A stretch of DNA of 64,000 nucleotides from NCBI GenBank assembly GCA_023213395.1, contig CM041465.1, positions 141,987,741-142,051,740 of the forward strand, written 5' to 3'. Shown in pieces: positions 1 to 64,000 of this stretch. How positions within the stretch are numbered: the first letter of the stretch is position 1; each line of letters opens with the position of its first letter. The DNA comes from Cycas panzhihuaensis (taxonomy: Eukaryota > Plantae > Cycadophyta). The notes under the pieces were generated by a model, which worked only from the letters and a program-made list of their open reading frames with translations, had not been told where the DNA came from and ran no database searches. A program made the translations under genes and the position numbers.

Positions 1-7
1 AACATAA

Positions 8-429
8 TGTTGTCACTAAAGGGTCAAATGGACCCTCGTGCATTTTTGCTCATATGAGAGCCAAAAGGACATATGTCCTACATGCAAGGCATGTATCTTG
101 GATGTTTGACACTTATCAAACATCCAAGACCTTAGGTCTCTCATCTCACTCTATATAATGAGACCTCTCCTGATTGTCTCATAAGAGAGTTGGAGCTGTA
201 TTATTATGCTGTCATTTTACTAATTAAATTGTTTATTCTTTTAGAGGTTGGACCAATTCCAACTCCACACATTTGGTATCATTTCTCTTGCTCCTTCATT
301 TTATGCTTTGTCTCTTATGCTTTATTTCATCTTGAAGAGTATTATACTTGTTAAGTATTTGTGCTTCTAGAACTAGAGTGATCCTAGCTTCTAGATCTTG
401 GGACTGTGAGTCCATTATGCCTCTTTTCA
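8..429 (+). mobile_element. Probable solo LTR inserted in the G1 integrase
   Basis: Starts TGTTG at 8 and ends TTTTCA at 429. Flanks CATAA (3-7) and CAGAA (430-434) match 4/5. TATA-like CTATATAT at ~150. Gypsy integrase homology resumes at ~435. Confidence 0.55.
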
Positions 430-434
430 CAGAA

Positions 435-649
435 TATTATACCCTTGCCTTTTGATTTAGGCTTCCCTATTATGAAGTACATTAAGATCTCTTCTCATTT
501 CTATTATGATACATATAATGGTTGGAGTAATCAAGGATTCTTTACATTTTCACTTCTATTTCTTTGATAGATGCCATATTATAAAATGAACTTGTGGACA
601 TCTTCTTTCATTCTTTTCCAAAATTTTTTTTTTTTAAATTTGATAGTAT
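435..649 (-). pseudogene. G1 integrase fragment (zinc finger C-terminal half and start of core)
   Basis: Minus-strand translation resembles KKDVHKFIL*YGIYQRNRSENVKNP*LLQPL...*EEILMYFIIGKPKSKGK, matching the gypsy C-x2-C...GLLQPL...W..ISMDFI.GLP motif. Confidence 0.8.
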
Positions 650-1012
650 TATTGAGGTTAATGTCCCTTACTTAACTCCCACCTTAAGAACATATGAGTG
701 CACACACCCTCATGGTAAGTTAAGGTGAGATTATTTTATTATACATTGTTATTATTTTAATGTTAAGTCATTACTTTATATTACTTTAAATTTGGAGGTT
801 GAGGAGGATTCCCTCCTCCCTCCCAAGTATATATTTTATGGGGTTCAAAGCCTTGGTATTCTTCAACACCACCTTCATCAAAGGAATTTATATGTATTAT
901 CTTTAAAGATGTTTTAATACAATGATGTTTACAATGTATACTATTAATATGGCTTGAATGTTACTTTGATTTGTATGTTCATATACTCTGCTTTATTCTC
1001 CATACTCTAATA
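650..1012 (+). repeat. Element A 5' LTR
   Basis: Direct repeat of 11578-11940. Termini have decayed to TA...TA. Followed by the PBS. Confidence 0.92.
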
Positions 1013-1921
1013 TGGTATAAGAGCATATTGTTCTTGGGCCTCCAACATTATCTTGGCAACCTTTGTGTTGATCTTAGAAACATTTATGAAATAACATCAA
1101 GACCTTGGCTACATTTGGCTTCATTACTTAGCATCAAAGCAATAGATCTTGGTTACATTTTTATTTGTAGATTTTGGACTACATCTAAGGCTAGATCTTG
1201 GTTGAGTTCATGATAGGTTTATTTTAGCATTGATATTTTATTTAACTAATTATATTTTACATTAAAACATTATACTTTTGATATATTTTTATTTTGCATA
1301 ATATAACTATGCATATAGTCTTTGTGCAACCTATGTGCTCCTTTGTTTTGACTCTTTCTATAGTTTACTTACTCTTCACTAGTTATTTAATTCTCTATAA
1401 GGCCTTTGTGTAGCATCCAGTGGTCTAACATTCTCCTCAAATGATTATACTACCTTTGCATATCCTTCCATAGTGCTTCATCCTCCATGTATGACTGTGT
1501 AGCCTCCTACACCCCTATGTGGTATTCTATGGACCCTGCATCCCCCATGGAATCTTCTTTGGCCCCTGTGTGGCCTCTTATAGATCTTACATCTCATCTT
1601 GAGCCCTCTTGTCTATGTTTGACTCTCTATTAGGGCTACATCCTCTGCATGATGCCCTACATATTTGTGTCTCTCCCTCTATCTGGTCTCTCTTACCCAT
1701 TGTCATCCTGACCCTTGTGTAGTCTTTGTCATCATTCCTGATGGCTCTGTGGATCTCATCTGTAAGCATGGCATCCTCATTCCCTGAGAAAGTGTAAGCA
1801 TAAGCTATAGTAAGCATAGATCACCACCACTGTTTATATTTTTTTAATCTTTTTTTATTCATTAAAAAAAAAAAACATCCTTTTTTAAAGTTAGATCTCT
1901 ACGTCCCCCCCCCCTCCCCCC

Positions 1922-2305
1922 CGTGAAAATAATAAGATCTAAATATGTATACCCTAATTCAAGTATAATGAGCAAAATATTAATAAATATTCAACAAAAC
2001 AAGCAAATAAGTAACAAATATGAGCATGTAAAGGTACATGTGAATTCACCACATTGTAGGCTCTCTGTCGGGCAGAGCTTCTGCATTAACCAGAATCCAA
2101 TGTAAAGTACAAAGGTGTAGAGCAATATTTATAGCCATTAACCAAGATTACAAGGCATTGGGATAGGTAAATTTAATGGCACAAGAGGTGGACTTGACCT
2201 CACTATCCAATGTGATTTAATTACTTAAAAGGGTCCTTTTGTATAATATATATATTAGCATATAAATGTGTGAAGAAATAAAGGAGATATTAGAAAGTTT
2301 TAACA
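1922..2305 (-). repeat. Element B 3' LTR
   Basis: Direct repeat of 8537-8909 with a short indel near 2000; adjacent to the PPT. Confidence 0.93.
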
Positions 2306-2315
2306 CCCTCCCTTA

Positions 2316-5300
2316 ATAGCAACTTCATTTCTTCAGATATCAAGGTCAAATCTAAACCATTTCAACTTCAGTTTATCAAGTGCTTTAGTGAAGATGTCTG
2401 CAACCAGATCTTCAATAGGATGGTAAACGAGATCAACTTCTCCATTTTAGACATGCTCACAGATGAAGTAATGATGGAACTTAATGTGCTTGGTTCTAGC
2501 ATGGAATACATGATTCTTGATCATCTTCAACACACTTTGATTATCATAGTATAAGATGGTTGGTGAAGTCTACTAAAGTCCAAGCTTAATGAGAATCCTT
2601 TTGATCTAAAGTAACTCGGTTGTAGTATGGATAACTACTTTATATTCTACTTCAATGGAGGAAAGGGCAAACGTAGGTTACTTTTTATAGCTTTACGAGA
2701 TTACAACTGAGTTCATATCAAAACAATAGCCTAAAGTTGAATGACATGTATCTTGGAAACCAGCCCAATCAACATCTATATGTCCCTTTAGAGTAGGTGA
2801 TTCAATCTTATTATATTCAAGGACAAACTGATGAGTGCCATGAATATATTTAAGGATCCTGGTGACTGCTTTCTAATGATATGCTTTGGGCTGTGACATA
2901 TACCTAGAGCAGATCCATATTGCATATGATATGTTTGGGCAAATGTGAGTGGGATAAATAAGACTCCTAACTAACTATTGATACAAAGTGAGATCAAAAG
3001 GTTTTCCTTATTCATCTAGGTTTAACTTGGTTGCTGTCTCTATAGGAATTAATGTAGGCTTGTATTCTGTCATCCTAAATCTTTCCAAAAGTTCATTGGC
3101 ATACTTGGTTTAAGTTAAGAGGATGTGTCTTGGTTCTTACCAAACTTTAATTCTAAGGAAGTAATGAAGTAAGCCAAGGTCAGCCATCTCAAAATTGCTC
3201 TTTAACTCTAATTAGAGCCAAGAAATTCCATCTGTATCATTACCAATGATAGTAAGATTGTCTACATATAGTACAATGATTATGATCAAGTCATCTCTAA
3301 CCTGAATATAGGGATTAAGGTATGAGGGTGAATGATTAAATCTATGCTAAGTGAGAAATGCATCTATATTTGCATACTAGGCACATGGTGCCTACTCGAG
3401 TCTATAAAGGGCTTTCTTGTGTCTACAAACTAAGTGTTCTTGTCCTATAACAACATAGCTTGGGGGTTGTTTCAAGAAAACCTATTCTTTGAGCTATATA
3501 TTAAGGAAAACACTCTTCACATCCATTTGGTAGATAGACCATCCAAATTGGGCTGCTAGGGACATAACCAAATGGAATGTAGTCATGTTGGCTACCGGTG
3601 TAAAGGTCTCATCATAGTCAATTCCTTCTTGTTGTTTAAAACCTCTTGCAACAAGGTAAGCTTTGTGATGCTCTATTGTACCATATGTATAAAACTTTAT
3701 ATTGTATAGCCATATATAGTCAATTGCTTTCTTCCTAGGTGGTAATTTAGTTAGCTCCCAAATGTCATTTTTTAAGATGGAATTCATCTCTTCATCTATA
3801 GTTGCTTTCTACATTTGGTCTTTAACTGCCTCCTCATACATGAAAGGCTCAGGAGTTTCGAAAACACATGCCATGAGGGAAAAATTTATAGAGTGTCTCA
3901 TCTTGGAAGACCTCTTTGTAGTTGTGGGAGGAGGAGGAGAAATCTTTAAAAGTTGTTATACCTATTTAGGAGGTGGCTAAAAGCTAGTGGCTTCCACCTA
4001 AAGGTCATTAATTCCAATGTGAGGTAAATTTATACTTACTTGAGTTGATGACAAAGAAGTTGTTAGAACTAATGATGGACCAGGAGTGTAGGAATAAGTT
4101 GGTATAGGTGGCTCCAAAGTTTTTCCAAGGGACACTTGTGTCACACCAACTTCATCTTCTACTACAATCTGACGTGAAGGAGGTGTCAATACCTATGGTC
4201 GTTTTACAAAGATTACATCCCGTGTCATGTAAGCTTGGTTACCAACCATGTCAAAGACTCTATAGGCTTTGCAACTAGGTACATAGCCAAGGAAGATACA
4301 CTTAAATCTCTTATCATCAAGTTTCTTCCTATTATCCTTTAGGATATATTTGTATGGCATGCATCTAAAGATCCTTAAGTGAGCTATAGATGGTTTCTAA
4401 CCTGACCAAGCTTCTTCAGGAGTAAGGTTCCTAATTACAATTGTAGGACTTATGTTGGTTAGGTAAGCAGCTATGGCAATGGCATCAATCCAAAATCTAG
4501 TGGCAAGGTTGGCCACACTAAGCATGGCTTTCCTTTTGTTGATCAAAGTCTGATTCATCATTTCAGTTACATCATTCTGTTGAGGTGTGTGAGGAGTAGA
4601 AAATTGACATTAGATGCCATGTTCTTTGCAAAAGTTATTGAAATGATTTAAAATATACTCAACACCATTATCAGATCTAAGGGTCTTGACTCTCATCCCA
4701 CTTTCATTTTCATTAGTAGATTTGAACTTTTTAAATTTGTCTAGGCTTGATATTTATTTCTCAAGAAGTAGACCCATACTTTTATTGAGAAGTCATCTAT
4801 GAAGATAACGAAATACCAACTACCATTGAGAGATTGGGTGGATATAGTGTTACAAATATTAGAATGTACTAACTCTAATGGTTGTGAAGCTCTCCAATTA
4901 TTCTTGGAAGGGAATTTTTCTTTTTGTTGCTTTCCCTTTAGGCATGCCTCACATATATTCTGATATCTCTTAATTTTGGGTAGGTCATAAATCATTTTGA
5001 CCCTAGACATGAGATTCAAGCTTTGCATATTCAAATGACCTAGGCATTGATGCCATAGGTGGTCTTTGGATCTATTTGTGGTCACTTCATCTTTTGAGTG
5101 GGAGAATTCTCCTAGTTAATATATGCAAAGGGACTCTTTACATTGAGTTGTGTTAGCCATTGAGAAGGATTCATGTTGAGGAGTAGTGATAAGAGCGACT
5201 CAATCTAGCCAGTATAAGCCACCATCTTCATGTACTATAGCCACAAGTTTGCCTATAACATGGTCTATAATTTTTCAAATGTTATATCTAAAGAGGACAT

Positions 5301-6934
5301 CTATGTTATGCTTATCCATTTGACTAGAAGAAAGCAGGTTCATGTTCATATCAAGTACAAGGAACACATTACTGACGTGGTGTATAATGTTAGAGTCCTT
5401 CAATGTGACTGGTGCCCTACCAATTTTGGTCACATTATAAGTTATGTTGTCCCTAAATGTGACCATTTGAGTGTTGATTGGTTGGGTCTCTTCCAACATT
5501 TTTTCAGAACCTGTCATGTGTCTTATCAAGCTGAGAGGATAATGTTATAAAAAATAGGTTATGGGAGGAGGAGTCTTGACTATCTTCCATATTACCATCT
5601 TGTTGTTGATTATATTGTTGGTTCCTTTAATTCCTATTTGATAACTATTGCCTATTTTGAGCTCTTTTACCTTGTGTGAGCCTTAGATACCAATTCTGCT
5701 TATAGAATTGGCCTTAAGGTTGATATGATGGCCCCTATTATGGGGAGAAATGGCCTCATTATTGAACTAGACCACCATGTTGACAATAAGGGCCTCCTTA
5801 TTATGGAAAGGGGGCTCCTTGAGGAGGGCATGATCCTCCTTATTGATAAAAAGCTCCTTATCTTTGTTGATTATAACTAGGGCCTCCTTGATGGTATGAA
5901 GGTGCTCCTTATTGATAGATGGTGGGTGGTTGTTGATAGACTGGCCCATATGCTTGGATCCCTTAGTTTTTCAAGAGTTGTAAATTAGCTTGTCTTTTCC
6001 TACATTCAACACCTAGGTATCCAAATTTTCCATAGTAGAGATAGGTTACATTTTATTTACCTTGCTCATTCTTTTGAAACTTTCCTTATAGTTGATGCTA
6101 TAATTATTAAAGTTGCTGATTTATATAGGAGGAGGAGGAGGTGCCAACAAGATGCTACTGAGATGGATATTGATGTAACTATTGTGATATACAGAGAGAG
6201 TCCAAGAGTTGAACTAGGTCTTATTGTTGACTAAGCTATTAGGTTGCTCTATTAACAGTATTATCCTTTTCCAAGTTTCAGGTTGTAAAGGTAGGAGCTA
6301 AGTCAGATGTCGATGTTACCCCTAGTTGATTGAGAATATTTTCCTCTCGAAGCAAGAGCCCCTTAAAGGTTATGAAGTCTATCTTAGAGTAGTTATCATG
6401 TAACTTAGAGACAAATGAGTTGTATTTAATAGGTAAAATATTTATAATGCTTGAGATTAGATCATGGTCAGAAGGTGGCTCACCAAGGATAGTTAATTGG
6501 TTTCTAATGGTTTTGACTTCAATCAAATGATTTGTAATGTTTCTAGCAAAATGCATGGTAAATAGGTAAGACTTAAGGGTAAGAGACCTAGATTCATCCT
6601 TCCTCTCATAGAGTGAATAAAGTATGGTCTAAGCTTCATTTAAGCATTATGTTATTTTAATGTTTTGATCCACTTGGTCTTCAACCGCCAAGTGGAGGAA
6701 GGATAATGGTATGTTATCCTTAGCTTTAAAGTTGGCTAAGGTTATAAGATTAGGTGGAATAGTTTTAATGGGATCATTAGGATCTTGGGTGGGCTTAGGC
6801 ATAGGTATGTCCCCATTGATGTAGGCTAAATATTTATTCATGATAAGCAAGCTTTTGACTTGCTTTTTCTAAGATATAAAATTATTAATGCCATGGAGTT
6901 TGATGTTATTGGAAAGAAGCATTTATAATGCCAT
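2316..6934 (-). pseudogene. Element B gag-pol (gag, protease, GAG-pre-integrase, integrase, RT, RNase H) with many stops
   Basis: ORF fragments 6647-6850 and 6278-6556 (gag), 5275-5529 (protease, RHMTG), 4741-5085 (WHQCLGH...CEAC...LELVHS...FIDDFS), 3494-3787 (RT, LVARGFKQQEGIDYDETF...QMDVKSVFLN). RNase H tail RTKHIK...VADIFTKAL near 2390-2500. Integrase-before-RT order is copia. Confidence 0.95.
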
Positions 6935-8536
6935 GTTTAAAAGGTTTTTTGCATTTGATGTTTTTAAAGTTTTTTTTTTATGTGATGAGGTACTAATCTA
7001 CCTAAATGGATTCTAATATAAGATTCTAAGGTAACATGTCTCTAGGAAAGTTCCCGGTTACTATCTTGTCTAATGGTACCTTCCCATAAGTGGTAACTAG
7101 GGAGTCAATATACTAGTACGTGAGTTGAAGGGCTTGATATACCTTAACACATGGGCTACTAAGAAGGTCCTAAGACCCCCTTGATTTATTTTCCCACCTT
7201 CATCAGTTTTATGTCAAATGACAGATCTAATAATGAGAAATTACTAACCAAGGCACTCACCCCCTAGGTCTAGCCTCATCTCTAAACTCTAAAAGATAGG
7301 GCCTCCTCCTTAGCCTTCCACCTATTACACCTTATAGCCAATGATGTTCCTTATCTAATATGAGTAGGCCAAGGGCATGTGCATGGTGGTAACTTTAGGG
7401 GTCTTAACCATTCCTCTTATAAGGCTAGAAATGAGGGTTCAATTTGGGAGTTATCTTTTTTAATGTGAAAATTTTAGTTTTTTGAAGTGAGTTTCTTACA
7501 CAAAAGAGGTTCTTTTTTAAATAATAAATGAAATGAAAAGGAAATAAAGTAAATTAGAATGACAAGGGTAGGTTTAGAATGTTCTTGATGGGCTAATATT
7601 TGAGAGTTAACTTCTTCAACCTTCTAAGAGTAACACCTACATATGAAACATCACCAAGTACTTATTAGCCTTAAAAATTAGAATTCAATAGCTAAAAATG
7701 ATAAGCCACAACCTAATCTAGCAAAAGAACCTCAAGAAAACTAAAAACTACCTTCAAATATTAAAAAATAAAGCTCAAATAACTTGAATATAAAGGTAAA
7801 ATTGAGTAGCAATTATCTCTCTCAAATCAACTCCAAATCTAGTTAAATTTGATTTTAAACTATAGATCTCTGAATTAGATTTTCAATGCTTTAAACAGTT
7901 TATAAATTAGATAAAAGATTGTAGATATATCACAGAAATAACACAAACACCTTTTTTGAAGTTTATGTGACCTACGCACAAAAATGACAAACTAAAGCAG
8001 GAATGCAGAATTCTAACAAAGGATCAAATAGACTTGGAATAAGATGAAATTTTAGGAAAATAGACATAATGATGATAGGTATCCAGTAGAATTAGAAATT
8101 TTGAGAAAGAAGCTTGTATTGAGGAGAATAAATCTGTGGAAGTCTAGGGTTCTTTATAGACCATATAATGAAGAATAAAGCCAAAAATAACCACAAAAAT
8201 CTAGAAAACTCCTCTATTAGGCATTAGAAATGGGTGTGAGGCTACTACAAAACCTAGTGATGCTCCAACAAGTAAAAATCATGAGTAATATAGTTGCAAT
8301 AAGCAAACAATATGATTTTTCACATGTTTTTTAACAAAACTAAGTAAAACCCTAAATGGATACAAACAAGCTTCAAAATCTACTGTGGGAGGCTAAACTC
8401 TCTCACAACTAGCTGTGTATGAGCTCTAACACAACATACAACCTTAGGTTTACTAAAGAAAATAAAGGAAATAGAGTAAAATCAACTGAAATTAGCAAAA
8501 TACTTTTAAATTAAGCATATACAAGCTTTGATACCA

Positions 8537-8909
8537 TGTGAGAATAATAGGATCTAAATATGTGTACCCTGATTCAAGTATAATGAGCAAAATATTGATA
8601 AATATTCAACAAAACAAACAAATATGAGTATGCAAAGGTACAAGTGAATTCACCACACCGTAAGCTCTCTCTCGGGCAGAGCTTCCACATTAATCAGAAT
8701 CTAATATGAAGTACAAATGTGCAGGATAATACTTATAGCCATCTTCTAAGATTACAAGATATTAGGATATGCCAACTTAACATCACAAGAGGTGGACCTG
8801 ACCTCACTATCCAATGTGATTTAATTACATAAAAGGGTCCTTTTATGTAATATATACATTAGCATATAAAGGTGTGAAGAAATGAAGGAGATATTAGAAA
8901 GTTTTAACA
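8537..8909 (-). repeat. Element B 5' LTR
   Basis: TG...CA termini; adjacent to the PBS at 8525-8536. Confidence 0.93.
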
Positions 8910-9393
8910 CCCCCTCCGTGGATCTATGGATATATTTTGATCTAATTTTTGATAAAAAATCAGAGAAATCTCACATATTTTTCTAGCAAATTCTTGATTC
9001 ATTCTTTGCCTATTATCATTCAAGCATATTCATTAAAAAAACTTTATTTTTTCAAGGTTTATTAAAAATTTAATTAGATTTAATTCTGGTTTCAAATTTA
9101 AACATGTGCCTTTGCTCTAACCCTCCTTTCAAATTTATCCCCCAGTCATATTCAACCTTATATGATTGTGCTTTTTACCCTTTAGGGGCAGAACTCAAAA
9201 AAATATAAGTTACTTTGTATATGTTTTATTTTTTCAAAAATCATTTTCTATATTCTATATAATTTGGAATTTGGAGCATCCTTGGGCCTCCAGTAGTCAA
9301 TTTTGTGGGACTCCACATGACTAAAGGGCTTATTAGCTAAGGGGCTAAAAGCCAACCTCATTTTTTTTTTTTTGACTTAAGGGTACTATTCAC

Positions 9394-9527
9394 ATTTTAC
9401 ATAATATCTTTGCACTGGGAGGTCAGATTCTTAAACTACTTAATTTGTTGGACTCTTGAATTAATTTTACATAATATCTTTACACTGGGAGGTCAGATTC
9501 TTAAACTGCTTAATTTGTTGGACTCTT
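9394..9527. repeat. Tandem duplication, 70-bp period, two copies, inside element A
   Basis: TTTTACATAATATCTTT(G/A)CACTGGGAGGTCAGATTCTTAAACT(A/G)CTTAATTTGTTGGACTCTT occurs twice. Confidence 0.9.
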
Positions 9528-10871
9528 AACTGATCTAGTCAAAGTTGACCATATTTTATACCTCTTAATTCATTAGCCGTAAAAGGGTCCTTATACAATT
9601 TCTCTAATAACTTGGGTTCTTTAGCTCCGTTTTTCAAATCATCAGAACTATTAGAAAGAATTTTTAGCATTCTACGTGTCATAATACGTTTCATTGCATT
9701 CTAGTTTTGTTTTATAAATCTTTAAAGGCATTGAATTTGAGCATCTATTTTAGTCTTAATTAGACACATTCTTTGACACTTTGAGCTAAATTTCTCATTC
9801 TAACTAAATATATTTGATCATTATCTACATACTAATTGATTATTGATAATATTTACTTAGTTTTATAAGCTTACAAGTTATTTTTTAGCTCTTTAGTATC
9901 TATTTTGTCTTATTAAGGATTAGGAGCCCTATTTAAATCAAAATGATAAATTGGTACTCATTACAATTACTATTCTCTTTATTTAACATTTACATTTGAA
10001 TTTAAAATGATTTATTTAAGTATTTTTACCTATTTAAGGCCTGTTATCACTTCTAAAACTTTAATATTGTACCTAATTTGCATATAAATTTATAAAAGAT
10101 CATCTCTTTATTTTATCTACATTGTTTCAAGAAAAATTACTAGAAATTCTATATATCTTAAGGTTGTTGGTTCACTAATTAAAGAAGCATTCTTATTTGT
10201 CTTAAAGCCACTATATTTTTGAAGATTAATAAGTGTATTTTAGTGCATAGTCATAAGCCATTTATAGTTCCTTTAGGCTTTTGAGGTTCATCTCATATTA
10301 AGCATTTCATTATATTTACATTTATGCTTCATAGTTCATCTCTTTAAAGCCTCATATATTTGACATTACTTGAAGAGACTTTAAGTTGAACATTGATCAT
10401 TATTTCAAAGTCTAGTGCTTTGTATTTGAATATTGAAAGTTTTATACTTTTGGCTCATAATTTTAGTTCCTTATTAATTCATTTGAATCTTATGGTAAAT
10501 GTGCATTTAGTTTCATTTTAACAAAGGTTGTTTATATTATTTTTTAAGGAGCACACATTCATGACTATTTGCATGTTGTCTTTGATTTGAAAGGCTCATT
10601 TGATGGTTATTTACTCTTAATAAGATTTTGAAATTAAAGGATCAATTTTACTTATTTTCAAAAAGTATTTCAAAGTTGCATTTGGTTATTTGAAGACACA
10701 TTAGCCTATTTTGAAGTCTTATAAAAATTACTTTGTAAATAGCATTCATTAAATCTAATTTGAAAGGATTATTTATCATTTATTTGTCTCATTGTTTAAG
10801 GAGATATGCCTCTTTTTTGTTGCTCATTTCAAGATTGATTTATCATTAAAGGTTATGATTTATTGGTTACA

Positions 10872-11561
10872 ATGATACTAAATGAAGATAACTTAAGCTT
10901 TCCCATATTTGATGAGACTAACTTTTACATTTAGAAATATATTTTAGAAACCCATCTCATTGCAAATAATTTATGACATTATATAAGTGATGGTTATATT
11001 GAGAATGGACCTAATTTTAGAGAAAACTTGAAAAATGATAATGAAGTCTTAGCTCTAATATTTTCTACACTAAATGATGATGTATTCACTAGTGTTGATG
11101 GTTTAACCACATCAAAACTAGTTTGGTATTCCCTAGACTCATTTTATGAGGGAAAATGTTTATATTTAAATAAATTAGACTATATTAATGATGTATTTTT
11201 TGTGAGATAAATGATAGATTAGGTGTTTGTTGATGGAAAGTCTAATGTTACATATAATATTAAAGATTACATTGAGACTAATGATCATATTGTTACATTT
11301 GAGACTATATATACATTTGATCTAATTAACTTTTCTCAAAAGGACAAAGTTAAAGTTGAAGATAATTCTATTCATTTGAAGCAAGTTATATCTATACTTG
11401 AACCATATTTTATTAAAGACCATATGAAAAGGATAATGATGCAAGCTATAGACCATTTCAAAGATGATGAAGCCAAAGGACATATGTACAATCACCTTGT
11501 CAAAGTATACCTAAAGTACTTATACCACACATTCAAAGAGAAACTAAAGAAGAAGCGATAA
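10872..11561 (+). pseudogene. Element A mini-ORF: copia Gag N-terminus plus a short Pol-like tail
   Basis: One frame with four internal stops: MILNEDNLSFPIFDETNFYI*KYILETHLIANNL*HYISDG...NEVLALIFSTLNDDVFTSVDGLTTSKLVW...YHTFKEKLKKKR. The N-terminus matches copia Gag (F.G.N+..W...M...L...LW; A+.LI...L.D.VF..+....T+K..W). Confidence 0.8.
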
Positions 11562-11577
11562 ACATTAAGGAGGAGAA

Positions 11578-11940
11578 TGTTGGGGTTAATGTCCCTCATT
11601 TAACTCCCACCTTAAGAACATGTGAGTACGCACATCCTCATGGTTAGTTAAGGTGAGATTATTTTATTATGTATTGTTATTATTTTAATGTTAAGTCATT
11701 ACTTTATATTATTTTGAATTTGGAGGTTGAGGAAGATTCCCTCTTCCCTCATGAGTATATATTTTATAGGTTTCAAAACCTTGGTGTTCTTCAATACCAC
11801 CTTCATCAAAGGAATTTGTATGTACTCTCTTTAAAGATGACTTAATACAATGATTTTTATAATGTGTACTATTAATATGGCTTGAATGTTACTTTAATTT
11901 GTATGTTTACTTACTCCACTCTATTCTTCATACTCTAACA
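11578..11940 (+). repeat. Element A 3' LTR
   Basis: TGTTG...TAACA, preceded by the PPT and followed by TSD AGTAT. Confidence 0.93.
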
Positions 11941-11945
11941 AGTAT

Positions 11946-12130
11946 ATCTTGTCAATTCTTATGTATCTGGCTATTGGGAAGGAATGAGCTTTGTTGTTGA
12001 TCTTACTTTTTATGACCAATGCATTCGGTATTATAATATTCCCATTTCTTAGGATCAAGTTTCCACCCAATTGATAGTTTGTTAACTTCTCTTTGTGGAT
12101 CTCTTATAGTGCCTTTTGGTAGATCAAATC
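11946..12130 (-). pseudogene. G1 integrase N-terminal fragment
   Basis: Translates ...KINNKAHSFPIARYIRIDKIY, the gypsy H-S-x-P-x-x-G-H-x-G-x-x-K-T-Y motif, and continues at 649. Confidence 0.75.
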
Positions 12131-15100
12131 TATTGATATTAATATTTAGTTTTGGCTCATAAATTAATTTATGAGCCTCTCCTTAAAGTTTTATAATATA
12201 ATAGACTTTAGGAATAATTAATTCTTATGTGAGTGATGAATCATTAGAGGTTACAACTCTTACATCACATGCTCCATTCAATTAGGAAATATATTCTTTT
12301 TAGAATTTGTATTTATGCATACATAGTGCATTATTGAAATTAATAAGAGATGAATTTAATTTAAGAATTTATCTTTAATATGAATATAATTTTCATATTA
12401 AGTTGGTAGTTAATCTTATAAAGTTAGATTTTTATTCCTATTAGAATTAATTTTTAATAGCTTACACAGTATCAAAGTTAAATCTTTATTTTATAACATG
12501 ATGTATTGTTGTTCAAGGAAGTTGAATAATTCAAATTTTTAGTAGGTTTTATAGGATGATTAATGATTCAAGTTGTAAATATTCATATAGAAGCTCTCCT
12601 CTATAATGGTTGCTTTCAAATATAGTTGTCTGAGTACCATTAGGTAGACATAACTAGTAATTTTATTCAAGGGGAAGTAACCATTAACAAGCTATAGAAA
12701 ATTGTTTGACAAAATTTTAATGGTATAATTAATCATAAGTTAGAGATACTTACTTATACCTCTAAGTATAATATATTACAAGTTTTTATTTGACAATAGA
12801 CTCTGAAATGTTTATTATATGAAGCAGTTCTTCTTATTATCTTACATGCATTTGTCAATCGATAACATATAGGATATATTAAGTGTTTTTTTAGCTTAAA
12901 AATTTGCTTCATTTATTGTGTAGATTGTGCTTTATTTATAAACTATAATATGTAGGGCTAAAATAGAAACATGTAAGGCTTAAATAGAGATACATCTTCT
13001 AGATTAATGACATACAGAAAGGCAAAAGGATACCTTTTGCTTGGTCAATGACATGCAGGCTTAAAAAAAAACACATGCAAAGAGGCCTCATAGAGTGAAT
13101 GCACCTATATATAGATAATTGGCAATGAGATTAACCTCTTCTAAATAAAGGACACCAAAATAAACCTACGTTAAACACTAAATAAAGTGTTAATGGGCAA
13201 TAAATAAATATATTAAAATGACTAATCTTTGTTAAAGGCTAGACATCTTTTAGTAAGGTGGCTCATCATTGAGAAGAACCTCTAATGAAGAGTAACCAAA
13301 TGATAAGTAATGAAAGTATTAAAAAGTTAATTTTATAAAATTTATAGAGGGTGAAAATATTATTAAAATATGAATACTCTAAATAATAATATTAAATTTA
13401 TATTATAAAGTTTAAAAACTTTATAAAAAATTAAATTTTTTGATGATAAATGATCATGCAACTTGTGTATGAACCCACATGACATGCGATGAATACCATG
13501 AGCTAAAACTCTATTAAATGGGCATCAAATCACTTTCAGATAGAGTTTCCCATCTTAGAAGAAAATAGACATCCTAGAAAAACTTATAATTAGTTGAAAA
13601 ACTAAGTAGAGGAGGTTATGTAATCATAGGGATGTATGCCAAAATGGAGATGCAAGGGAGAAAAAATATGACTAAAAGCTAAACAAACCACCAAATAAGT
13701 TGCAAAATCATCATAGAGGGCTCCAGATAGATTTATTAAGGTATAAAAGACATAGAGGAAGCAAAATGATGATGAAAAATAGAAAATGAATGCCCAAATG
13801 GTGGAAAGAATTGATCAATTAATGCCCAACAAAGTAAACATCAACATACACCAAGATTAGGCCTATTGCAAGGTAAATGAGGTAATGTATATGAAGTATT
13901 AATAGAGGGTTGAATATACTCTTAGAGAAAAAGTTTTACTTACAAAAGGACACATGTAAATGTATGAGGGAAATGTGCATCTTTACATACTCAATCATCA
14001 CTAGTGTGATGAAACCCATGACATTGACCTACCATTTTAGTCCTTGATAGCTTGACATTGTAGTGGCAAAGTTATTTCTAAAAATAATTGCTTTGTTTAT
14101 CAAAAAATTTGACTTTTATGTAGAGTTCCAATGTCACCCATGTTATTTTATGGAATATTCTACGGAAAATATTCCTAATTAAACTTTGGATGAAATATAT
14201 TTTTATGTTTTATAAAGTTTAAGTCATGTTAAATTAGATTGGGTTTTATTTTAAAGTCTAGTGCAAAGCCCCCTACCTTACAACCCCTAGTCACATGGTG
14301 TTTTAGGAGCTAGACCCATTATTAAATGATTTAGAGGTAGTTTAGGGAAAATAAATAGGCCATGGTACATGGTTTTTTAAAATCTATGGTCTGGAAGTAG
14401 TCATATATAATGATTCAATATAAAATCTTAGTAAAAATATATTTTTAAAATATTTTTTTGCCATATTTTAGCAACTTCTAAGTAGACTGAGGTAATAAAA
14501 TTAATTATATTAGGTATCTACATGTAGAATGACAATGTTTACAAATTTATTGTTTTATTTCTATGCTTGTTTAATTATTTTTTAATGAGTTTTATCTATT
14601 TTGGCTTGAAATAACTTCTAAAGGAAGCATAATGGGAGTTGTCACAGATAAGCTAATGACTCCTAAAATTTATGTAGTTTGAAATTATTAAATTCATAAT
14701 TTCTTTCATCTAAATGATTTTTAGAAGCATGCATATAATTCTATAATGGAAAAGTATGATACAAAGATCATTGAGTTCCAAAATAAATCAAAGATCAATG
14801 CTAACTTCAAATTAAATATCAATGCTAATAAATTAAAGATCAACAATAACTTCAAATTAAAGATCAATTTAGGATCAATTACTAATAATTGGGAAGATCA
14901 TTCCTAATTCAAAAATTATAGCTTGTGAGTTAAGGAGTCTACTATTCCTCTATAAAAGCTTCACAACCACATTGACTCTATCTAATAAATTGTCCACTTT
15001 GATGATTGGATCTTTGGAATCTGTACTTATAGAACATAAGCAAAAATTAAATCATATATATATTGAATCTTCTAGAACATTGGCATCAAAATCTAAATGT

Positions 15101-17510
15101 AAACATGCTTGTATTCCAAAGAAGAATATACCTTCTAAAATTATAGTTTAAAATGGCAAACTAGGAGCATCAAAGGGATTATATAAGGCTAAATATTATT
15201 ATTATAAGAAGTTAGGTTATATCAAGAAGGATTGTTATGTATAGTAATGGCAATAACACTCTCAACAATCTCGTAACAACCCCTAATAACAAAAGTAACA
15301 TCAATGATAACAATGATCACCTAGACAATGTGGTCCTGTGATGGACTCAACTAAAGAGATATCTAACATAATCACAATACAATTATTTATTATCATATAC
15401 AAAATGGGTTCTACTATATTGGATGTATGGTTCATACATCAAGACACATAGCTAGAAGGTTGGAATGTTTTAGTGAGATATGATAAATGAATCAAAAAGT
15501 CACCATTGGGTATAACATCAACTTGGAGGTAATTAGAATTAGAAAAGTACCATTTACTTTACCAAATAGTAATAAATGACATTTGGAAAGTAACTTATAC
15601 ATACTAAATTTAAAGGAAAATCTTATTTAAGTTGGTGAAATTGAACAATAAGATATGACTATAATGTTTACTTGAGGATAACACATAATCTAAGATAAAT
15701 TGAACAAGATTGTAGCCATTAGACTTAGAGAAAATAATATATATAAATTATAAGAAAACTAATATGTACATAGAGCATTCCTTGCTATATCACTTAAACA
15801 AAAATTATGGTATGAAAGAATGGATCATTTGAACTACTCTAATCTCTAGTTGATGTATAAATTAAAAATGACACATGGCCTACCTTTGACTAATAATAAA
15901 AATTGTTTATGTTAACCTTATATTTTTTGTAGGTAGCACAAAGATCCACTCAAAAGAAAATCATGGAGAGTGAAGGAAAAATTAAGATTGGTTCCCTCTA
16001 TTATTTATAGACCAATGTTTAGCATCTTAGTAAGAGAAGTAAGATATTTCACCACTTTCATCAATGAACTTTCAAGAAAAGTTTAGATTTTTCTATTGAG
16101 AAAAAAATTGTAAACCTTCACTTACTTCAAATAATTTAAGAAGGTGACAGAGATTGAAAGTAGACACAAGATCAAGGTCCTATAAACTCATAATGGTAGA
16201 GAGTACACTTTAAACAAATTCACTTAGTTATGTAAGAATCATGGAATTTAGAGGTACTTTACTACTATTTATATACCTTAGTAAAATAGAGTTGTTAAAT
16301 TAATGAATAAAACTTTAATTAAAAAAGCCAAAATGATGATGAAAGGAAAAGATGTAGTAAATGTATTATAGGTAGAAGTTGTGAATATAATAACATATTT
16401 GAAAAATAGAAGCACTACAAGAGTTATGAGGAATATAACTCCTGAGAAAACTTGGCCATATAGTAAACCGACTAAAAGTCATCTGAGAAACTTTAGATGT
16501 ATTACATACATGTATATTCTAAAGGAAAAATAATGAAAGTTAGATTATAAAAGCATAAAGTATATCCTTATTGGTTATATTAAGGAAAGCAAATTATATA
16601 AAGTATACGGGTTATCAACTCTAAAAGTTCATGCAACTTAATATATTATGTTTTAAGAAGCTAAGATTCAAGATGTTGGTTTAGTTGAGGTTAAGGATTA
16701 GGTTGAGGAATTTCCTAAATGTAGGACTTCATGTGATATTATTCAACCTAAATATGAGTCATTTGATATAAGCACATAAGTAAAATAAGAATATTTTCAG
16801 ATTCTAAAAGCTAGATTTAAGTAAATACTAAATAAAGAACTCAAGTTAAAGCTAGAAATATTATTTGATTTGACACCTTCATCTTCAAAGAAAGATGTTT
16901 CAAAATAGCATAAAAAGCTATGGAGGATATTGAGAAATTATTACTTAATCCTAAAGGAAAGCAAAAATTTTAAAAATGTAATATTTTAAATAGGAGAACA
17001 TAGCTCTTATGGCATGTAATGGTATATGTGATAATGCATCTTATAATAGAGATGGTGTACAGGCTAATAGAAGAATAGTTGACTTATATCTTCATCAATC
17101 CTCTCACATGTAAAAGATTCTAGACTTTCCAAGATAGTTTAGGTGTCAAAAATAAATAAATAAATAAAGGGGAGTATTGATATTAATGTTTATTTATGGC
17201 TCATAACTTAAGTTATGAGCTTCCCCTTAAAGCTTTATAATATATTAGACTTTATGATTATTTAATCGATATGTGAGTGATGAGTGATCGAGGGTTATAA
17301 CTCTCACATCAGATATGTCATTCAATTAGGAGTTAAATTCTTTTTAGAATTTGTATTTATATACATATAATACACTATTAAAATTAATGAGAGATGACTT
17401 TACTTTGAAATTTTATCTTTAATGTAAATGTAATTTTTATATTAAGTTGGCAGTTAATCTTGTAAAGTTAAATGCCTATTGTTGCTAGAATTAATCTTTA
17501 ATAGCTTACA
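12131..17510 (+). mobile_element. Element D: internally deleted Ty1/copia (RT and most of RNase H missing), related to I/J
   Basis: LTRs 12131-12466 and 17175-17510 (336 bp each). Degenerate PBS CAGTATCAAAGT 12467-12478. PPT AAAGGGGAG 17166-17174. Gag/protease/integrase remnants ~14870-16700 join the RNase H tail at ~17050. TSD degenerate (AAATC vs GGGTG). Confidence 0.85.
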
Positions 17511-17515
17511 GGGTG

Positions 17516-17798
17516 GCCTTAGTATTCTTGAATTAATTCTTCTATCCAAGCTAAAATTATTATCAAAATGGCCTATAAGGATATATCTTCCTTCATGATA
17601 TTATCCTTAGGTATTTAGGATAATGCAATTGTAATGATATTTTCCTTTTCATTTTTATAAATAATACTGAAATTAAATATTTAAACTTTACTTCCCCATT
17701 TCTGTTGCTCATTGGATAATGTCTTTTAGTTTAAAAAGTATTTTAAACTTTTATGATAAATTTTGACCACAAATTTACTTTTGAATAAGTATTGATAC
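17516..17798 (-). pseudogene. G1 RNase H C-terminal fragment
   Basis: Translates YQYLFKSKFVVKIYHKSLKYFLN*KTLSNEQQKWGSKV*IFNFSIIYKNEKENIITIALS, matching gypsy W..YL.G..F.V.TDH.SLK+...KG.EN.VADALS. Continuous with KMLVIMHTIHQW at 23816 once C is removed. Confidence 0.85.
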
Positions 17799-18242
17799 TA
17801 TTGGAGTGTAATGTCATCACTCAACTCCCTCTTACCTACCAGGCTTGTGCACCTCAATTTAGACATGTGATACTCAACATGTCAAGGTAAGTTAAGATAA
17901 GTTGAATTAGTTTCATTTGAGTTAAGTGAATATTATTTTATTGTTATTTTGAATTCAGGGGTTGAGGAGTCTCCCTCCTCCCCCAAAACTATTTATATTG
18001 TGGGGTGTACAACCTTGGTGTTTTTAGACACCGCCTTCTTTGAGGAGAATTGTAATGTTCATTTCTGCTACAATGGATTGAACAATAAGGCTTTCATGTG
18101 TTTATGCTATGGTGATACATTGATACATTGATGCAATATTGGTTTATACTTATTTGATATATATTCTACCCTGTTCTCCTGCTATTATTAATTCCTTCAT
18201 TTGGTATCAGAGCATAGTTTTACAAGAATATATTTTCCTTTA
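17799..18242 (+). repeat. Element C 5' LTR (includes PBS copy 1)
   Basis: Direct repeat of 23377-23810. Confidence 0.93.
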
Positions 18243-18345
18243 TTTGGTATCAGAGCATAGTTTTGCAAGAAAATATTTTCCTTCATTTGGTATCAGAGCA
18301 TAGTCCTGCTATTATATTTTCCTTCATTTGGTATCAGAGCAGGTG
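18192..18345 (+). repeat. Tandem array of LTR-end (TTCCTTCA) + tRNA-iMet PBS units, 4 copies
   Basis: TGGTATCAGAGC at 18202-18213, 18245-18256, 18288-18299 and 18329-18340 (periods 43, 43, 41), each preceded by TTCCTT(C/T)A-TT. Confidence 0.97.
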
Positions 18346-19914
18346 ATTACTGATCTGTGAAGATTTGTGCAAATCTACGCAGGATTTTTAGCAGCAAGTT
18401 ATATATATTCAAGTTTTATTCTCATATTCAAGTTATTTTCTCTTCAGATTTACAGATTTATCATATATTTTGATAGTTTACAAGTTTTTTTGTCTACTTA
18501 TTTGATATTTTTTGAAGATTTACAAAAGAGCATCAGCTGAATACAAAAGTTATCAAGTTTTCTTCAAAGATCTGTAATTTGTTACTTCAAATCTGCTATT
18601 TTTACTATAGATCTGTTATACTTAGATTTGTGCAGATTCATAAAAGTATTTTTGCATCTATAAGCTGTATTTCAATCTACAAAAGATAGCAGTTGCATAT
18701 CTGTAACTTTTGGGGTATTTTCAGCCATCTGAAGCTTTTCAAGCCTGTTTTTTCTACTGCAAATTAATTGTTTATCAGATCTACAGTATTTGAGGCATAT
18801 TCAGCCTTTTGAAGAAGATATACACAAGATCAAGACAGCTACATCTGCGTATTCCAGGTTCTTCTGTTCCATTTTTAAATTTACACATATTTTATATATC
18901 TGCTCAATATATTCCTTTAAAAATTTTTCAAATACAAATATATAAGCATTTTTATGATATATTTTCTTCAAAATATTTAAAAATTTATTGATATTGTGAC
19001 TCGGTTATATGAGTATATTGCTCCATTAAGTTATTTTACTGTTATTATTTGAAGAAATTTTTGTAAAATCTCTGTGCATATATAAATAATTGCCCTTTTT
19101 CAATTGATTTTAGAATAGATTTGTCCATATTTATACTTAAAACAAATTAAAGAATTTGTAGAAATTATAAGTGAGTATAATCTTCATTTTTTTGTAAGAA
19201 TACCACATAGAATCTTCCCCGTGATTGGGTAAGTTACTCAGATAAAACCCTCTATCATACAGATTCTTTGTCATCCATTGAATCTACCTTGTATGTACTT
19301 ATTTTTGAAGCACTTGGCTACATTATTCAAACAAAGTTGAACTTTGAAAGATTAGGAAAACCTAGCCATTCTTCTATCTTCCATTGGCAGTTGTGTGGCT
19401 GTTGGTGCTACTACCAGGGAGTGCCACATTCTAGATCTGTGGTCTATGTGATCTAGTTTTCTTATGTCCCTGTGCACTTGTAGTGTGTTGTTTCCAACAC
19501 CTCTGTGCTGACTTAATCTCAGCATATATATACAACCATTTGTTTACAAACTGTGCATCATCTTACAAACTATTGTGAGCATATAGCAATTTGTTTACAA
19601 ACTGTTATGAGCCATTTGTGTCTGCGTTTAAGTGCTGGCCCCCGCTCTGTCCACCTCTGAAACCGGCGTCTCCTACCGTATAGACTCGTAATCATTGTTC
19701 GCCTGCATACTTGCGTCTTCGTCTCGCACGTTTGCACACTTGCGTCATTACTGTTGTTTGGAGTTTTACTGCCCGGTTTTCGTCTTCATTATTTGCGTCT
19801 GCCTTGCCATTCACTAAGGCTCATTAGCTCTGCGCGTTGATACATTCACTATTTGTTGTTTGCCACCCTTGCCATTCACTAATTACATTTGGCAGCTAAT
19901 GTTATCATTATCTA

Positions 19915-20175
19915 TGCGTTCGGCGTTCAACGCGCAGCATACTTGGACTCGACTTCGGTCTCATTAACTTTGTTATATATTGTTCGTCATTATTTCTATT
20001 GTTTACCTTCGACTGCGTTTGGTGTTTGGCGCGTAACATACTCAGACTCGGCTTTGGTCTCATTAACTTTGTTATATATTGTTTGTCATTATTTCTATTA
20101 TTTGCCTTCGACTACGTTGTTTATTGTTGTTCATTGATCGGTTGCTTTGTTTATTGTTGTTCATTAATCAGTTGT
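19915..20175. repeat. Internal tandem duplications in C (~100-bp unit twice, then ~30-bp unit twice)
   Basis: TGCGTT...GACTCG(A/G)CTT(C/T)GGTCTCATTAACTTTGTTATATATTG...CCTTCGACT is repeated, followed by two copies of TTGTTTATTGTTGTTCATT. Confidence 0.85.
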
Positions 20176-20614
20176 CAATTTTCATGCATCTCATCTCATT
20201 AATCGGTGCGTGCATCATCATTATTTGATTAAGGCTCAGCTTATCGGCCTAAACATTTTTCGCCCTGACATTTTTTTTGGATCTCTAATATATTGGTTGG
20301 CCCTGGCGTTTGACATTTTTTCTGCTCCTCATTCTAATAAATATACTAGTCGTATTTTATTATTTTATTATATATCCTTTGCGTTCATTATTTGATTATT
20401 ATTCTTGCCTGCAATTAGTGTGCGCTAGACTCAGACTCGGTATTGTTCCGCAGCTAAGGCCGCCGTGTGCTTGCTCATTTATTGCAGTCCTGCGTTTAGC
20501 ACCTCTTTATTGCCATTTCTAGTTATACATCCTGTTCAGCTATTCTTCAGGCTAATCATTGTACTCGGTCATTGTATATCTCTATTTAGTCATTATATAG
20601 ATTCATTCTAAGGT

Positions 20615-20617
<3 letters not shown>

Positions 20618-20664
<47 letters not shown>
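20618..20664. repeat. (TA)n microsatellite
   Basis: Uninterrupted TA run. Confidence 0.98.
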
Positions 20665-20667
<3 letters not shown>

Positions 20668-22619
20668 CATCTTTTAAATATTAACTTGACTCATACGTCT
20701 GGTCTTTTAAAATTTAGTATTCATTTTGCCTCGCTGCGTCATGCCCCGTCATCTCTGGCCCATGCTTTATACCTATTCCGTTGCATTCTTCCACGTATTT
20801 ACGTTAGTATATATTGCCGTTTCCGTACAGCTATCTATCGGGGCGCTGCCTTCTTGTTTGTGCTATTATTTTACTCGGTCTACACTTTGCATTCAGCTAA
20901 TGCTTAATACATATTCGTCCCATTTGTACGGCCGGTCCTACCCGTTCCGTCCTCTGTACCCTCTCCTAATCGGTGCGCAGTACATTTCATTGTTGGCTGC
21001 TACGGCTTATATATCCCGTTTCATTCAGGTTTTGTCATTATTTGGTGTCTACATTTTGCATCTGTCGTTTGCGTCTTTTATTTGCATTTAAAAAAAAAAT
21101 CTACAGACATCTCATTTTGTATACATTCACTTTATAAGGTTTAAAAATTAAAGTTAATTAAATAACTTTTTGAGATCCAAGTTTGAACCTTTTATAAAGT
21201 TTTTTTGTGTTTTAAAATTTGACAAGCGAGTTCACCCTCTTGGCATCGGAGGTATTTATCTTCTGATTGATCTTGGGTTCAATCTTGGCTCAGTCTATCT
21301 TTAGGCTCATATTCTAATAAGTTTTTTTATAATATAATCTTTTTAACCTTTATTTTTTTTAAATTTTTATTTTTTATAGAGTTATTGGTGTTTTGTTACC
21401 ATAACTTCTCACTGGCTTATCGGTTTCAGACAAAACCTACTCCAATAGATCAAAACTTTTTTGTACACCAATTTCGACTGGTCATATGACCAATTTGGTG
21501 CCAATTTGACCCTGTTTCGACCATTTTAACATTAAACTTTCAAAATTTCAGCATTTTTTACACTTTTAACAAAATCATTTTTAGAACTGGCTATCATTTA
21601 TTACTGGTAAACTTCTTTTTGCCTAAATTTCCTCTATAACAATCTACATTTTATAGACTTTAATACTTACTTCTTACTTCAATTTTTTAAATTCATTTTC
21701 ATTAGTATTTTAATAGCTGAAATTAGGAATTTAGTTATTTTTAGCCTGTTTCTTAACATTCTACATAAAGACACATGTTACCTTTTTTACTATAACTTTC
21801 TCATTTTATACTAGATTTCAATTCCGTTAGTTTTGTTGGGAAGTTGATTCATTTCTCTTCATTTTGACATATTTTTCTATATATTTTGACATATTTTTCC
21901 TATTTTTCATATCATTCAAATTTGAGGTACCTTATTGCCTTAAATCTGCTGTTTTTACATTATTTTTCAAAAAATTTCAATTGAAAGTGCATTGAACAAT
22001 CTCATAAACAATATTTGTTCCTTTTTTCAACATTTTCTAAAAGTTAATTAGTAATTTTATGCAATTTTGACTACCCTACTCCTGTCAAGCCCCATAAGAA
22101 GGTCTATACCTTTGCATCATTCAAATCGTGATTTATTGGTACCCATTTTTAAAACCGTTAGTTTCATTGGATTCACACCTTATTAATCTACAGATTGGTA
22201 GAATTTTAAGTTATTATGATATTATTTAGTTTAGTTTTTAAGCTATTAAATTTGAGCACACAAGTACATCCTAATAAGCTTATCTTTTTTCAAAATTTTT
22301 AAGAAAATTCTAGTTTATATCTCATTGGTTACTCAAGGTTTCTACTTGACCTTTCTACAAGTATTTTAAGCTATTTTGAACTAGCATTTGTTCATAAGGC
22401 AATATATATTTTTCTTAAAGAAAAGTTATTTTTATACAAAAAGGGAAAGTGTTTCTTACATTGAAGATTTACATTTACTCATTTGAGAAATTGGTATTTT
22501 TGAAAACTCTTTATATTTCATTATCAAAATTTTATTTCAGTTTTGCATAAGTGAAAAAGATTTTTTAAGTTTACTTTCAAATGCATCATTATTTTCTTAT
22601 TGATTACATTACTTTCAAA

Positions 22620-23468
22620 ATGGCACAATTCTCCATTTTTGATGGCCATAACTTTTCACTATGGTATGACACCATACAAACTTACTTCATTAAACATGAT
22701 CTTTTAAAGTATTTACAACATGAATGTGACCTTAGCATTAAAGAAAATTTTAGAAAATATAATGAAGTTTTAGGTTTATTATTTTGCACTATGACTAATG
22801 ATGTTTTTTCACTGGTTTCTGAATTAACAACATCTAAGCCTATTTGGGATTTATTAATTTCCATTTATGGGGGAGATACCCCCAATGTATTTGATGAAAT
22901 TTTTGATGAGCATATGAGATAGGTAACAGAACAGATAGATCATGACGACAACAACCATGGGGATTCAGATCAAATGTAGGACCACCTTGTTGGACAAGGA
23001 TTTGATCCTCCATTTGAGGGGGAGAATGAAGATGAACCTTATGATATGATGAAGAATGAATATGATGATATGACAAAGAATGAACCTGATGATATGACAA
23101 CTATTCAAAGCATAAAGATTACAAAAGTTCAAGTTCAAAGCCTTCTTAATGTTCCAGTTGATAAAGTCCAAATTACAGTTATTCATCTACATTTGCATCA
23201 AGTTTCATCTACTTATAGTTTTCCTACATCATTCTATGATAAAGAGACATATGTGACTATAAGGATGAGAAGAGTTGATAAAGATCAAGATCAGCATTTC
23301 AAAGTTTTTTTTAAGTACAAGTTTCACAAGTTCAAAGAAAAGATACAAGTGTTCGCGATGACATTAAGGGGGAGAATATTGGAGTGTAATGTCATCACTC
23401 AACTCCCTCTTACCTACCAGGCTTGTGCACCTCAATTTAGACATGTGATGCTCAACATGTCAAGGTAA
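22620..23468 (+). pseudogene. Element C mini-ORF: copia Gag N-terminus, acidic linker and Pol-like tail, reading through the PPT into the 3' LTR
   Basis: ORFs 22581-22922 and 23046-23468 are in one frame separated only by two TAG codons. MAQFSIFDGHNFSLWYDTIQTYF...NEVLGLLFCTMTNDVFSLVSELTTSKPIWDLL is copia Gag. The tail reads KFHKFKEKIQVFAMTLRGR. Confidence 0.85.
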
Positions 23469-23810
23469 GTTAAGTTAGTTTCATTTGAGTTAAGTGAATA
23501 TTATTTTATTGTTATTTTGAATTTAGGGGTTGAGGAGTTTCCCTCCTCCCCCAAAACTATTTATATTGTGGGGTGTACAACCCTGGTGTTTTTAGACACC
23601 GCCTTCTTTGAGGAGATTTGTAATACTCATTTCTGCTATAATGGATTGAACAATAATGCTTTCATGTGTTTATGTTATGGTGATACATTGATACATTGAT
23701 GAAATATTGGTTTATACTTATTTGATATATGTTCTGCCCTGTTCTCCTACTATTATTGATTCCTTCATTTGGTATCAGAGCATAGTTTTGCAAGAATATA
23801 TTTTCCTTCA
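23377..23810 (+). repeat. Element C 3' LTR, containing an internal PBS at 23770-23781
   Basis: Ends TTTTCCTTCA, immediately followed by TSD GATAC. Confidence 0.95.
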
Positions 23811-23815
23811 GATAC

Positions 23816-26500
23816 CATTGATGTATGGTGTGCATAATTACCAACATTTTCTTATTACAAATAGGTTTTAATTACTCCATTGAATTTAACTTATGGCTTT
23901 CATATGCTATTAGATGATTGTTTTGGAGGATTATAACTCTTATTCCCACTCTAAATGTATTATATTCTAATATGAATAGGTTTTTAAAGTTTGGAGTTGT
24001 GAGTATTAGTGTTGTAACCATTGTTGTCTTCAATCCTTGAAATGCATCCTTGGCTAGTTGACTCTATATAAATTTATCATTCATGGTTAGATCCATCAAT
24101 GGTATTGCTATATAGGCATATCCCTTAATAAATCTATGTAAGAACCTACTGACCCCTAAATAACTTCTTATACATATTACCTTTTTTAGGTTTAGTTATT
24201 TTATAATTGCTTGGACTTTTTTTGGATCCATCTTGACATATTCTTGAGTGATAATATGTCTTAAATATTCTAGCTCTGTTACGTAAAAGTGTATTTTCTT
24301 TTGTTTGCAAAGAATTTATTATCCTTTAAGACTTATAATATGATCTTAAGATGCTTTATGTATTCCTCTCATGTCAAACTATAAATCAAAATATCATTGA
24401 AAATAATTAATATGAATTTATGTAAGAATCATTGAAACACTTGCTCTAGAAGGCGGTTGGAGCATTGATTAGCTCAAAGAGTATAACATGGAATTCAAAT
24501 AGCCCTTCATATTTATAAAAAGTTATTTTGTATATGTCTTTAAATTTAATACAGATCTAATGACATCCCAAATATATATTAATCTTTTAAAAATATTTTT
24601 CTCTATGTAACCCATCTAAGAGGTCATTAATTCGAGGAATCATATACCTATTCTTAAATATGAGTTTATTGAGTCCTTAATAATTTACCTACACGTGATA
24701 TGATTTATCTTTCTTTTAGGTTAATATAATTGGTGATATAAAAGGGCTAATGCTAGGGGTGATGTACTATTATTATAAGAGTTCTTGTGTAATCCATTCA
24801 ATCTTATTTTTGAAATGATATAGATGTTGATACAATCAAATATTTATAGGTGTTACCTTGAGGGTTAACTTAGTAGGTTGTTCACATCCACAACTTGGAT
24901 ATAACTCTTTGGGTGGTTCCTCAAGGACTTCATTATATTAGTAAATGAGGGCCTATACTTTTATTGGAATATCCTTAATTATAATTTTATAGTATGTTAT
25001 CATGTATAATGTGGGGATTTTCTTCAATAGTTTCTCCATATGATATGAATTCACTAGCTAATTTGGTAGCGTTGGGGGTGCTTGAACTTATGTTTGTATC
25101 TTTTTTGGAAAAAAACTCATGAAGAGAGTCTTGTAGTTGGTGACAATATTTCCTAGGTTTATAATTATTGTATTCCTAGGACCATGTCCACTCCACTTAT
25201 TAGCATAGTAAATATGCATGTAGTGGCATAAGAGTTAGTTATTTATATACACTCTTAGGCAATATCTTTTGTATGGCATAGTCTTACAATTAGTGATAAT
25301 GATATGATATGCATTCAATGATTGAATTATCAAACCTATCTTCTCTATCATTAGCTTATTTATAAAGTTATGAGTACTCCCGCTATCCACTAGGATGATT
25401 ATGTTTACATTTTTTATCATACCTTAGAATCATAATGTCTAAATAGTGGTGACTTCACTTGTGATTACTTGCAATAATATGTATGCATTTCTAATATTTG
25501 TATTATGTAATTCTTTAATCTTGGCTTCATCACCATCACTTTGTGGTTCTTCTTTAAATTCTTTTGGAATATCTATCTTCTCATTGTTGATTATGAATAC
25601 CTTGTTGGCTTGACAATTGTGGTCTAGATTCTATTTCCTCCTATATTTAAAACAAGTTCCTTTCTTAAGATGCTCTACTTTAGAAGATTTTCTCCTAACT
25701 AACCCATCTTTAAGTAAGGGGAAGATTTAACATTTATACGTGAATGATTCCAATTTGGTTGAAAATTTTGACCTTGATATTTAGAAGGGTCATTTTGGTG
25801 AACATAGCTTTGTCTTGCTTCATGATATTCGGGGTCCATATTCTTGGAATGATGAATTATGTTGCTTAAGGTTACTAAACCTATTATTTTTAAGTGGAAT
25901 TTAATATTTCCTCTATGTCTAGTGATATATGTTGTTATAAGTAGATTGTCTTCAATCTTCTTATTGACCAGGCCGTGTGAAGTTTATACTTACTTTTTAT
26001 AAATATGCACTAATGCTATTTACTAGAGGCATATGAGTTAGGTGAAATAATCTATGTTCCATATGTCTTTGTATTGTTCTATGAGGCTTATTTTCAAGAA
26101 GATCTAGTTATAATGTCTTGTCCCTTCAAATTTTCTATTCTGCCAGTGGAAGCATTTAAGGGCTTTCTCATATAAATGAAGGGATACTAAGAGGATTCTT
26201 TTTTTCAGGTGATAATGGATATGCCTTAAAATAGATCTCCATTTAGATTATCTAACTATAAATGTCTCTTAACTTATTTGGGTCAAATTTCTTTAGAAGA
26301 AATTTAGTGCCCCTAAGCCTATCTCAACTCAACTTGTGTGATAACTCTTCTAAATCCCATTCAAGATCTTTTTTATCATTATGAGATGTCATTGTTTCAT
26401 CCTTAATCTTTTTTGAGTAATTTTCTAATCTCTCTCATCTTTCTTTTTAAGAAGGCTAAGTCATCACTTATGCTATATACCCTAGAGTTTATATCCTCTA
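23816..26500 (-). pseudogene. G1 gag-protease-RT-RNase H, heavily degenerate
   Basis: ORF 25235-25420 has ILVDSGSTHNFI (gypsy aspartic protease). RT remnants include FEFHVIL/FELINAPT and FILIIFNDILIYS (decayed VFFDDILIYS) at ~24380-24500. Boundaries are approximate. Confidence 0.8.
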
Positions 26501-26683
26501 TGGTTATTGGTGACTAATTCATCATTTTACCTAACTAAAGTCCTTTCTTAGATCTTAACTCCTTTTTGTAGAAAAAAAATATCTTTTTTTCTTTCTAGGG
26601 TGGCCTAATTTTCTCTACTAGGGTTCTAAATATAGTGTTCTTTTCTAAAAATAAGGCCTTGATAATGAGGCTATGATACCACT

Positions 26684-27304
26684 TATGGAAATTCCATAGG
26701 GAATTAACACCTTAAATATAGAGAGTATCCACTCATAAATCTATGTTTTATAGTTTTATACAGGTAAACAACTAATGAAAATAATTACTAGAAAAATAAC
26801 ATCCACTTATAATATTAACTTCTAAAGTTTGATGTAGGTAAATAAGTAATAAAAGTAAAACTATAGAAAAAGGTATAATATTTTACAATATTAAGATCAC
26901 AAGATTGAGTATTACAATGATATACACTAGTAAAATGTGTATAAAAGTTATTGTACTTACAATAAATAAAAGCTAATCCTTTTGCTTCCTTTTTGAGGTG
27001 AGGCATCCTCTTTAGAATGTGTCTTAAGGCCAAAAATATAATAAACCTAAATGTACAAAATATAATCTTAAACCAAGGTCAAGAGCACCTATAAATAGGT
27101 AGTTAAACTTCATTTTAAATAGGTCTACTAGAATAATAAAGAAGTTAGCTAAAATGACATAATTAAATTGATTAGAATAAATATTAAGAAGTCAACCAGA
27201 ACAATACCAGAATCAACTAGGATAAACATTAAGAAGTCAACTAGAATAAGGATAAATAAGGTGATCAATTAGACCAACCCATCTTTTGTAGTAGGGACGC
27301 TACA
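26684..27304 (-). repeat. G1 5' LTR
   Basis: Minus strand begins TGTAGCGTCCC. PBS reverse complement GCTATGATACCA 26670-26681 after a 2-nt spacer. Copia integrase sequence starts abruptly at 27305. Confidence 0.8.
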
Positions 27305-29272
27305 TAAAAGCATGAAGTACATCCTTGTTGGGTACTTTGAGAAAAATAAAACATACAAAGTATATGAGTTTTTAACTTGAAAAGTTCACACAACTTATGA
27401 TGTAATCTTTTATAAATATGAGACTTAGAATATTAATGTTAAAGATTAGGTTGAAGAGTTTCTTAAATGCAGTTCTTTATGTAGCATTGTCTAACTAGAA
27501 TACGAGTCATTTAATATTAGTGAAGTAATAGAATTAGAATCCTTTCAATTTCTAAAAGTTGATTTTGAGTAGAAGCTTAAGATAGAGTCAAAGATGAAGC
27601 TTGGGCCAAAGCCACAAAAACTATTTTATGCTTGACCTTTATCTTTGAAGAAGAAGTTTTTAAAATGCTATTTAAAAATTATGGAGGATGCTGAAAAATA
27701 TTACTTGATTCTAAGGGAAAGTGAAAATTAAAAAATCCAAACCTTTGAACATATAAATATTGGAAAAATTAATATGAAGCTTTGATACCATGTTGGAAAA
27801 ATAGTATGCTATGAATACAAAAGATGAGATTATGTGGTGTGTGAATAATAAAACAATGAAGCACAATTTAATATAAGAGGTGGAAGAATAGCCAAACCTC
27901 AAATTAGAATGAAGAATAATATGCATACTTATAGTATAACTCACCACTTGTGATAGAACCCTCATTGGTCAATGTTGGAGGTGACACACATCTCTATATG
28001 GCTTAGGATAATTATAGAATTAGGTATTACACCCAATATTTTTTCCTTGTAATATATAATTACATAAATAAAATATCACATCAAAGATAAGTGTTGAATC
28101 TTTAAATGAATACTAGAACATAAGCTACTATAAGGATATAATCTGCTATTGATATCCATATGAAGAGAACACCATCTATCAGACCATATGGATAACTAAT
28201 TGTTACGACCACCAATTTACTAGGATGTTTCTTTATATACATTATTCAATCAATGCCAAGTCAACTTTATTCTAGGAACACACCATCCTATGTGACTGAA
28301 TAAGTAAACTAATGAAGAAATGCACAAGAGTAGATGAAGAGGGTTCCTATCTCTTAGTTATATAGGATAATATAAGTAACTTCTTTAGCTATAATGGCTA
28401 GAAATACATGGATCTAAGGCCTTACAATGGCACTATGGCCTTAAATTACCTCTGTGGGCTAAAATCATGCTATTATAAACTTATATCATGCCTCCAAATG
28501 CTAAAATACCAGTAATAAATGCTAATACATGATTAAAAAATGGATGTGACTAAAATACAATAAGAATAACTCTCTCAATAATAAATTTCAATGTGAAATG
28601 GGTTCTCTAGAGCCCAAAATGAGCCTTTATACAAGTTATCTCCCCCATTTGGGATACATTATCAATGAAATATATAATAAATGATATGGAATCTTAAAAA
28701 ATATATGTATGTGCCTAAAAATGCTAAAAAAAAAAGACAAATAAAGTTAAAAAGAAATTGACTTTGAGCTAAAATTTCTACATCAAATTAGCTCCAAATG
28801 TTATTAAGTGACCTGTCAAATGAAAGTGTTATTAGGTACAAACCCAACGCAACTAATGAGACTGAAAATAGAGTCTATATACTTAAGTTACAACCAAAAC
28901 AATGATGAAGACTCCAAGAAAACTAAAAATTTAAGGCTTATGCCCTTTCATCTACTAGTTGAGGTCACATGGGTGCTCAATATGACCAAGGGCTAATGGA
29001 CTAGGGGGCTAGGAAAAACTCAAACATTACCAAATGTAATTAAATTCATTTTTTCAAATATAAAATAATTTATGTTGATTTCATAAAAAATCACATTCGC
29101 CCAAAGGAAAAAAAATATATGCCAAAAATTAAAACTTAAATCTTTGATTAAAGAATAAAAATACCCTAAATCAAAATTAGGGTTTATCCATTTTTACATC
29201 TCTACATAAAATTTCTTCTTATGTTGCTATTTTTCTTCTCTGTTAAATATTTTTTGGGCCACCATTATTTTT

Positions 29273-30406
29273 CTATACAGGTGAGATAAATATGGCCACC
29301 ATGGTGTGTTGCAGGGAGGCAATAAGGTTCAGTTCTAGTGTAACAATGCTTTTGTTATCGAAGATGATTACAGGGGCAACCATAGCATGATGCAGGGTAG
29401 TGAGTAGACCAAGCATGATCTCCATGGTGGCTCTGTATGGCAAGAATGATTTCTTCATCAACTACAAGTGACTCTATCTTTATTTAGGCATTGAGGATAT
29501 CAACAAAGAGGCCATAACCTATTAAAAATCTTCTTTGACCTTGAAGAAAACAAAAACAATCCTCTTGATCTTATAATTTTCACTCTTTCTTATTACATAT
29601 CGCTCCACTATCTTTCTGCCTTTAGTTATTCTAATCTTTATTGAAGCTAGGTCTCTCTTCAAAGTTTTAAAGTCATCACGTACTGCTTCCTATTCATATT
29701 CCATATTAGTTATTGGTGGATAGCTTTCCTAAGTTCCATTTTCTTGAGACCCATTTTCCTAGGATATAAGTACTTTAATATTACTTGGCAAGTTATTTAG
29801 TAATAATCCACCTATCATAGCAGTTCTCACCTACTTAAAGAAAAGAACTTATACAACCACATGTAGAGATAGTCATTCATTTTATGTAGCATGCATATAG
29901 GCATCATTGATAACTTCTTACAATCCATCAATCTGCATATCTTTTTCCTCTCACTCTTTAGAATTATCAATATAGGCCAGATTTTATCCTTTAACATAAT
30001 TTTCATGCATCTTTCAACCTCATATTTCCAAAATTTACTCCTTCAAAATGGCAATCTCTATTAAATTATCATCCTCCAATAGCAAATCTAAACCCTCTCA
30101 ATGGACTACTTCAAAGAGATCCTCATCTCCCTCATCTTTTATCGAAGAAAAATAGAAATGAAGAGATGCATCCTCTTCTTGTATATTAGATGGTGTATTT
30201 GGGATTTCTTCAAATAAAAGTGGATCAATGTCATTAAATAGAGGACCTAAGCTTCTTAAAGAAACCTCTGAACTAGTGTCTAAAGAAACATCAAACCATT
30301 TCCAAGAGGATTATGAAGGCAAGGAGAATAAATTCTAGGGTAACACCTCACCTTCTTCTTCTCCATTCAAATATGGACTTGAGGAGACGTTGTGCTGCTT
30401 GGCTAA
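29273..30406 (-). pseudogene. Degenerate ~378-codon ORF of unknown function in element E
   Basis: One frame without apparent frameshift, in sense with E and in frame with ORF 29273-29461. Acidic N-terminal half, then coiled-coil-like segments. Many stops, mostly plausible as Gln/Arg/Trp codons hit by deamination. Confidence 0.5.
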
Positions 30407-31593
30407 AAAACTTTTTTCCCTTTCTTTCCCTTAAAAAATAATATATATAGTGTTTTTAATAATCTCCAAAAGATAAAATAGAACAGTTCTTTTGCATATA
30501 ATTTGAGATGTAGATTCATGGCTACATATATTTTTTTCTTTTTTTATTTATGTTTTACTATAGAAATAATACAGAAAGGTTATATATTTGAAGACATCCT
30601 CACCAAATTACTCAACTCTAAATTTTTTTAAATGTGGAGTTATTTCTAGCCTTTGGATAGCAAGAAAGGACTCTCTAAACTACTTTCAGCAACTCCATTA
30701 TAATCTACCCACTAGCATAAAAGGAGATTATTATAACAACTATATATGCTCAAAAAGAAATCTCCTCCTTGTTGATAGCAAACATGTTGTTCTGTAGGGT
30801 GATCAAGACTGCATGAGTAGTTAGTCTGCTTATTTTTCCTCTATGAATAGTAGCTTTAAAAATTCTTCAACATAGCACATTTTGCCTCTAAAATCTGCCA
30901 TTTTTGTCTTTCTTAGCTTTAAACAACTTCAAAAATATGCTTCAAAACAACCTTGAAACAACTTTAAAAAATAGACTTTTAATGGCTTTTAATAGCCTCT
31001 TAATAATATAAAAAATAACTCCTTGAAATGACAAAATGTAGTGATAAAATAGCCTCAAATGTATCTCAAAATATAATGAAAATAGTCTAAAAAATATGTA
31101 TAAAAATACAATATTAAATGCCTTCAAATATCTTAAAATAATCCTTTAAATGGATAAGGAATAAGTCACTAATCAAGCATAAAATAGATTCTTAAAAATA
31201 ACTTTATACCTCTTTAAAAATTTACAAAAAAATAGGCTCTAAAATAATGCCCTCAAGGATTCAAACCTTAGGCTCTGATACCATGTTGGAAAAATTAATA
31301 TAAAGCTTTAATACCATGTTAAAAGAATAATATGCTATGAATACAAAAGATGAAATTATATGGTGAGTCAATGATAAAATAATAAAGCACAAGAATAATA
31401 AAGTATGTACAAGTTAATATAAGAGATGGAAGAATGGGCAAATCTCAAATTAGAATGAAGAATGATGTACATACTTATAATACAACTCACCACCTATGAC
31501 AGAACCCTCATTAGTTAATGTTGGAGGTGACACATATTTCTATGTAGCTCACAATCTCAAATATAAAATACAAATAAATGTAGAGAGAGTATT

Positions 31594-31944
31594 TGTAATA
31601 TAATCCCACATTTCCTAAGCATTAGCAAGTGAGAGCTATTAAAGGGTTAAGGATTAATATTAGTTATTAAGATTTGTGCATGGACCACTAAACCATCCAA
31701 TAAGATGTAAGGCCACTAGGGTCACCAATAGAATCACAAAGAAGAAGACCCTTGCATGTCTATTTAAAGGGCCAAATATCACTTGTAATGGTTGTTGAGT
31801 ATTATTATATTTGAAAAGAAAGTACTTCAATACTCCTTTTGGTGATCAATTTAATTATGATATGTTCACATACTTATATTATTTTAACTTTTACTACTGG
31901 TGGTGTACATCTATAAGGTCAATTTTCTAAGAGGAAATACTCTA
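31594..31944 (+). mobile_element. Solo LTR of the element-G family inserted in the 5' LTR of E
   Basis: Collinear with the reverse complement of 33760-34106 (CCAATAAGATGTAAGGCC, CACCAATAGAATCA, TCACTTGTAATG, AAAGTACTTC). Flanks GTATT and GCATG match 3/5. Confidence 0.8.
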
Positions 31945-33759
31945 GCATGAATGGGGATAATTATGTAATTAGGTATTACACCCAAGAATAAACATAACTT
32001 TTATGGCATGTATATTAGATATAGATGAACCACCTACAATTGAAGAAGAACTTAAAGACTAAAAGTGGTATGATGCTATGGAGACTAAAATTTAAGTAGT
32101 TAAGAAAAACCACATATGGGGTTTGGTAGAATTGCCTGATAATAAGCATGTAATTAGATGCAAATGGATCTATGGAACTAAGTTTAAATTTGATGGTTCT
32201 ATAGATAAATACAAAGCATAAATTATAAAGAAATGCTTTAGATAAAAAGAAGGGATTGATTAATAATAAATATTCACTTTTATAATAAAGATGAATACTA
32301 TTTATCTTATTATGATGATAGTTGCATAGTTTAATTGGTAACTACACCATATGGATGTGAAAAGTGCACTTTTAAATGGGGATTTAAATGAAGAAGTCTA
32401 CATGGAGTAATTACTTGGCTTTATTAAAAAAAGTCATGAGCACTTAGTATGTCCACTTAGGAAGGCCTTGTATGACCTAAAGATTGATTATTAGCTTCAA
32501 CATAATGGGTTTGAAAAATCTCTAGCTAACTCAAATCTATACATCAAAGTAGGAAATGATAAAAACATATTTATGGCATTATATATTAATGATCTTATAA
32601 TCATAGATAATGATATTAATATGATATCATGCTTGAAGGTAGATCTTAGCCATTACTTTGAGATGATAGATCTAGGGATTCTATACTACTTTCTTATAGT
32701 GGAAGTATGATAAAGACCTGAGTATATCTTCATGTTGCACACAAAGAACACTTAGAGATTTTTAAAGAAATCCATAATAGATGACTATAAACCTATGCCT
32801 ACCTCCATAGATATAGGTTCTAGATTGATAGTAGAAGATGGTGGAGCAAATGTTGATTTAATATTATACAAGTAATTAGTAGAAAGTATAATATACTTTA
32901 CTATCCAACTTGATATATCTTTTGTAGTTAGAATGGTATTTATTACATAACCATTAGTGGTTGGCAAAGTTCTTATGAATGGACTCCTTATTAATAAGAA
33001 GTAGATATTAATGTTGACCATTAAAATATGCACATAGGCCAATAAAAGCTACCAATGGAAATAAAGGTTGAATGTCTCTCTAATGAGATTCATTTGCTAA
33101 ATGGCTAATTTGTCTATTTAAGGTCATATGGATGTAAAAGAAGATTAGTCTAGAATATGAAATTACTATTGCCCTTTAGTATGATCTTTTGGTGTTTATT
33201 TATGTTCCTTTTCTATGTTTTATTTTATATTTTCTATTTAGGTATGAAGAAATATTAGGAGGAACCATATTAAGTGGTATCAAAGCTTGGTTATGTGACT
33301 AAGAGGAGCTGTGCAAGATGTAAAAATTAGGCTTTTTTTTTCTCTAGCCAGATTGAGTACTCTCTCTACACAAGTAGAGATCAAGGAAAGACCTTCTTTT
33401 AGTACTCTCTCCATAAGGAGATTAAGGAATGAAACTAATAGCATTCAAGAATCACGTAGGAAAGGGAATTTTCCCCCCCTTGGTAATGGTCATACCTTTT
33501 CTTTGAATTTGATTCACTTAAATTTGGTTTTATTTTAATTACAGTACTTGTGTTGTCAGTCCAATGGTAAATAACTTCACTTGGCAACTACCCTTTCCTC
33601 TTTTGATCCTCATTCTTAAATTGATAACTCTACATAGTGATTACTGAAAGTAACTAGATAGAGACCCTATATTGAGGGTTTAAAAAAATCATATGGATTT
33701 GTCATTCTAGCTATGCATACTATTATTTTTCTTCCTCTTACATGAAGGAATAGAGATAA

Positions 33760-36700
33760 TGGGTTGTTCCTTCTTAGAAATCTGGACTTGTAGATGCGAA
33801 AATCAGTAGAAAAATGAAGCTAAAATAACATAAGTATGCAAGCAGATCATAGATAGTAAATCACTAAAATGAGTACCGAAGTACTTTCTCTTTCAAGATA
33901 CAATACTCAACGACATTACAAGTGATTTAACCCTTTAAATCCACAAGTAAGGGACTTCATCCTTATGATTCTATTGGTGGCCTTAGCGGCCTTACATCTT
34001 ATTGGACGACTTAGTGGTCTATACACACATGTTACGAAACACCTTAATCCTTACTCAGTGGTGGCTCTTGATCACTAATGCTAAGGAAAGGTGGGGTTAC
34101 GTAACAGGTCCCCCCCTCTGAGATGCTGAGTCCTCACAGCATTAGAGATGAGGATGTTGTTGGATGAACTCGTCAGATTCCCATGTAGCTTCATCTGCAT
34201 CACAGCCGACCCACTGTACCAAGTGTTCATAAATAATGCGATTCCAGAGGAATTGTGAGAGTTTTCTCTTCAGAGAGGATGGGTAAGGTTGTGTGGGATG
34301 TAACTTTAGCACCAAGGTATTTTTTTAGGTAGGACACACAGAAAACATTATGGATATTAGTATTTGGGGGAAGTTCGAGGGCGTAAGCAACTTCATTGAT
34401 TTTCTGTAGGATCTTATAAGGGCCATAGTAGCTAGGACTTAGTTTATGCACTTGATGTGACTTAAGGGATTGTTGATTATAGGGTTGGAGGCGAAGGTAT
34501 ACTAGATCTCTAATATTAAAGGATCGATCAGATCGGTGGTGGTCTGCAAGTTGCTTTAATCGATTTCAGGCAATGGCTAAATTCTGTCGAAGGTCATGCA
34601 AGATTTGATCCATTTCTTAAAGCTTTTGTTGCATAGAAGTTGTTTGAAAGTTTGTAGCTAGGGTATGGTGGGAAGGTGGATGGTAGCCATAAAGAGCAAA
34701 AAAAGAGGACATACCAATGGCAGAATGATGGGAAGAGTTATACCAATACTCGGCTAGGGCAAGCCATGAGGTCCACTTAGCTTGGTATTCTAAGGTAAAG
34801 CAACACATATAAGTTTCTAAAGTTTTGTTTATAACCTTAGATTATCCATCTATTTGTGGGTGGTAGGCAAAACTCATGTTAAATGAGGTTCCAACATCCT
34901 TAAAGAGTTCTTGCCAAAAGGAGCTAGTAAACTCAGGGTCTCAGTCACAAACGATAGATGATGGGAAGCCATGGAGGCAAAATATGAATTGGACATACAA
35001 GTTAGCGGGATGGGAGGATGAATATGAGGTGTGCAATGGAAGAAAGTATGAGTACTTAGTTAATCGATCAATGACTACCCAAATGGAGTCAAATCTGACA
35101 GATGGAGGTAGGCCTGTGATGAAGTCCATGGCAATATCTTGCTACTTGCCTTGAGGAATATTTAATGGTTGGACAAGGCCAGGAAGAGGTTTGGTCTCCA
35201 CTTTATTCTGTTGACAAGTGTCACATTCTAATACGAAGGTGAATATGGTGGTCTTCATATGGGGCCAAAAGAAATCTATGCGAATTCATCGATAAGTCTT
35301 ATCAAAGCCAGAGTGGCCACCGAGGGGATACAAGTGGTATTCTGTTAGGATTTTAGGGATGAATGAAGAGGAAGGATGGACAAAGATATGATTATGGTAG
35401 AGGAGGTGATTGTTAAAGGTTGACCAACCTTTATGGGTGAGGACTTTTTTTCTCCAATTAGGATAGTCTAGTTGGGCTTGATTTTCAACACATAGTTCAT
35501 CAAGCCAAAGTGGTTAGGGATTACTGATGGCATGGAGGCTTAGGTTAGGAACATTATCATTAGGGTGAAGATGTGAAAGAGCATCTGCCACTATATTGTC
35601 CTTGCCTTTTTTATAAGCTATTGAGAAGTCAAAAACTTACAATTGGTGAAACCACTTAGCTTGTTCTTCAAACAAGACTGACTGAGTTAAAAAATTATGG
35701 AGGCTACGATGATCCGTAAGAATAGTGAACTTAGATCCCAAGAGGTATTACCGCCATTTATCAATAGCATAGAGAATAGCCTTCATCTCTTTCTAATATG
35801 TAGAGAGACAAAGCTCGTGATCTTTTAATTTTTGGCTTTCGAATGTAATGAGATGAGAGTTTTGCATTAGGACTATGCTTAAACCAAACCCTAAAGCATC
35901 ATATTCAAGTTGGAAGGGTTGGTTAAAATCAGGGGTAATGAGGACTAGAGTGATGGTCATTATGACCTTGAGGTGAAAGAAGGAAGCATCCACTTTTGGA
36001 GACCATTAGAAAGCCTTTTTGCGAAGGAGGTTGGTTAATGGGATGGTAAGAGCAGCATAATTATGCATAAAGTGTCGATGAAAACTAGTAAGCCCAAGGA
36101 ATGCTTGTAGTTGGGTAAGAGTGGTAGGTGTAGGCCACGTTGTAATGACTAATATTTTATTAGGGTCTATGCATACCCCTTTTGATGATATGATTTGACT
36201 TATATAATTGAGTTCTGATTGCCCAAATGCACACTTAGATAGTTTTGCATAGAGTTTATGGTTTTGTAATATTTGGAGAACAATTTGTAGGTGTTGGATA
36301 TGGTGATCCAAGCAGGCACTATAAATAAGAATGTCATCGAAGAAAACTATGACAAACTTTTAAAGGTAGGGACCAAATATTTTATTCATGAGAGCTTGAA
36401 AGGTTGCGAGGGTATTGCAAAGGCCAAAGGGCATTGTATGAAACTCAAAATAGCCATGATGTGTGTGAAATGCTGTCTTTTGGCAATCTTATGGGGTAAT
36501 TAGGATTTGGTAGTACCCAGATTGGAGGTCTAACTTAGAAAAAATGGTTGCACCATGGATTTCGTCCAACATGTCATCTATGCGAGGGGTGGGAAACTTA
36601 TTTTTAATGGTAATCTTATTTAATTCCCTATAGTCAATGCAAAGGTGAAAGGAGCCATCCTTCTTCCTAACTAAGACAATTGGGGTTACATAAGGGCTTT

Positions 36701-39700
36701 TACTTGGTTGGATTATGCCCATGTCGAGGAGCTCATTTGTGAGTTTCTCAATTTCATTCTTTTGGAAGTATGAGTTATGGTAAGGTCGAAGGTTGATAGG
36801 GTCATGGTTAGCTTAGAGGTCAATTGTATGATATAAACCACAGTTGGGAGGGGTAGTGGCAGGCAAAGGGGCAAATACTTATTCATATTGGGTAATGATA
36901 TCTTGGATGTGTGGATGAATTTATGGTGTGATTTGAATATTATTGGGACAGACTATATACCCAAGGTGAGATTGAAGATGACATTTCATACGTCCAAGAG
37001 AGACCACTTAGTTAGGGGGGGATTGCATTCTAAAAATTTTGTGATTTCAACCCATGTGGTCTTTAAAGGCAATGAATGGATTTGTAGGTGAGTTGTTTGT
37101 ACTATAGGTCCTTAGTGTTTGCAACCATTGAATCCCCAAGATAGCATCGAATCCTCCTATTAATAAGGCATAGAAATCTGACACCAAAAGGTATGAGCTA
37201 ATTTAGACTTAGAGATTTTTAATAACCCCTACACAATGGAGTTTCTAGTACCCTGGTAGAGAACATGTGATGCCAATTTTTAGAACAATATATAGGTTGA
37301 GTTATTTGGCTATCAAAACATCGATGAAGTTAAGTGACGTGCCACCGTCGATCAAGATAGATATTGGAGTTTTACGGAGGATGCCTCTAACTCTTAGGGG
37401 TTCAGGGCAGGCAGAGGTGGGGACAACAGATAGAGATACTTTAGGCTGGGGGTCTGGTGTAGGTTCATCATGGGTTTCATCATTAACCTCATGGTCAGAG
37501 TCAAAGTCAGAGGGATCATCAGGGGAGAGGGATGGGTCGATGGAGAAAACCATACGCTGTGCTTTACAAAAGTAACCATGTCTAGAAGTCCATTTTTATG
37601 CACACTACATACAAAGGCCAACCTCTAGACGATGCTATACTTTGGCTTGAGAAATTTGGTCTCTTTTGGTGGATGTGTCATCATTCTAGCAATTAGTAGA
37701 TGGGTGGGTGGAATCATCCTATTAGGCCCGAGGATGTGTGAAGTCACCTTGAGGACAAGAGGCATCATCAAATTGAGGTCGAGGTCATTGGAAGTCTAAA
37801 TGTCGAGTGCGTGAGGACTAAGAGTTATCCTGACGAATAGTTGAGGGTTTGTCGGCTACAAACTCAGCTTCTACTGCACAGGCCCACTTGAAAGCTTCCT
37901 TAAGGGAGTAGATTACCATTGTTTTTAATCTCATCTGAATACGGTCTTAGAGTCCCGCCACATAAATGTCAATCATGACTTGTTTGTCCAAGTTTCGTCT
38001 TTATGGCATGCGATTATATAAGGCTTGAAATTCATTCATGTAAGCCTCTACAGTTGAGGTCTGCTTAAGCTAAGTGAGTTGTGTGAAGAAAGACTGACTC
38101 CATGTGTCTATATATTGTTCAAAGAAATATCTAGTGAAGTGAGATAGTGTTTGGTGAGAGGGATATTCTCGCTTCCACCAGTTAAACTAATGGTGAGCTC
38201 GACCATCTAAGTGGATGGAAGCATATAAGAGTTGGTTCTCTTCTAACATCGGGTGAAGAGTGAAATAGGATTCTAACTTGTTAATCTAGCTTCAAGTGCG
38301 CTCTCTATTCACATCTGGATCAAAGGTAGGAATATTGATTTTATGGTGGAAAAAGGGCTGTCTTGGTGGAGACCCTCCTATATTGCTTCCTTGAAAAGGG
38401 GGAGGTTGGTTGCCTATTGAGTTAGAAGTTCTTGTGCTTCAGGATTGAGGTGGCAACAACTGCTGAAGTTGACTGATAATCTCTTGCCTAGTGTTGTCTA
38501 GGTTAGATTTGGTAGGCATGCCATAAAGTCTTTCACCGACCTTTGTTTTGAAGTTAGACAAGTCGTTAGTCAACTCCAAAATTTTCTCTGTGTGAGTTTT
38601 TGCCATTGGAGCTAAAGAAAGGGATTAAAGAAGTGGGAATAAGTAAAAAGAAGGGAAATAAATGAAGCGGGATACAGTAAGAAAGAACGGGATATAAGAA
38701 TAGGGGGTTATTATAGGGGAAGAATAGGTGAATAAGGGGGATATAGGGTGTCTATAGCCTGTTGACCCCAAATTACATAGGCAAGATATTTGGCCCTTTA
38801 GAAATGGCATAAAAAACTCATCAAGATGGGGTGTATAAGTTTTAAGGTGAATTTGAAGTGGTGGGGAATGGGGGGTGGTGGGACCCATCGATGACTAGGA
38901 ACTAAAAATCATGTAAATTTCTGGTATATGCCAACCTAGTGTAAACTGACTAGTATGATGTGTTGATCAAAATGGGGTATATACTTGTACGGGTAAATTT
39001 TCTCACTATTTTTTTTTTTTTTTTTCAAAATGGAAGGTGACTTGCTATCTAAACTCAGAAGATGTATACCAAAGTATCCTACTAGCCACTAGACGAGGTG
39101 TACTTGGTCTTATAGGCCTGCTAAAAAACTGTAAAAGTTTGGGGCAAGTAGTTTCGTGGCGCTAACTGCTAACCACTGCACTACAATATTTCAGTGGTCG
39201 ATAATTACCTATGCTAGGGAAGGATTGGGACCTAAAGGGATCCTCCTATATACCTGAAGGTACGTGGAGGTGAACTCCCATAGCCAGGTTCTGTCTAGGG
39301 CTTGGCTTAGGAGTGTTACTCTAATCCTTTACGCAAAGGGCGAAGGAGCCATGATGCGCTTAGCTAGAACAACAGATCCCTGTGATATTTAAAGACCCCT
39401 AGTACAGGGTCTCTACCTACTGCTTGGGTAGTCGCCCAGTGGTGTTATCTACCTGGGAAGGAGAGGTAGGAGGGGAAACAAAGGGTAGCCACCCAATGGT
39501 GTTATCTACCCTTGGAATATAACTCAATGCATAAAAAGAAAGTTAGAAACTGAATTGAAAGCAGAAGAAATAAATTGCTTGCGTTACCTCAAGGAAGAAA
39601 TTCCCCTTCACTTCGTGACCTTTAATCTATCCTGCTACTATTCCTCAATCTCCTCAGAGAGAGTACTGGATGAAGGTCTTTCCTCAATCTCTACCTAGGT

Positions 39701-40136
39701 AGAGAGAGTACTCAATCATATAGGAAAAAAAAAAAAAAAAACTTTTTTAGGCAGCTTCCCACAATCATAAATGCGGCTCTGATGCCACTTGGGTTGTTCC
39801 TTCTTATAAATCTAGACTTGTAGGTGTGAAAATCAACAAAAAAATAAAGCTAAAATAACACAAGTATGCAAGCAGATCATAGATAGTAAATCACCAAAAT
39901 GAGTACCGAAGTACTTTATCTTTCAAGATACAATACTCAATGACATTACAAGTGATTTAACCCTTTAAATACACAAGTAAGGAACTTCATCCTTATGATT
40001 CTATTGGTGGCCCTAGTAGCCTTACATCTTATTGGACGACTTAGCAGTCCATACACACATCTTACGAAACACCTTAATCCTTGCTCGTTGGTGGCTCCTA
40101 CTCACTAATGCTAAGGAAAGGTGGGGTTATGTAACA
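33760..40136 (-). mobile_element. Element G: full-length Ty3/gypsy chromovirus (Reina-like) nested antisense in the F leader
   Basis: LTRs 39790-40136 (5') and 33760-34106 (3'), 347 bp each, TG...CA. Perfect TSD GATAA (33755-33759, 40137-40141). PBS reverse complement GCTCTGATGCCA 39776-39787. PPT 34107-34119. Confidence 0.96.
34120..38606 (-). pseudogene. Element G gag-pol with C-terminal chromodomain
   Basis: Protease ILIDGGTSLNFI (37302-37553). [33 protein letters not shown] (36489-36722). RNase H (35793-35993). Integrase MDFITGLP...IDRLTKY (34941-35129). GPY motif (34227-34451). Chromodomain EHLVQWVGCDADEATWES at ~34175-34230. Confidence 0.93.
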
Positions 40137-40776
40137 GATAACACTCTTGAACTAAGCCCTAGATAGATCATGGCTATTGAATGATACCTCTATATACCTT
40201 TAGGTATATAAAAGGAACCCTTTAGGTCTTTAATCCTTCCTAGTGTAGGCAACCTATCAACTATTAAAGTCATCTAATGTAGTGGTTAGTAGTTAGTGCC
40301 ATGAAACTAGCTATCCCAAACTTCTTCATAATAAGTTTATTAATAGGCCTACAAGACCAAGTATACCTTATATAGTGGTTGGTAGAATACCTTGTTACTA
40401 CTCACATCCTACTTCAAATTTTCTACTTCCTGCTCAAGATCTAAAGACACTAAACATCAAACCTTTAATTATCACATTGTACTAATCATTTTCCACTAGG
40501 GTAGTTGTAATCTAAACTTTTAGGGTATATTGGTATATATGCACCCTATGGCTCCCACCACCCAAAATTTCACTTAAAACCCACCTACCATATCTTGACG
40601 AGCTTCGTATTCCCTCACTCAACTCCTAACCTCTTTAAATCCCTTCCCTCTTATATATCCCTATTCCATTACTTTGTTCTTTCTTCCTAATCCTGTTTTA
40701 TGAAATCCTCTTCTCCTATCTTATTTTGCTTTGAATAATCCCATTCTCTTATGATATCCTATGATGATAACCATCA

Positions 40777-43700
40777 ATGGCACCTAACTAAGGTGATAAA
40801 ATCTAAATGCTTAAAAACTATCTCACATATATCAAGGAAGAGTTCACTACCATGAATTAAGAGATTACCAACACTAATGACTAAAATCAAAAAGAATTTA
40901 CAACCAACAAAAGTAATTTTACAAGTATCAAAATTGATCTTGCAAACTTTTTCAAAGCTATTCTAGTAAATAGTCTACTAAGGTAATGCCTCAAATCAAA
41001 TAAGGCTATCCAACTAGTAGTAGGTACCACTACCTGCTCCATTCCAAAGTTATAAATGATAGTAACCCTTCCATCACAAAATTAACATTTCCATATTTGA
41101 TCTAGATCTAAATAAGGATAATGTAAGCAGTTAGATTAGTAAACTCGAGTGATATTTCTAACTCCATCCCATGTCGATTGATAACCAACTCACCTTTACA
41201 TCTATCCATCTAGATGGATATGCTTATCCTTAGTTTCTGTGGTGGTACAAGGAGTACCCTACAAACCAATCCTAAGATTAGTTTTATAAAAGTTTCTTTG
41301 AGTAAAATGAAGACACATGGAACTAAACATTCTTTAGCCAACTTACTCAAATAAGATAGTCCTCAATATTAGAAGTTTTTATAAACAAGTTTTAAGCTCT
41401 CTAGAATAGGATTAATATATAACAAGATCAACTAACCTTAGTCAAAATTTATGTAGTTAGACTCAAAGAATGCATCCTTATGTGTCTAAAAACATCCTTA
41501 CCAAATGCTTTGAGATGGGCTATAAGCATGGCCAAAATAATTGAAATAAAATTCATAAAAGAATACACATTCACCTCTTGATGAGACACACCATAGTACT
41601 ATCACTCTTGTCCAACAGATACACAGTGGCCATGACCTTGATGGAAGGATTGCTAGGAGGATTGTCTTATAATAGAATACCCCATAGTAGAATGAATAAT
41701 AACAAACTAAGCCATAGAATCTAGGCAAGTAATCCTTGTTGAAGTTAATAGATGCTAGGAAGTTGACTTTACATCCAATGTGTAGAAAAGTGAACTATCA
41801 GATATGGTAGGATCTGTACAGAAAAACATATGGTCTTCACCATAGATCTTATAACATTGGTTGATGATTTTAATACAGATAATGAACTTAAGAGAGACCT
41901 AGCCATAGAATCCTCCATTGACCCTGAGCCAGAACCTAAAGTTTCTCTTTCTACTATCTCCTCTATTGTCTCATCTACCTCTTGCTCCAAACCCATTCGA
42001 GTCAAAGGCACCTTGAAGAATACTCTATCACCATCTTGATCAATGGCGGTGCATCACTCAACTTTATTGACATCTCCTTGGCCAGATAACTTAACTTATA
42101 CATAGTGCCAAAAATAGGTTTCACCTACTCCTTACTAGGATACTACAAACTCCATTATGTAGGTCTCATTAAAATCCTCCACATCTAAATTAGAACTTAT
42201 AACATTAATAATTCCCCTATCAATCCATTTATTCTATTCAAATACCACTTTAGATAAACACATAAATTATATGGGCTTCAACTATCTCCTAATAAACTCT
42301 TATCCTTGAAGTAAATGAGTAAGCAACTAAATAGTAGTATTAGATACATAGTCTACCTCAATAATATTTAGCCTTAAGTTGACATTCACCTTAACATCCA
42401 AACCATCCTCACTAAGTATTAATTTATTTTGGACCCACTTTCTAGTAAGCCCCCCCAGCCCCCCTCAAAAGATCGGGGCTTCTACCACACCACTGAAATT
42501 CAAAATCCTCATAATCCCATTAGCCTATGACCTTATCATAACTTTTACCTTTAAAGAATGAAATTGAATAGATCATAATGGAACTCATGGACATAGGGAT
42601 AATACAACCTAGTAAAATCCCTTATGTAACCCCAATTATGCTTGTTAGGAAAAAAGATGGTTTGTTTCAACTCTACATCAATTACTGATAGCTTAACAAA
42701 TTAACTATTAAAAATAAATTCTCCACTCCTAAAATTAATGATATATTTGATGAAATTCATGGGGAATCTATTTTTTCAAAATTAGACCTATTATCATGCT
42801 ATTATCAAATCCTTGTCACTCTAAAAGACCATCACAAAACTAACTTATAAACACACCATAGGAATTTTAAATTTTAGGTTATACCTTTTGAGTTATATAA
42901 TGCCATAGCTATATTTCAAGGTCTAATGAACAAGATCTTTGTTTACTACCTTCATAAGTTCATCATTGTCTTCTTTGATGATATCATTATTTATAGTTTC
43001 CACATATTCGATCATTTACAATATTTAGAAATTACCCTTTAAATTCTCTCCCAATGCAAACTTGTTAAGAAAACCTAGTTCTAAATAACCAAATATAGCA
43101 CCAAGATCTATTCTATTTTGTAATAAGAATAAGATTCGAAATTGTTATCAAATATAAGTATATAAACCAAAGATCATTTAGCACATATATAAGGAAAGCA
43201 TAAGTATTACCAAGTACATTAGATATAATATGGTAAAACCCTAGTAGGATGCTAGGGAAATATCCATACAAGAAAGGTATCAAGCTTTATTGATTGAGAA
43301 TGAAAATTTTTACTACAGCCACCACAAATATCTCACAACAACAATGGTAATAAGCAAATTACCCAATTTGAGTTATATGAGGAGTGTCATAAGAAGGTAT
43401 AAAATCTTAATCATTAGATCTATGGCCTTTTTAATTAACGATCTTAATTCTCTTTACTATTTAGGTTTTGAACCCTAAAATTTTGTTTCGAGGGCATTGT
43501 CCCTAATCCCCTACTAAGGGGGGCTCCATATTTGCCTCCATCCTCCCTAGACCCCCCAACAATAGTAGTGGGGAGGCATGCCCCCCCTTAGATAAAAAGT
43601 AGTAAGGAAAACTATGCTAAATAATAAGTCAAAATTTTAGCTTCCTTATATATTATTCTCATATACCCAATAAAACTCTATACCAAAATGAGTAAATGTG

Positions 43701-45825
43701 AGTTTGGGAAGACTAAACTCTAGTATTAGGGCCATATCATCTTAACTAAAGGAGTTTATATAGACCCTAATAAAATTTTAGTCATTACCATATGACCCAC
43801 CCTAAAGAACCTCACTTAATTATGAGCCTTCCTTGGACTCACAGACTTCTATCACTAATTTGTAAAAAAAAATATGCTTCTATTACTGCCCTTCTAACAA
43901 ATTTACTTTGTATGGACTCCGTTTAGTGGTCCTCTAATACCAAGGACATATTCAACCATCTAAAATCACACATATCTACCACTCTAATATTAGCCATCCT
44001 AGACTTTTCATAACTATTTCAATTCAAATATGATGCCCTAGGAGTAAGCTTAGGAGTTGTCCTCATGTAGAATTTCCATATAATTACCTTCAAAAGTTAA
44101 AAACTTAAAGATCACGAATGTCAACTTTCAACTTACTAAAAAGAGATGAAGGCCATCCTTCATGTAGTTAATAAATAGTGTTAGTATTGACTCGAATATA
44201 ACTTTATTATCTTAACTGATCACCATAGTCTCTATTGCCTCCTTGATCATCCAATCCTTTTTGAAGAAGAATTAAAGTGGGTTGATCACTTCTAATTGTT
44301 CAACTTTACCATATCTTATAAAAAGTGTAAAGAAAATGTCATAGTTGATGCACTATATTACCTACCTTTAGAATCATCTAAGCCCATATTAAAACCCATC
44401 TCTACCCCACAACCTATATGGCTATAAGAATTAGTAGAAGATAACCAATCCCAACTATATTTTACTAAGTGGTTATAAAACATTTAATATAAGAAGGATT
44501 AGACCTTGCACAACACCCATCTTCTCTACAAAAATTAAATCTCCCTTTATTCTTTATATCTTAACTAAGTACCGTACCACTCATTTAGAAGGTCACTTGA
44601 GTTTTGATAAAACCTATCAACGTATCTAATCTAACTTCTACTAGTCTCAAACAAAATCATCCATGCTGATCTTCCTAGTAGAATGTTATATCTACTAATG
44701 TAATAAAGTAGATAAAAAGGATCAACCTAGGCTCCTCTAACCCCTTCAAATTTTGCAAGGCAAATGACAAGATATTACCATTGATTTCATCACAGGCCTT
44801 CCATCATCTACTAAAATGACTCCATTTGGATAGTCATCGATCGACTAACAAAATATACATATTTTCTACCAATCCATATATCCTACTAAGTACCCTACCT
44901 AACTAACATATACATCCAATTCGTTTTTCACCTCCATAGATTTCCATCCATCATAGTTTCAGATTGGGACCCTAAATTCATGTCTTTCTTTTAGTAATAA
45001 CTTTTCCATATAATTAGCACCTCTTTCAATATGAGTTTCTCTTATCATCCTTAGATATATGGCCCATTTGAGGTCCTTAATAGAACTTTTAAGACATATC
45101 TATACTATTTTACCTTAGAACACCAAAATTAATGGACCTCCTAGTTAGTTCTAATAGAATATTGGTATAACTCATCATACCACTCCATAATTGGCATGCC
45201 ACCCTTCATGGCCCTATATGGTTATTCCCCACTTTCTTGTCATACTATGGCCACTAACATGTGAACAACCATGATATAATAGAAATTATAAGTCATGGAC
45301 AAAATCCTAAACACCCTTAACTAAAACTTAGTAATCATTTAGAATCATATTAAGTAACTTATTGACCATCATCGCTCTAATCATTTCTTTTTTGTTGGTG
45401 ATATGGTCTTTGTTTACCTCCAACCCTATAAGTAGCAGTCACTGCATCACAATAAGAATTATAAACTTAATCCTTAATACTATAGTCCTTATAAGATTAG
45501 CTAATGCATTGGTGAAGTTTCTTATGCCCTTAAACTCCTTTCTAATACCAAGATCCATAATGTCTTCCATGTGTCATACCTGAAAAATCTCCTTAGAAAG
45601 TTTATTACCCTACATATCACTCTCCCAATCCTCATTGAAGAGCAACTCCTAATTGTTCCTCCTAATTGTATTTTGGAAACCAAACATCACTATCTCTAGA
45701 ATAGGACCATTTCTAAGCATCTAATGTAATGGACTGGTAGTAAACTTGGGGAAGCAACATAGGAGCTAAATAAATTTATCAAGTAACATCTACATCTAAT
45801 ACACTATGAGGACTCAATATCTTAG
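40777..45825 (+). pseudogene. Element F gag-pol with chromodomain, interrupted by a solo LTR
   Basis: Collinear with G pol: LINGGASLNFID (~42035-42070), RT ~42580-43900 (VFFDDIIIYS), integrase DFITGLP (~44785), chromodomain KHLM*WTGSKLGEAT*E (~45715-45765). Confidence 0.88.
43063..43672 (-). mobile_element. Solo LTR (copia-like) inserted in the F reverse transcriptase
   Basis: Perfect TSD AAACT (43058-43062, 43673-43677); removal restores CKLYTKMSKCEFG. Minus strand starts T(A)TTGGGTATATG and ends TTAACA. Strand is inferred from the termini. Confidence 0.85.
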
Positions 45826-46785
45826 GGGATGGGACTTGTTACATAACTAGTAGTGGTTGGTAGAACTCTTGTAAATGTACTCCTTATTAGTAAAAAGTGG
45901 ATGTTAATATTGACCATTAAAATATATGCGTGAGTTGCTTAGGGCCACCAATAGAAACAAAGAAAAAATGCCTCTCCAATGAGATTCATTTACTAAATGA
46001 ATAATTTAACTATTTAAGGCCTTATAGATGTAAAAAAAGATTAGTCTCGAATGTGAAATTGTTATTGCCCTTTGGTATAATCTTTTGGTGTTTATTTTAG
46101 TGTTCATTATGCTCTTTTTCTATATTCTATATTCTATTTTCTATTTAGGTGTGAAGAAATGCTAGGAAGAACCATATTAATATCCAAGTTTTCAGAAATG
46201 ATAAAATAAGTTCACTAATAAGTTGCAAAGAGAATCTTGGAAAACTTAAAAGAGATGGTTCACTATAGACTTAAATTCCATTATAATGATAGTTTCAAGA
46301 TGACAAGATTTATAGATTTTATTTGGGTCAAATATATAAATAGAAAAATCTTGACTTCTAGATATTATTTTAGTTTGGGTTCAGCTACCATTATATGGAG
46401 TAGTGAAAAATAATCAAATATTGTTTTATCCTCTATTAAATTAGAGTACAAAGTTATAGTTATAGCAGTTACTGAAGTCATTTAGTTATGATAGGTTCTA
46501 GAAAACATGGGATTATAACAACTACAATCAACTATCTTATAATGTGATGGTTAGAGTACTTTAAAGATTATAAAATATCCTGTGTTCCATGCTTGTATTA
46601 AGTATATTAAGGTGTAACATCACTTTGTTTGAGAATTAATTCAAAAAGGTATGATTAAGATAATGTATATGCTAACAAAAAAATAATTGGCTAACACATT
46701 CACCAAACCACTTGTACATGATAGATTCTAGACTCTCAAGGATGGTTTAGGTGTCAAAAAAAATGAAATAAACATTATGGGGGAG

Positions 46786-47141
46786 TGTTAAATATTAATG
46801 TTTGTTTTAAGCTCATCACTTTGGGTTATGAGCCTCCCCTTAATATTTTCATTATATTAGATTTAAATTTTTTTGATATTTTGTGAATGGTGAGTCTATA
46901 GGGGTATAACTCTTACCTCACATATGTCATTTTAGGTAGGATTAATATTTTATCTAATATTATGTTTATATATGTATAGTACATTTATAAAATTCTAAAA
47001 GAAAAGTAAGGGTTAGTGCAATAATATTATAATGAGAGATATTCATTGAAATGAGATTTATCAAATATTTTGAAATCAATTTTCTAGTGTTTGGTAGATT
47101 AATCCATTTGATCTTGATCTCCATTCTATGGAACTATAACA
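46786..47141 (+). repeat. LTR shared by tandem copia I and J
   Basis: Preceded by PPT GGGGGAG and followed by PBS TGGTATCGGATC (47144-47155). TG...CA termini. Homologous to 52999-53076 plus 57518-57799. Confidence 0.88.
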
Positions 47142-50100
47142 TGTGGTATCGGATCCATGTTTGTGATGCAATATCAATTACATTTATTGATTATTATATC
47201 AATTCTTACATACAAACTTGTATACCTTATTGAAAGAATACAACTTATTAAATGAGTATTTTTTGACTGGCTAAAGAGTACACACATGCATGTAGGTAGA
47301 TTAACATATAGATGCACATGTATGTAGGCAGGAAGACTCTATTAAACTATTAGACCGTTATGATCTCTTATGAATGGACCTCCATTTAATTATTGTTGAA
47401 GGAATCTTAGGTTGTAATTATACCTCCAATGAACAAACTTTATTAAGTTACTATGGATTGTTATAGAAAGGTCCTTTGAATAAAATCACTAAAAACTAAA
47501 CTAAAAGAGCTATTGGAAATAATGTTGATAGCTAATGAAGATATTATGATAAACTTTATTAAAGGTCTATGCTGATATAATGATAAATTTTCCATTTAAA
47601 GTAGAAAAAAATGATGAAGATGATAAAAAAGTTATTAAAAATAAATTTTATAAAAACTCTGAAGATGGGATACTAGACTCGATTGAAAAGACAATGTTGA
47701 AACATGTATCAAAAGGTTGTTTTAACATTTAGTAGTTACTTTTATTAAAAGTAGAATATTCTTAAGAATATTCTAAATTACATACTCTAAGATTTATAAT
47801 TATTGATTATAGTCAAATAATGTTTTACTATCCTATATGCTATGCAACTTTTTATATCAACTTGTGTGATAGAACTAGTGACCTATAAATTGAAGGATGA
47901 CTTGCATTGAGTTTTAATTGATTGAAAAAAAAAAATTACAACACCTTCACCTAGGATTGATACCCCACTATTAAATCACAACAACAATGCCCATTATCCT
48001 ACAAATAGAAGCTATAATAAAAAAGGGAAGGGTTCCATTAATACTATAATAGTGGATCAAATACTATGGGAAGGAGAATACCCATGGAAGAGGAACATCA
48101 CATAGAGGGTGTTAGATGGAAAACCGTGGATAAGTAGGAATTCAAACATCAATGTATGAAACACTAGATACATATTTATAATGAGATAGCCATTTCAAGG
48201 CCAAAAGATGCCAGCACATAGATGCTTGCCATAATTAATGAGTAATATGCCTATTTAAGGGCTGTATACACAAAACTAGATGCTATAGTATAAGAATGGA
48301 GTATAAATAAAGAAGCCCAATATCACATATTGTAAAAAGATTTGAAATAGAATCCCAACAAAGGTCAAATAAATATTACATAAGGAGGACAAGGAAGAGA
48401 ACTATTTTTTACCTACCTAATGATGAAGTTTTGCATAAAAGTATTGATAATGACCTATCAAAATAATGCTTAACAGTTCGACAATACAGTGGTAGTAATA
48501 TTTTTAGAAGAAATAACTTTATTTAGTGAAAAAGTAGATCTTTTGGAGGGGTTCATCTATCACCCATGCCTCTTTAGAGAATATTCTATATAAACATTAG
48601 GTTAAAAATATTTTATTTTTTCTAATATTTATATGAAATTAAATTATATTGGGGTCTGTGACTAAGCCCCCTATCTACTAGCACTCGATCACATGGTCAT
48701 TTAGGTATAAGGGCCATTTTTGGACCATAAAATTCCTATTTTGAGAAAATAGATATACTATGGTACTCATTTTTTTGAGATCTACAATTTGGTAATAGTC
48801 ACATGTTATATTTTTGTATATTTTTTTATATTTTTTATTATATTTTGGCTCCCTATAAGTAAATCGAGGTAACAAATCCACTCATACTAGCTACTTGCAT
48901 ATAGATTGAAGACTTTTACAATTTTCTTTCTTTATTTCTATGCTTCTTTGTCTACTTTCTAGTTTATTTTTTATTTACTTTCTATTTAAAATATCTAGTG
49001 AAGGTGGTATAATGGGAATGACCATAGAAAAACTCATAAGTCTTAAGAATTACACTATTTAAAAGCATTGTATGTTTAATTTTTTTCATTTGAATAATAT
49101 ATCTAGAAGTATATAGATATATTAATTAAGAAAAAGGATATTAAAGAGATTATTACATTTAAAACTAATTTTACTATCAATGCTACTTTTATTTTTTAAT
49201 ATCAATTGAATATGTACATCATATTTGGTTTTTTCAGTACACCAATTAATGGTAACATCATCCTACACATCAAAGGAGCTATTATACCATAACAAATATG
49301 GGACATAACCATGAGCATATTTGAATATAAGGATTATGTGAGAGCCCTCAACTTACAAAGTCTGTTATATAACTTAAAGATGACTATGAATATAATGGAT
49401 CATATGTGACATGCGATCAATTTAGGATCAAATGGTGACTATAGGTGAGGTAATTCTTGATTCAAAGATTATTGCCTACATATTGAGAAGTATACTACCT
49501 TAGTATGGGAATTTCACAACCACTTTAACTTTAGTAGATAAATTATCCACCTTAACAATTGGTTCTTTAGAATCATTACTTATTAAACATGAGCAAAAGT
49601 TGAAATATATGCATGGTGTATCATCTAGAGTGTTGTCATCTAGATCAAAAGGGAAGAAACCCTTTGTTCCAAAGAAAAATATGAATTATAAACCTATAAT
49701 TTAAAAGGACAAATAGAGATCTTCGAAGGGATAATATAGGCCAAAGTATTATCATTGTAAAAATTTGAGTCACATCAAAAAGTATTATTAGAAATGGTAG
49801 TGTTAGAAGTGTTCATAACAATAGCATCTACCCCAATGATAACAACCATCTATTTAATATGGTCATGTTTTAGATGCAACAAAGAATATAATTATTAATA
49901 TTTTAAAATGATTATTTATTACAATATATAAAATGGGTTTTAATACACACGATATCTGGTTTATTAATTTTGGTATATTAAGACACATGACTAAAATATT
50001 AGAATGGTCCTTTCAGATGTGGGAAGTGAATTAGAAGGTTACCATTGAGTATGACACTAATATGGAGGCCATAGAAGTTAGAAAAGTATCAATCATCATA

Positions 50101-53076
50101 TCAAATGGATACTAATAATACTTGGATAATGTTTTGTATGTATTAAATTTAAAATCTAACCTTGTTTTAGTAGGCGACATTGAACAATAAGGTATGATTA
50201 TGATGTTTACTTAAGGATAGTGCATGGTCTGAGATAAACAAAATAATATTATATCTAAGGTACTCAAAGAGAATAATTTAAATAAACTTGAAGGATACTC
50301 TTATATACAAAGAGCATTCATAGTTGTATCTCCAAAATAGTAGCTATAACATGAATTAATAGGCCATCTATACTATACTAGACTTCAATTGATACATAAA
50401 TTAAAAATTATATATGGTCTTTCTATGGAAAATAAAAAAAATCATTTATGTGAACCTTACATATTTAGAAAATAGCACAGAGAACTCTTTCTAAAGAAGA
50501 AAGTGTAGAGAGCTAAAGAGAAGTTAGGATTGATTCTATTAAATATATATAGACCAATGCATATTGCTCACTAGGTGGAGTGGGATATTTTATCACTTTC
50601 ATTGATGACTTTTCAAGGAAAGTTTAAATTTTCCTACTAAAAAAAAAAATCATAGGCCTTTTAGTACTTCAAATAATTTAAGGAATTGGAAAGGAATGAA
50701 AATGGTTAAAAGATCAAGGTCCTATAAATTGACAATGGTAGAAAGTATACTTTAAATAAATCCATATAATTTTATAAGGATTATAGAATTAAGAGGCACT
50801 TTACTACTACCTATACACCTCAATAAAATATAGTTATTGAGTAGATGAATAGAACTTTGGTTAAAAATACCAAAGAAATGATGTAAGACACGGATATTAT
50901 AGATTTCTTATAGATAAAAGTTATCAATACCACTATATATCTAATAAATAGAAGCCCTCTAAGGATTGTTAGGACATAATATTTGAGGAAGTTTGGTTAC
51001 ATAGGAAACTAACTTTGAGTCATCTAAGAATCCTTATTAGATGCTATGAAGAAAAAAAAGTATAGAGTATATGAGTTTTTGAATCAAAAAGTTTACACAA
51101 CTCATGATGTAATCTTTTAGGAAGATAAGACTCAGAATATTGATGTTAAAGACCAAGTTGAAGAGTCATTTGGATGTAGTTCTTAATATGACATTATCTA
51201 ACTAGAATATAATCCATTTGACATTAGTAAATCAATAAAATTAGAATCCTTTTAGTTTCCAAAAGTTAATTTTCGGCTAAAGCCTAAGAAAGAATTGAGG
51301 TTGAAGCCTAAGCTAAAGTTAGAGAATCTATTTGATACTTTATCTTTATCTTTGAAGAAGAAGAAGCTTCCAAAATGGTATTTGAAAACCACGAAGGATG
51401 TAGAGATAATATTAACTAATTCTAAGGGAAAGTAAAAATAAAAAATGTAACCCTATAAACATGTAAACATGACTCTTATCGTACATATGTTAGATGTAGA
51501 TGAGCCATCTATAGTTGAAAAAGCACTTAAAGAGCATAAGTGGTATGATGCTATGAAGACTAAATTCTAAGTAGTCAAGAAGAGCCACATATAGGATTTG
51601 GTAGAATTTCTTGATGCTAAACATACAATTAGATATAAATGGATCTATACAACTAAGTTCAAATTTGATAGTTATGTAGATAGATACAAAGCATAATTTT
51701 GTAGCAAAAGGTTTCAAGCAACAAGAAGGAATTAACTACTAAGAAACATTTTCTCTTATAATAGAGATGAATACCATTCATCTCATTATGATGATAGCTA
51801 TATAATTCAATTAGTAACTATACCAAATAGATGTAAAAGTACATTTCTAAATGGGGATTTAAATGAAGAAGTCTACATGGAGCAACTACTTGGCTTTATT
51901 GAAAAAGGTCATGAGAACTTGGTATGTTGACCTAGAAAGGTCTTGTATGGCCTAAAATAAGCATTTAGAACCTGGCATACTTTACAAAGAATAGGTTGAA
52001 GAGATCTCTAATTAGCTCAAACCTATACATCAAAGTAGAGAATGATAAAAATTATATTTGTGGTATTATATATCAATGAACTAATGATTATAAGTAATAA
52101 TATTGATATGATATCATGATTAAAGTTAGATCTTAATCATTACTTTGAGATGATAGATTTAAGGAGTATAACTTTCTTAGAGTAGAAGTATGTCAAAGAC
52201 CTGAGCATATTTTCATCTCATAGGCAAAGTACACTTGACTATAAACCTATGACTAACCTCATGGAGCTAGGTTCCATATTGATAGTGAAAGATGATGAAC
52301 TAGATGTTGATTCAACATTGTATAGATAACTAGTGGGAAGTCTAATATATTTAATTACTACCAAACCTAATATATCTTTTATAATTGGAATGATATCTAA
52401 GTTTATGGTAGTGTCAAACTAAAGTAACTAGAATGTTATAAAGAGGATCCTTAAATACTTGAAAGGGATGATTCACTATAGACTTAAATTCTAGTATATT
52501 AATAGTTTTAAGTTGATAGAATCCATATATCCTAATTGGGTTAGTTACATAGATAATAAAATATTAACTTCTAGATATTATTTTATTTTTCATTTAGCTA
52601 CCATTATATGGAGTAAAAAAAAATAATCAAATATAATTTTATCCTCTACTGAAGTAGGGTACAAAGTTGTAGTTATATTAGTTACCAAATCCATTTAATT
52701 ATAATAGATTCTAGAGAACATAGTACTATAATAATTAGAGTCAACTATCTTATATTGTGATAATCAAAGTAATTTAAAGATTGTAACATATCATATATTA
52801 TACACTTGTACCAAGAATATTGAGGTGTACCATTACTTTATTCAAGTATTAATCCAAAAAGGGGTACTTGAGATAATATGCATGCTGATAGAAGAATAAT
52901 TGGTTAATATTTTTATTAAACAATTAGCGTATAATAGATTCTAGACTCTTAGGGATGGTTTAGGTGTCAAGAAAAATGAAATAAATATTAAGGGAGACTA
53001 TTAAATATTAATATTTATTTTAGGCTTATAACTTTGGGTTATGAGCCTACCCTTAATATTTGTACTATATTAGAGT

Positions 53077-56000
53077 TATTAGAATATGTGATTTATCACA
53101 TATGTAATATTTAATATTAGTGAGATGACACATTTATAATCCCACCATTCACACACATTAAGATATGTGAGATACACACATATCCAAGATTATGCTACTA
53201 GATGATGTAAAGGCTCAAGGGACACTATAGGCTACTCATGAGGTGAATATCAATATAAATATATACACACCATTTGAGAACTTGAGAAAGGTCAAAGACC
53301 TAGAGATATAATTATTCTAATCATTAAGAGGAGCTCTTAACTGCACCTTCTTATGCAGCTTTTCCCACATTGGGTTTTCGATGTATAAATCTATTATTAA
53401 TTTATGTTGATTCTTTACATGCATGCATTACTCATGAGTTAATTCTACCATTATACTTACATCTTATATTCTATTATGTTATTCTATATTTCTCATATAG
53501 TATTAGAGTATAATTATATTTTTTAACATAGCATCAAAGTAATTTCTAACATGGTATTAGAGCCATGTTAGTTAAAAGATCTTATGTAATAGGAAGAAGC
53601 TTATTGAGTTAATATGATAATCTAAAATGAGGTAATAAAATAGAGCAAGTATATGAGCTAGTATAAGAGCTAAATATGAGGTGATTTTAATGAGCTAGAA
53701 GTTTAAATATACAAGTATTTTTTCAGTGACATGTGACCAAGTCCAAGGTCCAAATAAGTGATGAATGAGATGAAGATGGATCTACATATACAAGATGAAA
53801 TAGGTAAATTGATGGTATACTATGATATATTAATTTATTATGGATAATTTACACATGTTGGATCCATATACTAGTACATGTAGGCATTCAAGGTAGTCCA
53901 CCAAATATGATATTTCATTCATTAGTAAAGGCTTTTGTAAGTGTCTCACATCAGAGATTCATTACCATAATGAATTCAGTACTCCATCAGTGAGATAAAA
54001 ATAGGGAACAAGCTTGTATAGTATAAAAAGTAGTAAGTTGACAAGTATGAGATAGTTTTTTACAACAAATAGATAGGTATATAACATGAGATGTTTATGT
54101 GGCCATATTGTTGAATGGTATGAAATGAGAATATTATAGTGGCACATGATATTTATGATGGCTTAATAGTATTATAGTGGTAAAGTAATGAAAATAACAT
54201 ATATGAGGGCATTATTATTAAAGGGCATATGAATAAAAAGTAGATATTGTTTGATGATATATGAGCATGATACATGCATATTCTAGTTAAGGTTTTAAAA
54301 ATGTGTTATTATATGTACATGATGAATAAAGTTTATGCATGAGGAGGATTATGTATGCATGTGAAAATCTTTAATCTATGATATTCAAAATAAGCTCCTC
54401 TTTATATTTCACATACATTTGCTCCTCCATTATGTCTCCCACAGAATCTAATATCTCTAAGGAATCTAGTTGTACATTATGTATGGAGCCTATGCAAATC
54501 TAGTCCTAAAGGACACAAAGGATTAAACTAATTTTGTAGTCACCCATCATTAGGATCAATGAAAAACTCCAATCTTAACTTACTCTAATGTTCTAATATT
54601 TTGAATAAAATGTTAGTCCTAAAAGATTTTTTAAGTTCTAGAAGTTTTAGAAAAATGTTGGTTTCTTTATTTTTCGTTTAAAGAAAATGCATCTGATTCA
54701 ACTTGAAGGGGATAAGAAAGGACATAAGCATGCTACAAATTGTAATGGATTCTTATTGCTTGTATTTCCAATATTCCACCACTACTACCATGGATAAATC
54801 CACACCATTATATACAAAGATTGCCTATATCCACCAAACACATCAAAGAACATGCCCAAACTATATTCTTCCCTTTTGCCTTGGGGTATGCTACTCCTTG
54901 ATAATTGATTGGTCACATCATCATTTAGGTCGATAGGTGCTCAACCCTATGATAAAGAACATAGAACTTCCACTTGTTATCTATAAAATCCTACATGCAT
55001 GAAAAGTTATTTCTATGCAAAACCCTTACCATGCCAGAAATCAATCACCAACTATATGAAAGGAGGAAGATATACAGAGAAAATGCCATGACCCTATCAT
55101 CACATACATCCACAAAGAAGCAATTTGCATGCATACAATCCACAGATTGAATAATGGAGACTTAACAAGTATAGTTTAAAGATTTATATAAATAAATATT
55201 TTGAAAGGATCATTTAAATTCATAAAAAAAATTATAAGTGCGATTAAAATTTTAATTATTTTTTATATTTTTTAAAATCTAGATCAACCCTAAGATTTGT
55301 AAGTAGGAAGTCACATGGAGATCTTATGTGATCAAGGGCTAAGGTTTAATATAGGTGGACTTCAAAATGATTAAACTAAATTAGATTTTTTTATTCTATA
55401 AAAATTACATATGAAATTTGATTATTTTTTAAAGTCTATAACTAATTTATTAAGGATCACACATTTTAAGGATAAATGGTACTTTTTTTAGTATAACTTC
55501 TCACTGGTATATTAGATTCAAGTGGAATTAGTTGTGTTGGGAAGAAAACTTCGAGATGGTCAAAATGAGTATTGCATAACATATTTTAGATTATAGAAGA
55601 CAAAGAAAATAAATAGTAAATTTAATAAAAGTACTTAAAACCTCACAAAAATTACATTCTATAACCATTTAAAAAAAGTATATTTTCATGTTTTCAAAGG
55701 TTTCAAATATGATGGTAAAGTTATTTTTATTAATGAAGCAAGAAAAGGAAAGTTTCATTTAAAAGCGATCATTTTAAAGCTCATTAATGATATTTGAAGA
55801 CTCAAAATTAATTGAAAAAAATATGAAATGGGAAGCATTTTATGAATTTATGATTTTAAAATTTATACACATTTGAATATACACATTTGGTTTAGCGAAG
55901 AGCTCCACTATTTAAATGATAAAGATCATCTAGTTTTTGAATATTTTTTTATGAATGATAATTACATCTATTTGATCATTGATGACACCATCTAGTATTT

Positions 56001-57512
56001 AATTAACGTACCCAGTTTGATCATTGATGGAGAGTTAAGGAGAGATTAAGTATTCCACCTATTAATGAGACAAGGAGAAGTCTTAAGTGATTATTTAATT
56101 AGAATACCAAATTAGTTATCGATATGATCTAGCTAATAATCAATTGTTTAGGTAGTCTAGCTAAAAGATGAAAGAAGAAAGTATTTTTTAGTGAGAAATT
56201 TGACTAACCATGTATGGCAAGAGATACAGAAGCATATTATTAATGCTTCTTTGTTACATCTAACTTGTCTTAGCTAAGTAGTTTAGCTTATTCCTAGAGT
56301 TAGTTATTTTTGAGATGATAAGTTAATGAAATGATTAATGGATGCTAAAGGAAAGCTATTAAAGTGTGCAAATAAGGAATCTTATTCATAAGAAACAAGT
56401 ATAGGTTTTGCAAGTTAATCTTGTATAACACACTTGATTATGTTGTTCTAACTCCTATGTAAGAGGTATGATTATGCTACTCTTATACAAGCAATTTAAA
56501 AGCTAATGAACTATGCATTTGAAATAATTACCTAGAGAACTAGTGATTATAGAGGCTAGTCACCCATATATTTTGATAGATAGTTATTATTTTGTATGGA
56601 CTAAAAAATCACCTTATTTGTTTATTTATTTGATAATTAATTGGCAAAATAATGATTAAAAGTAACTATATAAATGAAGATATAAAGATATTCAAGAAAT
56701 TACTTCATATATGTTGATGTTAATGTTGATGTTGAGGGTTGATATTTATAGGTTGGTTGTTTACTATTAGTTACTAAGGTGTACAAATAAATATATATAT
56801 GTTTTTATAAGTTTATACACAGGTATACAAATTAATACTTGTAGGGAATAAGTTAATGGATGATATAATAAATAAATATAATATATAGATATTGATATAT
56901 ATTATAGGATATAGCATATAGGATAAAGACAAAGGGATGAATACTTGAAGACATGAAGATAAAGGCTAAGATGTAAAGACATTAAATATTAAGGGGGAAT
57001 GCTGGAATATGTAATTTATCACAATATAATATTTAATATTAGTGAGATGACATATATATAATCCCATCATTCATATACATTAAGATATATGAGATGCACA
57101 CATATCCAATATTATGCTATTTGATAATATAAACTCTCAAGAAAAAAATATAGGCTACTCATGAGATAAATATCAATATAAATATGTATACACACTACTT
57201 GAAAACTTAAGAAAGGTCAAAGACTTAGAGATATAATTATTCTAATCATTAACAGGAGCTCTGAACTCCATCTTCTCCTATGATTTTTTTGACATTAAGT
57301 CTTCTACATATAAATCTATTATCTCTCTTATAATAAATGCTTGTAATGTTATTTGCTTTATGTTTGTGTTGATTCTTTATATGTGCACATTACTCATGAA
57401 TTAATTCTACCATTATACTTGCATCATATATTCTACTATGTTACTCTATATTTCTTATATGGTATTAGAGTGTAATTATACTTTCTATATAGTATCAAAG
57501 AAATTTCTAATA
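53077..57512 (+). mobile_element. Element H: non-autonomous LARD-like LTR element with PBS relics inside its LTRs
   Basis: LTRs 53077-53551 and 57000-57512. TSD AGAGT/AGATT (4/5). PBS TGGTATTAGAGCC 53552-53564. PPT AAGGGGGAA 56991-56999. No recognisable gag or pol in the 3.4-kb interior. Confidence 0.88.
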
Positions 57513-59904
57513 AGATTTAAGATTATTTAATGTTACATGAGTGACAAGCCAATAAAGGTTATAACTCTCACCTCACATGTGTCATTTTAATTAAGATTAA
57601 TATTCTTTTTAATATTGTATTTAGATATATATAGTGCATTTATAAAAATTTAAGAGAAGAATAAGGGTTGGTGTAATAGTATTGTAATGAGAGATATTCA
57701 TTGAAATGAGATTTTATCAAATGCTTTGAAACTAATTTTTCAATGTTTTATAGAATGATTCATCCAATCTTGATCTCCATTGCATGCCTTACTATAATAA
57801 AAATTGCCAAAAGAAATAGAAGAATATATAACATGGTTTAGACTTATAATAGTTATCTCATATAAGTTGATATGCTACTCTACTTTTATGGATAGATTTC
57901 TTCAAATTAATTGAAGGTAGACTATTACTCTTCAACAACTTATCCTTCTATATGCTTTAATTCTTATACTTTAAATTCTCATGCTTCTTCAAAATGTTGC
58001 TCATCTTCTTGGATAGAAGTTGACTTTAATTTACTTAAAAGGGTTAAACTAAAATATTGTGATAGATATAATGTTGACTCTTGACATTAATATTTTTATC
58101 TCATTGTTCATTTTTAAAAATAAAGTCTCAATAATATTTGAGGAGTGTTTCTTTTCTTTGTTTGCTTTGACTTTCATCCTTTCACTTGTTAAAATGCCAC
58201 CACTATAACCATGTTGGTCTCACTATATTTTTTAATGGTTTATATTTATTTACAAACTTTTAGGCTACCCTAATGGGATCAAGTATGATCTCCTACTTTG
58301 CAATTTGACTAATACTTTGAAGTGATTTATAATTTGGTTATGCCTAAAAGATATGGATTTTTTTCGTCTTAGCATTGCTAATGATGTGAAATTTGAAATA
58401 AGTATGGAATGAATATAGCCCTAGTTTCCAACGATACACCTTACTTTGTTATCCTTTTTAAAACCTATCAAATACACCCACCCCTTCCCTTGTGTAGTAT
58501 TCTTATAAGGCTAGGACCAACTCTGACGGGCCATTTCCTATTTGTTTTTGTCATTTTAACTTTTCCTCTATTAATTTTTGCCTCATAGTGGTCTTTACCC
58601 TAACATCATAGTCTTTGTTATGATGGCACATCAAATCAAATTTGTCATGATGTCATACCATAATCTTCTTCTAAAATAGTAACCTTTGATAACATACTAT
58701 AAATACACTTAGTATAGTTCCCCTTTTGATATGCAATGATGCCATTCTAATTTATGACAATGCCCTAACAAGCATTATGGCAATAAAAACTCATATGAAA
58801 ATTTAATTTTTTGAGATTTTTTAAAGATTTTGAGCCCTCTAAGATCATTCTTGAGATAAAACAATGGGCCAAATCATTGGAAACCCAAAGTTTTATAAAA
58901 TCATAGGCCTAATTTAGTCTATAAATAGATTTGATTAGTTAAAGTTAGGGTTAGTAGTTTCTATAGCATATAAAGTATATTAAACTCAAGTAATAAATAA
59001 TAAAAGTATAATTATGTTTTTTATTACATTCTAATTAATTTTTATGTCTGTTTTTGTTGCCAAGTTTATAAGAATTGACTAGCCTTCATTTGGTTGTATT
59101 TCTAACATCTCTTTCTTATATTTTCTATGGGATTTATATTATCATAAATGTTTTACTAGCAATTTCTTTGTAAGTTATCACAACTTATAGGTTTTTAAGT
59201 CAAATTTTGATTTAGCAAGTGTAAGTTTAGTGTTGCTCACTATAGGTATTAAGATTTTATTTGCTAACCATTTGATGGCAACTTTTGGAATATTTGTTGT
59301 TTTTTTTTCATAGTAATTTCCATAGGTGCATCTAATATGCCATTATATTTCCTATAGTTTTCAATGTTTATTAGTTGATCTCTTGATTTGAGTGTTTTAT
59401 ATGTTTAATAAATTTACATCACTTGAAATGCTCCAAAATGTTTGCAGTGGATTACTACCTCTTTTACCTATGAAAAAGGCCTAGCATGTGGAAACCTAAT
59501 GAAGGTAGGAGGTACCTACAACACCAACTTAGGTGTCCATGTGCTTTTTTAGCATGGATACAAGGGAATAGTGCATGTTGGCCTATGGAAAGGAGGCTAA
59601 ACTAAGGGTTGGCTTAGTGTGTACATGTGCATCCAAATCAACTTACAGTTTTAGGTTTGGGAACCTATGGTCAACTAAGGGAATGGAACACATACTTATG
59701 TGTAACTATATGCTTTTTTATTTTCATGAAAACAACATACAAACCCTAACTATGGTTTCAAAGTCTCTCTCACAGATTTAGGACTCATAACATGGCTCCC
59801 TTATAACATTTTGGGTCTATGATTCGTTTGCACACAAAAGACCTATGTGTCTATTTCTAATGCAAGGTAATATAACATGGTCTAGTTGGAATAAAGATGC
59901 AAAT

Positions 59905-60215
59905 ATTTTTTGGTTTTCTTTTTTTTCTTTTTATTTTCTTTTTTTGGAATCTTTTCCCTATTAAACTAAGGGAGAAAGAGGGGGTAAACAAAAAACCTTT
60001 CTCTTTTTCTCTTTTTTTTTTTTTTGGGGGGAAAAGAAAATGAAAGAAAATGTAAATTCATTTTTTTCCCCTTTTTCTGTAAAGAAAAGAAGAGAGGAAA
60101 ATGAGGGAATGAGCTTAAGAAAGTTGCCCTTTAATCTTTTTCTTTTTGTTATTTTAGAGGGAAAATAAGAAACTTCTTTCTCTTTTCCCCTCTTTTTTTC
60201 TTTCTTTTTTTATTG
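59905..60215. repeat. Low-complexity alternating polypyrimidine/polypurine tracts
   Basis: Runs of T/C alternate with runs of A/G. Confidence 0.7.
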
Positions 60216-61850
60216 GTTCAAAGCAAAATAACTAACTAAAAACCAATGAGAGAAGGCATACCTGGGGAATGTAGAACTTTCTAGTTGAGCATGGCCTCTC
60301 TTTAGCCTATAAAGAGTGTCCCAAGAAGTAATTGTAATAGGAAGGGACTATGACGCAAATCTCTAAAGCAAATCTAATAGCATTTCTACTTGTCTAATAT
60401 GCTTATGCTAAAAAAAGGAAAGTATAAAAAGCTCTATAATTAGAAAATGAAGACTAATTCAAATGGATTGGCCTTACCTCTTAAAGAGCTATTAATATAA
60501 GAGCTTGTAGTGAGATATACCAAACTATTTGGCCAATAATGAGGGAGGTTCTTGACCTTCTTTTCTTTCTATAACAATGTTAGTATCCTATAAGAAAATT
60601 ACTCTATAAAAAGATATCTATAGGGGCACAATATCTTAACTATATGAAGCAAACTTGAAAGTAAGTTAAAACACACTCTAAGCAACAAGTAAAAAATGGA
60701 GGGAAGGAGCCTTAGAATGGCTTTATTGTCTTCCAAAATGATGGTCTCCCTAAGTAGTACTCAGGTGTCACTTCCTTTGTAACTTCTCCCTTTAGAATAA
60801 TAGAAAGAATAAGGGAAGAAAGAATAACAAGGGAAATATAGTGTAAAGAAATGATTGAAGAAGTAGTGACAAGAAAGTATGATAAAACCAAATGTGAAAA
60901 AAAAAAAAAACATAAGTATATTCTTACCAAAATCAAGAGGAGGATGACTACCTCTTCCTTGGATAAATGAGAAGGATAATGGCTATAGATTCCTTTCCTA
61001 AGGCTCACTCTTATTGTAGGTGTTATGCAAGCTCTAAGTATCTAGTCACTCTCAAGGTGTGTGAGTCAAGATTGCTAAATTCCAATCAAATTTTGGTAAC
61101 ATAACAATGTGATATATGGTCTCTCTTGATCTCCCCCCTTTCTAATAAAAAAATAGGGGATTTAGAGATACACTCCAACTATCTAAAATCATGATATATC
61201 AAATCAATAAAGTGAATAGAGTAATAAATCATACCTATATTTACCTATGTATCAAAGTGTTTATGTCATTCCCAAGAGCTAAGAAACACTATCCCCTTAG
61301 TAGAAAAGCCTCTTCAATCTGTGGCTAGAAGATAATGAATGTTATTAACACAAAATGATGTAAGATGTAATAATAATAAACTAATGTATGTGTATAAAAA
61401 GGGAAAATATCTGCCATAGTTATACCTTATTAACAAGTGGTCAGAGGGTGTTGCCCTTAGGTTAGCCTCCTAGGAAAACTATATTAGAGATATATAAGCT
61501 TGGAAGGATGGTGTGTCAATGACTAAATCAATTTGAGTGGGCCGATGGCTATAATGGTCCTAAGCATATACAAGTAAAGATGTCAAATGGTTAGGGAATT
61601 ACCTTAATGGTAAGATAAGATAGGAAGCATAGCCTAAGGTGGGGGCTTATAAGCCCTAAGCCCTTAGATATATAAAGTGCTACCTCAAATACCCAAGGGA
61701 GAGACTAGATGATCTAAGTGGGTCACCATAGTTCAATCTTATTAGTGGCCATCTTTCAAAGGAGGAATTGTTTAAGCTTATCTTATAGCCATATTTTAAT
61801 TTTTAACATTTTATAATTTTTTATATTTTTATTGTTTTATATTATTTTTG

Positions 61851-61854
<4 letters not shown>

Positions 61855-61912
<58 letters not shown>
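61855..61912. repeat. (TA)n microsatellite
   Basis: Uninterrupted TA run followed by short TATG/TATTTG repeats. Confidence 0.98.
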
Positions 61913-61916
<4 letters not shown>

Positions 61917-64000
61917 ATGTATGTATGTATTTGTATTTGTATTTTTGTTGATTTTATGATTTTTTTAAAAATTTTTAATAGTTTTATACTATTTTAAGTT
62001 TTTGGAATGGTTTACTAGAAAGAGAAATAAGTAAATTAAGGAAATGGTGATGGAATAACTAGAAAGACAAGGTTATGGGGGTATCAAGGAGTGGTGTATC
62101 CTAAGAAATCCATGACCTGATCTAGTGTGTATAAATATACAAGGTGGTTTGTCCTCACTTCAAAGCATAGGTTGTGGTTTAAGCTCTCACTAGAGAATAA
62201 GGGAAGTTGGCAGCTTGGCCAAGATTCCAAGGTGGGTTAAGAATGCCTAGGGTTATCACTATAGTTTAGCATCTTTAGTGAGTACCCTTTAGATGTGAGA
62301 CTAAGGGAGGATTGCCCCCTAAGTACATGTCTCAATTAGAGGCCCATTAGTCTAGGATGGGCTCATCTACCAATTGTAAACAACACTCAAGGATGAAGGT
62401 AATTAACCTATCAGTCTTGATTTTGAGTCCTCATGGGATATGATGAATGGAGATAGAAGGTAAATGGGATAAAATGAATCAAGCAATCTTAATAAAAAAT
62501 CTTAATTGTAGGTAACGGACCTAGTAGACTTGGGTGAGCTCGGATACTATAAGCTAGGAGTCAAAATACAACATAATAAAGCCATGATAGATATGCAAGA
62601 CATCTATGCTAGTAGTATATTTAGCCATGTTATTAGTAGTAGTATGTAGGTATACTCTAGATTAGGTAAAAGTATGGCCTAAGTGGTCCCAAATGGTCCA
62701 TGCTATAGTAAAGGACCTAGGATTCCCATAGCTATCCCCATCAATGTGGATGCTCAATGCCATGGGGATTAATACAAATATAGCTTAGGGTAAAGTTACT
62801 GAATAAAGTGATGTGGTAGAAATTGACCAATCACCATAAGAACTCAAGTGGGCATGTGTAGTATGACTGAGATGACAAGTGAAACTCAGTCCTTGAGAAT
62901 GATTTTATGCCAATACCACAACCTCTTCTAGCCATGTAGGTAGGTTTCAATCATTATTGATACCATAATGGGCCCAAGTAACTAAATTAGAAGGTCCTAA
63001 ATAGTCCACTCAATTGGACCCAACCTATAAACCATAGGTGAGGATAAGGTTGTCATGCAAGCTGCCCCAGATATCTAGGAAGTGGTGGTGAATATGCTCC
63101 CCTAAAATACATGCATATTTTTTATTTTATACATTTTTCTGTTTTTTCCTTTTTTTCTTTTATTCTTTTTGTTTTCTTTCTCTCCTTTTTTTTCTCTTTT
63201 TATTTTGGCTTTAAAGGAGCATATGTGTGAATTTCTTAAATAGTGTGAAGTAGATATAGAGGCAAATTAGACCATGGGGATGCCAAGAAGGCTCACCATA
63301 TTAGTTATGCTTTAATAAAGAGCATAGTTGAACCATGAGAAACAATTAAAGAGGGTTAAATTACCAGATATAGAGGGTAATCCATGTAGCACCCTAAGTG
63401 CCTATCATGGGATATGCATGGAATGGGGTCTTTTGGTTAGTGACCATAAAGAACTAAGATGTCTTGTTACAATAGGGAACCAAATAAGAGATACTAAAAG
63501 CCCTCACCTAAGCTATGAATCAATCAAAATAGCATATTAGTACTCCTGAGGTGATGAAAAGAGGCCACAAGTAGAGGGGGAAGTTATACTAGGAGAAAAC
63601 AAACATGCAAATGAGGCTGGTTTGGGGAGATCCAAAGGCACCTAAAGCTCAATCAATTATCAAAATAATAGAAAAGGGGATTTATAAGATGATAGTATGG
63701 TTAGGGGAAGGTCATGGCTACAAAAGACTGAGTTCAAGAAGTGAATGAGTGCATAAAAGGTAATTTCAAAAAATAATGAAGAAAATAAAACGAATGAGAG
63801 AGTGGAAGTTAAGAAATGCTTGATGTTCATAGGGGCAATATGAGTGCAAAATATGGGGTTATTATTAAGAGACAGTCTTATGGACTATAAATATTATTAT
63901 GTGAGGAGATAAGTCACTAAGGAGGACATAAAGCTCTATCTCTAAATAAAATAAAGTCAATAATGGCATGTGTTGATGACAAAGATGTAAAAGTTGGGTG

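Follow-up and report, generated by a model that had tools for sequence, protein, structure and literature searches.

Four tandem modules of LTR terminus and primer-binding site straddle the LTR border of a non-autonomous copia-type element in Cycas panzhihuaensis

Primer-binding sites in described elements

In copia families such as Jatropha Jc1-Jc7, the standard arrangement is a long terminal repeat (LTR) followed by 2 nt and the primer-binding site (PBS) TGGTATCAGAGC, together with a polypurine tract (PPT) of the GGGGGAGA type (PMC3852365). The element described here, element C, is located in a 64-kb stretch of Cycas panzhihuaensis DNA, the whole of which is referred to as the window, and is like these families in its LTR end, the 2 nt, the tRNA-Met-complementary TGGTATCAGAGC, the GGGGGAGA-type PPT and a 5-bp target-site duplication (TSD). 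The Jatropha families have one PBS, whereas in element C the junction is present fourfold, with one of the repeats inside the LTR and with no pol (PMC3852365).

Other natural departures from a single, simple PBS have been reported. HIV-1 MAL-type isolates carry a partial PBS duplication that, as in element C, is natural, heritable and located beside the PBS, but it consists of one extra copy, holds no complete module of terminus and PBS, and is not reported as an alternative start (PMC3185550). Ty3 and Drosophila gypsy have a bipartite or second PBS, the second segment that binds the tRNA being located at the opposite end, and thus, like element C, offer the tRNA several binding segments on their genomic RNA; these segments, however, pair with different parts of the tRNA at opposite RNA ends, are not tandem, and leave the LTR border unmoved (PMC1635307). 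Among non-autonomous elements, the LARD, TRIM and TR-GAG types resemble element C in having LTRs, PBS, PPT and TSD without pol, and in their frequent internal rearrangement. Unlike element C, they are presented without tandem PBS arrays in those passages of a 2026 sugar beet survey of non-autonomous elements that deal with PBS types and tandem whole-element arrangements (PMC13570524).

The array of element C may be regarded, by analogy, as a natural counterpart of engineered two-PBS retroviral vectors. In work by Voronin and Pathak from 2004, such vectors reportedly make use of both sites, and the sequence between the sites ends up in the LTR. Both systems have at least two sites for the same tRNA on one RNA, with downstream priming placing the inter-site sequence in both LTRs; the vectors are artificial and hold a reporter between the sites, whereas element C is natural and has four sites, each with its own LTR terminus. 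The type of LTR retrotransposon and the logic of its priming are already known, and the novelty lies in a natural multi-module form by which the LTR border would be moved. No description of natural tandem arrays of terminus and PBS was found in the open full-text literature, which is weak evidence given how noisy the abbreviation 'PBS' is.

Element C and its array of primer-binding sites

Element C covers positions 17799-23810 (~6 kb) and is flanked on both sides by a perfect 5-bp target duplication, GATAC (Table 1). Self-BLAST paired its LTRs (17799-18240 and 23377-23808) at 94.1% identity, and a global alignment gave 17 mismatches in 434 positions and one 10-bp indel, for a K2P distance of 0.0405. 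With 1.3e-8 substitutions per site per year, a rate in common use for rice, this LTR divergence of 4% corresponds to an age of roughly 1.5 million years; an earlier note on this DNA, made from the letters alone, had called the element young. Both LTRs start with TA and not with the canonical TG, which is present at the homologous position in one LTR of the sister element A; the 3' end is CA in the 3' LTR and TA in the 5' LTR. The first PBS past the 5' LTR end follows it by 2 nt.

Together, the LTRs, PBS and PPT enclose an interior of ~5.1 kb without domains, an organization that is LARD-like. The interior of element C holds no ORF of at least 130 aa, and in 14 ORF pieces of the element there was no Pfam domain save a sub-threshold trace of the Gag N-terminus. 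Pol is absent, with no integrase or reverse transcriptase domain in any of these pieces. Element C also falls short of a TR-GAG, having only a 117-aa open piece (22.2 bits against a cut-off of 27 bits) and no complete gag ORF. It is a non-autonomous derivative of a Ty1/copia-type LTR retrotransposon, where assignment to the copia superfamily is suggested, at the level of sequence, by the Gag N-terminal trace, the type of PBS and the 5-bp TSD. Seven other arrays, with periods from 17 to 99, were reported in the element by Tandem Repeats Finder (TRF). Tandem duplications in the interior are seen at 18405-18619, 19931-20174 and 23032-23100, with periods of 19, 20, 99, 30 and 24 bp, and a (TA)23 run occupies 20618-20664.

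The window is 69% A+T, contains no ORF of at least 250 aa, just one of at least 130 aa, no tRNA gene and no Rfam family, and yielded at least eight LTR pairs in self-comparison; it is a graveyard of mostly non-coding LTR elements.

Table 1. Features of element C and of the LTR-like copies of element E (positions in the window)
Feature	Position	Strand	Evidence
Left target-site duplication GATAC	17794-17798	.	Direct reading; identical to 23811-23815
5' LTR, 444 nt; starts TATTGG, ends on the second 8-mer copy, mutated to TTCCTTTA	17799-18242	+	Self-BLAST, global alignment
U5 segment re-used in spacer 3 (18304-18315)	18177-18188	+	Exact 12-nt repeat
Tandem array of 'LTR terminus + TT + PBS + ATAG + spacer' units	18192-18341	+	TRF, unit table
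Array units	U1 18192-18234, U2 18235-18277, U3 18278-18318, U4 from 18319	+	Unit table
PBS copy 1, inside the LTR (U5)	18202-18213	+	Perfect 12-mer; 3' LTR counterpart 23770-23781
PBS copy 2, first PBS after the LTR end; well-supported primer site of the inserting cycle	18245-18256	+	Perfect 12-mer; 3' LTR ends on the 8-mer preceding copy 2
PBS copy 3, leader	18288-18299	+	Perfect 12-mer
PBS copy 4, leader; sole copy followed by AGGT, not ATAG	18329-18340	+	Perfect 12-mer, direct reading
Internal region without coding capacity, with many other tandem duplications	18341-23365	+	ORF, Pfam, TRF
Remnant of a copia-type Gag N-terminus	22569-22919	+	PF14223 Retrotran_gag_2, 22.2 bits (cut-off 27 bits), E = 1e-4
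Polypurine tract AAGGGGGAGAA, directly before the 3' LTR	23366-23376	+	Direct reading; PPT type as in the copia families of PMC3852365
3' LTR, 434 nt; one complete unit 23760-23802, ends on 8-mer TTCCTTCA (23803-23810)	23377-23810	+	
Right target-site duplication GATAC	23811-23815	.	Direct reading
Element E, LTR-like copies	27757-28003 and 31272-31549	minus	

At the 5' LTR border, TRF reported one tandem array with a period of 43, 3.5 copies, 89% matches and a score of 237. The PBS 12-mer TGGTATCAGAGC, which is complementary to the 3' end of initiator tRNA-Met (tRNA-iMet), occurs in it four times without mismatch (first positions 18202, 18245, 18288 and 18329), all within 139 nt and at intervals of 41-43 nt. 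In each unit, this 12-mer is preceded by an 8-mer corresponding to the LTR terminus and by 2 nt, and each unit is thus a complete module in which a terminus with CA at its end is separated by 2 nt from a 12-nt PBS. In the whole 64-kb window, the 12-mer with at most one mismatch was matched 13 times, where 0.13 matches were expected; besides the copies in element C, position 31272 is the sole perfect site, and most of the other PBS sites of the window carry one mismatch. The 22-mer formed by 8-mer, TT and 12-mer was found at the four sites of the array, copy 2 with one mismatch, and at a fifth site at 23760, against an expectation of zero. The earlier description of a repeat occurring four times is therefore exact for the 12-mer but not for the 8-mer, which before PBS copy 2 reads TTCCTTTA, with one mismatch.

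The three spacers are those quoted in the earlier note. Spacers 1 and 2 are near-duplicates that differ at 2 of 17 positions (S-type), while spacer 3, whose origin from U5 had been pointed out, starts with an exact copy of 12 nt of U5 and ends in the same ATT tail as the other two. The proposed start of the stretch at 18177 holds as the point where the U5 source of this spacer begins; the array proper begins at 18192, and 18177 lies in U5. These two spacer classes, a near-identical pair and one into which 12 nt of U5 were patched, bear out the claim that the array was built by at least two duplication events. An integrase-compatible end does stand 2 nt before each PBS, but its being 'preserved' is largely a matter of geometry, since any tandem duplication that spans the PBS and the 10 nt upstream of it necessarily copies the terminus. 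The comparison with a repeat-spacer array applies to the layout and to nothing beyond it: with two near-duplicate spacers and a third taken from the element's own U5, this is not a CRISPR-type array but a plain period-43 repeat in a retrotransposon.

The persistence of four intact 12-mers in a window where most PBS have decayed had been read as a hint of constraint. The pattern itself is present. At the LTR divergence of element C, 1.2 changes would be expected in the PBS copies and the probability of none is 0.30 under neutrality, so that constraint on the 12-mers was rejected as unproven; because the element is young, their intactness is no more than chance would give.

Copy 4 was also considered as a trace of longer tRNA complementarity on account of the AGGT that follows it, but this pairing needs a 1-nt gap and spans 4 nt, and we gave it no weight. 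The tRNA continues with GG before CUCUGAUACCA, as in strings of the miR1511 type, and strings of this type containing GGCUCUGAUACCA are common in the plant small-RNA literature. PBS arrays might be targets of small RNAs that match tRNA-iMet at its 3' end; the match of the units described here covers 12 nt only, after which they continue with A, not C.

The LTR border and the primer site of the last cycle

The right LTR shows where the border lies. It runs past the first terminus 8-mer into TT, a perfect PBS (23770-23781), ATAG, an S-type spacer and a second 8-mer that extends to 23810; the GATAC target duplication follows directly, and homology to the left side ends exactly at the same 8-mer. 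Because the 3' LTR holds one full unit and then the 8-mer and the target duplication, the 5' LTR ends at 18242 and unit 1 belongs to U5. The array is thus not simply located downstream of an LTR that ends at 18199. It lies across the border of the LTR, with unit 1 inside U5 and copies 3 and 4 in the leader. The element carries four full PBS for one tRNA, and the unit with a PBS at 23760-23802 is represented in both LTRs.

In LTR elements, minus-strand strong-stop DNA begins where the tRNA primes, and this position also fixes how far U5 extends outward in the two new LTRs. Since the 3' LTR contains exactly one module and ends on the terminus 8-mer followed by GATAC, the last cycle was primed at PBS copy 2. 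It is well supported that the inserting cycle started at this copy, on an RNA with another complete module upstream. The parent RNA would already have had three modules or more, and probably all four. The mutation in the 8-mer of copy 2 arose after insertion, because the 3' LTR still ends in CA where the 5' LTR ends in TA. In general terms, tRNA priming at module n would bring modules 1 to n-1 into both LTRs and leave module n+1 onward in the leader; whichever module binds the tRNA would set the U5 end, and each choice would yield an integration-competent end.

Two further explanations were weighed. The right-hand repeat could belong to a tandem or recombined neighbor, as its 5' LTR with a stump of the leader, in which case the PBS at 23770 would be silent on priming. 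According to passages of the sugar beet survey (PMC13570524), non-autonomous plant elements often show LTR-internal-LTR units in tandem, and in element E of the same window the similarity does continue beyond both LTR-like copies. In element C, however, the PPT abuts the right-hand repeat, which ends precisely on the terminus 8-mer and is followed by the same 5 nt that precede the left LTR, a coincidence with a chance of about 1 in 1000; we therefore consider a neighbor's stump very unlikely. Tandem repeats are also error-prone in assemblies, and mis-expansion of a short one in the long-read assembly could imitate an array, although nothing specific to this locus points that way. The units are told apart by substitutions and by the different third spacer, and the 3' LTR holds an independent copy of the unit, which makes an assembly artefact extremely unlikely.

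Embedded PBS-like sites in other elements of the window, and scans beyond it

Self-comparison of the 64-kb window revealed no second copy of the element C family. The sister element A (652-11938; TSD AGTAT) has an LTR that is related to that of element C and starts at the homologous position, and a single PBS (1013, one mismatch) directly after this LTR. A related LTR with a single PBS shows that the array of element C is a derived state. Element A is interrupted by a nested minus-strand element with LTRs at 1923-2308 and 8538-8912 and a PBS at 8525. A candidate fossil module in the leader of element A (1120-1145) was not significant, as 93 of 2000 shuffles scored as well and so did background windows.

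Two further elements have PBS-like sequence embedded at LTR-like ends. In both copies of element E, a PBS-like 12-mer follows an AACA end (31305-31316 and 27779-27790) and the two share a G-to-A change at position 9; in the upper copy a perfect PBS comes after it (31272-31283). Similarity runs past both repeat ends, so the two E copies may be two members of a family and not one element. After the PBS of element E there is a stretch resembling further tRNA complementarity, AAGGTTTGAATCC. The LTRs of element H (53082-53549 and 57005-57510) each contain two decayed PBS-like 12-mers with mismatches common to both LTRs; each of these fossils follows an LTR-like ACA or ATA end and lies ahead of the PBS at 53552. 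At 53659, 107 nt downstream of that PBS, there is one more PBS-like site, with two mismatches. E and H are older, unrelated elements that have the same architecture in fossil form. The mismatches common to both LTRs imply that the embedded sites of E and H were already abandoned at insertion. Only the primer site actually used is rewritten from the tRNA in each cycle, and decay of embedded sites is therefore to be expected.

These elements bear on whether the array of element C is a neutral minisatellite, in which slippage or unequal exchange, by reverse transcriptase or in the host, happened to span the PBS, so that one site is used and the extra copies are passengers. Seven other tandem duplications within the same 6-kb element are in line with this, as are the lack of excess conservation in the 12-mers and the embedded copies of the older elements E and H, which were mutated before insertion in the manner of abandoned sites that decay. 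On the other side, each LTR includes a unit, and terminus and TSD are clean, which means that the PBS that was used had a complete module upstream, and so a replicating RNA held two or more interchangeable modules; moreover, this type of module recurs in three unrelated elements within 64 kb. For these reasons, we regard purely passive repeats as a serious but unlikely rival, and favor modules that could each act as a primer site.

Beyond the window, a protein word search with the 113-aa ORF in public collections gave no candidate. A scan of metagenome contigs with the 22-mer recovered seven single-PBS loci, all of which belong to other copia families. At these loci (L001-L007), the junction TTCCTTYA + TT + PBS is found in unrelated copia families of other plants: L001, L003 and L007 are members of a first family and L004 and L006 of a second, and around the match L002 does not differ from L005. 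Scans of viral contigs found nothing. When genome contigs were scanned for two 12-mers at a spacing of 15-45 nt, three bacterial contigs matched. These matches, located in repeats that are GC-rich or unrelated, are coincidental and were discarded; here the PBS 12-mer falls in short tandem repeats of contigs from a Mycobacterium MAG, a Fibrobacterota MAG and Oligoflexus tunisiensis (L008-L010).

Growth of the array and consequences for LTR elements

Taken as a whole, the explanation that we consider likely is that the array is the junction of U5 end and primer binding of a Ty1/copia-type element, non-autonomous and about 1.5 million years old, reiterated four times, and that the LTR border of element C can move and is not fixed, as judged from one copy of the family. 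The most likely source of the duplications is template switching by reverse transcriptase.

For the gain of units we propose a model, which is distinct from what was observed, based on out-of-register plus-strand transfer. Where RNase H digestion is incomplete, or on a co-packaged RNA, the minus strand would read past the used PBS into the upstream units. The terminal PBS of plus-strand strong-stop DNA could then pair with the complement of a PBS one unit too far upstream, and the product would gain one copy of the LTR-terminal unit, to which the new unit is predicted to be identical. Mis-pairing in the opposite direction would remove units. The first step, from one PBS to two, would need a non-homologous switch; the structure of spacer 3, a 12-nt U5 patch joined to the tail of an S-type spacer, implies that non-homologous switches did happen. 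Compared with the copy of U1 that the 3' LTR contains, U1 of the 5' LTR has a difference at 1 of 43 positions and U2 at 2 of 43, where 1.7 changes are expected from the LTR divergence. U1 and U2 are thus no more divergent than the two LTRs, a likeness that is consistent with the plus-strand transfer model. One of the four units could also be the result of later slippage after insertion.

A broader reading may be entertained, in which tandem modules of LTR terminus and PBS would be a recurrent, heritable device of copia-type elements, mostly non-autonomous ones, in this genome. Any module could prime, the LTR border would slide from cycle to cycle, and out-of-register plus-strand transfer would add units to arrays or take them away. 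Extra modules would confer a replication advantage, for example by offering more primer-loaded sites in competition for the enzymes of an autonomous partner, and abandoned modules would fossilize inside U5, as in E and H. Held jointly, these propositions seem to us quite improbable.

For annotation, the array serves as a warning, as software that sets the LTR end at the first PBS misplaces the border by at least one unit, here 43 nt. Additionally, the 3' LTR becomes readable as a record of which primer site was used, and element C provides a natural system for the study of primer-site choice, hitherto studied with engineered retroviral vectors. If the likely explanation given above is right, LTRs can lengthen by swallowing former primer sites, which gives a concrete origin for PBS-like motifs in U5, and the LTR border, usually taken as a fixed property of a family, can be chosen in each replication cycle.
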